Positions 1 to 64,000 of a stretch of 64,000 nucleotides of DNA are shown piece after piece (the first letter of the stretch is position 1; every line of letters starts with the position of its first letter). This stretch comes from Cenarchaeum sp. GTDB taxonomy: Archaea > Thermoproteota > Nitrososphaeria > Nitrososphaerales > Nitrosopumilaceae. The translations under genes and the position numbers were made by a program. A model generated the notes under the pieces. The model ran no database searches, was not told where the DNA came from, and worked only from the letters and a program-made list of their open reading frames with translations. The stretch is from assembly GCA_963692915.1 (NCBI GenBank), contig OY843584.1:96001-160000 (forward strand), in the 5' to 3' direction.

Positions 1-1
1 G

Positions 2-718
2 ATGATCCTGTATGGATTTCCCGTGTTTTATCGAAAAATACCCTGTATTCGCTATGCGCTCTTCAATGTATGTGCTTGGTGTTTTTTTGGAGCCCCGGCA
101 CATCTCAATCGCTTCATGTGATAACAGTCTTTTGGCATCATTACTTTTAGGAAGCATGTCATATATCATTTTTGCGTTAGTTCCGGTGATGTCCATTTTC
201 AGTGTGCTGTCGCCTTCGTATAACATACCGCCATAGTTGATTAGATACCCGCCAAAATCACCATCTACGTTTCCTGCCCACTTTTTCATCAGCCCAGAGT
301 AAAACCATGTATGATCGAACGTGTGGTTATAGTCCTCTACCATCTTCTCTATGGCATCATTTGCATCCTCTGCTAGCTCATCAGTGTGCAGCAGTAGGAA
401 TCGCTTATCGACCTTGTCAAGATAGAATTGACGCACAGGTGACTGTTTTTTGGTATCCCTGACACACAAAATCTTGACTTCGTCGACTCCGGTGTCGGTT
501 AGCTCCCATGTTACCTTGTTGCCATTACCACTTTTGAATATCTCATTGGTCTCTACTAGATACGCCTTTAGCTCTGTTATGCGTCCTCGTGGACCATCTC
601 CAGACCGTGGTCTCTTCGGCGGGCTATTCATGTCTGCAAGTGTGTCCATGTACTCCTTTCTTGTCTGTACCTTTGGCAATGATTTGATATCTTCACTACT
701 CATGTTGTCACCCGGCAT
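2..718 (-). CDS. Hypothetical protein, 3' end beyond the left window edge (at least 239 aa), lower GC
   Basis: Translated by hand from ATG 718: MPGDNMSSEDIKSLPK...ELKAYLVETN...FYLDKVDKRFLLLHTD...KHGKSIQDH, with no stop to position 2. Absent from the ORF track because it lacks a stop. Confidence 0.8.
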   Translation of the reverse strand, partial: MPGDNMSSEDIKSLPKVQTRKEYMDTLADMNSPPKRPRSGDGPRGRITELKAYLVETNEIFKSGNGNKVTWELTDTGVDEVKILCVRDTKKQSPVRQFYLDKVDKRFLLLHTDELAEDANDAIEKMVEDYNHTFDHTWFYSGLMKKWAGNVDGDFGGYLINYGGMLYEGDSTLKMDITGTNAKMIYDMLPKSNDAKRLLSHEAIEMCRGSKKTPSTYIEERIANTGYFSIKHGKSIQDH

Positions 719-762
719 ATAGGCATCGATCTTTCAATCTGTTGTCTAGTGGACAATGAGCC

Positions 763-1494
763 TCACTTGCGATCCTTTATGCGCGCCCTGCCGGTCTTTC
801 TGGCAGCAATGCTGCCGACCTTGGCACCGGGCGGTGCATCGCGCGAGACAGTCGAGGACTGACCCACGTGCTGGTGCCTTCCGCCGCCGTGCGGGTGGAC
901 GTAGGATGCCTGCGCGACGCCCCTGACGATCGGATACTTTCTGCCGCGCGAGCGAAACCTGCGCCACTTGCCGCCAGCACTCATGAACGGCCGCTCGCCT
1001 GCGCCTCCTCCGGCCAGTGTGCCTATCATCGCGCGGTTCTTTGGGTTTAGCGTGGCTCGCCTGCCTGACGGGAGCTTTACCACCACACCGTCATCACCAT
1101 GCGAAAAGATCGTCGCACTCCCGCCGGCGGCCTTTACGAGCGTGCCGCCGTCGCCATACCTTCGCTCTATGTTGCAGACTGTCGTCCCGTCAGGTATGTT
1201 CTGCACGCTTATCACATTGCCGTCCTCGTGGCTTGACTCGAGGCCAAACGTGACAGTCGAGCCCTTTTTTGTCCCCAGGACAGCCGGAACGTGGGCCGTC
1301 CGTCCGTCATCAAACCTCACCTTTGCAAGCGGCGCGTCTCGCCCCCGCTCGTGGACAAGGTCGATTACGGTGCCCGTGTGGGTCTCGGAGAGCGCAAAGT
1401 CGGGGTACTTTGCCGGTGCGATCTTGCCGGTCTTGGCGGCCCGAAACTGCATGCCTCCGCGGCCACGCCTTCTGACTAGGGGTCTCTTGCCCAT
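763..1494 (-). CDS. rpl2: 50S ribosomal protein L2
   Basis: MGKRPLVRRRGRG start; C-terminal VRGVAQASYVHPHGGGRHQH...APPGAKVGSIAARKTGR. Start trimmed to ATG 1494. Confidence 0.97.
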   Translation of the reverse strand: MGKRPLVRRRGRGGMQFRAAKTGKIAPAKYPDFALSETHTGTVIDLVHERGRDAPLAKVRFDDGRTAHVPAVLGTKKGSTVTFGLESSHEDGNVISVQNIPDGTTVCNIERRYGDGGTLVKAAGGSATIFSHGDDGVVVKLPSGRRATLNPKNRAMIGTLAGGGAGERPFMSAGGKWRRFRSRGRKYPIVRGVAQASYVHPHGGGRHQHVGQSSTVSRDAPPGAKVGSIAARKTGRARIKDRK

Positions 1495-1687
1495 GTGTGC
1501 CAGGGCGCCGAATGTGTGGATTTTAAGCTTGTGGGTGCCTGCGCGCGTGGGCGTGCAGGGGCCCCTGTATGAGCAGGGGCGCGCAGCAGGGCGCATGGCC
1601 GGCCGTGAGACCCGTGAATATGCCGGCATTGGCCCTGCTCTCGTGAGCGCCAAAACTATAAAACCGCAAGATAGAGCCACGCCTGAC

Positions 1688-3871
1688 ATGGGGAGCACGA
1701 TAAACCTCAAGGTGCTCGAGGCATACACGCGCGATGTGGGTCGTGGCGTGGCTCGTATCGACTATGACTCGATGGACGGCATCAGCGCCTCGACGGGCGA
1801 TGTCATCGAGATAAAGGGCAAGCGCCGCACGGTCGCAAAGTGCCTCCCGCTATACCCGTCTGATGAGGGCAAGGGCATAATCCGCATAGACGGCCTCGGC
1901 AGGAACAACTCGGGGATCGCCATAGGCGACACGATCACAGTCAAAAAGATAAACGCGGTTCCGGCCGAAAAGGTCGTAGTCGCCCCGCTTGAGGCGATCC
2001 CGCCCATAGACGAGCGGTACCTTGCTGATGCGCTCGAGTCGGTCCCGCTCATAAAGGGAGACAACGTCATGGTTCCCTACTTTGGCGGGAGACTCACGTT
2101 CCAGGTCGTCGGCGTGACGCCGGCCGCTGATGCGATCCTCGTCGCGCAAAAGACGGTCTTTCACATCGCCGAAAAGGGAGAGACGCTGCGCGGCGTGCCG
2201 CAGGTGACATACGAGGACATTGGCGGACTGACTGACGAGATCAAAAAGGTTCGCGAGATGATAGAGCTCCCGCTGCGCCACCCGGAGATATTCGAAAAGC
2301 TCGGCATAGAGGCGCCAAAGGGAGTTCTCCTGTACGGCCCGCCGGGCACGGGCAAGACGCTGCTCGCAAAGGCCGTTGCCAACGAGAGCAACGCGCACTT
2401 TATCAGCATATCAGGTCCAGAAATAATGAGCAAGTTCTACGGCGAGTCAGAGGCCCGCCTGCGCGAGATCTTCAAGGAGGCGCGCGAAAAGGCGCCGTCG
2501 ATAATCTTTGTCGACGAGATAGACTCGATAGCGCCAAAGCGCGAAGAGGTGACCGGCGAGGTCGAGCGCAGGGTCGTCTCGCAGATGCTCTCGCTAATGG
2601 ACGGACTGGAGGCCCGTGGCAAGGTCATCGTGATATCTGCCACAAACAGGCCAAATGCGATCGACCCCGCGCTGCGCCGGCCCGGCAGGTTTGATCGCGA
2701 GATCGAGATAAAGGTCCCAAACAAAAAGGGCCGCAAGGACATACTCGCCATACACACGCGCAACATGCCGCTCTCTGATGACGTGGATCTCGACCGCGTC
2801 GCCTCGATAAGCCATGGATATGTCGGGGCTGACCTCGAGTACCTGTGCAAAGAGGCGGCGATGAAGTGCCTCCGGCGCCTCCTGCCCGAGCTCAACCTCG
2901 AGGACGAAAAGATCTCCCCCGAGACCCTTGACAAGCTCATCGTCAACAAGGACGACTATGAAAAGGCGTTTGTCGAGGTGACGCCCTCTGGCATGCGCGA
3001 AGTCTTTATCGAGAATCCGGACGTCCAGTGGGAGAGCGTCGGCGGCCTCGCCAGCGTAAAGCGCGAGCTCCAGGAGGCCATAGAGTGGCCCATGAAGTAC
3101 CCCGCGCTATACAACAACCTCGGCCACAAGATGCCGCGCGGAATACTCCTCCATGGGCCTAGCGGCACGGGCAAGACGCTTCTGGCCAAGGCCGTGGCGA
3201 CGCAGAGCGAGGCCAACTTTGTCTCGGTTCGCGGTCCGGAGCTCCTCTCAAAGTGGGTCGGCGAGTCCGAGCGCGGCATCCGCGAGATCTTTCGCCGTGC
3301 GCGCCAGGCCTCGCCATGCGTCATATTCTTTGACGAGATAGACTCGATAGCGCCGGCCCGCAGCCAGGGCGGCGAGAGCGCCGTGACTGAGCGTGTCGTC
3401 TCGCAACTGTTGACAGAGCTTGACGGAATGGAGAACATGCACGGAGTCGTCGTCCTTGCGGCAACAAACCGCGTCGACATGATAGACCCTGCCCTCCTGC
3501 GGCCCGGCAGGTTTGACAAGATCATCCACATCGACCTGCCCGACCTGGAGAGCCGCAAGAGCATCCTCGAGATCAACATAAAGGACATACCTGCAGTCAC
3601 GGATCCCACAGACAGCGACTATGTCAACCTTGACGAGATTGCAAAGATGACTGACAAGATGAACGGGGCAGACGTGGCGTCGATTACGAACACGGCCGTC
3701 TCACTCGTCATACACGAGTACCTTGACCGCAACCCCGACGTAAAGGAGGTCGAGGTAAAGTCGACTGAGGCGCGCGTGACCATGGCCAACTTTATCGAGG
3801 CAGTGAAAAAGGTCTTTGAGCAAAAGAACCTAAAGATCGAGCCAAAGGCCATGATGCAGTACGTCTCGTAG
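1688..3871 (+). CDS. cdc48: CDC48/VCP family AAA ATPase
   Basis: N-domain ([19 protein letters not shown]), two AAA modules ([16 protein letters not shown]; DEIDSIAP; DPALxRPGRFD). TATAAAA lies just upstream of ATG 1688. Confidence 0.96.
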
Positions 3872-3957
3872 GGTCAGGAGTATTGGCGCACGTCGCGCCG
3901 CACTATGGTGAAATCATCAAGCACAGGTGACTGTGCGCCTGCGGGAGGATGCCTGCG

Positions 3958-4299
3958 CTACCCGCCCTTTAGGAGCATTATCGCGCGCGCAAGCTCGCCG
4001 TCTGACTCGGCGAGTGCCTCGCGTGCCCTCTCGGCGTCAACTCCGGCCTGGTCGCACACGAGCTGCACATCCTCATCAGAGAAGACGGGCACCTCGAGCT
4101 CGCGCTCCTCGTACGACTCGGCCGTTATAGTGAATATCGAGCTGTCCTTTGCGACCATCTCGGCGACTTGCGGTTTTGGTATGACAATCTCCTTCTTGTC
4201 AGTCTTTATGATGACCTCCTGCACATTTGGCATCTCCTTCATGTCGATGCCCATCTTGTCGAACATTCTGCGCGCCTGGCGGTTGCCGCCTCTCATCAT
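3958..4299 (-). CDS. nac: Nascent polypeptide-associated complex protein
   Basis: RRMFDKMGIDMKEM...EDVQLVCDQAGVDAERAREALAESDGELARAIM (NAC plus UBA-like tail). Confidence 0.92.
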   Translation of the reverse strand: MMRGGNRQARRMFDKMGIDMKEMPNVQEVIIKTDKKEIVIPKPQVAEMVAKDSSIFTITAESYEERELEVPVFSDEDVQLVCDQAGVDAERAREALAESDGELARAIMLLKGG

Positions 4300-4772
4300 T
4301 GCGCATCACCGGCCGCATCGCGACCTTTTAAACTGTTCCTGACACGCACGGCAACTCCGCGCCCGAGCGTCATTATGAGCTCGTGCGGAACGACGGCGCG
4401 CCCAACGGCGATGACGCGCCCGCGGTTGACCACTGCGACATCAGATGATGCGCGAACGTTCTTGCCGCACTTCGTCACGTGCCTGCAAAAGACGGATCGG
4501 CCCTCGGCAACAAATCCCGCCGCATCATCCCCAACCTCGACGCACGATCCGGCAAACGTGCGCGACTTTAGGAGCATCTGCGCAAAGCGAACCGTGAGCG
4601 CAATCCCGCCGTCAATGCGAAGCGTGCAGAGAAGCTCGCCGTCATGCAGGACTGACCTGATGCGGCCGTTCTTTCTTGAGCGCTCAAGCTCGACGCCACG
4701 TGGGAGGTGGCGCGAGACGCCCTGTCCAAAGAGCGCATCTAGCGTGAGCCTGACCTTTAGCTCGCCGTCCAT
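4296..4772 (-). CDS. PUA-domain protein (archaeosine TGT C-terminal-like)
   Basis: SRKNGRIRSV...FVAEGRSVFCRHV...VIAVGRAV...GVAVRVR PUA pattern. Confidence 0.8.
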   Translation of the reverse strand: MDGELKVRLTLDALFGQGVSRHLPRGVELERSRKNGRIRSVLHDGELLCTLRIDGGIALTVRFAQMLLKSRTFAGSCVEVGDDAAGFVAEGRSVFCRHVTKCGKNVRASSDVAVVNRGRVIAVGRAVVPHELIMTLGRGVAVRVRNSLKGRDAAGDAQ

Positions 4773-4915
4773 GGGGGCGTCGGCACCGGCGGGTCGCTAA
4801 ATACCGTTGCGCGCCACTCGTGCCTAGTGGACTGGCTGCCCTGGGCATGGGCGCCGGCCTCATATCGTGGATTCTGCCATAGCTTTTTATAATTGCGCCC
4901 ATGCGCACACCTCAA

Positions 4916-5266
4916 ATGGCAACTGAACAGCTCCAAAAGCTCGTCTCGGTCACCCCAAAGGCGGCCGAGAAGATAAAGGAGTTCATGTCCCAAGAGGCCG
5001 AAAAGCCCCAGTACCTGCGCGTGTATGTGCAGGGCGGCGGCTGCTCTGGACTCTCCTACGGCATGGGCTTTGAAAAGGAGCCAGAGGAGGACGACAAGGT
5101 TCTAGAGGAGGCCGGAGTAAAGCTGCTCGTTGACAGCTATAGCATCGACCACCTCAACGGAGCCAGCGTTGACTATATCGAGAGCCTCATGGGCTCGGGG
5201 TTCAAGATAAACAACCCCAACGTCACAAAGTCGTGCTCCTGTGGCCACTCATTTAGCACGGAATAG
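4916..5266 (+). CDS. HesB/IscA family Fe-S cluster assembly protein
   Basis: GGGCSGLSY and CSCGHSF motifs. Confidence 0.93.
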   Translation: MATEQLQKLVSVTPKAAEKIKEFMSQEAEKPQYLRVYVQGGGCSGLSYGMGFEKEPEEDDKVLEEAGVKLLVDSYSIDHLNGASVDYIESLMGSGFKINNPNVTKSCSCGHSFSTE

Positions 5267-5301
5267 GCCAACACGCCGAAGACGTGCATTGTTTTGATTC
5301 C

Positions 5302-8004
5302 CTAGGGGGAGGCCATGCCACCTGAGATGGCAACCCCTGAGGGTGCGGCAAGCGCCACTCCGTTCCTCCACGCAAACACCTGCACGTGCTCTCTCCCGTC
5401 ACCGTGATCCCACGAGATGACTGCGCGAAGCCTGCCGTCACCGTCGATGGTGTGCTCCTCGGTTACTATGCGCCCCACAGTGCCATCCTCGCTGACAACC
5501 TGCACGACAAGCTCAAAGGCCGTTCCGGCATGACCTGTGATCTCCACTGCGATGCGTTCGGCTCCTTGCATGCGCTTGAGAACCTCGACTCCGGATATGG
5601 CAAGTGGCATAGTGCGACCGGCCACGCGCGGCGACTCATCACCGGCAACATCAAGAGTTCCGCGGCTGTCCACATAGTCCGCATACGTTATGCCGATCTT
5701 TGCCCTCGCCGTGCTCATCGGACGCGGCGACTCACCGTCGCACCACTCTTGTGGAACGCGCAGCTGGCCGACAAAGACACCAGTCGCCGTGCCCGTCTCA
5801 AGAAGCGATAGGCTCGGGCCTGGTGCGGGACAGCCCTGCCTGTCGGTCCACTGGATGCCGTTTAGCGTGAGGACGAGGAGGCCGCCACCGACAGGTCCGA
5901 CGCGGTATGACTCGGCCGTGTCAGGATTTGTGTTGAGGTCCGCATCACGCAGCGTCACGGTCACCGTGTCTGATGTGCCATACTCGTCACGGTCAAAGGA
6001 GACCGAACCCGTGTGCGATGCCGTGCTTGCCATCCCCGAGACGATCCTCCTAGAGCCATCAGCAGCACGGTCATCATATGTCATCGTAATGTCCTCGTCT
6101 CCGTCGACTGCGATCATTGATGCGCGCTCGCCTATTGTCGCAAGGTCAGCATACGTTGCGGCGTCTGCGACACTGAGCTGGTTTGCGAGCATGTACTCTA
6201 GCGTCCCGGCAAACGTTCCGGTGTCCGTGCCTGTCTCCTCGAGCTCTAGCCTGACGACCTGGTTGGCTACCCTCTGCCCGTCGGCGATCCCAAAGGAGAA
6301 GATGTCGGCAACTATGGCGATCGTGCCCTCTGGACTCACGGGCCGGCCCAGGTCAAACTCGAGGCCAAGACCCGTGCCGGCAAGAATCGCCTCCACTGCG
6401 GCGTGCGGGATCTCGACGAGGCCACGCGCCTGCCCTGAGGCCACGGCCACCTTCTGCGCGCCGGCCACGACGTAAATGTCGACGGCCGTTGCGCCAGTCG
6501 AGCGGACGTCATAGTTGAGCAGGTTTGTCACCGTGCGCACCGCATGAACCGGTGCGCGCGCATTTCCATAGTTGACGGTCAGGCCGGTGATGGGGTCAGT
6601 AGGGGTGACTAGCGCCCTTGCCCCGTGCGAGTCAGTCTCGTGTCCGATCCCGGCTGCTCGTCCGCCTGCGTCTAGCGCGCCGATGCTCGCAGCATCAATG
6701 AGCGTGAGCGGCTCGCCGGTCACAATTGTCGGTATTGCCGCGCCTGCGTCGGCAACATCGAGGGTATCGCGCTGTCGGCTGTTCTGGTTTGCGTCCGTGT
6801 CGCTGAGCGTCACCTCAGCGCGCGTCCCTGACGGCCAGGCGCCGCCTGTGCCGAGGTCGAGTGAGGCATCACCGTGGCCGATCAGTATGCTGCGCACCGA
6901 CCCGTACGAGACTGTCATCGCCGCCCCGCGCGGCGCATCGCGCGATGCCTTGAGCGATGACGCGTTGGCCGAGTCGTATGACGCAAAGATGCCCGTGTTG
7001 GGGCCTGTCTCCACTAGTGTGATGATGCCGCCGGCGCCTCCGCTGCTGTCCAGGGAATTCCTGCCGTTTCTGTTGGATACTGCCTCAAGTGCCCCATTGC
7101 CCAGGTCTATGTGCAACGAGCACGTCTCGTCACATCCGAGCGCACCAAACGATCTTGACACGTCAGCAACGTTTCCCGTCGGCTCACCACGCGAGTCAAA
7201 CGCGCGATATATTGCGCGTCCAATGCCCTCACCGTCGACATCCCACGTCCACGAGTCCTCGTCTGTGGGATCTATATTGAGCCACACGTCTGACACCTCG
7301 ACGTGGACATCGGCTCCAGGGGGATACACGCTGCGGTCAAGCGCAAGCGCGGCAACATCGCGCGTCGTCCCGTACTCGAGGAGAACAGTGTCATTCTCGT
7401 GCCTGACCTCGACGTTACTTCTGAGATCATAGAGCTGTATGAACGGCCACACGCCGTCGGCTGCGGCACGCGCGTCACCTTCAACGCGGATGCTCTGTCC
7501 TATGCCGTATGCCAGGTTTGCTGCCCGCTCGTTGCGCAGTACCGACATTGCGCGCACACCGTCCCCATATCCCTTCCCGCACACGCCGCCGAGTGGAAAC
7601 GCGACGCCATCAGTGTCGGCAAAATAGTCCTGGTCTGCGCCAGTGACGTGTGCGAGAAGCTCGTTTGCCTCCGAGTCGCCACCGCATACGGTGCCAAAGT
7701 CTAGTCCCGTGCCGTCTGTCACCACGGTCGCCTCTGCGACTTGTGCGGCGCGCGCATCAGCAAAGTATGCATGCCATCTCGCATCAGCTCCCTGGACCAT
7801 CCTTAGCTCCATCGAGCCGACCGTCACGGTCGGTTCGCCGGCCGGCTCGGCAGTCTCGGCCCTGTCATCGACGCTCACGCGGATCACCTGCGCGCCGGCG
7901 ATTATGCCGCCAGGCGCCCCGTCGGCCGATACCCAGAGCTCGGCTCCGGCGGTTCCTGTGAGCATCGAGGCGACGACCAGGGCGAGGAGGGCCACAGTCT
8001 CCAT
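5302..8004 (-). CDS. Secreted thaumarchaeal S-layer-like (Ig-repeat) protein
   Basis: Signal peptide (METVALLALVVASML); repeated ETGxxTGxF and DxDLN motifs; LRMVQGADARWHAYFA; C-terminal QVFAW. Start chosen from a TATA about 25 nt upstream; ATG 8028 is the alternative. Confidence 0.7.
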   Translation of the reverse strand: METVALLALVVASMLTGTAGAELWVSADGAPGGIIAGAQVIRVSVDDRAETAEPAGEPTVTVGSMELRMVQGADARWHAYFADARAAQVAEATVVTDGTGLDFGTVCGGDSEANELLAHVTGADQDYFADTDGVAFPLGGVCGKGYGDGVRAMSVLRNERAANLAYGIGQSIRVEGDARAAADGVWPFIQLYDLRSNVEVRHENDTVLLEYGTTRDVAALALDRSVYPPGADVHVEVSDVWLNIDPTDEDSWTWDVDGEGIGRAIYRAFDSRGEPTGNVADVSRSFGALGCDETCSLHIDLGNGALEAVSNRNGRNSLDSSGGAGGIITLVETGPNTGIFASYDSANASSLKASRDAPRGAAMTVSYGSVRSILIGHGDASLDLGTGGAWPSGTRAEVTLSDTDANQNSRQRDTLDVADAGAAIPTIVTGEPLTLIDAASIGALDAGGRAAGIGHETDSHGARALVTPTDPITGLTVNYGNARAPVHAVRTVTNLLNYDVRSTGATAVDIYVVAGAQKVAVASGQARGLVEIPHAAVEAILAGTGLGLEFDLGRPVSPEGTIAIVADIFSFGIADGQRVANQVVRLELEETGTDTGTFAGTLEYMLANQLSVADAATYADLATIGERASMIAVDGDEDITMTYDDRAADGSRRIVSGMASTASHTGSVSFDRDEYGTSDTVTVTLRDADLNTNPDTAESYRVGPVGGGLLVLTLNGIQWTDRQGCPAPGPSLSLLETGTATGVFVGQLRVPQEWCDGESPRPMSTARAKIGITYADYVDSRGTLDVAGDESPRVAGRTMPLAISGVEVLKRMQGAERIAVEITGHAGTAFELVVQVVSEDGTVGRIVTEEHTIDGDGRLRAVISWDHGDGREHVQVFAWRNGVALAAPSGVAISGGMASP

Positions 8005-8156
8005 CGCACTGTGGGCACGCGTGGCCATATTTAACGCTGGAGTGGCCGTGCGGGACTTCACGCCTAAGATGGCCTCCAAAAGGATCAATCCTTCGTTAAG
8101 GTCATATATAGGCACGTGGAAGGGGGCGTGTTGAATCTTCAGGAGATGAGCTCAAA

Positions 8157-9461
8157 TTGCCTTCATCAGGCATCATCAAGTATCATGTCAGGCTATCGTA
8201 TAATGTGGACGGCCTAGTTGGCAGGACCGACATAATCGGCGCCATCTTTGGGCAGACCGAAGGTCTGCTCGGGCCGGATATGAACCTCAACGAGCTCCAA
8301 AAGATATCCAAGATCGGACGCATCGACGTCACGACCAAGACGACTGCGCACGCGACGACTGGCGAGGTTCTCATACCCATGAGCACGGACATCGACACGT
8401 GCTCGCTAGTCGCCGCCTCCCTTGAGAGCATCGACAAGGTGGGCGCCTTTGACAGCAAGTTCAAGATGCTCTCGATCGACGACATCCGCGCGGCAAAAAA
8501 AGACGACATTGTAAAGCGCGCCAAGGAGATAAAGCGCAAGTTTGCCATAAAGGCCGTTAGCGACGGTGACACGATGCGCCGTGACGTTCACGAGGGCACG
8601 CCGTCAAACTCGCGCGTCTCCTCGTACGGGCCCTCAAAGCTGCCGTGCGGCTCTGGCATGCTCGACTCGCCATGGATAATACTAGTCGAGGGCAGGGCCG
8701 ACATCGTCAACCTGATCCGCGCCGGATACGACAACACGTTGGCAATTGACGGCGCGCGCGTTGATGAGTCGATAAAGGTCGCGTGCCGGTCCAAGAAAAA
8801 GATCGTCGCGTTTCTTGACGGTGACCGCACCGGCGGCGCGCTCATGCGCGAGCTAAAGATGATGGTTCCAGTTGACGTCGAGCTGCGCGCAGATGACGGC
8901 GTTGAGGTCGAGGAGCTCACTCCGCAGCGCGTCGCCGAGCTGCTCGATCCCGCAGTAGCCGAGATCAAGGAACAGTTTGCCGGCCAGGAGCTCCCGCGCC
9001 ATGACGGCGGAAGAAACGGGCGCAACAGGGGACGTGACCGTGACAGGGGACGAGATAGGGATCGTGACAGAGGACGAGACAGGGGACGCGGACGCGAGGA
9101 TCGCCGCGATCGCGACGTCGAGATCCCCGAGCCGGCGCCTGCAGAGCCAAAGGAGGAGGATCGCCCGCTCATCACGCTAATCACGCCAGTCTACCAGAGG
9201 CTAAAGGACACCCTAGAGTCCGTCGCGCTCGACTCGGAGGGCGGTGAGGCGTTTCGCGTTCCAGTCAGCGAGCTTGTCTCAAAGCTAAAGGAGCAGGGTG
9301 GTGGTGTGCAGTGCATCGTCATGGACGGGATCATAACCGGCCGCCTCCTAGAGGCCGCCAAGGGAATCGGTGTCGAGACGATCGTGGGCAACCGCGCAGC
9401 GCACATCGAGGATGACATGGGCGTGCGCCTTAGGTCGTTCTCGGAGCTAGGCGTCTTCTAG
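8157..9461 (+). CDS. dnaG: Archaeal DnaG (exosome-associated primase homologue)
   Basis: DIIGAIFGQTEGLLG; TOPRIM LVEGRAD and AFLDGDRTG; C-terminal DGIITGRL. TTG start. Confidence 0.95.
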   Translation: MPSSGIIKYHVRLSYNVDGLVGRTDIIGAIFGQTEGLLGPDMNLNELQKISKIGRIDVTTKTTAHATTGEVLIPMSTDIDTCSLVAASLESIDKVGAFDSKFKMLSIDDIRAAKKDDIVKRAKEIKRKFAIKAVSDGDTMRRDVHEGTPSNSRVSSYGPSKLPCGSGMLDSPWIILVEGRADIVNLIRAGYDNTLAIDGARVDESIKVACRSKKKIVAFLDGDRTGGALMRELKMMVPVDVELRADDGVEVEELTPQRVAELLDPAVAEIKEQFAGQELPRHDGGRNGRNRGRDRDRGRDRDRDRGRDRGRGREDRRDRDVEIPEPAPAEPKEEDRPLITLITPVYQRLKDTLESVALDSEGGEAFRVPVSELVSKLKEQGGGVQCIVMDGIITGRLLEAAKGIGVETIVGNRAAHIEDDMGVRLRSFSELGVF

Positions 9462-10142
9462 TTGGCGACACGCACGCTCGAGGCACGCCACGTGCCCACA
9501 CTCACATACCTGCTCTCTCGAGGAGCGCGTGCGGGGTATGTGCGGATCACGACATCAGAGCTCGGCCGGAGCATATCGCGCTCACAGCAGGCCGCCTCTG
9601 ACCACCTCCGTGAGCTCGAGCGCGACGGTCTCGTGCGGCGAATGGTCCAGGGAAGGTCGCTCTCGGTTCTAGTGACTCCGGAGGGCTATTCTCGGATCCT
9701 GCGCCTCTACGAGTCGTTGCGCTCGTCGATCGAGTCAGCACCCTCGTCGATGAACCTTACCGGAAGGGTAGTCTCAGGATCCGGGGAGGGTCGATACTAT
9801 ATGGCCCTGCGCGGGTACACGAGGCAGTTTCGGGCAAGAGTCGGCTATGTCCCGTTTCCCGGCACGCTCAACGTGCGCCTCGATGCGGCGTCGGCCTCTG
9901 AGGCTGAGCGTCTTGACTCGGCGCGTGGAACGATGATCGAGGGGTTCTCTGATGGCGAGCGCACATACGGGTGGGTTCGGTGCCACGCCGCAACGATAGA
10001 CGGTCGCGTGCCATGCGAGCTAATCCGTCTCGAGCGCACGCACCATGAGCGCTCCATAGTCGAGCTAGTGGCTGCAACAAGCCTGCGCCGGAGACTGCGC
10101 CTCAAAGATGGCTCGCGCGTCACCGTTTCGGTGTCTCCATGA
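9462..10142 (+). CDS. ribK: HTH-fused CTP-dependent riboflavin kinase
   Basis: N-terminal HTH (SRSQQAASDHLRELE); GRVVSGSGEGRYY; PFPGTLNV; LERTHH. Confidence 0.92.
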   Translation: MATRTLEARHVPTLTYLLSRGARAGYVRITTSELGRSISRSQQAASDHLRELERDGLVRRMVQGRSLSVLVTPEGYSRILRLYESLRSSIESAPSSMNLTGRVVSGSGEGRYYMALRGYTRQFRARVGYVPFPGTLNVRLDAASASEAERLDSARGTMIEGFSDGERTYGWVRCHAATIDGRVPCELIRLERTHHERSIVELVAATSLRRRLRLKDGSRVTVSVSP

Positions 10143-10724
10143 TTATATGCCGTGTATCGTCTTGCCGTACGCCTTTTCTATCTCGCCACTAGATATCTCG
10201 GGATCCGTCGCGTCTAGCCTAACGACGTCTGCGCCAATGCCGACGCGCGCGCATCCGGCCACCACATAGTCGACCTGGTGGGCCTGGTCGTATCCAAGCG
10301 CTATGGTGTCCGGCGATATCCTCTTAACGGTGTTGAACATGTCTAGCTCGTCACCGATGACGCACGTGTCGACCATCGAGAGCGACCTCACGAGATCCTG
10401 CCGCTGGTTCTGCGTGTGGAGAGGCGTGCGCCGCTTCATCTTTACGGCCGTCGCGTCAGTGGCAACAACGACGATTAGCACGTCACCTAGAGCGCGCGCT
10501 TGCCTAAGCGTGTGTATGTGCCCAGGGTGTATTATGTCAAAGACGCCGCCAGAGAGGACCACGCGAATCTTCTTCCTCCCGCGCGCCGTGAGTCCCTTGC
10601 GTGACGTGTCGACTAGGCCGTCTAGAACCAGCCTGTCTACTGCGTCAGAGTCAGCGCGCGCCTCCTCGCCTAGCAGGTTTCCAATGTACACGGCGCACAG
10701 CGCGTCTATCCTCGGGGATCTCAA
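10143..10724 (-). CDS. ribL: FAD synthase (cytidylyltransferase family)
   Basis: GGVFDIIHPGHIHTL and IALGYDQ; TTG start at 10724 overlaps the upstream TGA. Confidence 0.88.
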   Translation of the reverse strand: MRSPRIDALCAVYIGNLLGEEARADSDAVDRLVLDGLVDTSRKGLTARGRKKIRVVLSGGVFDIIHPGHIHTLRQARALGDVLIVVVATDATAVKMKRRTPLHTQNQRQDLVRSLSMVDTCVIGDELDMFNTVKRISPDTIALGYDQAHQVDYVVAGCARVGIGADVVRLDATDPEISSGEIEKAYGKTIHGI

Positions 10725-11797
10725 TGCGCGCCTCCCCCGCCGCCCTCCTTTATGCGCTCGCCTGAGTCGCGCTCTAGGCCTGCGGCGACTCGCAGCGAGT
10801 CGACGAGGCCGTCGGCGTACCCGATGCTGAGTATGGCAAGCTCGTCCCTGCCGCACCTCAGGAACTCCTCGGCGTCGGCGACATAGTCCTGTGCGCAGTC
10901 TAGCACGCGCGTATCGCCCTCTCCGCCACCGCGCAGGCGTGCCTCGTCTATGGCCTTGCTGACCATTGGAACATACTTTACTATCATGCGGTGCGACTCT
11001 TTTCTCGACGAGTCGGCGTTTGCGCGCGGCTCGCCGATGCAGCGTGTCAGGACGCGCAGCGCGTCGGCCTCTGTAAAGTGGAGCGAGCCGGGCACGATGA
11101 TGCTGTGCGGCGCCTCGCCAACCTTCTCGTCAAGGAGATCTCCGACGTCTCCGGCCACGATGGCACAGTCATCGCGGCCAACCCTTGAGACTATGACTGC
11201 AAACGTCTCGCGCGTGAGCGCAAGCTGGCGCTTTTCGTCCTCTATTGCGAGGAGTGACTCTAGGGCGCTGCGCGGGTCTAGGAACATTCCGGCGTCCTCG
11301 TCATACTCGAGGAGGAGGACGGTGTGGCATCCGCGATCGAGGTTCTCCTGGATTATGGCGTATGGCGTGCTCGCCTCAGCACGCGTGACTGTCGTCGTGC
11401 GCCCGACCTTGTACTGGTGCAGTCCACACTCGCCGACCATGCTAGTCAGCGCAGACGCCGCATGGACGCTGCGCGTCGGCGTGCCGGCCGCCGCTGCGCG
11501 CGCGCGCAGCTCGATATGCGTTGTGGCGACGTACGGATCACCATAGCAGACTAGCGCGACATCGCCGCTCGCCGCAGCACGCAGTATCTCGCCGCCGTCC
11601 TCGACAACCCACCTCGGCACGGCCTTGAATGCCGCGCCGCCGTCCTCGACGAGGCGCCTGACCTCCTCGAGCTCCACATCTGAGACGGGGCTCGTAAAGC
11701 GTTCCATGTAGACTGTGCCTGATGAGACTATCGCCGCGCGCGCACCTTCTCCCATGGCTCGCGCGCCGCCGACTCCCATGCCGACAAAGCTCAGCAC
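10721..11797 (-). CDS. dph5: Diphthine synthase with C-terminal DUF357-like domain
   Basis: LSFVGMG, YMERFTS, GDPYVATTHIELR, GLHQYKVG, PHSIIVPGSLHFTE; tail YVADAEEFL...GYADGLVDSLR. GTG start at 11797. Confidence 0.9.
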   Translation of the reverse strand: MLSFVGMGVGGARAMGEGARAAIVSSGTVYMERFTSPVSDVELEEVRRLVEDGGAAFKAVPRWVVEDGGEILRAAASGDVALVCYGDPYVATTHIELRARAAAAGTPTRSVHAASALTSMVGECGLHQYKVGRTTTVTRAEASTPYAIIQENLDRGCHTVLLLEYDEDAGMFLDPRSALESLLAIEDEKRQLALTRETFAVIVSRVGRDDCAIVAGDVGDLLDEKVGEAPHSIIVPGSLHFTEADALRVLTRCIGEPRANADSSRKESHRMIVKYVPMVSKAIDEARLRGGGEGDTRVLDCAQDYVADAEEFLRCGRDELAILSIGYADGLVDSLRVAAGLERDSGERIKEGGGGGAH

Positions 11798-12957
11798 TGG
11801 GCCTGTCCCCTGTCGTGAAGGCGCTTTAGGTGGCGCAGCGTGGACTTTAGTATCTCTATGGACTTTAGGTACTCGGCGATCGAGACGTGCTCGTTGGACA
11901 TGTGGGCCATGTGCGGGTCTCCGGGCCCCCACGTCACGACTGGTATGGACAGCGTGTTGCCAACGACGTTCATGTCGCCGGTTCCGGTCTTTAGCACGGG
12001 CATCGGGCTTGGTGAGCCGGACTCGACGGTTCCGATCTTTAGCGCACGAACTAGAACCGAGTCTGCCTTTGCCTCAAAGGGCTCAGTCTCATCAAGTATC
12101 GAGTAGAACGCCTCGACGCCGCGCTCGGCTGCAGTATCCTTTACGCACGAGGCGATGTCCCGCTCGACATCCTTGCATGACATGGCCGGCGGGACGCGCA
12201 CGTCCATCGTCGTCTCACACTCTTGTGGCATCATGTTGTGGCTCGAGCCTCCCCTGATCTCAGTGACTGTCGCCGTGAGCGCCTTGATCCGCCTCTTCTC
12301 GGCGCTTCCTGTCTCGAGGCGGCTCTTTAGGGCAGTGATGAACGTCGCAGACTCTTCAATGGCGTTCTTTGAGAGCCATGGCGCGCCGGCGTGGCCGCTG
12401 TTGCCGACGTCGACCTTGAGGTTAATGGCGAGGCGACCCTTGTAGCCGACAGTTATCTTGCCGATCCCGCTAGGCTCGCCGAACATTGCATAATCGAGCT
12501 TTATGGGCTGCCCCGTGCGGTCGCGCACGCCGTTCTTTGCTAGGCTCTTGGCCCCGGCTGCGTTCCCCTCCTCGTCGACTGCGCCCACAAAGACTACTGT
12601 GCCGCCGTTCTCGGCTGCAGCCGCAGCCCCAAACAGCATGGCCATGAGCGGAGCCTTTGCGTCAGACGCGCCACGCCCGTACAGTCTGTCGCCCTCGCGC
12701 CTCACGCGTATCTTGCCGGGAACGGTGTCCATGTGGCCGCAGAGCATGGTCACGGGCCGGCCAGTCCCCTTTATCGCCACGACGTTGCCGACCTCGTCGT
12801 CTATGCGGATGTCGCCAAATCCCAGGTCGTCGCACTTGTCGGCCAAAAATTCGGCCATGGGCCTCTCTGATAGCGAGACCGTATAGAGACGAAGGGCCTT
12901 CTCGAGCATCTTTACGGCATACCTGTCAGTCACGGGCACGCCCACATCGGAGCTCAT
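11791..12957 (-). CDS. lysK: [LysW]-lysine/[LysW]-ornithine hydrolase (M20 family)
   Basis: GHMDTVPG, GRGASDAK, DEEG, KTGTGDMN, GPGDPHMAH; lies in the lys cluster. Confidence 0.92.
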   Translation of the reverse strand: MSSDVGVPVTDRYAVKMLEKALRLYTVSLSERPMAEFLADKCDDLGFGDIRIDDEVGNVVAIKGTGRPVTMLCGHMDTVPGKIRVRREGDRLYGRGASDAKAPLMAMLFGAAAAAENGGTVVFVGAVDEEGNAAGAKSLAKNGVRDRTGQPIKLDYAMFGEPSGIGKITVGYKGRLAINLKVDVGNSGHAGAPWLSKNAIEESATFITALKSRLETGSAEKRRIKALTATVTEIRGGSSHNMMPQECETTMDVRVPPAMSCKDVERDIASCVKDTAAERGVEAFYSILDETEPFEAKADSVLVRALKIGTVESGSPSPMPVLKTGTGDMNVVGNTLSIPVVTWGPGDPHMAHMSNEHVSIAEYLKSIEILKSTLRHLKRLHDRGQAQC

Positions 12958-13799
12958 CCTCGCGTCGCCTCCAGGACATGTGCGATAATGAGCGCGGGTA
13001 TGTCGATGCCGCAGACCCTGACGGTGTTCTTGAACTCTGTTGTGTTGTTGATCTCGTGGACGAGGAGGCCGCGCTCGTCATCCTCCATGATGTCGACTCC
13101 GACGATCTCGCCGTGAACCGCATCACGCGCCTTCATGCAGATGTCTTCCATCTCGCCGGTGACCTTGCACTCCTCGGCATGGCCTCCGAGGGCCATGTTC
13201 GTCTTCCAGTCGTTCGATGACCTGTATATCGCCGCGACTACTGCGTCGCCGACGACTATGGCGCGAATGTCGCGCGGGGGTCTCTTTACAAACTCCTCGA
13301 TATAGTGGACATGGTACAGGGGATGCATCGCCTCGCGCATCTCGAGTATGCCGTCGGCCGCATCTGCGTCACTGAGCCGCGAGACCATGCGGCCCCAGCT
13401 CCCGACTGTGGGCTTTATGACGCATGGATAGCCGATCGAGGCGGCAGCCTCAAGGGCTGCCTCCCTCGAAAACGAGACTGCCGCGCGCGGGGTGCGCACG
13501 CCTGCCTTTTTGAGGAGCATGTGCGTGTAGAGCTTGTTGCCTGCGAGGATGCCAGTCTGCAGGCAGTTGATGACGCGCGCGCCCATTCCCTCCAGGGCTG
13601 CTGTCGAGTGGACATTCCTGTAATAGCTCACGCAGCGCTGCAGTATGGTGCCGTATCCGGCCGACTCGCCGTCAGTCTGCAGCGCGATCTTGCGACAGTC
13701 AAGAACCTGGATCTCGGCGCCGGCCTTCTTTGCGGCCTCTGCGAGAGCCTTCTCCTCCCACCGAACAGTGTCGTAGAGGATCGTCGCAGCAGGCGTCAC
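12954..13799 (-). CDS. lysX: ATP-grasp LysW ligase (LysX/ArgX family), next to homocitrate synthase
   Basis: KPTVGSWGR, RPPRDIR, WKTNMALGG, HEINNTTEF. Confidence 0.9.
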   Translation of the reverse strand: MTPAATILYDTVRWEEKALAEAAKKAGAEIQVLDCRKIALQTDGESAGYGTILQRCVSYYRNVHSTAALEGMGARVINCLQTGILAGNKLYTHMLLKKAGVRTPRAAVSFSREAALEAAASIGYPCVIKPTVGSWGRMVSRLSDADAADGILEMREAMHPLYHVHYIEEFVKRPPRDIRAIVVGDAVVAAIYRSSNDWKTNMALGGHAEECKVTGEMEDICMKARDAVHGEIVGVDIMEDDERGLLVHEINNTTEFKNTVRVCGIDIPALIIAHVLEATRG

Positions 13800-13966
13800 T
13801 GCCCCCAGTCCTCGCCCACGCTCTGCGCGGGCTTTAGCGTGAGGGAGTCGCCGGCACCCTCGAGCTCAAAGCTCGAACCGCACTCGGGACATGTCACGAT
13901 CTCACCGGCCATCGCATTGTCAGGAAGCCCTATCGTCGCGTCGCACTCGGAGCACTTGGCGGCCAT
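13796..13966 (-). CDS. lysW: LysW-family amino-group carrier protein ending EDWGQ (56 aa)
   Basis: Hand translation: MAAKCSECDATIGLPDNAMAGEIVTCPECGSSFELEGAGDSLTLKPAQSVGEDWGQ*. Two CxxC zinc motifs; below the ORF-track size cutoff. Confidence 0.92.
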   Translation of the reverse strand: MAAKCSECDATIGLPDNAMAGEIVTCPECGSSFELEGAGDSLTLKPAQSVGEDWGQ

Positions 13967-13967
13967 G

Positions 13968-15152
13968 TTAGCGTCCCCTGCGCGCGCGGCGGCTATTTAA
14001 CCTTCTTTCAATCCTGTCCTCCAACGGCATCTCTAGGACATCGCCCATGCGGAGTGACTTTAGGCCATCGGCCAGGCTCCTTGCCTGCTCGTCGTCTGCG
14101 CGCATGCCGAGTATGGCTGCCAGGTGGGCCGCGCCGGCGCGACCGGCGAGCTCGCCGAAGACTATGGCTCGGCGGTTGCCCACTGCGCTAGGCGGTATGG
14201 GCTCGTATGCGGCCGGATTGTTCAGGACTGCGGCTAGGTGCGTGCCGGCCTTGTGCTTGAATGCCGACGAGCCGACTAGCGGGGCCGACTCGTGCGTCTT
14301 TATCGGCGTGTATGCGTCTATCAGGCGCGAGAGGTCGCCTAGCATGTCAAGGTGGAACGAGTTCTCTAGTCCATAGAGGTAGTGTATTGCCGTTGCGACC
14401 TCGGCTAGTGCAGGTATGCCTGTTCGCTCGCCGATGCCGTTTATCGTCGTGTGTATCTGGTCAACTCCTGCCTCACATGCGGCAAACGCGTTGGCCAGCG
14501 CAAAGCCGACGTCATTGTGAACATGGACGTCAAGGGGCACGTCACCGATTGCGTCACGAACCAGCGTGACATACCTGCGCATTCCGTGGGGAAGCATCGC
14601 TCCGGCAGTGTCTGGCAGGCTTATCCTGTCGACTCCGGCATCCCTGACTGCGGCACACACGCGTACAAGAAACTTTGGGTCGGCTCTGCTCCCGTCCTCG
14701 GCAGTAAAACGAATTTTTAGGCCGTGGGCCTTTGCGTACTCTACTGCCTCTACTGCGCGCGAGATGGCCTCGTCGTGATCTATGCGGAGCTTGTCCCTCA
14801 TGTGAATCTCGGATATCCCGAGATACACGGCACACCATGTGGCATCACAGTCGATTATCTTGTCAATGTCGGACTTTAGCGCGCGGCCATGCGCGACAAT
14901 GTCTGCGGCAAGACCCTGACTTATTATCGTGCGCGTCGCCTCCTCGTGATCCGCAGATATGACCGGCGATATCTCTATCTGGTCGACGCCAAAGTGGTCG
15001 AGCTCCCAGGCTATCTGTATGCGCTGCTTTACGCTAAATGCAATGCCGGGGTGCTGCTCGCCCTCGCGAAGCGTGCTGTCGAGTATGCGTATTCGCGACG
15101 GGCCGGTCACCATTGCGTTGTACTCGTCGGCCCTGCGGTTTGCGCTGTCCAT
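13968..15152 (-). CDS. Homocitrate synthase (LeuA/HCS family, no C-terminal regulatory domain)
   Basis: DSTLREGEQ, HVHND, NGIGERTG, HKAGTH; position within the lys cluster. Confidence 0.85.
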   Translation of the reverse strand: MDSANRRADEYNAMVTGPSRIRILDSTLREGEQHPGIAFSVKQRIQIAWELDHFGVDQIEISPVISADHEEATRTIISQGLAADIVAHGRALKSDIDKIIDCDATWCAVYLGISEIHMRDKLRIDHDEAISRAVEAVEYAKAHGLKIRFTAEDGSRADPKFLVRVCAAVRDAGVDRISLPDTAGAMLPHGMRRYVTLVRDAIGDVPLDVHVHNDVGFALANAFAACEAGVDQIHTTINGIGERTGIPALAEVATAIHYLYGLENSFHLDMLGDLSRLIDAYTPIKTHESAPLVGSSAFKHKAGTHLAAVLNNPAAYEPIPPSAVGNRRAIVFGELAGRAGAAHLAAILGMRADDEQARSLADGLKSLRMGDVLEMPLEDRIERRLNSRRARRGR

Positions 15153-15268
15153 CTCGACAGTATGTGCCTGCCGGGACGTTATAAAGATAATCGTGCGTTT
15201 GTCGGCGTTTTTGGGCATTATGTGCTGATTTATGGCGTTTTACGCACCTAGTGCGCCGAATAGCGCAC

Positions 15269-15685
15269 CTATTCGTATGTCCGCAGTATTATCGTCGTGT
15301 TCGTGTTCGTCACTCCGGGTATCTTGCGCAGCTGGTCAATGCTGTCATTGATGCTCAGTATGTTCTGTGCGCTAAGTGAGGTGATGATGTCATAGCTTCC
15401 GGTTATCTCGTGAACCTTTACGACCCCGTCGAGCTTCATTATGCGCTGTGAGACCTTGGCGACGTCGGTTCCGGACTCGACGGTCACAAACGCGACGGCC
15501 TTTGTCATGCCCTCATCTCCCATCTCGAGGGTAAAGCGCTTTATCGTCCCCGCGTCGAGCAGCGTCTTTATCCTCCGCCGGACCGCTGACTCGGAGAGGC
15601 CGACCTCCTTGCCGATATCACCATACCCCTTGCGCGCGTCCTTTTTGAGCAGCGCGATTATCTTGCGGTCCTTTTCGCTATGCAA
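15269..15685 (-). CDS. lysM: Lrp/AsnC regulator, LysM-like
   Basis: HTH (VGLSESAVRRRIKTL) plus RAM domain (HEITGSYDI). TTG start overlaps the lysJ stop. Confidence 0.82.
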   Translation of the reverse strand: MHSEKDRKIIALLKKDARKGYGDIGKEVGLSESAVRRRIKTLLDAGTIKRFTLEMGDEGMTKAVAFVTVESGTDVAKVSQRIMKLDGVVKVHEITGSYDIITSLSAQNILSINDSIDQLRKIPGVTNTNTTIILRTYE

Positions 15686-16856
15686 CCCCTCTCCTTGCCT
15701 CCTCTGCACCGAGAAGGTCGTCTAGGACACCTAAAACCCTTGCGACGTCAGCGGAGCCGACGACGAGTGGGGGAAGGAGGCGCAGTATGTTGCGCCCCGA
15801 GTAGAGGAGGAGGACGCCCTGCTCTATGCCGCCCATGATGATGTCACGCACGTCGACCTTTAGCTCTACTCCTACCATGAGGCCACGTCCACGAACCTCC
15901 CTGATGATCGCGTGCTTTTCTGCCAGCGCGCGCAACCCCGAGATTAGCTCATCTCCCACGCTTGCCGCATTGTCGACTAGGCCGTCAGTGACCAGTGCGT
16001 CAAGCGTTGCAGTGCCAGCCGCGCACGAGAGCGCATTGCCGCCAAACGTGGATGAGTGCTCGCCCTTTGACATGCTCGCGATGATCTCCGGCCTTGCGAG
16101 TGTGACGCCCATGGGGACACCACCGGCTATTCCCTTTGCGAGGCATAGTATGTCTGGCGCCGTGGCGTCGTGGTCACACGCCCACATCTTTCCAGTCCTA
16201 CCGAGGCCCGCCTGTATCTCGTCGAACGCAAGGACGACGCCTCGCTCGTCGCAGAGGCGCCGCACGTCGCGCAAAAACCCCTCTGGCGCAACGTGTATGC
16301 CGCTCTCGCCCTGTATGGGCTCGAGTATCACCATGCCCGTCTCCTCGGTGATGGCCTCACGCAGCGCCTCAATGTCGCCAAATGGCGAGAACGAGACCCC
16401 GTCGAGGAGCGGCCCGAATGCCTTGCGGTACTTGGGGTTGAACGTCAGCGAGAGCGCGCCCATGGACTTGCCATGGTACGACCCGCGCATTGCGACCATG
16501 TGGGACTTTTGCGTGAACTTGCGCGAGAACTTTATTGCCGCCTCGACGGCCTCTGCACCGCTGTTGTTAAGGTGTGCGCACGTGAGGCCATCTGGGGCCA
16601 GCGAGACTATCTTTTCGAGAAACCCCGCGCGAACCTTGCTGTATAGGGATCCGTGAACCGTGACGATCCTGTCGGCCTGTTCCTTTATTGCCGCCGTGAC
16701 GCGCTCGTTACGGTGGCCGACTAGCGCGACGCCGTACCCGCCCATAAAGTCAAGGTACTCCTTTCCGGCCGTGTCCCAGACGCGTGCCCCCTGCCCGCGC
16801 TCGACGGTAACGGGGAACCTCTGGTAGAGGCCGCCCATTATGGCATCCTCGCTCAT
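15678..16856 (-). CDS. lysJ: [LysW]-aminoadipate semialdehyde/glutamate semialdehyde transaminase
   Basis: Class III PLP aminotransferase: NSGAEAVEAA, DEIQAGLGRTG, LAKGIAGG, STFGGN. Confidence 0.93.
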   Translation of the reverse strand: MSEDAIMGGLYQRFPVTVERGQGARVWDTAGKEYLDFMGGYGVALVGHRNERVTAAIKEQADRIVTVHGSLYSKVRAGFLEKIVSLAPDGLTCAHLNNSGAEAVEAAIKFSRKFTQKSHMVAMRGSYHGKSMGALSLTFNPKYRKAFGPLLDGVSFSPFGDIEALREAITEETGMVILEPIQGESGIHVAPEGFLRDVRRLCDERGVVLAFDEIQAGLGRTGKMWACDHDATAPDILCLAKGIAGGVPMGVTLARPEIIASMSKGEHSSTFGGNALSCAAGTATLDALVTDGLVDNAASVGDELISGLRALAEKHAIIREVRGRGLMVGVELKVDVRDIIMGGIEQGVLLLYSGRNILRLLPPLVVGSADVARVLGVLDDLLGAEEARRGVA

Positions 16857-17656
16857 TGGCGTATCACCGTGCAGCGCTCATGCGCCATGGCCGCCGATAT
16901 TGGCCCCTCCCTCTTTCCGCTTGCGATGATCGCCTCGCCGACGCCACCGTCTAGTGCCTCGAGTGCGGCGATGACCTTCTTTTCCATGCCCGCGCCTATC
17001 CTCGGGCGCATCTCGCGCGCCTCGGCGGCGCTAATCCCCTCAACGAGCCTGTCATCCATGATTATCCCGTCGACGTTGGTCACGAATATGACTCTACTGG
17101 CGCGCATCGCGCCGGCCACACTGGCAGCGGCCCTGTCGCCGTCGACGTTGAGAAACTCGTTCTCCTCGCTGAGCGCAACCGGGGCGATGACTGGCGTAAA
17201 GCCCGACTCGACGAGCGAGGATATGAGCGTCGAGTTTACGCTCGATATCTTGCCCGTGTACCCGCCGTCGATCGCCTGCTTCCTGCCGCGCTCGTTGACT
17301 ATGAGGAGCCTCTTTTTCCGGTCGGCGCGAATGAGCCCGCCGTCTATGCCGCATACGCCCACTGCGTTGACTCCGCCGGCCTGCAGCGAGCGCACTATGG
17401 ACTTGTTGACGCGTCCGGCCATGACCATCGTGAATATCTCGGCTGTCTCCCTGTCAGTATAGCGGCTCCTCACGCCGCTCGGCGACGTGATAAAGCGCGG
17501 CTCGTGGCCAAGGCGGCCTGACACGTCAGTCACGTCACGCCCGCCACCATGCACTACTATGACGCCGCCCTCGGACTCAGCAGCGTGCCGTATGTCGGCA
17601 ATTGCCGACTCGTGCAGGTCGCCGACGACGCTCCCGCCTATCTTTATCGTGATCAT
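16853..17656 (-). CDS. lysZ: [LysW]-aminoadipate/glutamate kinase
   Basis: IKIGGS, VHGGG, SPSGVRSRYTD, GGYTGKI, LNVDGDRAA. Confidence 0.93.
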   Translation of the reverse strand: MITIKIGGSVVGDLHESAIADIRHAAESEGGVIVVHGGGRDVTDVSGRLGHEPRFITSPSGVRSRYTDRETAEIFTMVMAGRVNKSIVRSLQAGGVNAVGVCGIDGGLIRADRKKRLLIVNERGRKQAIDGGYTGKISSVNSTLISSLVESGFTPVIAPVALSEENEFLNVDGDRAAASVAGAMRASRVIFVTNVDGIIMDDRLVEGISAAEAREMRPRIGAGMEKKVIAALEALDGGVGEAIIASGKREGPISAAMAHERCTVIRQ

Positions 17657-17662
17657 CGCGGC

Positions 17663-18718
17663 TCACACGGGGGTGAGCGGCGAGTATAGCAGCCCCTCGG
17701 TCTCGTCGATGCCTAGCATGACGTTCATGTTCTGTATCGCCGATCCGGCAGCCCCCTTCATCAGGTTGTCTGATGCGGAGAGCGCAATGAGCCTGTTGTT
17801 TGCAGGGTCGAGGTCAAAGCCAATGTCGCAAAAGTTTGATCCCACGACGAACTTTGGGTCAGGAAACTTGTAGAGTCCCTTTTTGTCGCGAATGAGCCTG
17901 ATGAACCTCTCATTTCCATAGCGCTCGCGGTATATCCTCCAGATGTCCCTCTCATCGACGTCGCGCTCGAGGAACGTGTGGCTAGTGCAGAGTATGCCGC
18001 GCACGACATCGACTGCGTGCGGGCTCATCGAGACGGGTATCTTTGAGCCGGCCGCCTCGGAGAGCTCTTGCTCTATCTCGCCGGTGTGCCGGTGCATCGC
18101 CGGCTTGTACGGGCGTATGACGCCGGCCCTCATCGCGTGGTTTGTGCCGGCCTTTCCGCCCGCACCGGCGCCCGAGGAGCCGATCTTTGAGTCGACGATT
18201 ATGTGCTTTTTGTCGATGAGGCCCTCCTCGACGAGCGGGCGGAGCGCCAGTATCGACGTCACTGCCATGCAGCCCGGACACGAGACCAGCTTTGCGGTGC
18301 GTATGGCCTCGCGGTGGATCTCGGGCACGCCGTAGACTGAGCCCTTGAGGCCCTCGGGATTTGTGTGTGTCCAGCCGTACCACCTGTCATAGTCGGCGGC
18401 CTCATGGAGCCGATAGTCGGCGCTCAGGTCTATGACGCGCACGCCGCGATCGAGGAGCTCCTTGACGATGTCGACTGCGGTCCCGTGGGGGACGGCCGTA
18501 AAGACGATGTCGCACGCCTCGGCCATGCGGTCATAGTCGAGCTCGCTGAACTTTATGTCCCCGATTAGGCCCTTTAGGCTCGGCTGGACGCGGTGGACAT
18601 AGTCGCCGGCGTGCTGCCTCGAGGTGACCATGGCTATCTCGGCGCGCGGGTGGCCCACTAGGAGGCGCAGAACCTCCCCGCCAACATAGCCTGATGCACC
18701 AACGACGCCGGCCTTCAT
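17663..18718 (-). CDS. lysY: [LysW]-aminoadipyl/glutamyl-phosphate reductase
   Basis: GASGYVGGE, IDLSADYRL, CPGC, DNLMKGAAG. Confidence 0.93.
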   Translation of the reverse strand: MKAGVVGASGYVGGEVLRLLVGHPRAEIAMVTSRQHAGDYVHRVQPSLKGLIGDIKFSELDYDRMAEACDIVFTAVPHGTAVDIVKELLDRGVRVIDLSADYRLHEAADYDRWYGWTHTNPEGLKGSVYGVPEIHREAIRTAKLVSCPGCMAVTSILALRPLVEEGLIDKKHIIVDSKIGSSGAGAGGKAGTNHAMRAGVIRPYKPAMHRHTGEIEQELSEAAGSKIPVSMSPHAVDVVRGILCTSHTFLERDVDERDIWRIYRERYGNERFIRLIRDKKGLYKFPDPKFVVGSNFCDIGFDLDPANNRLIALSASDNLMKGAAGSAIQNMNVMLGIDETEGLLYSPLTPV

Positions 18719-18764
18719 GCCGGTGGGCTTGCGCGCGCATAATTTATACTCAATGCGCGCAGCG

Positions 18765-19619
18765 TCATCCCCTCGCCGTGCGCGCGGCAAACTCGATGAT
18801 TGCCCCCGGAACGTCGGCCTGTCCAGTGCTTGCCATGCCCCTGAACTCGACTGTGTTGTTGACCTCGTGGACGACGATCCCGCGCTCGGCGTCCTCCATC
18901 ATGTCCACGCCAAGAACGCCGCCGCCTACGGCCTCAGACGCACGCGCGGCAAGCTCTCCGATCTCCGGCGTGATCGTGCACGCCTCGGGCCTGGCACCGG
19001 CTGCAACGTTGGTCCTAAACCCGCCTGACTCGCGGTACATTGCTGCGACGGCCTCGCCGCCAACGGTTATGACGCGAATGTCGCGCGGCGGGCGCCTTAT
19101 GCGCTCCTGGAGATAGTATAGGCGGTCATGCGGCGAGTCAGTCACAGCGCGCGCCTCCATTATCGCATCAAGCGTGTCGCGATCATCCACGCTCATCACT
19201 CCACGGCCCCAGCTTCCGACGAGCGGCTTTATGACGAGCGGATAACCCTCGCGCCCAAAGCAATCGACGGCACCCTCAGCAGAGAGCGCAAAGTGCGTGC
19301 GCGGGGTCGGCACGCGAGCCTTTTGGAGCATGAGCGTCATGAACATCTTGTTGCCGCAGCGCGAGGCCACATCAAGGCTGTTTATCGACGTGACTCCGGC
19401 AAACTCGGCTATGGCAGTAAAGCACATTCCCCTGTGATAGCTCATGCACCTCTCTAGGACGACATCGCCGAGGCCAAGTGAGGCCGCGCTGCTCTGCGTG
19501 TCAGCACTTACTGCCTTTGCGTCGACCATGTGCGCCTCATGCCCCTTCTCCGAGGCGCTCTCTGCCAGCATCTTTTCCTCAACGCGGAGGCGGTCGTAGG
19601 CTATGCTTATTCTAACCAT
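18765..19619 (-). CDS. argX: Second ATP-grasp LysW ligase (probably ArgX, by position next to argG)
   Basis: KPLVGSWGRG, RPPRDIR, FRTNVAAG, HEVNNTVEF. Substrate specificity inferred from context only. Confidence 0.75.
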   Translation of the reverse strand: MVRISIAYDRLRVEEKMLAESASEKGHEAHMVDAKAVSADTQSSAASLGLGDVVLERCMSYHRGMCFTAIAEFAGVTSINSLDVASRCGNKMFMTLMLQKARVPTPRTHFALSAEGAVDCFGREGYPLVIKPLVGSWGRGVMSVDDRDTLDAIMEARAVTDSPHDRLYYLQERIRRPPRDIRVITVGGEAVAAMYRESGGFRTNVAAGARPEACTITPEIGELAARASEAVGGGVLGVDMMEDAERGIVVHEVNNTVEFRGMASTGQADVPGAIIEFAARTARG

Positions 19620-19783
19620 CACTCGCCCCAGTCTTCGCCGACCTTTTCGGCCCTCTTTAGCTCCACCTCGGAGCCGCTTCTAGAGACCTCGTAGTCGGCC
19701 CCGCAGTCAGGGCATGTGACAAGCTCGCCGGACATCGCGTCATCTGGAACGCTTAGGCCTGCGTCGCACTCGGGACACTTCAC
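19619..19783 (-). CDS. lysW: LysW/ArgW carrier protein with canonical EDWGE end
   Basis: (M)KCPECDAGLSVPDDAMSGELVTCPDCGADYEV...VGEDWGE*; GTG start at 19783. Confidence 0.93.
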   Translation of the reverse strand: MKCPECDAGLSVPDDAMSGELVTCPDCGADYEVSRSGSEVELKRAEKVGEDWGE

Positions 19784-20975
19784 GGCGCGCCGCACGCGAT
19801 CCTTGTAATTTAACCGCTTCTGTGGACTGGAGGCCCCAGAGCTCCACAAAGCCCGTGGCGCGCCTCTGGTCAAACGTCGAGCCGCGCCCGTACGTGGCCT
19901 CCTCGGCGCTGTATAGCGAGTTTGGTGATGAGCGCCCGACGACCCTGACTGCGCCCCTGTGGAGCCTCAGGCGCACGGTCCCGCTGACGGGCTCCTGCGA
20001 GCGCTCGATGTATGACTCGAGGCTTGCGCGCAGGGGATCCTCCCAGAGCCCCGAGTATGCCAGCCACGTCCACTCGGCGTCAACTGCCCCCTTGAATCGC
20101 GTCTCGTGCTTTGTGTGGACCATCTTTTCGAGGTCGGCGTGGGCCTCGATGACGCATGCGGCCGCCGGCGCCTCATAGACCTCCCTTGACTTTATCCCGA
20201 CGGTGCGATCCTCTATGTGGTCGACGATTCCGACTCCGGCCCTGCCGGCCACGGTGTTGAGGCGCTCGATTAGCGCACGCGCGCGCATTCTCCCCCCGTC
20301 AAGGGAGACTGGCACGCCGCGCTCAAAGCCGATCCTGACATACGTCGGCCTCGCCGGCGGGCTCGTGCTGACCCACTCAAAGGCGTCATCTGGCGGCTCG
20401 GCGGCCGCATCCTCGAGCACGCCGCCCTCTATGGCGCGCCCCCAGAGGTTCTGGTCAATGCTAAACCTTCTTGCGACGTTCTCTATGCGCACGCCGTGCT
20501 TGCGCGCAAAGTCCAGCTCTGTCGGGCGATCAAGGTTCATGTCGCGTATTGGCGCGACTATGGGGAGCGACGATGCGGCCCTCATCGTGACATCAAAGCG
20601 CACCTGGTCGTTTCCCTTTCCGGAACAGCCGTGCGCAAGTGATGTTGCGCGCTCTTTTCTTGCGACCTCGATGACCTTTTTGGCGATGAGTGGCCTGGCC
20701 AGCGCAGTGGCGAGGTTGTACTTTGACTGGTATAGCGCGTTTGCCTTTATGGCGACGAGCACATAGTCGCGCACAAACTCGTCACGCGCGTCTATCGTGT
20801 GGTGCCTTTTGACGCCGAGCGCCCTGGCGCGCCGTCCTATCTCGGCACTGCTGCCGCCCTGGCCCACATCGACTGTGACAGTCACGACGTCCATGTCAAG
20901 ATCCTCCTGGAGGTACTTTACGACGACTGACGTGTCTAGCCCGCCCGAGAACGCGAGGACTGCCTTGCCTGACAA
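19740..20975 (-). CDS. argG: Argininosuccinate synthase
   Basis: LAFSGGLDTS, HGCSGKGNDQVRF, SIDQNLWGR, GIKSREVYEAPAA. Confidence 0.96.
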   Translation of the reverse strand: MSGKAVLAFSGGLDTSVVVKYLQEDLDMDVVTVTVDVGQGGSSAEIGRRARALGVKRHHTIDARDEFVRDYVLVAIKANALYQSKYNLATALARPLIAKKVIEVARKERATSLAHGCSGKGNDQVRFDVTMRAASSLPIVAPIRDMNLDRPTELDFARKHGVRIENVARRFSIDQNLWGRAIEGGVLEDAAAEPPDDAFEWVSTSPPARPTYVRIGFERGVPVSLDGGRMRARALIERLNTVAGRAGVGIVDHIEDRTVGIKSREVYEAPAAACVIEAHADLEKMVHTKHETRFKGAVDAEWTWLAYSGLWEDPLRASLESYIERSQEPVSGTVRLRLHRGAVRVVGRSSPNSLYSAEEATYGRGSTFDQRRATGFVELWGLQSTEAVKLQGSRAARREVSRVRRRPKRSR

Positions 20976-21023
20976 CGCGCGCGTGTGCGTATGCCTTGTG
21001 ATTTATCTATTGCGCGTGGATCG

Positions 21024-21136
21024 GCATGATGTCAGCACCCATGCCCGTTCATGCCGGTGCAGGCGCCGCTGCGGCGAGTGGGTCGGCCGGATGCCCCCAT
21101 TTGGCCAAGTGGGCAAGAGGCGTGCCGGCCTAATGC
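21024..21136. mobile_element. Degenerate copy of the ~112-bp MITE-like palindromic element
   Basis: Aligns end to end with 49944-50055; decayed terminal inverted repeats; flanks GTGGATCG / CTGGGTTG match at 5 of 8 positions. Confidence 0.65.
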
Positions 21137-21193
21137 CTGGGTTGGCCGCAAGCCGTTAAATATGCACCTTGGGCACGCCTGCCATGTCGGCAG

Positions 21194-21234
21194 CAGCCGT
21201 GCTGGCGCCAGCCGTGCTGGCGCCAGCCGTGCCA
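21194..21234 (+). repeat. 15-bp tandem repeat CAGCCGTGCTGGCGC, about 2.7 copies
   Basis: Directly visible in the sequence. Confidence 0.85.
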
Positions 21235-21326
21235 GTATTTTTCATGCAGTCGTTGACTATTGTGCGCCAGCTCGGCATCATTTCACCGTGGAAGGACACC
21301 ATGCGCACGATGGGGACCCCGCAGCA

Positions 21327-23315
21327 ATGATTCGCGTGCTCGCCGCCCTCTCGATCGTTGCGGCCTGCGCGACCATTGCGGGTTACGGCGTGTTGTCATG
21401 GGATGCAGGTGGGCCTGTTGACCATGCCGATGTCGTGCCCGGCGCAGAGGCTTTGGATGACGGGGAGGTGTGGGGAACCGTTGAGCATTACGCGCAGCGC
21501 GCCGCCGAGCTGTACGCAAAGCGCACACATGGGGAGCATCCAGAGGAATTTCCCGCAATTCGCCCTGACGCACTTGCGGACGGAATTGTGGAGCTGTATT
21601 GGGAGGTGCAGCGCGACGACGATCTGCGCCTCCGGCTGCCAGAGAGGCTCAGGGTGTCCATGGATGCGGCGAATCCCGACGAGCTGGCATCAGGGCTCAT
21701 CGACTTGCGCAATGCGGTGCAGAGCGACGACGAGCTGCACCGCATGCTGCCCGAGGAGTTTCGCGTGCCGCTCAAGGCGGTGCGCTATTACTTTGCCACC
21801 GAGCCTCCGTTCTGCTTTGGGGATACTTTTTGCGATGATGTGGAACACATGGTAGGTTATCACGGCGCCGACGACGAGAGCTACCTTAGATCGTCTCCGG
21901 AATCCATGGAGCCCTGGAACGAAGACAATGGCGTGCGCAAGATGTGCGAGGCTGCCCGCGATGATCTCACAGGGCAGCTTCCGTGGCTGGAGGGGGACGC
22001 AGAGTGGCTCTTTTTTATGGACATGTGCAGGGACTGGCACAGCAGGCACGTCTCCTATTCCATCGTGGCATACCTGACCGAGAACGTCTCTGATAGCTGC
22101 AGGAGCCTGATAGACTCAGGATGGGTGGTGGGCAACAGTGGCGACTTTTATCGTCCGGGGGCGACCCCCCACGAGATGCGGCAAGAGTCCTATCCCGACG
22201 AGGTTCTGGATCCTGAACAAGATTACGGGGACATCTGGTTTGAATCAAGATGCCTGCCGTCAGGGTTCCCGCCCTCTGAACTTCTCCTCCGCCACCCCCC
22301 CGAGGTAGAGCAGGTGGGTTGGGTTGCTGACCCTGCCGACGTCGTGCCCGGCGCAGGGTCCGAGGGGGACGACGGGGAGGTGTGGGGAACCGTTGAGCAT
22401 TACGCGCAGCGCGCCGCCGAGCTGTACGCAAAGCGCACACACGGGGAGCATCCAGGGGAATTCCCCGCAATTCGCCCTGACGCCCTTGCGGACGGCATTG
22501 TAGAGCTGTATTGGGAGGTGCAGCGCGACGACGATCTGCGCCTCCGGCTGCCAGAGAGGCTCAGGGCGTCCATGGATGCGGCGAATCCCGCCGAGCTGGC
22601 ATCAGGGCTCATCGACTTGCGCAATGCGGTGCAGGGCGACGACGAGCTGCACCGCATGCTGCCCGAGGAGTTTCGCGTGCCGCTAAAGGCGGTGGTCTAT
22701 TACTTTGATGCCCCGACCGAGTCTTGCTATTTCTGGTATGCCTGTCAGGATGAGTTTGTGAACGTCTATTCTGGTTCTGATGACGAGAGCTATCTTCGAT
22801 CCCTTCAGCACACCACAAATCTTTGGCATGACAACAAGCAAGACGTGTGCAGGGCCGCTAACGACAAGCTTGTGGGACAGATTCCATGGCTGGAGGGCAA
22901 CGCGGAATGGCTCGGGTTTATGGGCGGATGCGAGCACTGGCACAGCAAGCACATCTCCGAGTCCATCGTGACGTACCTGACCGAGAACGTCTCTGAGCAC
23001 TGCAGGGACCTGATAGACTCAGGGTGGGTGGTGGGCAACAGTGGCTCCTTTTACCGTCCAGTGATGCCCCACTACGAGCGGTGGCAAGAGTTTCTGACAA
23101 GCATGTTCACGCTGGACGCCACGACGGTCACGTGCACGGAGACTGACGTGGAGGGCGACACGGGCCGCGCCGCGTTCAGGGTGACTGTGAGCTCTACGGA
23201 CGTCGTGCCGCCGGTGATCACGCTGTCGGCTGACATGTCGATTCCGGCGACGTCGAGCGTCGGCGCAACGGCGACGTTCACGGTGACTGCCCGCGGCGTG
23301 GACGGGGCAGTCTAG
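21327..23315 (+). CDS. Secreted or membrane-anchored hypothetical protein with a large internal duplication and a degenerate C-terminal HYR region
   Basis: Signal/TM segment MIRVLAALSIVAACATIAGYGVL; two repeats about 910 bp apart; HYR-like DVVPPVITLSADMSIPATSSVGATATFTVTA. Confidence 0.75.
   Translation: MIRVLAALSIVAACATIAGYGVLSWDAGGPVDHADVVPGAEALDDGEVWGTVEHYAQRAAELYAKRTHGEHPEEFPAIRPDALADGIVELYWEVQRDDDLRLRLPERLRVSMDAANPDELASGLIDLRNAVQSDDELHRMLPEEFRVPLKAVRYYFATEPPFCFGDTFCDDVEHMVGYHGADDESYLRSSPESMEPWNEDNGVRKMCEAARDDLTGQLPWLEGDAEWLFFMDMCRDWHSRHVSYSIVAYLTENVSDSCRSLIDSGWVVGNSGDFYRPGATPHEMRQESYPDEVLDPEQDYGDIWFESRCLPSGFPPSELLLRHPPEVEQVGWVADPADVVPGAGSEGDDGEVWGTVEHYAQRAAELYAKRTHGEHPGEFPAIRPDALADGIVELYWEVQRDDDLRLRLPERLRASMDAANPAELASGLIDLRNAVQGDDELHRMLPEEFRVPLKAVVYYFDAPTESCYFWYACQDEFVNVYSGSDDESYLRSLQHTTNLWHDNKQDVCRAANDKLVGQIPWLEGNAEWLGFMGGCEHWHSKHISESIVTYLTENVSEHCRDLIDSGWVVGNSGSFYRPVMPHYERWQEFLTSMFTLDATTVTCTETDVEGDTGRAAFRVTVSSTDVVPPVITLSADMSIPATSSVGATATFTVTARGVDGAV
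21426..23060 (+). repeat. Intragenic direct repeat (~21426-22155 vs ~22334-23060)
   Basis: First ~360 bp near-identical; the remainder is more diverged. Confidence 0.9.
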
Positions 23316-23450
23316 GTCAGCTGTTCGCCTGCCAGCGGCAGCACGTTCAGCGCCGGCGCCACGACTGTCACGTGCTCGGCGACAGACAGCGCGGGCAACT
23401 GCGACAGCGCCCCGTTCACGCTAACCCTCAACGCGCTAGACACGGCGCCT
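23316..23450 (+). pseudogene. HYR-domain remainder continuing in frame after a TAG stop
   Basis: Reads VSCSPASGSTFSAGATTVTCSATDSAGNCDSAPFTLTL immediately after the TAG at 23313-23315. Confidence 0.8.
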
Positions 23451-23548
23451 GCGCGCTCGCCACGCGGACAGGTGAGGTGCCGCAATGGCAAGCGGAGAGA
23501 CAGGATCACGCACTCTGGCCAAATGGGTTGAGAGTGTTGATCTCGCAC
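23437..23548. mobile_element. Degenerate MITE-like copy (right half conserved)
   Basis: gacaggatcacgcactctggccaaatgggttgagagtgttgatctcgcac matches the right half of 49944-50055. Left boundary approximate. Confidence 0.55.
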
Positions 23549-23598
23549 TGCGCGTGCAATCAAAAACCTATATAGGCAGAGCGTCTACTGTGCCAACG

Positions 23599-25191
23599 AT
23601 GGCGCGAAGGGTAAGAATATTTGACACTACGCTGCGTGACGGCGAGCAGACGCCGCGCGTTGCCTTTTCTCCGGCTCAAAAGGTCGAGATAGCTAGCGCA
23701 CTCGACGCGCTAGGCGTGGATGCAATCGAGGCCGGATTTCCAGTGGTGTCAGCCGGCGAGCACGAGGCAGTCTCGGCGATTGCGGCGGCCGGACTCAGGG
23801 CGGACATATTTGGACTTGCGCGCTCGACACGCAAGGACGTCGATGCCATAGTCGACGCCGGACTGCAGTGCGTCCACACGTTCATCGCAACCTCGGCAAT
23901 CCACGCAAAGGACAAGCTCGGCATGTCGCAGCAGGCCATACTAGATGCCGCAATTGACGCCATCGAGTACGCAAAGTCACGCGGCCTTGTCGTAGAGTTC
24001 TCTGCAGAGGACGCGACGCGCTCGGATCCAAAGTACCTGCACCGCGTCTACTCGGCAGCAGCACAGGCCGGCGCTGACAGGGCAAACATACCGGACACGA
24101 CGGGATACTCGACGCCTGAGCACATGGCGCAACTAGTCAGGGATGTCATCGACGCGTCCGGACTTCCAGTTAGCGTGCACTGCCACAATGACTTTGGCCT
24201 CGCGACTGCCAACACGCTTGCCGGAATCGACGCTGGCGCCGCATCGGCACACGTGACGATAAACGGGATCGGCGAGCGCGCCGGCAACGCCTCACTGGAG
24301 GAGGTCGTCTCCGCACTCGAGTTCCTTGATCCCGAGTCGACTAGCGCCGGCGGACACCCGCGATCCCGCCCGAGGGGAGTGACGGGAATAAAGACGCGCC
24401 GCATATACGAGGTCTCACAGCTCGTATCACACATGGCGCGCATGCAGGTGCAGAACAACAAGGCCATAGTCGGCGAGAACGCGTTTGGCCACGAGTCTGG
24501 CATACACACGCACGGAATAGTGAAAAACCCGCTCACGTACGAGTCACTCGACCCGCGCCTCGTTGGGCGCAAGAGGTGGTTTGCGGCCGGCAAGCACGCC
24601 GGCACGCACGGCGTCGAGACGACGCTCTCCGAGTACGGGATGTCGCCCTCAGGCGACGAGCTTGCCGGGATACTCGAGCGAGTCAAGGAGATGGGCGACT
24701 CGGGCGCAAACGTGTCTGACATGCAGGTCGTCACGATCGCATCCGAGATTATGGGCAAGGATCCTCCAAAGAGGCTTGTGAGGCTGCGCGAGCTTGACGT
24801 CTCGACGAACGCGAGCCAGACGCCGCACGCGTACGTAAAGCTCGCCATAGGCGACACTGACCATGACGAGACGGCCTCTGGCGTGGGTCCGGTCGACGCG
24901 TCGCTTGCGGCCATACAGGAGATAGTCGGCGGCATATACGAGACGCGCATAGCCGACTATTCGATAAACGCCGTGTCAGGAGGCTCAGACGCACTGTGCG
25001 AGGTGACCGTAAAGGTCGAGGACGCGCGCGGCAACACTGTGCGCGCAAAGTCAGTCGGCGAGGACATTGTAGTGACTAGCGTCAGGGCCGTGATCGAGGG
25101 GATAAACGAGATTGCGCTCCGGCGCGGTGCCGAGAGCTCGCCGCGCCAACGGCGCACGCGCAGCGCCGGCAGCCGGCGCAGGCGCGCCTAG
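23599..25191 (+). CDS. leuA: 2-isopropylmalate synthase (LeuA/CimA family)
   Basis: DTTLRDGEQ, HCHNDFGLA, GIGERAGNA, HESGIH, plus regulatory domain (GVGPVDA). Confidence 0.88.
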   Translation: MARRVRIFDTTLRDGEQTPRVAFSPAQKVEIASALDALGVDAIEAGFPVVSAGEHEAVSAIAAAGLRADIFGLARSTRKDVDAIVDAGLQCVHTFIATSAIHAKDKLGMSQQAILDAAIDAIEYAKSRGLVVEFSAEDATRSDPKYLHRVYSAAAQAGADRANIPDTTGYSTPEHMAQLVRDVIDASGLPVSVHCHNDFGLATANTLAGIDAGAASAHVTINGIGERAGNASLEEVVSALEFLDPESTSAGGHPRSRPRGVTGIKTRRIYEVSQLVSHMARMQVQNNKAIVGENAFGHESGIHTHGIVKNPLTYESLDPRLVGRKRWFAAGKHAGTHGVETTLSEYGMSPSGDELAGILERVKEMGDSGANVSDMQVVTIASEIMGKDPPKRLVRLRELDVSTNASQTPHAYVKLAIGDTDHDETASGVGPVDASLAAIQEIVGGIYETRIADYSINAVSGGSDALCEVTVKVEDARGNTVRAKSVGEDIVVTSVRAVIEGINEIALRRGAESSPRQRRTRSAGSRRRRA

Positions 25192-25233
25192 GCCGGAGAT
25201 GGCCGTGCGCGGCTGCTGCGCGGGGCGACCCGC

Positions 25234-26235
25234 ATGATCATAGTCGACGAGGCGCGCATGCATGATGAGATACGCAGGCGCAATCCGGCATCAGTGGCGC
25301 TCAACGGTCCGGACGGCATGCTCCCGCAGGTTCAGGCCGCGGCCTCGCGCATATCGACCGAGTTTGGCATACCGGCGTACGTTCTAGCTGACACGACGTG
25401 GGGATCGTGTGACACAAACCACCTGGGCGCCAAGGTTCTTGGAGCCGGCGTTCTCTTTAACATTGGCCACACGATAAGCATGGGCGAGCTCGAGGGCGGC
25501 GACGTCGTCATGGTCGACGCCTTTGATGACATTGAGTTTGACCGCGTCGCCGAGGAGTGCGCGCGCATGCTCGCAGGCCGGCGCGTCTCACTGCTCACCG
25601 ACAGCCAGCACCTGAGGCAGCTCGATGCGGTCCGTGGAATTCTCGAAAAGGGCGGCGTGGACGTCGTGATCGGATCAGGAGGCGGCCAGCTCAACGACGC
25701 GCAGGTGTTTGGGTGCGAGTTCTATCCCGCAGTCGCCGCCGTTGCCGAGGGCGCTGAGGCCAATGTCTTTCTGGGCCAGAGCGTCTTTCATGCGGCCGGA
25801 GTCGCGCTGTCCACTGGCCTGCCAACATATGCGCTGGACCCGTACTTTGGCGAGGTTCGCGACGTCACCGAGTTTGCGCAAAAGACGCAAAAGCGCACAA
25901 CTGCGGCAATCTATGCTGCCTCTGAGGCGCGCACGTTTGGGATCATAGTCGGCCTCAAGGAGGGACAGCTCTCAAAGGTGACGGCACTGCGCCTGCGCCG
26001 CGAGCTAGAGGCCGAGGGCAGGACGGTCCAGATGTTTGCGATGACGAGCATCACCTCGGATCGCCTCGAGTCACTCACGGGAATTGACGCGTTCATCCAG
26101 GTCGCATGCCCGCGGATATCTACTGACAACCCGTTCCCAAAGCCGGTCCTCTCGACACCGCAGGCAAACGCGCTCTTGCGCGTGATGCGCGGAGGAGAGC
26201 CCGAGGAGTACCTTCGCGTCCCGCACTGGCTCTAG
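25234..26235 (+). CDS. dph2: 2-(3-amino-3-carboxypropyl)histidine synthase (diphthamide biosynthesis)
   Basis: Three Fe-S cysteines in WGSCD, QVFGCEF and VACPRIS. Confidence 0.92.
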   Translation: MIIVDEARMHDEIRRRNPASVALNGPDGMLPQVQAAASRISTEFGIPAYVLADTTWGSCDTNHLGAKVLGAGVLFNIGHTISMGELEGGDVVMVDAFDDIEFDRVAEECARMLAGRRVSLLTDSQHLRQLDAVRGILEKGGVDVVIGSGGGQLNDAQVFGCEFYPAVAAVAEGAEANVFLGQSVFHAAGVALSTGLPTYALDPYFGEVRDVTEFAQKTQKRTTAAIYAASEARTFGIIVGLKEGQLSKVTALRLRRELEAEGRTVQMFAMTSITSDRLESLTGIDAFIQVACPRISTDNPFPKPVLSTPQANALLRVMRGGEPEEYLRVPHWL

Positions 26236-26293
26236 CGCAAATTCTGTGATGCGCCTCTAGACTCTTATTTGTCATGCAAGGTCACCGTTGACC

Positions 26294-28804
26294 ATGCGCG
26301 TGCTTGCACTCCTCGCCCTTTTGTCTGCCGCCCTGGCATTACCTGCAGTGGCGTTCGCCCCTGCTGTCGCGGAGACGGACGTGTTTGACCCTGATGCCAT
26401 GGATATGCGCGTGTTTGACCCTGTTGGCATGGGACCAGACGAGTCCCCTATTCGTGCTGAGAGGATCCACGATCTCTACGCGGCACACAAGGATCTAACG
26501 GGCATAATGGCAGCACAGTCAGCAGGCGACTATGACACACCGGACTATCCGTTCGTCATGACGTACGTCGACGAGGAAAATGAGGAGCTAGTCGTGATGA
26601 TGCACGTGATTGCCGCACTGGCCGGCATAGAGTACGAGGAGCGCGAGATCCAGCTTGCGCTGGACAGCGATGTTGATATTGAAATAATCTATGGCGTCTT
26701 TGAGTTTGACTCTTCACAAGCCTCCATTGAATCATGGGAGCAGTACTATTCCATGCACTGCACTCCGTTATACGAGATGGGCTACGAAGATGCCTGCGCG
26801 CTATATGCGAAAAACCTGCGCGAGCATGGTGTGCATCTGGAAATGGCAGACATTGCTGACATTCCACTGAAACCCGACATATATGGTAACTCCACTACGC
26901 ACAGTATGCCAGTCGACCAGAACGCACTTGCTGTGTACGTCACCGGCGCCTCGCAAGTCTCCATTACGTCATGGGAAGAGTACTATGCCATGCGCTGCAC
27001 GCCATCATACGAGTACGGCTACGAGCATGCCTGTCTTATACATGAGAAAAACCTGCGCGAGAATGAGGGACGTCTAACGTCCGCTGACACTCCCGTAACG
27101 CCTAAAACTAAGCGTGATGACCACCCTAACTGGCCATTTATCTGGTGGAGCGCACTTGAGCTGCAAAAGCACCCGTATGCCAGATCGGCTCCTCCTCTGC
27201 TGCCTCCCACAGTCTATGTCCCCAAGAACATATTTGTGACGGCCGCGCCGGATTCCAAAGTGCAAATAATGTTCACGTCCGTGGCACATGACGCTATGGG
27301 CAACACTATAGAGCCAGTCTGCACGCCGCCCAGCGGGACCACGTTTGGCTTTGGCTTTGGCTCTGGATATGCCATATGCACGGCGACAGACGCGATGGGA
27401 ATCCAAAGTAGCGCAACATTTGATATCGTCCTGACACCCGAACCCCTTCAAGAAGCGGCCTTTTTGACCCACTTTGAGTACGGCATGGGGTGGTGGGAAG
27501 AAGTAATCCGGACAGAGGGGGCAGACGCGCCCGTTTACGGGGAGACCAACTGGAGAGTTGTCGTGCATGATGACATGATCCCCTGGGGACGTCACCAGCT
27601 AAACAGGGCCGCTGAGGCCTATGACTGCCCTGGCGGGTGCGCAATAGAGACCAAGCCCACGATGGATCTCTCGAACAGGACCAATGCAACGCTAAAGTTC
27701 GCGTGGCATGCCAATGGCCCACTGGAACACGATGACTCCCTGTCTGTCCAGCTGCACAAGAATGGCTCATGGCATACCGTCTACAGGTGGTTCGACGCGC
27801 CGGGCGGCGATCACCAGTGGGCGCACGTGACATACCCACTCGATGGCTTTATGGTGGACGACTTTAAGTTGCGCTTTGTTGCCCATCTGAGCACGCATGG
27901 TCGGACTATTGCCGTAGACAGCGTCATGGTCAGGCCGTTGGCGGAGATTCCCGGCATTGTGCAGCGTCCTGCGATGCAGCCAGTGTACAAACTGTATGAC
28001 TCGTCTGAGAGGACATACGAGTCACCGATCGACCTGCTGCTTCATGGGGGCTCCCAACTGGAGGTAACGGTGCCATCATCAGACGCCTACGTGTCCCCGC
28101 ACATGGTCAACGCAGTGGCCGGCCTGGTCATAAATCACAATGGCACCACGGCCATCCTTGTGCCATCCCACGCCATCGACATCACTGAGGCATCAGACCG
28201 GAAACCCCCCAGCATTGCGCTTGCGGGCTCTGATGCCGAGGGTCCTGGCATCGTCGTTGCCAACTCTGTTATTGCCACTACTGACGTTATGACAAACCAC
28301 AAGGTGTTCTCTGATGCGGCACTTGTGAAGGTCTTGCCCGAGCGCGCAGTTGAGGTTGACACAGTCCGAAGTGGCACGCGCGTAATCGCCCTGGATGCCT
28401 TTGGTGTAACAGGGGATATAAATGGCCGAACAGCTGAAATCTTTGGCGCCGGCCCAAAAAGATCCGGGGACATACTCTCGGCCAACATGACTGTGCGTGC
28501 CACAACTGGGCAGATGGACACCACGCTCATAGACCAGGCTATGGCGACATACAGGTCTACAAAGGGAGACAGCGGCTCGCCGGTTCTCTACGTTGATGAC
28601 GGTGGCGCCTCGGCGTTTCTTGGCATGCACATAGGGCGCATCCAGGTATTCCTGGGGGATCCTGCAAGTGTGCCGGCAGGACATGTGCCCACAGTTGATG
28701 ATAGCGACAATTCACTGCAGTTTGGCGTGTTCTCCAAGTGGGAGTACATTAGCCGTGATCTTGGGCTGAGCTGCATGTCACTCTGCTATCCGGGCATCTC
28801 CTAG
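26294..28804 (+). CDS. Secreted multidomain protein with HYR domain and C-terminal trypsin-like serine protease
   Basis: Signal peptide; duplicated Cys-pair motif; HYR (PVCTPPSGTTF...CTATDAMG); candidate triad VPSHAI, DAALVKV, GDSGSPV. Confidence 0.75.
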   Translation: MRVLALLALLSAALALPAVAFAPAVAETDVFDPDAMDMRVFDPVGMGPDESPIRAERIHDLYAAHKDLTGIMAAQSAGDYDTPDYPFVMTYVDEENEELVVMMHVIAALAGIEYEEREIQLALDSDVDIEIIYGVFEFDSSQASIESWEQYYSMHCTPLYEMGYEDACALYAKNLREHGVHLEMADIADIPLKPDIYGNSTTHSMPVDQNALAVYVTGASQVSITSWEEYYAMRCTPSYEYGYEHACLIHEKNLRENEGRLTSADTPVTPKTKRDDHPNWPFIWWSALELQKHPYARSAPPLLPPTVYVPKNIFVTAAPDSKVQIMFTSVAHDAMGNTIEPVCTPPSGTTFGFGFGSGYAICTATDAMGIQSSATFDIVLTPEPLQEAAFLTHFEYGMGWWEEVIRTEGADAPVYGETNWRVVVHDDMIPWGRHQLNRAAEAYDCPGGCAIETKPTMDLSNRTNATLKFAWHANGPLEHDDSLSVQLHKNGSWHTVYRWFDAPGGDHQWAHVTYPLDGFMVDDFKLRFVAHLSTHGRTIAVDSVMVRPLAEIPGIVQRPAMQPVYKLYDSSERTYESPIDLLLHGGSQLEVTVPSSDAYVSPHMVNAVAGLVINHNGTTAILVPSHAIDITEASDRKPPSIALAGSDAEGPGIVVANSVIATTDVMTNHKVFSDAALVKVLPERAVEVDTVRSGTRVIALDAFGVTGDINGRTAEIFGAGPKRSGDILSANMTVRATTGQMDTTLIDQAMATYRSTKGDSGSPVLYVDDGGASAFLGMHIGRIQVFLGDPASVPAGHVPTVDDSDNSLQFGVFSKWEYISRDLGLSCMSLCYPGIS

Positions 28805-28927
28805 CCGCCATTGCCGGATTTGGAGACTCTTGCCTGCAGCTCCCGCACCGCTGGGTGCCCTTGCATGCCCTGCGCGTCGGCTCGAGTGCCCAACAGTTAT
28901 AACAATAGGCGCAGACACGTGCGCGCG

Positions 28928-29473
28928 ATGGCCAACGAGCACGTCTTTCCGGGGGATCGCCTCGCCTCAGTCGAGGAGTACGGCGTGGGCCATGGCGCCT
29001 TTGATGACGGCGAGCGCATATGCGCCGCAGTCGTTGGCACATCAGAGATAGACTCCGAAAAGCACACCGTCAGCGCAGTCGGCCCGCAGGTTCCTGTTCC
29101 CGTCGCCGGCGACATTATCATCGGCGAGGTCGCCGCAACGCTCTCCTCGAGGATTGCCGTGGCGATACGCTACATCAATGGAAAGCAAGTCACGAACAAC
29201 GTGGAGTGCATGCTCTCAACGAGAAACCTGCGCATGCGGCTCGTCGCGCTAGTCGGTGACATTATGGCACTGCGAATCGTCGGGACGCTCAACGGCGACA
29301 TACACGCCGAGGTCAATGACCCGTCACTTGGAGTGCTGTTCACAAAGTGCCGTCGCTGCGGCGATCGCGTAATGCTCCACCGTGATGTCGTAAAGTGCAT
29401 CGAGTGCGGCTGGGTCGATGAGCGCAAGCTCTCAAGGGACTTTGGCAAGGATGACTTTGCCAAGGCGCCGTGA
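28928..29473 (+). CDS. csl4: Exosome RNA-binding protein Csl4
   Basis: VFPGDRLASVEEY; S1 domain; zinc ribbon CRRCG...CIECGWVDERK. Confidence 0.9.
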   Translation: MANEHVFPGDRLASVEEYGVGHGAFDDGERICAAVVGTSEIDSEKHTVSAVGPQVPVPVAGDIIIGEVAATLSSRIAVAIRYINGKQVTNNVECMLSTRNLRMRLVALVGDIMALRIVGTLNGDIHAEVNDPSLGVLFTKCRRCGDRVMLHRDVVKCIECGWVDERKLSRDFGKDDFAKAP

Positions 29474-30282
29474 GCGCATTGAGGCGCGTGTCCTTTCAGG
29501 GCGAGCACGGAGCATACAGCGAGGGCGCGGCCCTTGCGCTGTTTCCTGACGCAAAGACCATTCCATGCGAGTCATTCGCCGCCGCAGCGCATGCGGCCGA
29601 GTCAGGCGATAGCGACTGTGCGCTCATCCCCGTGGAGAACTCGCTGGCCGGAAGCGTCGGGGAGAGCTATGACATACTGCGCACTACTGCGCTGCGCATA
29701 GTCGGCGAGACGTACCACCAGATCAGGCACTGCCTCATTGGGCGCGGATCCCTTGAGGACGTGCGGACAGTCTATTCGCACCCGCAGGCACTGGGCCAGT
29801 GCAGGAGGTTCATCGAGTCGCGCCACATGCGCCGCGTTCCGACATATGACACGGCTGGCAGCGTGCGCATGGTCATGGATATGGGAGACGATGCGGCATG
29901 CATCGCCAGCGCCGAGGCCGCGCGCCTCTGCGGCATGCCAGTCATCATGGAGGAGATTGCCAACGAGCCGCAAAACCACACGCGCTTTGTAGTCCTGTCG
30001 CGCGACGGCGTGCCGCCGGAGGGGGCAAACAAGACGTCCTTTATCGCCTCGATGCGCCACGAGCGCGGCGCGCTCCACGCGCTACTTGGCGTCTTTGAGT
30101 CCCATGGCATCAACCTGACGAGGATCGAGTCGAGGCCAAAGAGGGAGGGCACGTGGGAGTATGACTTTTTCATCGACGCCGAGTGCGATCCTGCGCTCGC
30201 AGCGGCGGCGACTGCAGGCGCCGTGGCCATCACGGCGGGCATAAAGTCACTTGGCTCGTACGTTGCGGCCCGCGCGCCCTAG
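29470..30282 (+). CDS. pheA: Prephenate dehydratase
   Basis: FQGEHGAYSE, PVENSLAGSV, SHPQALGQC, NHTRF, INLTRIESRP. Confidence 0.95.
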   Translation: MSALRRVSFQGEHGAYSEGAALALFPDAKTIPCESFAAAAHAAESGDSDCALIPVENSLAGSVGESYDILRTTALRIVGETYHQIRHCLIGRGSLEDVRTVYSHPQALGQCRRFIESRHMRRVPTYDTAGSVRMVMDMGDDAACIASAEAARLCGMPVIMEEIANEPQNHTRFVVLSRDGVPPEGANKTSFIASMRHERGALHALLGVFESHGINLTRIESRPKREGTWEYDFFIDAECDPALAAAATAGAVAITAGIKSLGSYVAARAP

Positions 30283-30737
30283 AACCCGCGCGGCTTGCGC
30301 TTTCCAAATCCGGCGCTAAAGCCCATGATTATGAGGCCCGATATCATGACAAACGCGTCGTACACCACGAATATCCAGTCAGTCTGCGAGTAGAGCGTAC
30401 CGGCCACGGCGAGCTCGACGCCGCTAGTGACCATTAGCGTTGACCTGCCTGATGGACCATGTGCCCACTCCATGGTGTGGCCTCCCTCGTGCGCCGTGGT
30501 CACCTCGCCGTCCTCCGGGGTGGCGAGTGTGAGCTCAAATGACCCGGCCGTTATGTCCAGGGACTGGACCGTGCCCTCTGGTGCCGTCAGGTCATATGGC
30601 GCAATGAACACGCCAGGCTCGTACACCTCGTCGATTGTGAACTCGCGCAGCCCGAGATTTGAGATGAGCGAGGCCGCACCCAGCGCGAGGACGACGGCCC
30701 CGATTGCGGTGCCCACTATTGCGCGCCTTGATGCCAT
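30279..30737 (-). CDS. Hypothetical membrane protein
   Basis: N- and C-terminal hydrophobic helices; directly follows guaB on the same strand. Confidence 0.75.
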   Translation of the reverse strand: MASRRAIVGTAIGAVVLALGAASLISNLGLREFTIDEVYEPGVFIAPYDLTAPEGTVQSLDITAGSFELTLATPEDGEVTTAHEGGHTMEWAHGPSGRSTLMVTSGVELAVAGTLYSQTDWIFVVYDAFVMISGLIIMGFSAGFGKRKPRGF

Positions 30738-30740
30738 GAA

Positions 30741-32168
30741 TCACACCACCGTGACGTCGTGCGGCTGACTCTCGGCAAAGCCGGCGCGCGACATCCTGAT
30801 AAACTCGGCATTTTTCTGCATCTGCGCAATGTCATGCGCGCCACAGTAGCTCAGTCCGGAGCGCAGCCCGCCGGCAAGCTGCGCGAGTATGTCCGTCACG
30901 CTCCCCTTGTACGGGACGAGGGCCTCGACGCCCTCGGCGACATAGTCGTTGATGTCAACGTCATCGCGGCCCTCCTTTGCGCGCCTGCCCATCGATGCCG
31001 CAAGCGAGGCCATGCCGCGATACACCTTGAACCTCTTTGAGTCCTTTGTGATGACCGTTCCGGGCGACTCGTCGGTTCCGCCGAGCAGCCCGCCTAGCAT
31101 GACTGAGGATGCGCCGGCGGCGAGGGCCTTTGTGACATCACCGGACGTGCGCGTCCCGCCGTCTGATATGACCGGTATGCCGTGCTTGCGGCCGACGGCG
31201 GCGCAGTCAACGACGGCGCTGAGCTGCGGCACGCCCGAGCCGGTGATGACGCGCGTTATGCAGATGGATCCCGAGCCGACGCCGACCTTTACTGCGTCGA
31301 CTCCGGCCTTTATGAGGTCCTCGGCACCGGCCGCAGTCGCCACATTGCCCGCTATTATGTCGGCATTGGGAAACGCCTTTTTGAGGTTGCGAACCGCCGA
31401 GAGCGCGTTCTCGCTGTGACCGTGCGCAATGTCGACGATGATGACGTCAGCGCCTGCTGCCAGGAGCGCCTCGGCGCGGTCCATAAAGTCATCCTTTACG
31501 CCGACTGCAGCGCCCACTAGGGGCCGGCCCTTCTTGTCCTTTGATGCGTCCGGATACGCCTCGGTGTCAAGTATGTCCGTGCTGGTGACGAGGCCTGCCA
31601 CGCGCCCGTCTGCGTCTACTAGGGGGAGCTTTTCTATGCGATTGTCATGCAGCGTGCGCTTTGCCTCCTCGAGGTCGATCCCCGCCCTCCCGGTCACGAC
31701 ATCAGTAGTCATGACGTCGCGCACGAGCGCGTTGCGGTCTGGCGCCAGGACAATGTCGCGCCCCGTTATGATTCCGACAAGCTTTCGCGTCTGCGCGTCA
31801 GTGACGATGAGTCCCGAGACGCCCATGTCGCGCTCGTAGGCCAGCGCGTCGGCGATCGACTGGTCAGGCGAGACGGTGTAGGGGTTTTCGATCATGACGC
31901 TTCCTGACCTCTTTACCTTTAGGATCTCGTCGGCCTGCGTCTCTATGCTCAAAAAGCGGTGGACTATGCCGATCCCGCCCTGGCGTGCCATGATCACTGC
32001 CATCGAGTGCTCGGTGACCGTGTCCATGTTCGCCGAGATGAGCGGCATGTTGATCTCGATGTTGCGCGTCAGGCGCGTTCGCAGGCTCACCTGCGAACGG
32101 CTCGCAATGTCCGAATACTTTGGAACTAGCAGCACGTCATCAAACGTAAGTCCTTCTCTGATCTCCAT
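30741..32168 (-). CDS. guaB: IMP dehydrogenase
   Basis: LTFDDVLLVP, SANMDTVTE, CBS pair, GVGSGSICITR. Confidence 0.97.
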   Translation of the reverse strand: MEIREGLTFDDVLLVPKYSDIASRSQVSLRTRLTRNIEINMPLISANMDTVTEHSMAVIMARQGGIGIVHRFLSIETQADEILKVKRSGSVMIENPYTVSPDQSIADALAYERDMGVSGLIVTDAQTRKLVGIITGRDIVLAPDRNALVRDVMTTDVVTGRAGIDLEEAKRTLHDNRIEKLPLVDADGRVAGLVTSTDILDTEAYPDASKDKKGRPLVGAAVGVKDDFMDRAEALLAAGADVIIVDIAHGHSENALSAVRNLKKAFPNADIIAGNVATAAGAEDLIKAGVDAVKVGVGSGSICITRVITGSGVPQLSAVVDCAAVGRKHGIPVISDGGTRTSGDVTKALAAGASSVMLGGLLGGTDESPGTVITKDSKRFKVYRGMASLAASMGRRAKEGRDDVDINDYVAEGVEALVPYKGSVTDILAQLAGGLRSGLSYCGAHDIAQMQKNAEFIRMSRAGFAESQPHDVTVV

Positions 32169-32292
32169 CTGAAGCCTTGCGCACGCGGCTGCTATTTCGT
32201 TATAAGCTTTTGTGCGTGATCAGGATCCACAGCATCCGCTGGGGGATAAAGAGAAAAAACGACTCCTATCGGAGCCGTAGGTTGGTGTTCCT

Positions 32293-32856
32293 CTATGGGA
32301 TTGACCGACTGTACAGCTTGCCCTCGAGGGCCATCTTGTACATCTCGGCAACATAGGGGTTCTCACCGGGTGTCTCAGCACCGAGCTCGACGAGCCTTGC
32401 ATAGACCCTGACCACGTAGGCCAGTGCGCCCATGAATGCCACGACGACGCCCATGTTGAACATCCAGTGGTTTGGCACCGCAAATATCTCTTCGACGAAC
32501 CAAAAGTGCCACATCTCATTGACCCCTATCGTAAACATCGTGGCGAGATAACCAAGGATGGTCATCTTTAGCCCCGTGTTTATCGAGTTGTTCGGGCCCC
32601 TGAGAACGGGTACCTTTCTGTCGTAGATCGCAGCCGCACCCCAGCCTAGAGGCAGGGCGACAAAGTGCGAATAGAGCCACCAGTGGGCAGGCGTGAACGC
32701 GCTGTCCCTAATTGATGTCTGGTGTAGTGACCCGTCTACAAAGTTGTCCACTTCGACAGATGCTGCGGTGGATCCCATTGCGATTACGATGAGCCAGATT
32801 TTCTTTAGTCTCTGGATCTCGACCTCTTTTGGGATCAATGCCGGCATTTGTGCCAT
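32293..32856 (-). CDS. amoC: Ammonia monooxygenase subunit C (archaeal)
   Basis: MAQMPALIPKEVEIQRLKKIW...DGSLHQTSIRDSAFTPAHWWLYSHF...NEMWHFWFVEEIFAVPNHW. Confidence 0.98.
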   Translation of the reverse strand: MAQMPALIPKEVEIQRLKKIWLIVIAMGSTAASVEVDNFVDGSLHQTSIRDSAFTPAHWWLYSHFVALPLGWGAAAIYDRKVPVLRGPNNSINTGLKMTILGYLATMFTIGVNEMWHFWFVEEIFAVPNHWMFNMGVVVAFMGALAYVVRVYARLVELGAETPGENPYVAEMYKMALEGKLYSRSIP

Positions 32857-32881
32857 TGTTACATACCTATACGTCGATCTC

Positions 32882-32900
32882 CTATAAAAGGAGGGGGTTT
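32882..32900 (-). promoter_or_regulatory. TATA box region for amoC
   Basis: Minus-strand CTTTTATAG about 28 nt upstream of ATG 32856. Confidence 0.6.
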
Positions 32901-33012
32901 TTTGGGCGGGGCTTTTTCTGTGATTTCTATACTGGAACTGTTAATATAGGCAAAATCTCCCATATATGCACAAAATATGTGGCCTTTTGCGAGCGTGTTG
33001 CGGATATGGGGT

Positions 33013-33040
33013 TAATGCTAATCATTAATGATTATCATTA
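33013..33040. promoter_or_regulatory. 28-bp near-perfect AT-rich palindrome (Fur-box-like)
   Basis: TAATGCTAATCATTAATGATTATCATTA is self-complementary at 26 of 28 positions. Function inferred. Confidence 0.45.
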
Positions 33041-33901
33041 GGCGTGAACACTGCCCTGCAACGCCGCCAGCGCCTCGCGCGTCTTGGCCACATTGTGCGT
33101 GCGAATCGCCGCGGCGCCATTGGCCACGGCGACGACCTCGGCGGCCAGCGAGCCGGCCATGCGCTCTCCGGCCTCGGCGCCTCCCATGATGAGCCCCAGG
33201 AAGGACTTGTTTGAGACCGAGACTAGGATCTCTGAGCGTGTGCCTGCGCGCAGCCCCTGCAGCCCACCTAGGACGAGAAGGTCGCGCGCAACCCAGTCCA
33301 TCTCGTTGCGCGTAAAGAGGCTCCCGCGGCCTGTCCTCCTAAAGAAGCCGATGGCCGGATCGATGGCCGTCTGCGAGGCCGGAACGCCACACGAGGCAGC
33401 AGTCCGGAGGCTGTCTGCGAGGAGGCCTGCTGCCTGCGCGACTGGCTCTCCGCCCGCAAGGCGCGTCTCCGAGTGCGCGCAGACTATGAGCGAGGGTGAG
33501 TGGGCCCTGACTGCGTCTCTCATGCGCTCATCATGCCGGAGGCCGGTGATGTCGTTGACTATTGATGCGCCCTCGGAGATAGCCGCCTCGGCCACGCGCC
33601 CCCGGCACGTGTCGACTGATATCGGCACGTCGGTGCTGCGCACGGCCGCACGGACCGCGGCGGCCACGCGTTCGACCTCTGTGCCCTCAGGCACCATCGT
33701 CGCGGCGTACGGCGCGCTTGACATGCCGCCGATGTCTATGATATCGGCGCCCTCGGCCTCCATGCGGGCCGCCGCGCGCGATATTGCCTGCGGCGTGGTA
33801 CTCACCGAGGAGCGCAGGAACGACTCGGGGCTCGCGTTGAGTATGCCGACTATTCTTGTGGGGTTGGAGCCGCCAATGCCGACGCTCCCCAGCCTGATCA
33901 T
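33038..33901 (-). CDS. folP: Dihydropteroate synthase
   Basis: GILNASPESF, DIIDIGGMS, ISVDT, IDPAIGF, SVSNKSF, IRTHNV. Confidence 0.93.
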   Translation of the reverse strand: MIRLGSVGIGGSNPTRIVGILNASPESFLRSSVSTTPQAISRAAARMEAEGADIIDIGGMSSAPYAATMVPEGTEVERVAAAVRAAVRSTDVPISVDTCRGRVAEAAISEGASIVNDITGLRHDERMRDAVRAHSPSLIVCAHSETRLAGGEPVAQAAGLLADSLRTAASCGVPASQTAIDPAIGFFRRTGRGSLFTRNEMDWVARDLLVLGGLQGLRAGTRSEILVSVSNKSFLGLIMGGAEAGERMAGSLAAEVVAVANGAAAIRTHNVAKTREALAALQGSVHA

Positions 33902-33936
33902 AATGGTTTATGAGACGGGCCGATAATTTTAGTGAT

Positions 33937-34680
33937 ATGGTGCTGCGGGGGTGGTATGCGAGGTATGGCGAGATTCTCGCCGAGTTTGGATACAGCAGGG
34001 CGCACGATGCGGCGTCTGCGAGCACCCTGCATGCCATTCTGCGTGGGCGCTCTGCCATGGCTCACCTGCGCCCCCTCGTCTCCTCGCGCGACGTCCTGGT
34101 TCTTGGCGCCGGCCCCTCTGCGCGAGCCGGCGCGGACGTGATGGCAAGGCACCCGCGCGCCACGCGCGTCGTGGCCGATGGCGCTGCAGCCGAGCTCGTG
34201 CGCAGGAGAATGCGCATAGACGTCGTTGTCACCGACCTTGACGGCGACAGTCGTGCGCTGGGAGCCGCGGCCCGCTCGGGCGCAGTCATGGTGGTCCATG
34301 CGCACGGCGACAATGTGGACAGGCTCGACATGGCCGCCGGCTATGCGCGTGTCGTGGCAAGCACGCAGGGTCGCCCTGTGGGGGGCGTACGCAACTTTGG
34401 CGGGTTTACCGACGGGGACAGGTGCGTCTTTATGTCACACGAGCTGCATGCGCGCAGCATTGTGCTCCTCGGGATGGACTTTGGGGGGCGCATTGGCGCA
34501 TACTCGCTCACGACGGCGGCTCACCGCCCGACAAAGCTCAAAAAGCTGCGCCGTGCGCGCGCACTCCTAGAGTGGGCAGCGCCGCAGATGGCGCGACGCA
34601 GCAGGCTCTGCACGGCCTCGGGCAGAGTTGCGGGCTTTGAGAGGGTGTCAACAGCAGACATCTCTGGTATCATGCTGTGA
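33937..34680 (+). CDS. mptE: 6-hydroxymethyl-7,8-dihydropterin pyrophosphokinase MptE
   Basis: GAGPS, VADGA, VVTDLDG, HAHGDN, NFGGFTDGDR; divergent from folP. Confidence 0.9.
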   Translation: MVLRGWYARYGEILAEFGYSRAHDAASASTLHAILRGRSAMAHLRPLVSSRDVLVLGAGPSARAGADVMARHPRATRVVADGAAAELVRRRMRIDVVVTDLDGDSRALGAAARSGAVMVVHAHGDNVDRLDMAAGYARVVASTQGRPVGGVRNFGGFTDGDRCVFMSHELHARSIVLLGMDFGGRIGAYSLTTAAHRPTKLKKLRRARALLEWAAPQMARRSRLCTASGRVAGFERVSTADISGIML

Positions 34681-34810
34681 CTGGCTCTAGTGGGCATGTG
34701 CTGTGTTGCAAGCACACCACGAATGATATTGCTGTCCAGTGTGTTCACACTGGCTCATATTTGGGCAAGTATTGCATTTTGGGCCACAAGATATGCTCGT
34801 CTCTCATTCG

Positions 34811-35044
34811 TCACATGTCCTCACCGGGCGGCGCAAATAGCGGACCCCGATTATCAATTATGAATCCGCCCACCTTTGCACGTTTTCCCCTTGGTATGGG
34901 CAACTGTGCCTCGTCTTCCTCGTCATCGTCATCATTGGCCGGCGTAAATAGCGGGCCACGATCTTCAATTATGAACCCGCTTATCTCCTCGCGTTCTCCA
35001 TTCATCACGCGGCCATCCGTATCGTCTATCTCGTCTGCAGTCAT
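34811..35044 (-). CDS. Small acidic protein with two GFII(E/D)(D/N)RGPLFxP repeats
   Basis: ATG start with TTTTAAAG about 25 nt upstream; the internal repeat is conserved in frame. Confidence 0.6.
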   Translation of the reverse strand: MTADEIDDTDGRVMNGEREEISGFIIEDRGPLFTPANDDDDEEDEAQLPIPRGKRAKVGGFIIDNRGPLFAPPGEDM

Positions 35045-35363
35045 TGGCCACCCTTTGCCTAGTGGACTTTAAAATCCTTGTCCACTATTGGGCTCTGTCC
35101 ACTAATGCGTGTAGGCAGAGAACCCGATGCATTGCACGGCACCAAATTCCTGCCTTGCAGGCTTTGGTCGCATCACGCCGCCATGGTCGTACTGCGTGGC
35201 AATGGCCACATTCGTCACCCAGCGCCAAACAGTAATATCGCGTGGTTGCGACAGCCGACGGCATGAGCGTGCAAAAGACCGGCGACTTGGTTACGGTGAT
35301 GCTGATCGGATGCCGTGATGACGTGGGGACTGGCGACCAACACCGGAAAGGGGGATCACTGCA

Positions 35364-35504
35364 ATGACCGGCGTCGACTGGTGGGAATTTGCCTCGTGGG
35401 TCCTTATCTCATTCTCGTACCCGCTAATACCTGTCTTTTTAGGCCTTAGAATACTGTATCCCTACAGTGATAACAAGCCTCGCCACGCAAAGCCTGACAC
35501 ATGA
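35364..35504 (+). CDS. 46-aa single-TM peptide, copy 1
   Basis: MTGVDWWEFASWVLISFSYPLIPVFLGLRILYPYSDNKPRHAKPDT*; G-rich SD-like sequence upstream. Confidence 0.55.
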   Translation: MTGVDWWEFASWVLISFSYPLIPVFLGLRILYPYSDNKPRHAKPDT

Positions 35505-35524
35505 TTGTGAAGCGTGCCCACGCA

Positions 35525-35640
35525 TGGCACATGACGCGTCTTGCGTATACTGCCTAACGCAGAGCGCGAGATTGGCAGGACAGACTGGCATGATCGCGCC
35601 TATTTGGCCAGGCGGAATTGTGAGGGTGCTGATTCCATAC
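35525..35640. mobile_element. Degenerate MITE-like copy
   Basis: gatcgcgcctatttggcca...ggtgctgattccatac matches the right half and terminal repeat of 49944-50055. Confidence 0.55.
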
Positions 35641-35686
35641 CCCGTACGTCGCGCGCATTTTAATATGCGGGCAGGCACGCCTTGGC

Positions 35687-35923
35687 GTGGGCTCCACTGA
35701 TGAGCGCGTGCTCGATATGCTAGATACTGCGCCCGAGCATACGTGGAGCAGCATTGCCACGCCAGCTTCGTCTCCCAAAAAGCCCAGAGAGCGCGGCACT
35801 GACTCTGCCCCCTCGTGCGATATGCGCAAGGGCGCAAGAGTGATCCACGAGACTGTCATCAAAAATTATGACGACAGACCAAAAGCTGGCAAGTGCCTTC
35901 GAGGTTTCGAGCAGCATGGTTGA
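35687..35923 (+). pseudogene. Internally deleted duplicate of the 36795-37379 gene
   Basis: MGSTDERVLDML vs MESTDERTRDIL; GTDSAPSCDMRKGARVIHETVIKNYDDRPKA vs GADSVITCDIREDAGAIREIVIRNYRDKPRA. Confidence 0.8.
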
Positions 35924-36062
35924 CCTATGGGACGATTTCCTTGTGGGCTTTTTTCAAGGGTTCACGTGCCCGTATTTTGCGTTTTTGTTTGGTCTGTATG
36001 CGCGCGTTGCACGAACCAGGCTGCGCGAGCGTCGACGTCGCATGCGCGGGGAAGGAGCCTAG
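35916..36062 (+). CDS. 48-aa single-TM peptide with Arg-rich tail
   Basis: MVDLWDDFLVGFFQGFTCPYFAFLFGLYARVARTRLRERRRRMRGEGA*; GAGGT about 10 nt upstream. Confidence 0.45.
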   Translation: MVDLWDDFLVGFFQGFTCPYFAFLFGLYARVARTRLRERRRRMRGEGA

Positions 36063-36316
36063 CGGAAACTCTGACGGTACCGGTCACGTGCTCCACACAG
36101 CGCCAAACGGTAATATCATGTGGCTGCAGCAGCCGACGGCACGAACGCCCAAAATACTGTTGACTTGGTTCCGGCTATGCTGATCGGGTACCGCGATGAC
36201 GTGGGAGCCGGTGGCCTACACCGGAGGGAACATGCCTGCCTGTTGCATACGGGCGCAGTTCGAAGAATCTGTGGCCGACTCTGCCTGTGCCGACACTGGC
36301 AAGGAGAACCACTGCA

Positions 36317-36457
36317 ATGACCGGCGTCGACTGGTGGGAATTTGCCTCGTGGGTCCTTATCTCATTCTCGTACCCGCTAATCCCTGTCTTTTTGGGTGCT
36401 AGAATACTGTATCCCTACAGTGATAACAAGCCTCGCCACGCAAAGCCTGACACATGA
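36317..36457 (+). CDS. 46-aa single-TM peptide, copy 2
   Basis: Identical to copy 1 except L28A; AAGGAG about 10 nt upstream. Confidence 0.55.
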   Translation: MTGVDWWEFASWVLISFSYPLIPVFLGARILYPYSDNKPRHAKPDT

Positions 36458-36679
36458 TTGTGAAGCGTGCCCACGCATGGCACATGACGTGTCTTGCGTA
36501 TGTTGCTGAACGCAGAGCGCGAGATTGGCAAGAATCTGGCATCCGCGATCCCAGGGGCGATTATACTCGGGCTTATCATCTACTTGGCTCTTACGCGCAA
36601 GAGTCGACCACACTGACCGACCCTGTTCCGTGCGCCCTCGCCGAACCGGTGGCATGGCGAACCATCACACCACAAGGAC

Positions 36680-36748
36680 TTTGGCAAATGGATCGCGCAT
36701 TATTGCGCTATTTGACCAAATGGAACCGTGGGGGCGCTGACCCCGCAC
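36680..36748. mobile_element. Degenerate MITE-like right half
   Basis: gcgctatttgaccaaatggaaccgtgggggcgctgaccccgcac. Confidence 0.45.
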
Positions 36749-36794
36749 TCCGCCCGCCGCGTGCGTTTTAATATGCGGGCAGGCGCGCCTTGGC

Positions 36795-37379
36795 GTGGAA
36801 TCCACCGACGAGCGCACGCGCGACATACTCGAGATAAGGGAGCACCTCGCCAAGGAGGCCGAGCGATACGAGACTGCACTAGAGTACACGCGGCGCAACA
36901 TTGCAATACTAGACTCGCTCCTCAAAAAGTCAAGCTTTACGAGGGCGTCTGACATCAAGCGCGGGCCTGGTGAGCCGCCGCGCGAGGATGCGGCGCCAGA
37001 AGAGCCTGCCGCAGATGATGCGGGGGCAGACGGCGCGATTCCGATAATGGCCGACTCGGAGACAGTCGCGCACGCGCGAGTCACCCCCGATGAGGTTAGT
37101 GTGGCCATCGCAGACGGCGTGCGCCTGACTGCTGACACGCCCCCGCTGCGCACGTTCTTTGTGGAGAGGATCATCGCCGGAATGAGGGCAAAGGACGACG
37201 CGCGCGCAAAGTCCGGCGAGATTGGTGCTGACTCGGTCATCACTTGTGACATACGCGAGGATGCCGGCGCGATACGCGAGATTGTCATCAGGAACTATCG
37301 CGACAAGCCGAGGGCTGATGAGATAGTCGCATCCGTCTCGTGGTCACTGGCGCGAATGGTGGAAAACTCTGCGGGATGA
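36795..37379 (+). CDS. Hypothetical protein upstream of guaA
   Basis: Genome-typical codon usage, N-terminal coiled coil, TATA upstream, ends 4 nt before guaA. Confidence 0.8.
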   Translation: MESTDERTRDILEIREHLAKEAERYETALEYTRRNIAILDSLLKKSSFTRASDIKRGPGEPPREDAAPEEPAADDAGADGAIPIMADSETVAHARVTPDEVSVAIADGVRLTADTPPLRTFFVERIIAGMRAKDDARAKSGEIGADSVITCDIREDAGAIREIVIRNYRDKPRADEIVASVSWSLARMVENSAG

Positions 37380-37383
37380 CACA

Positions 37384-38907
37384 ATGGACACGATCGCCGT
37401 CCTGGACTTTGGCTCCCAGTACGCGCACCTGATATGCAGGCGAATACGCTCGCTGTCTGTGCGCGCTGACCTAGTTCCGCATGACACTAGCGTCTATGAC
37501 CTGCGCCGTCGCGGCGTGCGCGGCATTGTGCTCTCTGGCGGCCCGTCAAGCGTGTATGACGAGGGCGCACCGCGCCCTGATCCCGCAATATTTTCCATGG
37601 GCGTGCCGATACTCGGCATCTGCTATGGGCACCAGCTAGTCGTCGACGCGTTTGGCGGCCGCGTGCGCCGCGCCAACCGCGAGTATGGCTCCTCCGAGCT
37701 GTCAGTGGACTCGGGCGATGGCCTCCTCGGCGGAATTGGCCCCTCGGTGCGCGCGTGGATGAGCCATGGTGATGAGGCCGAGCGCGTGCCTGACGGATTT
37801 GAGGTCATTGCGCACACGCGCTCCTCGAATGCTGCGGCGATAGCAGACGCGGCACGGTCGGTGTACAGCGTCCAGTTCCACCCCGAGGTCACTCACACCG
37901 AGCGCGGGGCCGACATTCTTGGCAACTTTGCGCTGCGCATATGCTCGGCGAGCGCCGACTGGACGATGGACTCCTTTGTCGAGTCGCAGGTCCGGCGCCT
38001 CTCGTCGATCGAGGGAGGCGTCCTGTGCGGCGTGAGCGGCGGCGTTGACTCTACAGTCGTGGCGGCTCTCCTGCACAGGGCAATCGGTGATCGCCTGCGC
38101 TGCGTCTTTGTCGACAATGGCCTCCTGCGTGAGGGCGAGGCAGACGAGGTTCGCTCAATACTTGCGGGCGCCGGAGTCAAAAACCTCGAGGTCATCGACG
38201 CCTCTGAGCGCTTCCTTGGCCGCCTCGCCGGAATCACCGATCCTGAGAAAAAGCGCCACGCCGTCGGCGACGAGTTTGCGCGCGTCTTCTCCGAGGCCGC
38301 ACAATCCGGTGCGGGATGCAAGTGGCTCGCGCAGGGGACGCTATACCCTGATGTCATAGAGAGCGGCTCAACGCACGGGCCGGCCGATGTCATAAAGTCA
38401 CACCACAATGTCGGCGGACTGCCCAAATGGCTTGGCATGGAGACTATCGAGCCGCTCCGCGAGCTCTACAAGGACGAGGTTCGCCGCGTTGCCGGCATAC
38501 TTGGGCTGCCCGAGCGCGTCATATCGCGCCATCCGTTCCCCGGTCCGGGCCTCTCGGTGCGCGTTATGGGCGAGGCGACGCGCGAAAAGATAGCAATCGC
38601 GCGAAAGGCTAGCGCCATAGTCGAGGCCGAGCTTGCCACAGATAGCCTGACTGCCTCAGTCTGGCAGGCCTATGCGGGCGTCGGCGATGACAGGTCAGTC
38701 GCCGTGATCGGCGACGCGCGCCTCCACGGGCGCGTCGTCATTGTCCGGATTGTAGAGTCGACTGACGCGATGACTGCAGACTGGTCGCGCGTGCCATACG
38801 ACACGCTTGCGCGCATGAGCAACCGCATAACAAACGAGGTCGAGGGCGTGGCGTTGGTGACATATGCGATATCTAGCAAGCCGCCGGCTACAATAGAGCT
38901 AGAGTGA
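37384..38907 (+). CDS. guaA: GMP synthase (glutamine-hydrolysing)
   Basis: LDFGSQY, GICYGHQ, QFHPEV, SGGVDS, IKSHHNVGGLP, KPPATIE. Confidence 0.97.
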   Translation: MDTIAVLDFGSQYAHLICRRIRSLSVRADLVPHDTSVYDLRRRGVRGIVLSGGPSSVYDEGAPRPDPAIFSMGVPILGICYGHQLVVDAFGGRVRRANREYGSSELSVDSGDGLLGGIGPSVRAWMSHGDEAERVPDGFEVIAHTRSSNAAAIADAARSVYSVQFHPEVTHTERGADILGNFALRICSASADWTMDSFVESQVRRLSSIEGGVLCGVSGGVDSTVVAALLHRAIGDRLRCVFVDNGLLREGEADEVRSILAGAGVKNLEVIDASERFLGRLAGITDPEKKRHAVGDEFARVFSEAAQSGAGCKWLAQGTLYPDVIESGSTHGPADVIKSHHNVGGLPKWLGMETIEPLRELYKDEVRRVAGILGLPERVISRHPFPGPGLSVRVMGEATREKIAIARKASAIVEAELATDSLTASVWQAYAGVGDDRSVAVIGDARLHGRVVIVRIVESTDAMTADWSRVPYDTLARMSNRITNEVEGVALVTYAISSKPPATIELE

Positions 38908-38913
38908 GGCTAG

Positions 38914-40533
38914 CTACCCTGGGGGCATTCCGCCAGCGCCACCTGGCGGCGCGACGGATATGACGTCATCTATGCGAAGTATCATGCATGCGGCCTCTGT
39001 TGCCGACTTTATGATCTGCTCCTTTACGACGACGGGCTCGACGATGTTGATCGAGATCATGTCGGCGACCTTTGTGTTGCGCGCGTCGACTCCGACCCAC
39101 TTTTTGCCCTGAGCCTGCCTTGAGCGCAGCGTCGCCATCGTGTCTATTGGATCCATTCCGGCGTTCTCGGCTATCGTAAGGGGTATGGCCTCTAGTGCCT
39201 CGGCGTACTTTTTGACTGCGAGCTGCTCGCGGCCATCAAGGCCGTCTGCCCAATCCTTTAGCTTCATTGCGATGTATGACTCGGGGGCGCCGCCGCCGCC
39301 GACTATTCTGGGGCTCTCGATGACGTCCTTTACGACCATGAGCGAGTCGTGCATTGAGCGGTCTACCTCGTCGACTACCCTCTGCGAGCCGCCGCGTATG
39401 AGCACCGTGACTGCCTGCGGGTTGCGGCATCCCTCGATGAAGACCCACTTGTCGGACTCTACCTTTTTCTGCTGGACGGACTGGGCCGAGCCGAGGTCCT
39501 TTTCGCTCAAATCCTCAATGTTCGTAGTTATGCGCGCGCCAGTGGCGCGAGCGAGCTTTGTCATGTCGCTCTCCTTTACGCGCCTCACGGCAAGTATGCC
39601 GTGCTTTGCGAGATAGTGCTGCGCAATGTCGTCGATCCCCTTTTGGCAGAGGCAGACATTGGCGCCGATCTCGTGCAGCTTGTCGGCCATCGACTTTAGC
39701 ATGCGGTTCTCCTCCTCGAGGAACATCTGCATCTGCGTTGGGTCGCTTATCCTAATCTCTGCGCTAAGCTCGGTCTTTTCGACCTCTAGTGCGCAGTTGA
39801 GGAGCGCTATCTTTGCGGACTCGGCCTTTTGTGGCATGCCACTGTGGACTATCTCCTTGTCAAGGACGACGCCGGTGATGAGGCGCGTGTCCTGTATGGA
39901 GCCGCCGGACTTTTTCTCGACCTTTATGTTCTCGAGGTCGACTGTGTGGCCGGTGCCCTTTTTGGTCGACACCTTTAGGATGGCATCGACTACTATCTTT
40001 GCGAGCGGGTCGCTGTCCTCGGATATGAGCTTTGACTCCATGCTCGTCTTTGCGACGTTTATGAGGGTCTCGCGGTCGTCGGCCTTTACGTCCTTTGCGA
40101 TCTCGGCGAGGAGCTCGAGCGTCTTTTCAGAGGCGGCCTGGTACCCGTCGACGATGACTGAGGAATGGACGTCCTTTTTGAGGAGGCCCTCGGCGTTTGC
40201 GATCAGCGCGCCGCCAAAGACCACCGAGGACGTCGTCCCGTCACCGACCTCATTGTCAACGGTCTTTGATATCTCGACCATCATCTTGGCGGCCGGATGC
40301 TGCACGTCGATCTCCTTTAGTATGGTCGCGCCATCGTTGGTTATCGTCACGTCGCCTAGTGAGTCGACGAGCATCTTGTCGAGCCCACGCGGGCCCAGGC
40401 TTGACTTTACGAGGTTAGATATGAGCTTTGCAGCCGCAATGTTGTTCTGCTGCGCATCGCGGCCCTTTTGCTGGAGCGCGCTCTCCTTTAGGACGAGAAC
40501 CGGCCCCTGTGGCGTTTGCTGAATTGATGCCAT
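38914..40533 (-). CDS. ths: Thermosome subunit (group II chaperonin)
   Basis: SLGPRGLDKML, ITNDGATIL, GDGTTS, GGM-like tail. Confidence 0.96.
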   Translation of the reverse strand: MASIQQTPQGPVLVLKESALQQKGRDAQQNNIAAAKLISNLVKSSLGPRGLDKMLVDSLGDVTITNDGATILKEIDVQHPAAKMMVEISKTVDNEVGDGTTSSVVFGGALIANAEGLLKKDVHSSVIVDGYQAASEKTLELLAEIAKDVKADDRETLINVAKTSMESKLISEDSDPLAKIVVDAILKVSTKKGTGHTVDLENIKVEKKSGGSIQDTRLITGVVLDKEIVHSGMPQKAESAKIALLNCALEVEKTELSAEIRISDPTQMQMFLEEENRMLKSMADKLHEIGANVCLCQKGIDDIAQHYLAKHGILAVRRVKESDMTKLARATGARITTNIEDLSEKDLGSAQSVQQKKVESDKWVFIEGCRNPQAVTVLIRGGSQRVVDEVDRSMHDSLMVVKDVIESPRIVGGGGAPESYIAMKLKDWADGLDGREQLAVKKYAEALEAIPLTIAENAGMDPIDTMATLRSRQAQGKKWVGVDARNTKVADMISINIVEPVVVKEQIIKSATEAACMILRIDDVISVAPPGGAGGMPPG

Positions 40534-40556
40534 TTTGCGCCACCCCTCGGCCCGCC

Positions 40557-42323
40557 CTATTTTAACCTACGAGCAACCGTGGGCACCATCCGGCGCGCCC
40601 TCACGTCAACTAGGCCGCCATGGAGGAGGCGAACCGACGGGAGCGCAAGGAAGGGCAGAAAGAGGGGCACGAGGTGCGCACGGCCAAACCTGCACCCCGA
40701 GTCGGCCATCTCGCCATCTATGCGCCCGAGGAGCGCGCCGGCCTCATCGAGGCCCAGATCCGAGACGATGCCGCAAAAGGAGAGCGGCAGGCTGGCCACT
40801 ATGCGGCCTCCCCTGGCCACGGCCATGCCCCCGCCGCCGGAGACTGCCTCGTTTGCCGCGACTGCCATGTCGGCTGTCCCCGAGCCGACGACCATGATGT
40901 CGTTCTCGTGAAAGCTCCACGTCGAGGCGATCGCAGCATCAAGGCTCCCCATGCCCTCGACGAAGGCGACGGTTCCTCCCCGTGGCCCGCCAGGCCTCCC
41001 AAATGCCGCGGCCCTGGCCACCTGCGAGCCGCCGAGCCTGCCCTCGCGCACCCCGAGGCGCGCACTGCCGAGCTTTGTGACGATCTCAGTCATCATCACT
41101 ATCGTGTTGACCTCTGCGCCGCCTGCGCTGCCGGCGACCTCAAAGTCAGCGCCTGTGAACGGCCGCCTCGCGCCAACCATGCGAGATGCCCATGCCGGAG
41201 CCCTCCTCTTTGGCCGTGCGGCCACGAGCTTGCCGTCGATGACGGCAGGCCGCCCGCCGACATAGACGTCACGAACCTTCGCTGACTCTAGTGAGTCGAG
41301 CATGACAATGTCAGCAAGCCTGCCCGGCCCGATGCCGCCGAGGTCGTGACCCATTGCGTAATAGTCAAAGGCGTTCCTCGATGCTATGGTGTATGCCGTC
41401 ACGGGCTCCATTCCGAGGCGCACGGCCTCGCGCACACAGTGATCAATGTGGCCATAGCTTGCCATGTCGACCGGATTCACGCCGTCCGAGCAGAACATGA
41501 GGCGGCTCGTGTCTATGTTGCGCGCAAGAACGTCGGTGACTATTGCGGCGAGATCACGCCGAATCGAGCCCTCCCTGGCCATGACCCACATGCCAAGCCG
41601 CAGCCTCTCGACTGCTTGCGCATAGTCGACTGGCTCGTGGCACGACAGTATGCCCGATGCGACGTACGCCTGGAGCTTTTTGCCCGATGCGCCGGCGGTG
41701 TGGCCGTTTATTGCGTGTCCACCGTCTAGCATGCGCTCTAGCTGGCGCATGGTTTCAGCATCGCGCCCCGTCACGCGTGTCCACGAAAAGACCTCGCCGA
41801 GGCCGACAACGTCATCGCGCCGCAGGATCGTCCCCTCTTGCGCGCGCGTGAGCGTGCGCGCCGTGCTGAACTTGCGGTCAACGGGCAGGCCGCCGGGCAC
41901 AAAGCTGAATATCCTCGCCGGCGCGCCCTCGCACTGGCGCAGAAACTCCCCGAGACCCCGCGCGCCGGCCACGCTCACGATGTCTATCGGGTCAGAAAAG
42001 AGCGACGTCACGCCGTGGAGGACGGCGTGCGCGGCGAACTCGCGCGGCATGACAAACTGGTCGATGTGCGTGTGCGGGTCGGCCATGCCCGGCACGGCAA
42101 AGGCCCCGCGCGCATCGACTGTCCTCGTCGACTTGCCGGCCGTGTGCGAGGCGTCATGGCCCACATAGGCGATGCGCTCGCCGGCCACGGCTATGTCGAT
42201 GCCCTCCTGGAGCTCGCCCGTGTAGACGTTGGCAAGCGTTGCGCCCCTGATGATGAGGCTCGCTGCCGCCTCGCCCATTGCCACTGCGTTGAGCCTCCGT
42301 ATGGAGCCGCCTAGCGCGCCCAT
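40557..42323 (-). CDS. ade: Adenine deaminase
   Basis: DPHTHID, INGHTAG, SCHE, REGSIRRDL, FCSDG, C-terminal FLALPSVRL. Confidence 0.88.
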   Translation of the reverse strand: MGALGGSIRRLNAVAMGEAAASLIIRGATLANVYTGELQEGIDIAVAGERIAYVGHDASHTAGKSTRTVDARGAFAVPGMADPHTHIDQFVMPREFAAHAVLHGVTSLFSDPIDIVSVAGARGLGEFLRQCEGAPARIFSFVPGGLPVDRKFSTARTLTRAQEGTILRRDDVVGLGEVFSWTRVTGRDAETMRQLERMLDGGHAINGHTAGASGKKLQAYVASGILSCHEPVDYAQAVERLRLGMWVMAREGSIRRDLAAIVTDVLARNIDTSRLMFCSDGVNPVDMASYGHIDHCVREAVRLGMEPVTAYTIASRNAFDYYAMGHDLGGIGPGRLADIVMLDSLESAKVRDVYVGGRPAVIDGKLVAARPKRRAPAWASRMVGARRPFTGADFEVAGSAGGAEVNTIVMMTEIVTKLGSARLGVREGRLGGSQVARAAAFGRPGGPRGGTVAFVEGMGSLDAAIASTWSFHENDIMVVGSGTADMAVAANEAVSGGGGMAVARGGRIVASLPLSFCGIVSDLGLDEAGALLGRIDGEMADSGCRFGRAHLVPLFLPFLALPSVRLLHGGLVDVRARRMVPTVARRLK

Positions 42324-42393
42324 GCGCGACTCGCGCGCAGTGCCCCAATTTAAGATTCAATGCTTAAATTACGGCATTCGCGCGCGCGCACCG

Positions 42394-42675
42394 TTGAAGT
42401 ACCCAAAGGCAATAATGCGCTACTGCCCCAAGTGCAAAAAGCACACGTCGCAAAAGGTCTCGCTATACAAGGCCGGCAAGCGCCGGGCCTCGGCCATAGG
42501 CGAGCGGCGCCACGCCGAGGACAAAAAGGGCTATGGGGGCCAAAAGTTCCCCAAGCTGGCAAAGCCGGCCAAGGTCACCAAAAAGTTCACGCGTATACTC
42601 GCGTGTCCGGACTGCAAGAAAAAGTTCAACATGTACGGCATTCGTGTCAAAAAGTTCGAGTTGGTGGCAGTATGA
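42394..42675 (+). CDS. rpl44e: 50S ribosomal protein L44e
   Basis: YCPKCKKHT...KGYGGQKFP...KVTKK...CPDC; TTG start. Confidence 0.95.
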   Translation: MKYPKAIMRYCPKCKKHTSQKVSLYKAGKRRASAIGERRHAEDKKGYGGQKFPKLAKPAKVTKKFTRILACPDCKKKFNMYGIRVKKFELVAV

Positions 42676-42875
42676 AGAAGGATCACGTTCCAGTTCCACA
42701 GCCCTCAAGCAAGTTTCTTCGCGTAGAGTGCTCCGAGTGCAACGAAAAGCAGGTGGTCTACTCGCACGCCTCAACTGCAATCACGTGCAACTCGTGCGGC
42801 AATGCGCTGGCAACGCCGACTGGCTCACTTGCGCAGATTCACGGCTCTATCGTGGATCCGAACACGAGCTCATAG
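42672..42875 (+). CDS. rps27e: 30S ribosomal protein S27e
   Basis: PSSKFLRVECSECNEKQVVYSHAST...CNSCG...PTG. Confidence 0.95.
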   Translation: MKKDHVPVPQPSSKFLRVECSECNEKQVVYSHASTAITCNSCGNALATPTGSLAQIHGSIVDPNTSS

Positions 42876-43438
42876 TCGCTCACGGTATTGATTCCAAGGC
42901 ATATCCTCCTGTCGTCTAGCACGCGCAATGCTTCTTTCACGTGTCCCCCGCCGCGCGCAAGCGCTGCGTTGACCACAGAGACTCCGGTATAGCAGCACTC
43001 CCTCTGCCCGACATTTACAAAAAACTCGGGCGTCGCGCCAAGTGACTCGGCAAACCTCCTAGTTGCGACTATTGCCATCCACGCGCCGGCCTCGTCGTGG
43101 AGCGCCGATGCCTTTCGCAGGACAGACGCGTCAATGAGCGCAAGATCTCCGGGCACTACCATGACGTTGCCCTCAAGCGTTGACATTGCGGTGCACACGT
43201 CAGCGGCATATCCGTCACCGGCAGTCTCGACCACGCTGATGCGCGCGTCATCGCGCAAGAGTGCGGCCGTGCGTGGAGCGTTCGGGCTAGTTGCCGCGAC
43301 GATGCGCGTGTACATGCCCGAGTCTGCCATGGCGCCAATTACCCTGCTGACTACCGGCGTCTCGCCTCCGAGGACGAGCTTTTCGCCCATTGCGCGCATG
43401 CGCGTTCCGCGCCCGCCGGCCATGACGAGGCCGATCAT
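42839..43438 (-). CDS. cobY: Adenosylcobinamide-phosphate guanylyltransferase (NTP transferase)
   Basis: MAGGRGTRM...EK, ATSPNAPRT, ETAGDGYAAD; cob cluster. Confidence 0.85.
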   Translation of the reverse strand: MIGLVMAGGRGTRMRAMGEKLVLGGETPVVSRVIGAMADSGMYTRIVAATSPNAPRTAALLRDDARISVVETAGDGYAADVCTAMSTLEGNVMVVPGDLALIDASVLRKASALHDEAGAWMAIVATRRFAESLGATPEFFVNVGQRECCYTGVSVVNAALARGGGHVKEALRVLDDRRICLGINTVSDYELVFGSTIEP

Positions 43439-44169
43439 TGCGCACCCACCAGCACGATGACTGCGGCGATCCTTGCGAGCTCGTTGGCTGCCCCGAGTGA
43501 GTCGCCGCGAAGCCCGCCGAGTCCCCTCTCTGAGGCGACGCCGACTAGGAGCGCGACGATGATTGCGGCCGCTGCGGCCCCGATGGCCGCCACGCCTGAG
43601 ACGCCGATCGATATGGCCATCGCGACTGCAGCAGTTGCTGCCACTGCACGCCAGTCTGCTGCCGCGCGCACAAACGCCTCGGCCGTGCTGTCTGGCGCGG
43701 CCGCGCGAGCCCTCATCAGGATGACCATCGAGAGCTTTGCGATCACCTCGGCTGAGACGACTGCTGCCAGGATGCCCCAGGGGCCGGCCGGATATATCGC
43801 CGCGACGAGGGCCATGAGGGAGATGGCCACAGCCACGCTGCCTGCCGTGCCTGTGGCATGGTCCTTTAGGGCCGCGACCCTGCGCTCGCGCGACCCGCGA
43901 ACCATGAGCGCATCGGCCAGGTCGGCCAGCCCGTCGAGGTGATGCATTCCGGTGAGGAGCGCGAGTGCGGCGACTGTGCAGACTGCGGCGAGGAGGGGCT
44001 CTAGTCCGGCAAGCATCGCTCCGGCGCCGACTGTGCCGGCGATCGCCCCCACGGCGAGTCCGGCTAGCGGAAACGCCCAGAGCGCGCCGGCCGCATCGGC
44101 GAGCGTCGTGCGCCGTCCCTGCGGGATCACCGTGAGGAGCGCAAACACCGCACTTGCACGCTCAAGCAT
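43435..44169 (-). CDS. cobS: Adenosylcobinamide-GDP ribazoletransferase
   Basis: TGMHHLDGLADLADA, KDHATGTAG, GGLRGDSLGA; multiple TM segments. Confidence 0.92.
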   Translation of the reverse strand: MLERASAVFALLTVIPQGRRTTLADAAGALWAFPLAGLAVGAIAGTVGAGAMLAGLEPLLAAVCTVAALALLTGMHHLDGLADLADALMVRGSRERRVAALKDHATGTAGSVAVAISLMALVAAIYPAGPWGILAAVVSAEVIAKLSMVILMRARAAAPDSTAEAFVRAAADWRAVAATAAVAMAISIGVSGVAAIGAAAAAIIVALLVGVASERGLGGLRGDSLGAANELARIAAVIVLVGAQ

Positions 44170-45130
44170 AGGGCCACCATTCCGCCGCACCGGCAGCCGC
44201 CAGCGCCAGGGCTACTGCGCCGATGGCTGCCACTAGGATCACCGAGCCGACTAGCATGACCCTCCTTGCCGCATCAACGTCGCGCATCGTCGGCTCGGAG
44301 CCGTTTTCACATATGACATAGTGGCCAACCTTTTCGAGGCGCACTCCAAGCGCGCCGGCCATCGCCGCCATTGGGTATCCCGCATTGGGGCTTGCGGTAA
44401 CTGCATGGTCGCGCCGGACAGCCAGGAGCGCACCGCGCCAGTCCATGCCCATGGCCATCGCGGCTGCTATGATGATGCCCGCTGTCATCCTTGCCGGAAC
44501 ATAGCCGAGCACGTTGTCACACGTTGCGCCAAACCACCCGATCCTCTCGAGCTCGCGCGTCTTGTATCCGGCCATCGCGTCGATCGTGTTGATCGCGCGA
44601 TATATGAGCGCACCGGGCGCGCCGGCGAGGGCAAAGTATGACAGGGGAGCTACGATGCCGTCTGCCATGTTCTCGGCGATCGTCTCGACTAGTCCGGAGA
44701 GTATGTGCGCGCGTCCGAGGCTGCGCGTGTCGCGCTTTACGACCATCGCGAGCCTGTGCCTTGCGGCCGTCAGGTCGTCCTCACCGAGGCGCGAGGTCAC
44801 GGCAGTCACGTGCTGTGACATTGAGCGGACCGATATTGCCGCAAAGAGCAGGAGCGCACCGGCTGCGGTCCACACAATGCCGCTCCATGCGCCAAGCGCG
44901 CCGATTGCCCCATGCAGCACGGCTAGCGGGACGATGACTGCACCGCACACGCCGAGGACAACGGCGACGCCGGCGGCACGCTCGTGTGAGCTAGCGCGCG
45001 CCGCGACGACGAGGCGCGCGGTGAGGCGGCCCATCCAGACTGTCGGGTGCAGGCGCCGAGGCGGCTCGCCTAGGCCCAGATCCATCGCGAGCGCAAACGC
45101 GGCGGCCAGGGCGACTGCAATCAGCGGCAT
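44162..45130 (-). CDS. cbiB: Adenosylcobinamide-phosphate synthase
   Basis: GEPPRRLHPTVWMG, ENMADGIVAPL, YRAINTIDAMAGY, SPNAGYPMAAMAGALGVRL. Confidence 0.93.
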   Translation of the reverse strand: MPLIAVALAAAFALAMDLGLGEPPRRLHPTVWMGRLTARLVVAARASSHERAAGVAVVLGVCGAVIVPLAVLHGAIGALGAWSGIVWTAAGALLLFAAISVRSMSQHVTAVTSRLGEDDLTAARHRLAMVVKRDTRSLGRAHILSGLVETIAENMADGIVAPLSYFALAGAPGALIYRAINTIDAMAGYKTRELERIGWFGATCDNVLGYVPARMTAGIIIAAAMAMGMDWRGALLAVRRDHAVTASPNAGYPMAAMAGALGVRLEKVGHYVICENGSEPTMRDVDAARRVMLVGSVILVAAIGAVALALAAAGAAEWWPYA

Positions 45131-45954
45131 GCGTCCACCACCAGCGCACCAACATCGATGCGCTCCTCGAGGGCGCGCGCGAGGCGCGAGCACGCGCGGC
45201 TGATCGTCTCCCTGCGCGGCATCGCCGCGCGCGCCGCGCGCGCGCCAAGCGAGTCCTCCTCGGGAAGGCCGACTCTGAGCATGGGAATGGTTCCAAGAAC
45301 CGGCTTTTTTGTGATTCGGCTCAGCGTCTCGTACCCGCGCGCAAGTATCGTCTCATCGCCGCGAAACTTGTTGATGATGACTCCGCGCACGAGGCGCCTG
45401 TGGCGCGCCTCTAGGAGCGCGATCGTGCCGACGATCGAGGCAAACGCGCCCCCGCGCTCAATGTCGGCGACGAGTATGACGCCGGCGCGCGCGGCCTCGG
45501 CTATGGCCATGTTGGCAATGTCGCCATCACCAATGTTGATCTCTGCAGGCGAGCCGGCGCCCTCGATTACGATGATGTCGTGTGCGGCCTCTAGGCGGCG
45601 CAGCGCCGAGATGGCGACGCGCAGGCCACGCCGCCTGGCAAACCGATAGTACTCGCGCGCGCGCATGCGCGCCTCGAGCCTGCCGTTGACATGGACGTCT
45701 GAGGAGTCATCGCCGACTGGCCGCAGGAGTATGGGGTTGAGGTCGACTCTGGCCTCGCACCTGGCGGCGATCGCCTGTACCGCCTGCGCGCGCGATATGC
45801 GCCCGCCCTGCACGCCGTGCGAAAAGCGTGACATGTTCTGGGCCTTGAACGGCGCCACGCTGTGACCACGATCCGAGAGTGCGCGGCAGAGCGCAGCGAC
45901 GAGTGTTGTCTTGCCTGCGCCTGATGACGTGCCCTGGACCATTATCGCCGTCAT
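45121..45954 (-). CDS. cbiP: Cobyric acid synthase, synthetase domain only
   Basis: QGTSSGAGKT, PFKAQNMS, EGAGSPAEIN, DIERGG, LPEEDSL; ends without a glutaminase domain. Confidence 0.88.
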   Translation of the reverse strand: MTAIMVQGTSSGAGKTTLVAALCRALSDRGHSVAPFKAQNMSRFSHGVQGGRISRAQAVQAIAARCEARVDLNPILLRPVGDDSSDVHVNGRLEARMRAREYYRFARRRGLRVAISALRRLEAAHDIIVIEGAGSPAEINIGDGDIANMAIAEAARAGVILVADIERGGAFASIVGTIALLEARHRRLVRGVIINKFRGDETILARGYETLSRITKKPVLGTIPMLRVGLPEEDSLGARAARAAMPRRETISRACSRLARALEERIDVGALVVDACR

Positions 45955-47042
45955 ATCGACCTGATCGCCTTCACAAAGTGCATGTTCTCCTGGTGCGTGC
46001 TCAGCGATATGCGAATGTGCCTGTCACCGAGGCCGCTAAATGACGCACAGTCGCGCACGAGCATGCCCTTTTTCAGCAGCATGTTGCGAACCTCTCGTGA
46101 CGTGCGTCCGCTCACCTCCACTAGGAAAAAATTTGCCGCGTGATGGTCCGTGCACTCAAACCCGTCGATCGCGTCTATCTCCCTGCGCAAATAGCGTGAC
46201 TCTTTTTGGCACATTGCGCGCAGCTTTGAGATGTGCGATGCCCGTGACTTTGCCACAAGTAGCGGCGTTGCGGCCATGGCGACGCCGTGCGCGATGCCCG
46301 AGACTGTCCACGGGATCCTCGCCTCGCGAAGGGCCGATGCCGTGTCTGAGTTGCCGATGCCATACCCGACGCGCACGCCGGGAACGCCAAACGTCTTTGT
46401 GTACGAGTGAACCACATAGAGGTTCTTGCGGCCAGGGGCGTCTCCGATGACAGACGCCTTGCGTGCCGTGAACTCGATGAACGCCTCGTCGACTAGGACC
46501 TGCGAGTCGACCTTGGCGGCCGCATCGACGATCTCGAGGATCTCCCTGCGCCCGAGAAGCTCGCCGGTGGGATTGTTTGGGTTGCACACATAGACACACC
46601 CCTTGCGTGGAATCTTTGAGATAAACCCGCCAATGTCCTCGCCGAGATCCATCGTGGCAAACTCCTCAACGCGCGCGCCGCACAGCCTTGCTGCTGATGC
46701 ATACTCGGAGAATGTCGGGGCCTGCATGAGCACGCCCATCTGCGGCGTGACGAACGCCCTGGTCCAGTCATGTATGAGCTCCGATGCGCCGCACCCAATG
46801 ACGACCTGTGCGTCATCTGCCTCCCTGGCCTCGGCGACTACTGCGCGCAGGGCAGCATAGTCGGGATCCGGATATGCGAGTGACGCGTCTATCCCGCGCT
46901 CAATGGCCGCGATGACAGGTCCGGGAGGCCCGAGGGGACCGATGCTAGAGCTAAAGTCCATGACGCTGCGCGCAATGCCGCCGCGCACCGAGTGTGGCCC
47001 GCCGTGCTCGGCGCGCTTGTGCGTGAGGACCTCCCTGCGCAT
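45951..47042 (-). CDS. cobD: L-threonine-O-3-phosphate decarboxylase (class I/II PLP)
   Basis: HGG, DFSSSI, CNPNNPTG, DEAFIEF, SYTKTFGVPGVRVGY, VRDCASF; cob context. Confidence 0.8.
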   Translation of the reverse strand: MRREVLTHKRAEHGGPHSVRGGIARSVMDFSSSIGPLGPPGPVIAAIERGIDASLAYPDPDYAALRAVVAEAREADDAQVVIGCGASELIHDWTRAFVTPQMGVLMQAPTFSEYASAARLCGARVEEFATMDLGEDIGGFISKIPRKGCVYVCNPNNPTGELLGRREILEIVDAAAKVDSQVLVDEAFIEFTARKASVIGDAPGRKNLYVVHSYTKTFGVPGVRVGYGIGNSDTASALREARIPWTVSGIAHGVAMAATPLLVAKSRASHISKLRAMCQKESRYLRREIDAIDGFECTDHHAANFFLVEVSGRTSREVRNMLLKKGMLVRDCASFSGLGDRHIRISLSTHQENMHFVKAIRSI

Positions 47043-47184
47043 AGTCACCGGCCGCGCGCCTCCCCGTGTTTAGCCTTTTGTGCCTGCCCGCCGGCGATCG
47101 CACCCCTGCCACGGACGGCCAATCCTGCCACTTGCCGCCCCGTCTGATAACGATTATTAACGCGCCTGCGCCCACTAGCGCAGC

Positions 47185-48264
47185 ATGAAAAAGCGGGTCG
47201 CCATAGTCGGCGTCACGGGAATCGTGGGCCAAGAGTTCGTCCACGCGCTAGATGACCACCCGTGGTTTACCGTCACGCAGATCGCCGCATCTGAGCGCAA
47301 CGCGGGCAAGACGTATGCCGAGGCAGTCTCGGATGACCCAAGCGGCATTGTCGCCTGGGACGGGAGCGGCAAGATACCGGGGTATATCGCCGACATGAAG
47401 ATACGCTCGATCGACGGCCTTGACCCCTCGGAGCTCGAGCTCGTCTTTTCTGCAGTGGAGTCACAGGCCGCCCGCGACATAGAGACGCGACTGGCCACTG
47501 ACGTTCCGGTGATCAGCACGAGCTCGGCGTACAGGTACGAGACTGACGTGCCCATACTCATACCGGGAATAAATGACGACCATGCCGAGCTCCTCGACGT
47601 GCAGAGCAAGAACCGCGGATGGAAGGGCTGGGTGGCCCCGCTGCCAAACTGCACGACTACGGGACTAGTTATCACGCTAAAGCCGCTCCGCGACTCGCAT
47701 GGCGCAAACAAGGTAGTGATGACGTCGATGCAGGCGCTCTCTGGCGCAGGCCGCTCGCCCGGCGTGAGCGCGATGAACATTACGGACAATATCGTGCCCT
47801 ATATCCCAAAGGAGGAGGGCAAGGTTCGCATAGAGACGCGCAAGATCCTCGGCACGCTAAAGGGAGACAGGATCGAGGAGGCTGACATTCGCGTTAGCTG
47901 CACGTGCACGCGCGTTCCGGTCATCGACGGCCACACCGAGTCGGTTCTCGTAGGAACCGAGCGCGAAATTGACGCAGAGTCAGCAAAGAGGGCATATGAC
48001 AAGTACGGCAAGGAGATATCCACTGTGGGACTGCCCTCAGCACCTGATGACTATTTTGCGGTCCATGATGACCCCATGCGCCCGCAGCCGCGCATAGAGC
48101 GCGACGTCGGTGACGGGATGACGACTACGATCGGGAGGCTAGAGGCCGACGACATGCTCGGCCACGGGATAAAGTACGTCCTCTTCTCGCACAACAAAAA
48201 GATGGGCTCGGCCAAGGGGGCGGTCCTGCTCGCCGAGATGCTCCATAAAAAGGGCAAAATCTAG
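47185..48264 (+). CDS. asd: Aspartate-semialdehyde dehydrogenase
   Basis: GVTGIVGQ, PNCTT, QALSGAG, RVPVIDGH. Confidence 0.96.
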   Translation: MKKRVAIVGVTGIVGQEFVHALDDHPWFTVTQIAASERNAGKTYAEAVSDDPSGIVAWDGSGKIPGYIADMKIRSIDGLDPSELELVFSAVESQAARDIETRLATDVPVISTSSAYRYETDVPILIPGINDDHAELLDVQSKNRGWKGWVAPLPNCTTTGLVITLKPLRDSHGANKVVMTSMQALSGAGRSPGVSAMNITDNIVPYIPKEEGKVRIETRKILGTLKGDRIEEADIRVSCTCTRVPVIDGHTESVLVGTEREIDAESAKRAYDKYGKEISTVGLPSAPDDYFAVHDDPMRPQPRIERDVGDGMTTTIGRLEADDMLGHGIKYVLFSHNKKMGSAKGAVLLAEMLHKKGKI

Positions 48265-48311
48265 CGCACACTTGGGAATATTCCAAGAATAGACTTTTAA
48301 GCTCTCAAAAA

Positions 48312-48797
48312 GTGGACGCGCCGGTGTCATCGCAGGAAGGCGCAGACGATCTCGACATGAGAATACTCGCGGGCCTTGCCGCCGACGCGTCAGTCTCGGT
48401 TCCCACGCTTGCGCGCGACATTGGAACAAACCCGTCTGTCGTCTACTCTCGCATACGCCGCCTCGTAAAGAACGGCCTCATCGAGCGGTACACCATAGTC
48501 ATCAACGAGCGCAGCCTCGGCTATACGGTAAAGGCCCTCGTTGGCATCAACATGGACAGCCGCGAGCGTGACACCATAATCGACTCCCTACTGGGCACCG
48601 ACGGCGTCGAGCGCGTCGCCGAGGTCACCGGCAGGTTTGACATATTGGTGACCGTGTACGCAAAGACGCTCGATGACATGCACGAGATTGTGTCTGAGCG
48701 CATCGGCAAGATTAACGGAATTGTGTCATCCGAGTCGTTCCTCGAGATGAAGTCAGTCTCCAAGGACATGCCGCACGTGACGGCGGGGGCTTCCTGA
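48312..48797 (+). CDS. Lrp/AsnC family regulator
   Basis: HTH (PSVVYSRIRRL) and EVTGRFDI. Confidence 0.9.
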   Translation: MDAPVSSQEGADDLDMRILAGLAADASVSVPTLARDIGTNPSVVYSRIRRLVKNGLIERYTIVINERSLGYTVKALVGINMDSRERDTIIDSLLGTDGVERVAEVTGRFDILVTVYAKTLDDMHEIVSERIGKINGIVSSESFLEMKSVSKDMPHVTAGAS

Positions 48798-48798
48798 G

Positions 48799-49725
48799 TT
48801 GCAGAGGCAGGGATCGGCCTCGCGCGTGGCCGTGTATTACGAGCTCACAAAGCCAAAGATATGGTACCTACTTGCGTTCACGGCCTTTGGCGCGACGATA
48901 ACTGCGTCCAACGTGTACGGCGTTGACGTGTCGGGAGTGACGTGGGCGCTCGTGCTGGGCAGCGTGATTGCCGGCTCGGCTGCTGCCAACACGCTGACAA
49001 ACTATCACGACAGGGACATTGACGCCATAATGGAGCGCACGCGCGACCGGCCAATCCCGTCCGGACGCATAACGCCCGAGAATGCGCGCAACTTTGGCCT
49101 CGCCCTTGCCGTAATGTCAGTTGTCATGGCATTTGGAATATCGGCGACCACGACACTCGAGCAGGGCACGTGGGCCGCCGTGTTTATTGCATTCGGGCTG
49201 CTCAACAATATTCTCGTGTACTCTTATGGGCTAAAGCGCCGCAGCTGGACCAACATTATACTTGGGGGCATATGCGGCGGCTCGCCTCCGATGGTCGGCT
49301 GGGTTGCAGTGACAATGTCAGATCTCTGGACTATGGGCCTTGTCATGGCAGGCCTCGTCTTTATCTGGATACCGCTCCACATCTGGAGCCTGACTCTGCA
49401 CTTTAAATCTGACTACAATGCTGTCAAAGTGCCGATGCTCACTGCGGTGAAATCCGAGGGTGCGTCTGCGCGAATTATTGCGGCCTCGACCGTCATAATG
49501 GTCGTCTTTAGCGTTGTGCCGTTCTTTTTGGAGCTAGAGGGCGGCGAACCGATGACCGGTGCTGTCTACCTCTGGACCGCTATTGCGTCTGGCGCCCTCA
49601 TGGTGGCACTCTCGGCGTGGGTCGTGGCGCGGCCCTCGGAGAGCTCGTCATGGGTTCTCTTCAAGTTCTCTAGTCCGTATTTGGCAGTCCTGTTCATCGC
49701 CCTCATGGTAGATTCGGCGCTGTAG
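48799..49725 (+). CDS. cyoE: Protoheme IX farnesyltransferase (heme o synthase)
   Basis: ELTKPKI, DRDIDAIMERTRDRPIPSG, LKRRS, WIPLHIWSL. Confidence 0.94.
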   Translation: MQRQGSASRVAVYYELTKPKIWYLLAFTAFGATITASNVYGVDVSGVTWALVLGSVIAGSAAANTLTNYHDRDIDAIMERTRDRPIPSGRITPENARNFGLALAVMSVVMAFGISATTTLEQGTWAAVFIAFGLLNNILVYSYGLKRRSWTNIILGGICGGSPPMVGWVAVTMSDLWTMGLVMAGLVFIWIPLHIWSLTLHFKSDYNAVKVPMLTAVKSEGASARIIAASTVIMVVFSVVPFFLELEGGEPMTGAVYLWTAIASGALMVALSAWVVARPSESSSWVLFKFSSPYLAVLFIALMVDSAL

Positions 49726-49943
49726 ATGTAGGGTCTGTGTCACAAGGCTGGTTGCCGTACATGTGCCAGCTTTAGTTTCAGTCTTGAAATGCGTCTAGCC
49801 CGGCCTCGTTGGAGTCCAGTTCTCACCCTCAAACTCTTCTAGAAGCTCGGCTATGTATCATAGTCTGAGGATGGTATGCCTACGGTTGGAGCGCTTATCG
49901 CGACGATCTGTCCATGATATTTCAGCAGATTGCGCGTGTAAAT

Positions 49944-50055
49944 GTATGAGGTTAGCACCCCCGCCCGTTCATGCCTAGACAGGCGCCGAAGTGGCAGGCA
50001 GATCGACAGGATCACGCCTATTTGGCCAAATGAGCATGAGGTGTTGACCTCATAC
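49944..50055. mobile_element. 112-bp MITE-like element with 16-bp terminal inverted repeats and 8-bp target-site duplication
   Basis: Ends GTATGAGGTTAGCACC / GGTGTTGACCTCATAC (14 of 16 complementary); GTGTAAAT at 49936-49943 and 50056-50063. Confidence 0.85.
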
Positions 50056-50068
50056 GTGTAAATGTTTT

Positions 50069-52777
50069 TTATCGATCGGCATGTTTTTTGATTATGACGT
50101 GAACGTCATCTGGATCATATGCCACGTCCCACTCCCATTTACCAAACCTACCATCTGAATTTACTGTTTCAACCCATTCTTTCAACGCATCGTGTTTTTT
50201 TGTAGTTTGTTCATTATGTTGTCCTTTAATCTCTAAAATTAACGTGACATTATTTTCTAGCTGGACCAGATAATCAGGATTATAATTATGAATCTCTCCC
50301 TTAAATTGATATTTCACATTGAATCCTGATATGTAGTTTTTTACCCATGAAACAACTCTTTCATTTTTTTCTAATTCCTTGCTAGCTTGTTCTTCCCATT
50401 TATTGTCACACGGGCTAGGATTAATATGTGATTTTGTTGCATTGACAACTTTTTTTGTAGTGTACCATGCTTGCATATCATTAGTTGATTTTTGCTGTTT
50501 TGTGTCACCAAAAATTATTTTTTTAGATTTTGTGTTATCAGCTCGTATGAACTCATGTATGTACATGACAATAGTTTTCATGTTAAACATGATCGCTAAA
50601 TGTTTTCTTATTTTTAATTCATCTGTTAAATTTAAAAATTTAATTTTATCTAACTCGATAAATTTCTCAACAATTTTAACAATTTGAAAAAAAAGATAAT
50701 TTTTATTCCCTGACCATTCTGGGATTGTTATGTGATCATAGATATCACTTACAGTCTGAAAAATTATTGTTTGCATTCGTAATTTGTTGTAGGATTTTTG
50801 CAATGTTATCTCTGAAGCACGGCTGATGTCTAATTTTGAATCTAGCATTGGGGCTACGTGTATGGTTGTGGTGACTTTTGATCTAATCCTTAATGTTGAA
50901 ACTTTTTTCCAGTTGATTTTTAAAACTGGTGTGATTATAGTTTCTATTCTAGCTATGTTCGGCCAGCTTATCTCGTATTGAATATTTATTGGATCACATG
51001 CTATGCGTGTTTTCACCTTTTCTTTTCGAACCTTGCTTGGAGTGTTCTCATGTGGCAGAAATGAAAACGGTACTCCGAGTATATTGACATATTCTTTATC
51101 TAACAGACCAGTTTCAGGATCTATTTCATATGATAGGCGGCGTAAACCCCTGCCTACCACTTGTTCACATAAAAGTTGACTAGTAAATGCACGTAACCCC
51201 ATTATATGAGTGACATTTTTTGCATCCCATCCTTCAGACAGCATTTGTACTGCAATAATATTCATTATTTGTTCTCCGGGTTTGTCTTTTTGACCCACCG
51301 TGTTGATTATTTCACGAATAGCATCAGTTTTAGCAGATTGTTTTTCCCCACGTTCAGATTTTAAAACACTTGTATCGATACGACACATTCTATTTTCATC
51401 TGCCAATTCTTCAAATTTATATATGCTATTCTTAAAAAAATGTACTACTCTTGCTGATGTATGTACACTATTGCATACAGTAATCATTACAGGGTTTATA
51501 TTTGATTTTTTCAGCTCTTTTCTTTTCATCGCCCAATCATTTCCGAGTAATATGTATGCGTTACGGACTAAATCGGGTAATATTGTTTCGGGTTTTTTTG
51601 CGCCTTTTAGATCGCTTTTTACTTTGTCATTGTCGTATATATGATAATATTTGGAACGATCACCGTACTTGAGCGATTTGCCATCATCACCTGCAGGCAT
51701 ACGTGGAGTTTTTACAAGACCAGATTCTATAGCATCGTTAAGTGAAAAATCAGAAATTATCCATTTGAATAAAATATCATCGTTTGGCTTCTTTTGGCTT
51801 GGAATAAACGGCGTAGCTGTAAAATCAAAGCATGTGACAATAGTTCGTGCTCTATCTAATTTATCAAGTCCCTCGATCCATAACGTGGCCATCAGCTCAT
51901 CCATGTTTGATTCAAAGTCTGAATGTTTTTCATGACCATCTTTAAGTTTTCTCCACGCATGGTGTGCTTCATCATTTATCACTATTATGTTGTTATACTT
52001 ATGCTCCAAAATCCTTTTCGCGAATGCTTCATCGCTTTCAACTCCCCTGCGAACCACACTGTGAGGTTGATCTTCTACTGGTTTCAGCGTGTGCCAATTA
52101 TGAATTTTTAATTTTCCATGTCTTAGATTTTCATACATTGAATCTGGTATTATCGAATAAAGATGGTAATAACTATTTTCTTGATCAGGCGGCCATAGCA
52201 CTTGCAGTCGTGATTTTACAGTAAGTCCTGGAGCAACAACCACAATGTGTTTTGAAAATCTTTTATCTTGTGGATATGACACTTTGTTTAATATTTGCCA
52301 TGCGATTACCATTGCCATTACCACCGTTTTTCCTGTCCCTGTTGCCATTTTTGAACACAATCTTTTGAACAGTCCACCATCACTGCCTAGTCCGAGTTCT
52401 TTTTTTTCTGATTCGGGAGCCTCTATCATCCAAATTATTGTTTCTATAGCTTCCAATTGACAAAAGAAAAAACGATGTGCTTGACGCATAGTTGGATCGT
52501 TCCAAAATTCTAGAAGTTGCCTTGTTATTCCTGTGACCCCTGGATAACCTTTGTCTCTCCATCGATCTACTCGCTCTCTTATGATGTTTACAGATTGTAT
52601 GGGATAAAATGCTCCCGGATCATCAATAGCATTGTTTTCTGGAGACGCAATTATGTATCCTGCTGGCCTCCTTTTTCCAACAATGCGTTCAGGCTTGCGT
52701 GTCTCGAGATTAAATTTCCAGTACTCTTTGGGTTTTTCATACGGGTTGCATATTATCAATTGATCGATTTCGTCCAA
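50069..52777 (-). CDS. res: Type III restriction enzyme Res subunit
   Basis: FFCQLEAIET, KMATGTGKT, DEAHH, MLSEGWDAKNV, EQVVGRGLR, C-terminal nuclease PDY...ILEIKG; AT-rich. Confidence 0.92.
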   Translation of the reverse strand: MDEIDQLIICNPYEKPKEYWKFNLETRKPERIVGKRRPAGYIIASPENNAIDDPGAFYPIQSVNIIRERVDRWRDKGYPGVTGITRQLLEFWNDPTMRQAHRFFFCQLEAIETIIWMIEAPESEKKELGLGSDGGLFKRLCSKMATGTGKTVVMAMVIAWQILNKVSYPQDKRFSKHIVVVAPGLTVKSRLQVLWPPDQENSYYHLYSIIPDSMYENLRHGKLKIHNWHTLKPVEDQPHSVVRRGVESDEAFAKRILEHKYNNIIVINDEAHHAWRKLKDGHEKHSDFESNMDELMATLWIEGLDKLDRARTIVTCFDFTATPFIPSQKKPNDDILFKWIISDFSLNDAIESGLVKTPRMPAGDDGKSLKYGDRSKYYHIYDNDKVKSDLKGAKKPETILPDLVRNAYILLGNDWAMKRKELKKSNINPVMITVCNSVHTSARVVHFFKNSIYKFEELADENRMCRIDTSVLKSERGEKQSAKTDAIREIINTVGQKDKPGEQIMNIIAVQMLSEGWDAKNVTHIMGLRAFTSQLLCEQVVGRGLRRLSYEIDPETGLLDKEYVNILGVPFSFLPHENTPSKVRKEKVKTRIACDPINIQYEISWPNIARIETIITPVLKINWKKVSTLRIRSKVTTTIHVAPMLDSKLDISRASEITLQKSYNKLRMQTIIFQTVSDIYDHITIPEWSGNKNYLFFQIVKIVEKFIELDKIKFLNLTDELKIRKHLAIMFNMKTIVMYIHEFIRADNTKSKKIIFGDTKQQKSTNDMQAWYTTKKVVNATKSHINPSPCDNKWEEQASKELEKNERVVSWVKNYISGFNVKYQFKGEIHNYNPDYLVQLENNVTLILEIKGQHNEQTTKKHDALKEWVETVNSDGRFGKWEWDVAYDPDDVHVIIKKHADR

Positions 52778-52780
52778 ATC

Positions 52781-55353
52781 TCATGGCTCCATAATTCGTA
52801 ATGTTTCTATTCCTCTATCATCGATTATTTTGACTGCAATTTTTTTATTTGCTCCCAATTTAAATGGTATAGATACTATTCCTGAATATTTCTCTAATAA
52901 ATATTCCTCAACATATGGTTTTAATGTTTTTGCTATTCTATTCCATGAGCTTTGTATATCCAACATTGGAAAAAATACTTGTTGTGGGTATATGCTTCGC
53001 CCATCATAATCTGTATCTAACATCCACATAGCAATACGTGTTGGATCGCCAGGTTCGACCTTATTTGTTATTGTATTGTAATAATCAAATCCATTAATCT
53101 TTACTTCCCAATCATTTTTTTTCTTTTTAAGTTCCACATCAGGCTGCCCTATTAGCATGAATGATTCATTTTTTCTTTGTTTACTTTTTAAATCACTTGT
53201 AAACAAATCGCCGTTTATCTGAGCTTTTAATATTACAATGCCGGGCCATCTGAGTTCATCTATGTCTTTTGCTGCTTCGGGATCAAACTGCAACGCTGCA
53301 AAAATCACCATTGCGGGTTTTTCACCTAATTTACGAACCTCTTGTATCGCATTTTCAACCTGACGTTGTTCAAGAGGTGTATGTGCAGATCCAAACGATA
53401 TTAAAACAGTTTTTGTTTCATTTCCGTTTGTTTTAGCTTTTGCATGTAACCACCTGGTTGTTGGATGTGGATCTACACTTAAAAATTTTATTTTTTGCCT
53501 ATTTTTCCCAACAATTCCAGTTTTTAACAACTCTTGGCGCCAATCAGATTGCCTTTTACTTTCGTTGTTTTCTAGATCTGATTCTTTATATTGATTAACA
53601 TACATTAGATCTAATGACTTGGCCGTTGGTGATGGTACTGCTTCTACTGTGAACGGGCCTGACACTCTTGCCTTTGACGAATCTTTGTCTGGGCAATCAT
53701 ACAAAATCACATTGTTGGGTTCTTCATCTTGTGATATTGATTTTTGAGTTATTTGTTGTATTTTTTTATATGAAAATCCAGCATCAATACCCTGGTCAGG
53801 ATTTTCTAATTTATAATATTTATAAGTCGCAGTCATTAATCTTCTTTTTGTTAATGCAATTGCTACGCGTGATGTGTCACATGTAATCCAACGTCTCCCA
53901 AATTCTTCTGCTACGAATGCGGTTGTCCCAGATCCGCAAGTAGGATCTAATATGAGATCACCTGGATCGCTAGTCATCAATATGAATCGACGAATTACTT
54001 TAGCTGTGGTTTGAACAACATATATCTTGTTTTCAAATCCCCCACTACTTGTGTCATCCCACATATTCTGAAGCTCGGCATATTCAAAATCATTGAAATA
54101 ACGCACATATGATAACCTGTTGCCATTTTTCATAATTCGATTTTTTGCAATCAGATTTTTCATGCCTTTAAGTGATGTTTTCCAATGACTATGTTGACCG
54201 GGTGTGAACACTTCACCGTCAAATATGAGAGAGTCGTCAGTCTTTGACTTGCCCTGAGATGTTGTGGCTGCAAGCCTATAAATTTTTGATCTTGGCGGTA
54301 TACTAAGTGGATTATCTCTTTGCTCTTTTGTCATTCTTATACGTTCGTCCTTATTTAATTCTAAATATTTGTAATTTGGATCATTGATGGGCAACTCTTT
54401 TTTTGTATACAGTTTATGAGATTTTAACAGTTTTTTATTTTTTGCATACCATACAATATAATCAAACACCACTGAAATATGTGTACTTGTAGAATTTGAT
54501 GTTTTTCTAAATGAGATTATGCTTACAAAATTCTCATATCCAAACACTTCATCCATTATTATGCGTACATAATGCAAATTATCATCAGAAATTTGTACTC
54601 CACAACTTCCGGTTTCATTTAGTAGCTCTTTTGCTAAAATTAACCGATCGCGCAAGTATCCCAAGTATGAATGAATTTCATGCTTCCATGTGTCTCTATA
54701 CGCTGTTACCATTTCTGGTTCTTGTGTGAGATCATCATCATTACGATCTTTAACACTAATTTTATTTACAAACGGTTGAAAGTTTGACTTATATTCAATA
54801 CCGTATGGTGGATCTATGTATATTGTTTGAATTTTTCCTGCAAAATTTTCTTTTTGTAGTAGAGAATTCATAACTAACAGGGAATCCCCGGCAATTAATC
54901 GATTTGACCAATTATGTGAATGTTGATAAAATTGCAATGCTTCTCGTAACGGAAGATTGTATTCATCATGATCAAAATGAAGGGTGATTTTTTGTTGGAT
55001 GTGAGTCTCTGGCTTCAGAATTTTATCAATAATTGTTATAGGATCAATACGTTCATGTTGATGTAGCGACACTGTATCGATTTCAAAATTTCCACCTTTT
55101 TGTTTCTCAAACCAGACTAATACCGGGTCTAAATGAGGGTCATATTCGTATTTGGTTGGATCATGATCACGATCTGTGTTGGGATCAACAAGCCCTACGG
55201 GTGGGTTATTTGGTCGTGCGCTACTGTGATAATACTGCTGAATGCGTTCTCGTGGCTTGGGTTTTGACTTTGATGCTTTTGTGACTTTATTTTTTGACTT
55301 TTTGCTGGGGGGGGGGGTCGTCGTGTTCCTATTTTCGTTTTAGTCAATGGCAT
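52781..55353 (-). CDS. mod: Type III R-M adenine methyltransferase Mod, frameshifted at a G11 tract near the 5' end
   Basis: IDPPYG and DPTCGSGTT motifs. The Mod frame stays open upstream of GTG 55072 (RPNNPPVGLV, YDPHLDP) and through the tract; ATG 55353 is one base out of frame. Confidence 0.85.
55307..55317. repeat. G11 homopolymer (C11 on the coding strand) inside the 5' end of mod
   Basis: Directly visible; stands out in an AT-rich island. Confidence 0.95.
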
Positions 55354-55661
55354 ACCCCCACTATAACCACACGGCTTGCGTTGTTATATGTAAAACACAT
55401 AGTGTTGACATACTTATAGAGTTGAGTGTTCCCATAGCATTCTTTCTGGGTCATTGCTAACGCCCACTCGCAAGTTATTTTCTATATATAGGTACCAGCG
55501 CATATTGGTCATATTCCCTATGTTTTCTACAGGGTGGATGTGATTCTTCAGACGACTATTATTTCTGGCGTATTCTATGGTTTTACGTTTTGTCTGATCT
55601 GCCAGGGTAATAGTTCTGTACGCCTAGGCATTAATATGGCTCCCACTCGACGCCCGCCTGA

Positions 55662-56513
55662 ATGGCAAAGGCGACAGTCGGCATATCCATAGTGGGGCGT
55701 GACCACGAGGGAGTCGTGGCCGCGTTCACGTCATACGCGTTCCAGGGAGGGGCCAACATTGAAAAGATCACGCAGAACGTCATAAAGGGCCTCTTTGGCA
55801 TGTACCTCGAGGTCTCATTCTCCCGTCCCCCGGACCGCAAGTCATTTGACGCCGGGCTGCAGAAACTCGCCAAATCGCACGGCATGGAGGTCAGCGCGCA
55901 CCACGAGGACGGCACGACAAAGCAGATCGCAGTCTTTGTGACTCGCGAGCCGCACTGCCTCGAGGCCATACTCGCCGCACAAAAGTCACTGCGCGGCAAG
56001 GTCGCCGTCGTCGTGGGAACCACGAGGTCACTTGCGCCAATGTGCAAAAAGGCGCGCGTCCCGTTCATGGCCATCGAGGAGCGCAACCAGGAAAAGGCCG
56101 AGGCAAAACTGCTGAAAATCTGCAGAGAAAAGAACATCGACGTCATCGTCCTGGCCCGATACATGCGAATACTCACGCCAAACTTTGTCTGGCGCTATCC
56201 AAACCGCATAATCAACGTTCACCCTTCACTCCTGCCGGCGTTTCCCGGCGCATCGGCATACGCGCAGGCGCACGAGCGCGGCACAAAGATCGCCGGAGTC
56301 ACGACACACTATGTTACCGAGAGCCTTGACCAGGGCCCGATAATCACACAGCGCTCGTTTGAGATTCGCGCAGACGATGCGCTTGAAAAGATAAAGGTCG
56401 CAGGACAGAGACTAGAGGCGCGCGCGCTCCTAGAGTCACTAAAGATGCACCTTGCTGGCAGGCTCGAGGTTCGATGGCGAAAGGTTCACGCAAGGACGAC
56501 ACGGCGCAAGTAG
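55662..56513 (+). CDS. purU: Formyltetrahydrofolate deformylase
   Basis: N-terminal ACT domain; LARYMRIL, INVHPSLLPAFPGA, LDQGPII. Confidence 0.93.
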   Translation: MAKATVGISIVGRDHEGVVAAFTSYAFQGGANIEKITQNVIKGLFGMYLEVSFSRPPDRKSFDAGLQKLAKSHGMEVSAHHEDGTTKQIAVFVTREPHCLEAILAAQKSLRGKVAVVVGTTRSLAPMCKKARVPFMAIEERNQEKAEAKLLKICREKNIDVIVLARYMRILTPNFVWRYPNRIINVHPSLLPAFPGASAYAQAHERGTKIAGVTTHYVTESLDQGPIITQRSFEIRADDALEKIKVAGQRLEARALLESLKMHLAGRLEVRWRKVHARTTRRK

Positions 56514-57241
56514 CATCAAAGGCTGATGCTGCTGCGCTGCGCGCGCTGCGCCGGCGGGTCGCAGTCCTTCCGGTCGGCGCAATCGAGCAGCACGGCGCGC
56601 ACCTGCCTGTCTCTACTGATGCTGACATTGCCACCGAGATATCGCGCAGGCTCTGCCAAATCTCCGGCTATGCGCTCCTCCCGACGTTCTCGTACGGCTC
56701 GTCCCTCGAGCACGCGCCGCGACTCAACATGAGCCTGCGCGGCCCCACGCTGCGAGCCGCCGTGCGCGACATCGCCGCCTCGGCTGCTGACGCCGGCGCG
56801 ACTGCGCTCATCGTCCTCAATGCGCACCACGGAAACAGGGCACACCTCGCGCGCCTTCCAAGCCGCATACGCGGCCACTCGGGCAGCCGGACGGTCTGCT
56901 GCATCGTGGTCCACTATTGGCACCTCATGGACGCCGAGATGGGCCACGCCGGCCACACCGAGACGTCGATCATGCTCGCGCTAGGATCGGCGGACATGGC
57001 CAGGGCCCGCCGCGGGTACGTCGAGCCGGCCTCGATGACTGCCCGCCAGAGGGCCGCGGCCGCACGCCTCTCCTCGAGGTCGTTTCTGGCCGTCGCCAAA
57101 AACGGCGTCTGGGGCGACCCCAGGGGGGCCACGCGCCGGATCGGCGAGTCGCTCCTCGCCGAGATCGCAGGCAACGTCGCTGACGAGTGCGCCAGACTCC
57201 TGCGTGCCGCCCCACGCACGCGCACACGCCAGAAACGATGA
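56474..57241 (+). CDS. Creatininase family amidohydrolase (ArfB-like)
   Basis: PVGAIEQHGAHLPVSTD, NAHHGN, HAGHTETS, NGVWGDP. Confidence 0.88.
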   Translation: MAKGSRKDDTAQVASKADAAALRALRRRVAVLPVGAIEQHGAHLPVSTDADIATEISRRLCQISGYALLPTFSYGSSLEHAPRLNMSLRGPTLRAAVRDIAASAADAGATALIVLNAHHGNRAHLARLPSRIRGHSGSRTVCCIVVHYWHLMDAEMGHAGHTETSIMLALGSADMARARRGYVEPASMTARQRAAAARLSSRSFLAVAKNGVWGDPRGATRRIGESLLAEIAGNVADECARLLRAAPRTRTRQKR

Positions 57242-57291
57242 AATTTTAATATACTACGGCCCTGGCCACGCGTCTCGGAGCAGATGCGGAT

Positions 57292-57528
57292 TTGTCAGTA
57301 GACATGGCAGTAAAGGTTCTCGATGAGAGCATAAACAAGGTGGTTCTAATCAAGATAAAGGGCAACAAGACGATCAGGGGCAACCTTTTGGGCTTTGACC
57401 AGCACATGAACCTCCTGCTCGACCAGGCCGAAGAGTCCGCCGCAGGCGGCGAGCCGGTGAGCCTGGGCACGATCGTCGTGCGCGGCGACAATGTCATAAT
57501 GATATCGCCGTCACTCACGGAGGGATAG
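57292..57528 (+). CDS. Sm-like (LSm) RNA-binding protein
   Basis: [14 protein letters not shown] and VVRGDNVI; upstream of rpl37e. Confidence 0.95.
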
Positions 57529-57532
57529 GCAG

Positions 57533-57700
57533 ATGGTCAAGGGCACCACCTCTATGGGAGGCTTTACGCGCAAAAAGACCCACATCCGGTGCCGCAGGTG
57601 CGGCAAGAACGCGTTTCACAAGAGACACGGCCGGTGCGCAAGCTGCGGCTTTCCGGATCCAAAGATCAGGCGCTACTCGTGGATAAAGTGGTACACATAG
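57533..57700 (+). CDS. rpl37e: 50S ribosomal protein L37e
   Basis: Hand translation: [55 protein letters not shown]. Confidence 0.95.
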
Positions 57701-57704
57701 GGCC

Positions 57705-58631
57705 ATGTCCGTCGAGCTCTTTCTTAGCGCCGTTGCGGGGGCAGCAACGGCCGCTGGGGCGTCAAAGCTCTCCCTCTTTCGCGCGCGTGTCCCGCGCATC
57801 GGCGCCAGCCCGCGCATAAGCGCGCAGGTCCGCTCACTAGAGTCCCAAAAGCGCATCCTCGAAAAGTCGATCGCGCGCCTCAACACGGGAACCATGGGAC
57901 TGACCGATGCCCAGCGTGATGCGCTCCTTGCAAAGTACCAGCGCGAGCTCGGCGAGATCGGGACGCGCCTCGAGGGCCTAGAGGAGGCCTCAAAGCACCC
58001 AGACCTTGGCGCGCTCGGCGACGGCCTAGTGACCATTATGGACCAGCGCCTCTCCGAGCTCGACGGCAAGTTCGGCGAGCTCTCTGCAAGGATTGCCTCT
58101 GCGCAGGCCGAGCGGGCAGAAAAGCCAAAGCAATCGCGCCCGCCGACACCGCCGCGCGAGGCGCCGCGTCCGGCACCCGTGGTGCCGCAGCCTCGCAAGG
58201 CGCAGGCCAGCATGGAGCTCACGACGCTCACGCAGGTTCCGGCCGGCGCAACGCCGCCGCCGATCGTGCCGCTTGCTCCGCAGGGCACGGTGCCCGCGCC
58301 GAGCCCGCAGCCCCCAAGGGTTCCTGAAGTGCAGCCGCCAGTGGTGCCCGCCGAGCCGACGACGGTTCCAGACATGCAGCCTGAGGTGCAGCCTGCCCCC
58401 AAACCGGCAACTGTTCCGGACACGCCGCCGTCTCGGCCGCCGACGACGGTTCCTGAAGCTCAGCCTGTGGCGCCAAGGCCAGCTGACTCTCCGCCACCGC
58501 CAAAGGTCGGCACGCCGCCCATAGAGGAGCTCGACATTGACGGCGATGACGCCGACGAGGACGACCTCGCAAAGATAAAGCGCGACATACTAAAGACGCT
58601 CAACAGGCTGGACCAGGCAGAGGTGGAATAG
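57705..58631 (+). CDS. Hypothetical protein: N-terminal anchor, coiled coil, Pro-rich linker, C-terminal helix
   Basis: Operonic between rpl37e and rpiA; repeated TTVP(D/E)xQP segments. Confidence 0.8.
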   Translation: MSVELFLSAVAGAATAAGASKLSLFRARVPRIGASPRISAQVRSLESQKRILEKSIARLNTGTMGLTDAQRDALLAKYQRELGEIGTRLEGLEEASKHPDLGALGDGLVTIMDQRLSELDGKFGELSARIASAQAERAEKPKQSRPPTPPREAPRPAPVVPQPRKAQASMELTTLTQVPAGATPPPIVPLAPQGTVPAPSPQPPRVPEVQPPVVPAEPTTVPDMQPEVQPAPKPATVPDTPPSRPPTTVPEAQPVAPRPADSPPPPKVGTPPIEELDIDGDDADEDDLAKIKRDILKTLNRLDQAEVE

Positions 58632-59384
58632 ATGGCCTTTGAGGAGGCCATCGCAGCAGTGGCGGCTGACGCAATGCGTTTTGTAAGGGACGGCGACACC
58701 CTTGGACTTGGCAGCGGGAGGGCCGCGACTGCGTTCGTGCGCGCACTAGGCGAGCGCGTCCGAACCGACGGGCTTGACGTGCGCGGCATACCCACGTCGA
58801 TGCAGATACGCCTAGTCGCCGAGGACGCCGGCGTGCCGCTCGTCGATGCCGGCATGGCCACCTCGATAGACGCGGCCTTTGACGGCGCAGACCAGATAGA
58901 CGCGCGCGGCAACATGGTAAAGGGAGGCGGCGGGGCGCTCTTGCGTGAAAAGATCATCATCTCGTCGGCGCGGCGCGTCATCATCATGGCCGATCGCACA
59001 AAGTTCGCGCGCAACCTCTCAATCCCAGTCCCAGTCGAGGTTCACGCGTCTGCCCGCTCGCATGTGGCATCGCGCGTGGAAAAACTCGGCGGCGCGCCGT
59101 CGATCAGGCGCGACGCGCGCGGCTATCCGGCGTTCACCGAGAACGGCAACATTGTCCTGGACTGTGACTTTGGAACCGTGCGCGAGCCGGCCTCCCTGGA
59201 GCGCTCACTGGCTCGCATCGCCGGCGTCATGGAGTCAGGCCTCTTTACGTCGCGCACGGCCGCAATATACAGGGCCGGCCCACGGGGAAAATTTGAGGTT
59301 ATTGGAGCGGCGAGACGAGGCGCCCGTGCCCCGCCGGCCCGACGACCTCTAGGCCGTCGGCGACGAGCGAGCCGCGCACAATAG
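58632..59384 (+). CDS. rpiA: Ribose-5-phosphate isomerase A
   Basis: GLGSGRA, DGADQID, KGGGGALLREKI, TENGNIVLD. Confidence 0.96.
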   Translation: MAFEEAIAAVAADAMRFVRDGDTLGLGSGRAATAFVRALGERVRTDGLDVRGIPTSMQIRLVAEDAGVPLVDAGMATSIDAAFDGADQIDARGNMVKGGGGALLREKIIISSARRVIIMADRTKFARNLSIPVPVEVHASARSHVASRVEKLGGAPSIRRDARGYPAFTENGNIVLDCDFGTVREPASLERSLARIAGVMESGLFTSRTAAIYRAGPRGKFEVIGAARRGARAPPARRPLGRRRRASRAQ

Positions 59385-60699
59385 TCTTGACGGGCCAGCC
59401 CTTTAGGGACATCCCGTCATAGACGCTATAGTCCGAGTGGCCGCCAAAGATCGTGTGGTCGAGCTTGCGCTCCAGGTGCGTGTCCACTATGGCGATATCT
59501 GCGTCGAATCCGGCCTCGATTGGGCCCTTTTGCGGCGAGAGCGCAAATATGCGCTCGGCGTTTGCGCTAGTCAGCTCGGCGAGGCGGTTTAGCGTGAGCC
59601 TTCCGCGATTGAGGCCCTCGCTCAGTAAAAGCGGAAGCGATGCGCCGATTCCGGGAAATCCGGCAAGCGCGCCCCACACGTCGCTGCCTGCAAGCTTTGC
59701 ATCGCGCGTGTTGGCGACGTGGTCGGTCCCTATCGTGTCTATCTCGCCGCGCGCGATGGCGTTCCAGACGGCATCAACGTCAGACTGCGAGCGCACCGGC
59801 GGCATGACCTTTGCGAGGTATCCGTCGCGACCCTCGTGCGAGAGCGCAAGATAGTGCGGGCACGTCTCAACGTGTATGCGCGTCCCGCGTGACCTCTCGA
59901 GGCGGATCTGCTCGAGCGCGCGCGCCGAGCCGATATGCACAAAGTATATCGTGCAGCCGTGGCGCCTTGCCATCTCGCAGACGCGCGTAATTGCTGCGGC
60001 CTCGTACTCGGGCGAGCGGCTCTCTGACCACGCGCGCAGTCCGTCGTTGCCGGCTGCGCGCGACTCGCGCATCGAGCACGCGCATGACTCATAGTCCTCG
60101 GCATGAACGCAGACTGGCAGGCCGGTCCGCGAGGCCTTTTTGACCACCTTGTCGACTAGCGCGTCACTGACCTCGACGTCGGCCATCTGTGGCGTGTCTG
60201 CCCCGGGATCGAGGTCCATGTGGACGTGGCCAATCTCACCGCCGAGGTTCATGTAGACCTTGAAGGATGATATTCCGGTGACTGCCGTCTCGTACATCTC
60301 CTCGGCCTGCGCGTCATTGAATATCGAGGCGTGGATGCCATAGTCCACGTGGTGGGCCTGTGCGCTCGCCTCGAGCTGCGGGCCGAGCGCACTCGAGTAG
60401 GGGTCTGTCCTGCGCAGCATGCGCATCATTGTCGTCACGCCGCCGATCGCCGCCGCGTGTGACTCAGTCGCCGCGGCCCTGTCTATGGGCGTGTATACGC
60501 CATAGTGGACGTGCGTGTCTATGGCGCCAGGAAGCGAGACTAGCCCTTCGGCCCTTATGCGCGTGTCGCACGCCGGCTCGTCGGTCGTGACTGCGGTGAC
60601 CTTGCCGCCGTCTATGACGATGTTGCGGTCCAGGACGCCCTTTGGCGTGACGACGTGCGAGCCCGTTATGACCATGTCGTGTGCCACTGTGGAGCCCAC
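59299..60699 (-). CDS. Dihydroorotase/hydantoinase family cyclic amidohydrolase
   Basis: DTHVH, HAED, ETCPHYL, KVMPPVR, GTDH, GFDADIAIVD. Confidence 0.85.
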   Translation of the reverse strand: MGSTVAHDMVITGSHVVTPKGVLDRNIVIDGGKVTAVTTDEPACDTRIRAEGLVSLPGAIDTHVHYGVYTPIDRAAATESHAAAIGGVTTMMRMLRRTDPYSSALGPQLEASAQAHHVDYGIHASIFNDAQAEEMYETAVTGISSFKVYMNLGGEIGHVHMDLDPGADTPQMADVEVSDALVDKVVKKASRTGLPVCVHAEDYESCACSMRESRAAGNDGLRAWSESRSPEYEAAAITRVCEMARRHGCTIYFVHIGSARALEQIRLERSRGTRIHVETCPHYLALSHEGRDGYLAKVMPPVRSQSDVDAVWNAIARGEIDTIGTDHVANTRDAKLAGSDVWGALAGFPGIGASLPLLLSEGLNRGRLTLNRLAELTSANAERIFALSPQKGPIEAGFDADIAIVDTHLERKLDHTIFGGHSDYSVYDGMSLKGWPVKTIVRGSLVADGLEVVGPAGHGRLVSPLQ

Positions 60700-60856
60700 T
60701 TGCGCCTGCGTCTCTATATTCCTTTAAGGCCGTGCGCGCGCCTGTGGGGAGCCTTGCAGTTCTGGTGCCAAATTCCCTGGCATGGCGGCGATTGGGCACA
60801 GTTGTAATGCCAATCTTCATATAATGTTGGCACGTGCTATCCTGCCGTTGGAATTC

Positions 60857-61018
60857 ATGGTGACTCGAAGGATTGTGAACGGCGGACGGTCTGCTAGGCG
60901 TGGCGTCGGTGCCGTGCGCGCAGGCGAGGCCGTGTATGGCCGCCACGTCAAGGCGTGGAGGGCCATAGCGGACAGGGCGCTGGCCAACATCGGCTGCACC
61001 GCGGGGGCTAGGCCCTAG
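60857..61018 (+). CDS. Small basic protein with RHVKAWR motif
   Basis: CATATAAT about 32 nt upstream; motif shared with 61273-61497; abuts the next ATG. Confidence 0.45.
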   Translation: MVTRRIVNGGRSARRGVGAVRAGEAVYGRHVKAWRAIADRALANIGCTAGARP

Positions 61019-61273
61019 ATGACCGAGACAAGGCCGGTGCGTGGGATAACGTACACGATAAAGGTGCACCCCGACGTGGCGAGGGACGGCAAGGCCATAC
61101 TCGACTCGATGCCCGGGGCCGAGCGCGAGCGGTACCTCGGGAGCGTCAGGGACGGCACGTTCACGCTCACCGAGACGTATGGCATACTCGCCATGGGCGA
61201 GGCCATATCGCGCGGCCGGGAGAGGGGCACGAGGGCGCGCAACGTGCGCGAGGGTCTGGAGGCGCTGTCCTGA
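61019..61273 (+). CDS. Small hypothetical protein (84 aa)
   Basis: ATG start, GC-rich third positions, TGATG coupling with the next ORF. Confidence 0.6.
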   Translation: MTETRPVRGITYTIKVHPDVARDGKAILDSMPGAERERYLGSVRDGTFTLTETYGILAMGEAISRGRERGTRARNVREGLEALS

Positions 61274-61497
61274 TGACGAACTGCAACTGCGGCAACGGCT
61301 CTGCCCCGCACAAGGTCTGGTGCGCCATCCGCTCCGCCCAGCGCGAGCGACGCATGACACAGGCAGTGCGCCACGAGCCAAAACTGACAAAGGCACAAAA
61401 GCGCCTCGCCGACCATGACCGACACGTCAAGGCGTGGCGCGAGGTAGTCGAGAGGGTGCGCAACAACCTGGACAGCAATGCAGAGAACAAGTCCTAA
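61273..61497 (+). CDS. Small basic protein with RHVKAWR motif
   Basis: DRHVKAWREVVERVRNNL; translationally coupled start. Confidence 0.55.
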   Translation: MTNCNCGNGSAPHKVWCAIRSAQRERRMTQAVRHEPKLTKAQKRLADHDRHVKAWREVVERVRNNLDSNAENKS

Positions 61498-61889
61498 TGG
61501 CGGCCACAGCCACGCAAAGAGCCCCGGTTCAGCGTTGATGTCATGGTGGCAAATGCATACAATGCCATATTCGACAGGATGACACCCGAGTATCCGCCAT
61601 GGTTACCATCGGCATCTTTGTGATGATGGCCGCATTCGTTGTCGTGGACGAGAAGGGACCCTAAAACTATGCGGCTCTGTGGCCTGCCAGCGCGCAGATG
61701 CGCCTCGGTCACGCCGGCGTGGCCAGTCATCTGGCCGCGCCACTCTGGTGTGATGCGCTCGATGGACACCGGCCGCGCGACAAGATCCCCGTCACCGACA
61801 CCCCGTCATCACTCTGCCCCATTGCGCGACCCCGTGCGCACGATACGGGGTAAATGGTTAAAAGAAGCGCACCCTCGCCGGTTGCGCAC

Positions 61890-61964
61890 GGGCCAGTGGT
61901 TTAGTGGTATAATGCCGCGTTCGCAACGCGGAAGTCAGGGGTTCAATTCCCCTCTGGTCCACCA
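61890..61964 (+). tRNA. tRNA-Ala(CGC)
   Basis: Acceptor stem GGGCCAG/CTGGTCC with G3:U70 and A73, encoded CCA; anticodon arm CCGCG-TTCGCAA-CGCGG; T-loop GTTCAATTC. Confidence 0.95.
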
Positions 61965-61976
61965 CATGATCTACGC

Positions 61977-63374
61977 CTAGGCGCCGGCTGCGCACCTGTT
62001 CGGGCCGGCCTCGAGGTCGGGGATCATTGCGGGGTTTAGCGGCATCGAGCCGCGATTGAAGCGGATTATCATCGAATAGTTTGGCGGCTTTGGCGGGATC
62101 GATGCAGTCACCCTCTTGACAAACTCGCCCCTCTCGGCGCCATAGAGCTCGCCTGACTTTAGCGCACCGACGCCGATGCCGTACGAGCCGTCTGGCGACG
62201 GCGTGGCGTCCTCTGACCTGTGTGACGGGAGTATGAGCGTGCCCTCGGGCAGCGCGCCGAGCCTCGAGTGGATTGTGTCATGCAGCTCGCCGGCAGCAGA
62301 CTCGGCGTCCTCGTGGAGGTCAGGCCTCCCGACACCGCCGGCAAACGCCGTGTCGCCGCAGAACGCAAGGCTCTCGGTGACATATGCCATGCTGCCCGGC
62401 GTGTGGCCCGGCACGCGCATAGCGCGCAGCTCGCCATCGCCAAACCGTATCGCATCACCATCACCAATGCGCTCGCACTCTATGTCATATTTCTCGCCGG
62501 CGCTAAGGTAGAGCTTTGCGCCAGTCGATGCCGCAAGCTCCCTTGATGCAGATATGTGGTCTGCGTGGCAGTGCGTGTCGGCGACTGCGACGATCTCGGC
62601 TCCAGCACCAGCGGCAATCCTCGCGTATGCGCCGACGGGATGGACTGCGTCGATGACGGCGGCCTTGCCCCCACTTGCGACAATGTACGAGAGGCAGCCC
62701 TTGCCGACCTTTTCGACCTGGATGACCTCCACGCTGCCACTCGATATCTTTTTGGGGACAAGAACCTGGCTCCAGCCGGCCATGCCGCCGTCAAGTGACG
62801 TAGACTCTATGCCGTTTCGCGCAAGCGCAAACGTGGCGACCATTGAGCGGTTGCCATGCGAGCATATCGTGACGACCTTTTTGTCCCTCGGTATGGCATC
62901 ACACGCGCCCTTTTCAAAGAGTTTGGCCAGCGGCACGTTGACTGCGCCGTCGATCATGTGCGCCGCGCACTCATCAGGCTCCCTGACATCGAGGAGGAAC
63001 ACGTCACTGCGACTCTGCCAGAGCTCGTCACCGGAGATGAGCGGGCTGTGCGAGCCCTTTATGGTCTGGCCTGCCCAGCTGGCCATGCCGCCCTCGAGGT
63101 GGTGCGCGTCGATGCCAAACTGGGCCATCATGCCGGCGTTGCGAGACGACTCGGCCCCGTCGGCGTCGATTAGGACCACCTTTGAGCCGCGCGGCATCTT
63201 TGCCATGATGATCTGCTTTTGCTGCATCGAGCCGCAGCGCGCGTTGGCCGCGCCCCTCACGTGGCCGGCCACATAGTCATCGGCGGGTCGCATGTCGAGT
63301 ATCATCGTGCCGTCGCCTGCGGCGATGATCGACTCTAGGTCGCCTGCGCTGATTCCCGTGCCCATTGCTGGCAT
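61977..63374 (-). CDS. Double rhodanese plus metallo-beta-lactamase (persulfide dioxygenase-like) fusion
   Basis: LDMRP...GHVRGA, LDVRE...CSHGNRS, THCHADH, PGHTPGS, GRPDL, LEAGPNRCA. Confidence 0.88.
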   Translation of the reverse strand: MPAMGTGISAGDLESIIAAGDGTMILDMRPADDYVAGHVRGAANARCGSMQQKQIIMAKMPRGSKVVLIDADGAESSRNAGMMAQFGIDAHHLEGGMASWAGQTIKGSHSPLISGDELWQSRSDVFLLDVREPDECAAHMIDGAVNVPLAKLFEKGACDAIPRDKKVVTICSHGNRSMVATFALARNGIESTSLDGGMAGWSQVLVPKKISSGSVEVIQVEKVGKGCLSYIVASGGKAAVIDAVHPVGAYARIAAGAGAEIVAVADTHCHADHISASRELAASTGAKLYLSAGEKYDIECERIGDGDAIRFGDGELRAMRVPGHTPGSMAYVTESLAFCGDTAFAGGVGRPDLHEDAESAAGELHDTIHSRLGALPEGTLILPSHRSEDATPSPDGSYGIGVGALKSGELYGAERGEFVKRVTASIPPKPPNYSMIIRFNRGSMPLNPAMIPDLEAGPNRCAAGA

Positions 63375-63522
63375 GGCGATTCATGCCAAATTTAGCGTTT
63401 TGCCGTGAGCCGCCTGTGGCTTGACGGCATGTGCGCACACGTGCCTGTCCGGTGCGGCCGGCACCGTACGTGCGCGCGGCTGCGCCGACACGATTTTACA
63501 AGGCGCAGCCCGTGCGCGCCCC

Positions 63523-64000
63523 ATGTGGCGCGCGTATGGCCTTCTCGTGCTGGCGATCCTGGTGATCCCGTGCGCAGCGTCTGCGCAGATAATCTCGCCG
63601 GGCGACCCCGTTCAGCCCCCGCGGGGCCAGCAGGGCACGCCTGGCCTCATCCCTGATCCGGTCGGGCGCACCGGCGCACTCTTGCCGACGCCGACTCCGC
63701 AGGGAGGCGCACAGGACGGCTCTGCGGCACAGGGCCTCTGGGTCTCGCACGCGCGCATGTCAGTCGCGCGCTCTGAGGTCGCCGTCGTCGCAGTCGACGA
63801 CACGGTCTACGTTATCGCCGGACTCGACGCCGACGGCCGCGCGACGCGCACACTAGAGGCATACGACACTGTGTCTGGAACGTGGAGCACGCGCGCACCC
63901 GCGCCCGATGCGCTGCACCATGCGGCCGCTGCGACTGATGGTGCGCTAGTCTATGTCGTTGGCGGATACACGCCCTTTGGCATTCCTTCATCCTCGCTAT
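63523..64000 (+). CDS. Secreted Kelch-repeat protein, runs off the right edge
   Basis: Hand translation: MWRAYGLLVLAILVIPCAASAQ signal; RSEVAVVAVDDTVYVIAG...YDTVSGTW...HHAAAATDGALVYVVGG. Confidence 0.85.
   Translation, partial: MWRAYGLLVLAILVIPCAASAQIISPGDPVQPPRGQQGTPGLIPDPVGRTGALLPTPTPQGGAQDGSAAQGLWVSHARMSVARSEVAVVAVDDTVYVIAGLDADGRATRTLEAYDTVSGTWSTRAPAPDALHHAAAATDGALVYVVGGYTPFGIPSSSL

Follow-up and report, generated by a model that had tools for sequence, protein, structure and literature searches.

The 64,000-nt window analysed here (OY843584.1, positions 96,001–160,000), to which all coordinates refer, carries on its minus strand a type III restriction-modification locus in which the methyltransferase gene mod is followed by the restriction gene res (Table 1). 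Mod belongs to the PF01555 family (N6_N4_Mtase; Pfam, E = 1.5e-32, residues 170–497) and matches the solved type III Mods 6k0w_B (7.2e-18), EcoP15I Mod 4zcf_A (1.3e-14) and Mbo45V (5.3e-13, with 7dsu among the solved matches). Its frame contains a basic linker (...PPPSKKSKNK...) and the segments ARPNNPPVGLV and YDPHLDP, giving an N-terminal core of the form QQYYH..NNPPVGLV..YDPHLDP; further on, motif IV (IDPPYG) and the SAM motif (DPTCGSGTT) can be read in the translation. Res contains a ResIII domain (Pfam, E = 8.4e-10) and scores 935 bits against NCBIfam NF046055 (BPTD_3080 restriction endonuclease, cut-off 800); a comparison with solved structures gave no sequence match for it. The Mod domain, the similarity to solved Mods and the adjacent, co-oriented res together assign the pair to the type III restriction-modification systems.

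Res and mod exactly fill a low-GC island, which the sister genome G001 carries at the corresponding site and which was probably acquired horizontally. The Mod frame stays open throughout, in DNA of 36% GC, and its comparison between the genome of the window (G000) and G001 yielded a dN/dS of 0.12 (pS 0.143, pN 0.019). Mod is under purifying selection and the gene is selectively maintained.

Table 1 Features of the mod–res locus, in coordinates of the window.
Feature	Position	Strand	Remarks
TATA-like TTTTACATATAA	55384..55395	-	Possible archaeal promoter, identified by eye only; 31–42 nt 5' of the ATG
Start ATG	55351..55353	-	Only plausible Mod start; followed by 11 leader codons (PLTKTKIGTRR)
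TAA closing the Mod frame 5' of the tract	55340..55342	-	Direct reading and translation
Homopolymer tract, candidate slippage switch	55307..55317	-	Reads C11 in the coding sense and G11 on the plus strand
OFF-register frame	55195..55353	-	52 codons, from the ATG to TAG 55197–55195
GTG, first in-frame ATG/GTG/TTG of the Mod frame	55070..55072	-	Encodes the V of the conserved VSLH motif
Type III Mod frame	52781..55339	-	852 codons plus stop (52783–52781)
Res subunit	50069..52777	-	902 aa; TTG start 3 nt past the mod stop; no internal stop
Low-GC island	50000..55500		GC 0.29–0.41, against 0.55–0.70 in the flanks; contains exactly res and mod

The homopolymer tract at the 5' end of mod

Read from the ATG at 55353, the coding strand runs as MPLTKTKIGTRR into the C11 tract. 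This ATG is conserved in G001, with one synonymous change (CCA to CCG). The tract begins 12 codons from the ATG and thus falls within the class of mononucleotide repeats of at least nine units in an open reading frame or promoter, as defined in the text of a REBASE survey (PMC5909438). By our arithmetic, about 7e-5 G/C runs of at least 11 nt are expected in 5.4 kb at the composition of the island (29–41% GC), and the G11 tract is far beyond chance. A change in repeat number shifts the frame: at C11 translation stops after 52 codons, at C10 after about 22. The 52-residue peptide matched no Pfam family at E values up to 1. Because TAA 55342–55340 closes the Mod frame, that frame has no start codon further upstream.

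The sequence-only reading had reported the ATG, the tract and the TAG at coordinates that proved correct on direct reading and translation, and the ORF listing agrees with its statement that the Mod frame lacks a start before GTG 55072. Its prediction that a tract of C12 or C9 would bring the ATG into the Mod frame was borne out by reading, the product being MPLTKTKIGTRRPPPPSKKSKNK..., and the remainder of mod and the adjoining res, which it had described as intact, are indeed open frames of 852 and 902 codons with family matches. Farther 5', a 69-aa open frame on the same strand (55417–55623) had suggested a resemblance to GIY-YIG nucleases, a candidate that we dropped after Pfam gave no match at E values up to 1.

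Tracts in homologues, in the sister genome and across the genome

G/C runs of at least 8 nt occur 5' in the gene at 9/25 Mod homologue loci of the family, distributed over six genera. The tract-bearing homologues that we inspected have a common layout of start codon, 4–12 codons, tract and basic linker. By reading, two are ON (L068 and L089) and five are OFF, four of the latter needing +1 (L001, L002, L015 and L086, which has G14) and one needing −1 (L072); a database relative at 70% identity (P0003) reads ...MTPAPPPPKKRK... in frame. A protein-based metagenome scan returned 79 loci, none of which exceeded 57% identity, so that close relatives were missing; they served only as a control set. 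Tracts were present 5' at 0/56 of these metagenomic homologue loci, a contrast with 9/25 that overstates significance because kin are not independent. Comparison with relatives, as the sequence-only reading had proposed, recovered tracts in 9/25 loci in both ON and OFF registers; the sister copy of this very gene is, like it, OFF (G11).

For the Mod tract itself, we found G11 in G000, in G001 and in sequencing run X5, and G17 in run X1. The X1 contig shows 0 mismatches over 1394 nt, and the X5 contig, which shows 13 differences in the vicinity, derives from another strain. These run data are assembled contigs, and X1 may be the source sample of the genome assembly. The four lengths are not independent observations. 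The lengths 11, 11, 11 and 17 share one OFF frame, leaving 0 ON alleles of this Mod among the four. In runs X4 and X6 the contigs end at or near the tract, and we rejected them as evidence of heterogeneity. An exact-flank pattern scan of metagenome contigs for tract-length variants returned 0 stretches, and the same pattern over genome contigs retrieved only the sister genome (L026) and chance bacterial matches (L024, L025); the database contained no full-length Mod variant at 90% identity or above. Two species that have diverged to a pS of 0.14 share the same tract, which is odd for a hypermutable site, and the 5' kilobase is unusually conserved between G000 and G001 (97–99% versus about 95% elsewhere).

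The host genome (1.64 Mb, 59% GC, Cenarchaeum-type, 99.86% complete) encodes an archaeal AmoA, and the organism is an ammonia-oxidising archaeon. Its G/C runs of 5, 6, 7, 8 and 9 nt number 1425, 283, 44, 3 and 0, respectively, after which 15 tracts of 10–26 nt follow, about half of them in low-GC defence islands. The second type III mod of the genome begins with ATGATG and C26 and is also off by +1. Two further N6_N4 methylases carry tracts, one of them broken mid-gene, and the methylase at G000:319221 is off-frame with a correction opposite to +1. Tracts also lie in the N-terminal part of DndB, in an SNF2+PLD DrmD-like helicase-nuclease (C15, the frame reading through) and upstream of three secreted paralogues, each about 815 aa long. 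A (CTCCGAG)17 repeat is a further candidate. The sister genome likewise has 15 tracts, on an N6_N4 methylase, a C5 methylase, GmrSD and other genes. Five of the seven orthologous tract pairs of G000 and G001 differ in length (17/21, 19/16, 17/18, 19/18 and 16/13) and two are equal (11/11 and 15/15). These observations support the view that the Mod tract is one of a genome-wide and lineage-wide set of long G/C tracts concentrated on restriction-modification, defence and surface genes. Searches of the genome for MutS_V and NucS_C found neither, consistent with unstable repeats.

Interpretation of the out-of-frame tract

On balance, we consider the C11/G11 tract to be a hypermutable contingency repeat that would switch the mod/res pair, with the assembled allele OFF, and the locus probably a phase-variable type III system. 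Replication slippage would alter the length of the tract; lengths of 9, 12 or 15 would join ATG 55353 to the 852-codon Mod (ON), and the remaining lengths would end translation after 22 or 52 codons (OFF). Because a type III Res recognises DNA only through Mod, the OFF state would silence methylation and restriction together and the ON state would restore both. With about 15 tracts per genome, a population could be mixed in its defence, methylation and surface states. We infer a useful rate of slippage, reversibility within populations and control of methylation. The earlier proposal of a reversible defence or epigenetic switch assembled OFF gains from the maintained mod, the OFF register and the variable tracts elsewhere, while its ON counterpart was not encountered at this locus.

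The presence of tracts on defence and surface genes suggests that archaea use the on/off switching known from bacterial pathogens. More tentatively, at somewhat under even chances, ammonia-oxidising archaea of the symbiont type, namely Cenarchaeum and several genera related to it, may run a multi-locus contingency system, in which about 15 hypermutable G/C tracts and other repeats in a 1.6-Mb genome toggle genes stochastically. With the same reserve, the toggled set might comprise the two type III systems, further methylases, Dnd, the DISARM-like helicase, a type ISP enzyme and large secreted proteins.

Since all four observed lengths share one OFF frame, programmed recoding and a locked-off gene retain some weight. 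Under recoding, which we regard as unlikely, G11 (2 mod 3) would itself be the working state, and a −1 ribosome slip or the addition of a base by RNA polymerase would supply a constant low level of full-length Mod from unchanged DNA. The run CCC CCC CCC CCA is slippery in that −1 re-pairing as CCC is possible on it, and by reading a −1 slip on CCC CCC CCA produces exactly the C12 product. PMC3711429 reports archaeal genes with −1 frameshifting and with poly-A slippage. The shared frame of the lengths 11, 11, 11 and 17, the equal length in two species at pS 0.14, and the +1 likewise needed by the second mod (C26) and by L086 (G14) would also fit recoding. However, no stimulatory RNA structure was detected, the 127 nt downstream folding at −12.4 kcal/mol (z −0.14) and leaving their first 38 nt unpaired. 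In addition, L072 and the methylase at G000:319221 require the opposite shift, the relatives L068, L089 and P0003 have in-frame tracts, the tracts of other loci change length freely between the sister genomes, and the agreement among the four lengths comes from observations that are not independent.

We judge it likewise unlikely that the tract is a mutational hot spot without adaptive switching, in a gene that recently slipped and is now locked OFF or decaying. Such a state would account for every observed allele being OFF, for the OFF state of the two type III mods and of one other methylase in the genome, and for the public annotation calling only a 696-aa remnant. It agrees poorly, though, with a dN/dS of 0.12 at pS 0.14 between two species that have the same OFF tract, with an intact 852-codon Mod and 902-codon Res in AT-rich DNA, and with the recurrence of tracts at the same 5' position in six genera against 0/56 outside homologues.

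Long-read assemblies err most often in long homopolymers, and X1 and the assembly disagree at the tract; a miscounted G12, which would leave the gene simply ON, is nevertheless very improbable, as G11 was obtained independently in G001 and in X5 (a different strain with 13 nearby differences) and X1 departs by +6 rather than +1. A uniform undercount of homopolymers by one base is ruled out because G000:319221 and L072 need the opposite correction. Hardly credible is a shorter Mod initiated at GTG 55072, to which the tract would be irrelevant: no start codon precedes it in the open frame, but it encodes the V of VSLH, a motif that 114/119 database homologues contain after 25 or more residues (median 71.5) and that 0/119 use as the N-terminus, and starting there would delete the PPVGL-type core kept by 110/119, so that on sequence grounds GTG 55072 is unlikely to be the real start.

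Relation to known systems and archaeal context

Contingency switching of type III genes has well-described bacterial counterparts. Poly-C and poly-G tracts in type III methyltransferase genes are a known bacterial case (PMC3711429), and 17.4% of the type III mod genes in REBASE (662/3805) carry such repeats according to PMC5909438, a survey whose text and one supplement name no archaea. The phasevarion mods of Haemophilus, Neisseria, Moraxella and Helicobacter pylori (modH) likewise have a frame-setting 5' repeat within mod, as well as an adjoining res and several independently switchable methylases per genome. Unlike in those systems, the host here is an archaeon (Nitrososphaerota, Cenarchaeum-type) rather than a bacterial pathogen or commensal, and the switch is a candidate read from sequence.

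Campylobacter jejuni bears poly-G/C contingency tracts on surface-structure and restriction genes (PMC8355987). The present genome resembles it in having many G/C tracts in a small genome, both within and between genes, but its tracts are longer (10–26 nt), about half of them lie in low-GC islands, and the genome is archaeal with 59% GC. To our knowledge, Campylobacter lacks MutS, a further likeness to the Cenarchaeum-type genome, where MutS was not found. EcoP15I and EcoP1I share the mod-then-res order and the ResIII helicase domain, and the Mod described here aligns to the Mods of EcoP15I and H. pylori (6k0w). A basic N-terminal extension (about 50 aa) sets it apart from EcoP15I, as does a Res of the BPTD_3080 family; EcoP15I is also, as far as we know, not phase-variable. 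Genes expressed through programmed −1 frameshifting or transcriptional slippage, such as the poly-A magnesium chelatase cluster that includes Methanocaldococcus, are comparable in having a homopolymer at the frame junction of an otherwise intact, conserved gene and relatives that keep the same off-frame. In contrast to these genes, the run here is of G/C rather than A/T, no structure lies downstream and homologues occur in all registers.

The mechanism is thus known from bacteria, and our literature search found no description in archaea, in keeping with the sequence-only reading, whose author knew of none in ammonia-oxidising archaea. No primary report of phase variation by simple sequence repeats in an archaeal restriction-modification gene was found in the literature searched, a body that stopped short of bioRxiv supplements and further REBASE tables. 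One preprint (PMC12633550) refers briefly to earlier descriptions of archaeal contingency loci, its reference 13 being a bacterial review.

Nearly all that is known of phase variation by repeat slippage, and of the methylase-driven regulons built on it, comes from bacterial pathogens and commensals. Whether multi-locus phase variation is truly confined to pathogens, or seems so through database bias, is a question raised by a 2025 review (PMC11868660), which points to archaeal phylogenies as the place to look. The locus and its 14 companion tracts make it possible to test this concretely in an archaeon, an uncultured nitrifier associated with a host, and raise the questions of whether archaeal replication and repair yield useful slippage rates, whether symbiotic archaea hedge their bets against viruses by turning restriction systems on and off, and whether archaeal methylation is regulatory. 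If the multi-locus reading is correct, these would be the first archaeal phasevarions, and multi-locus phase variation would extend beyond bacterial pathogens to a lineage for which searches returned neither MutS nor NucS.

For annotation, gene callers shorten such genes, and methylome studies would meet variable motifs. The public annotation of this Mod contains 696 of about 865 aa.

Reading frames and products of the mod-res island

The res and mod genes fill a low-GC island with sharp edges (GC 0.29-0.41 versus 0.55-0.70 outside), flanked by a UbiA prenyltransferase gene and a formyltransferase gene. The long frame encodes a DNA methyltransferase (PF01555, E 1.5e-32), whose best solved relatives are type III Mods, namely those of H. 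pylori (6k0w, 7e-18), EcoP15I (1e-14) and Mbo45V. Res comprises 902 codons, begins three bases past the mod stop, contains a ResIII helicase domain and scores 935 bits against the NCBIfam BPTD_3080 family restriction endonuclease (cut-off 800); a search against solved structures gave no sequence match. These frames and family matches bear out the sequence-only reading, which had described the rest of mod and the adjacent res as intact. Its assignment of the host to the ammonia-oxidizing archaea also holds, since G000, the genome containing the window (a single contig of 1,644,826 bp, 59.4% GC, 99.86% complete), encodes archaeal AmoA (E 2.4e-117) and the lineage, as recorded for the sister species G001, is Nitrososphaerota.

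Sequence and translation reproduced every position which that reading had given for the ATG, the G11 run, the TAG, the TAA and the GTG, together with its claim that C12 or C9 would fuse the ATG to the Mod frame. Read in the same way, C10 leads to a stop at ~22 codons. The public gene call at this locus is a 696-aa remnant.

The PPVGL-type core near the N-terminus is kept in 110 of 119 database homologues, and the VSLH motif in 114 of 119, preceded by a median of 71.5 residues (minimum 25); homologues that lack a tract start 10-60 residues ahead of the QYxH..NNPPVGLV core. Because homologues keep both this core and the residues ahead of VSLH, ATG 55353 is, on comparative grounds, the sole credible Mod start, one with which the consensus allele is not in frame. 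The small frame upstream of mod is 98-99% conserved in G001, and a Pfam search of it returned no family.

Features of the mod locus (window positions) and of the repeat set in G000 (positions on G000:C1)
Feature	Position	Strand	Remarks
mod start ATG	window 55353	minus	codons PLTKTKIGTRR follow, then eleven C
Homopolymer	window 55307-55317		G11 on plus strand, C11 on coding strand
OFF frame from ATG 55353, terminal TAG	window 55197-55195	minus	52 codons
TAA closing Mod frame upstream	window 55342-55340	minus	Mod frame one base back of ATG frame
Mod open frame, stop	window 52783-52781	minus	852 codons after the TAA
GTG	window 55072	minus	first ATG/GTG/TTG within Mod frame
Small open frame	window 55417-55623	minus	69 codons; between mod and formyltransferase gene
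Second type III mod (L015)	C1 280081-280106		C26 after ATGATG and four codons; needs +1
N6_N4 methylase	C1 203807		tract within first codons
N6_N4 methylase	C1 319221		mid-gene break at G12; needs -1 or +2
DndB	C1 1309677		tract in N-terminal part
SNF2+PLD DrmD-like protein, 1142 aa	C1 1523591		C15; frame open across tract
HARE-HTH protein	C1 1521639		tract adjoins
Three paralogous secreted proteins, ~815 aa	C1 419733, 647452, 656965		tracts 50-80 nt upstream
Genes of unknown family	C1 21144, 1122850, 1124573, 1126657, 1631617		tracts inside or upstream
(CTCCGAG)17	C1 895444-895562		~120 nt upstream of type ISP restriction-modification enzyme
(AG)12	C1 844111-844134		end of PAPS-reductase-domain gene; upstream of ResIII/DEAD helicase

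Long repeats in the genome and its relatives

The interest of the locus rests mainly on a pattern of tracts that is both genome-wide and lineage-wide. G/C runs of 5, 6, 7, 8 and 9 nt number 1425, 283, 44, 3 and 0 in G000, followed by 15 runs of 10-26 nt. These include the tracts of both type III mods, the second of which is 45% identical to the first and stays open for 856 codons; the other 13 span 10-21 nt. Two non-homopolymer repeats (L170/L171), (CTCCGAG)17 and (AG)12, both adjoin defence genes, the former near a type ISP enzyme with Mrr_cat_2, ResIII, ISP coupler and N6_Mtase domains. Searches of G000 for MutS_V and NucS_C, which matched in 11 and 6 of 14 reference genomes, respectively, found neither, consistent with unstable repeats. 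The tracts at 1122850-1122868 and 1126657-1126672 (L019) lie in the same conserved context, CAAAATT-Gn-CGCGATCATGSCCTGATC, and each tract is directly followed by an inverted repeat (GCGATCA / TGATCGC); both sit upstream of unknown-family genes, and the orthologous tracts of G001 differ in length.

G001 likewise holds 15 long tracts, among them tracts on an N6_N4 methylase and a GmrSD-type nuclease and upstream of a C5 methylase and an Ig-like-domain protein. The comparison of orthologues proposed in the sequence-only reading was carried out: matched by their flanks, seven tracts are shared by G000 and G001, and five of these are unequal in length (17/21, 19/16, 17/18, 19/18 and 16/13), the equal ones being mod (11/11) and one more (15/15). 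Across 41 related genomes searched, a ten-G run was present in 14, including all five of this genus, and in none of the remaining 27. Such runs, of ten G or more, were noted in every genome of genus g1 and in G005, G010, G017, G019 and G021, and they cluster in a few genera.

A search of 401 genomes for Mod homologues (E 1e-60 or better) gave matches in 31 genomes and 25 countable loci with a match reaching the N-terminal part; L083, L085, L087, L088, L090 and L006 were excluded as partial or broken. Nine of the 25, from six genera, carry a 5' G/C run of at least 8 nt. By sequence reading, two are ON (L068, G13; L089, C9) and five OFF, of which L001, L002, L015 and L086 need +1 and L072 needs -1; the tract of L081 closely precedes a TTG start, and that of L069 runs off the contig end. 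A database protein 70% identical to Mod reads PPPP through in frame. By contrast, in a control set of 56 homologue loci from metagenomes (46-57% identical, each preceded by 150 nt or more), none had a G/C run of at least 8 or an A/T run of at least 10 within a slightly narrower window, a contrast to which we attach no p-value, kin being non-independent. The tract is poly-C on the coding strand of some homologues and poly-G in others, and the presence of both polarities at the same 5' position suggests that selection has favoured a repeat there more than once. The G/C tract may have poly-A counterparts, since many homologues of other lineages start with 5-6 lysines (P0007, P0008, P0036, P0071, P0074 and others) and an A9 run occurs at locus L074.

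Repeat-controlled type III mod genes, including those with poly-G/C, are textbook in bacteria (PMC3711429; PMC5909438), and the survey text and one supplement of the latter contain no archaeal names. In the relevant passages, a review of archaeal restriction-modification has phase variation solely in a reference title (PMC11033074), a 2026 review gives phase-variable methylases for bacteria only (PMC13076061), and a 2025 review lists archaeal phylogenies as a task for the future (PMC11868660). A 2010 homopolymer study reports, for 18 archaeal genomes, tracts of up to 10 bases, mainly poly-A/T (PMC2831843). A 2025 preprint briefly mentions earlier descriptions of archaeal contingency loci (its refs 13-15; PMC12633550), one of these references being a bacterial review. 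Our literature search found no primary description of a repeat-switched restriction-modification gene in archaea, in keeping with the earlier reading, which knew of no such description for ammonia-oxidizing archaea.

Probable slippage at the mod tract, and its alternatives

We consider phase variation, in which tract slippage moves ATG 55353 into or out of the Mod frame, the probable explanation. Slippage during replication would alter the tract length and hence the frame, and loss or gain of Mod would turn the whole type III system off or on, because Res acts only via Mod; the populations sampled would be mostly OFF. The switch proposed from sequence is partly supported: the comparative evidence for it is strong, switching and its effect on methylation are predicted, and none of the lengths observed at this gene is ON. 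No ON variant of Mod was found in the protein database at 90% identity or above.

The main rival, that a fixed G11 allele undergoes programmed recoding, appears unlikely. Direct evidence on the tract is thin. The contig of run X1, without mismatch over 1394 nt, has six extra G (G17), and that of X5, whose strain differs at 13 positions nearby, has G11; both lengths come from assembled contigs, and the genome itself may stem from the X1 sample. Runs X4 and X6 have no contig across the tract and are uninformative. The lengths seen (11, 11, 11 and 17) are all 2 mod 3, a single OFF frame, and this constancy would suit recoding, as would the identical length in two species at pS 0.14 and the +1 likewise needed by the second mod and L086. 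However, RNA structure downstream of the tract is absent, the shift required at other loci is the opposite one, and some relatives have their tract in frame.

That mod is locked off is slightly less likely still. The res-mod island occupies the same site in G001, and Mod diverges between the two with pS 0.143, pN 0.019 and dN/dS 0.12; judged by these ratios, Mod is under strong purifying selection, contrary to what a dead gene would show. The first 450 nt of mod and ~600 nt upstream (54900-55950) are 97-99% identical to G001, compared with ~95% elsewhere in the island, and the first 150 codons have almost no synonymous changes; run X5 repeats this pattern. Such conservation of the 5' kilobase could reflect constraint or recent exchange, and the latter would also account for the equal tract length in G000 and G001.

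A homopolymer miscount is very doubtful, and a short Mod from GTG 55072 the least plausible reading of all, since this codon is the V of VSLH and the product would resemble no homologue.

At 55664-56200, runs X1, X4 and X5 contain another haplotype, which differs at 5-9 positions per 125-140 nt, has an insertion of 3 nt and makes up about 30-50% of the depth across the formyltransferase gene. This suggests two close strains within the same samples. Both haplotypes seem to have one common sequence across the mod 5' end.
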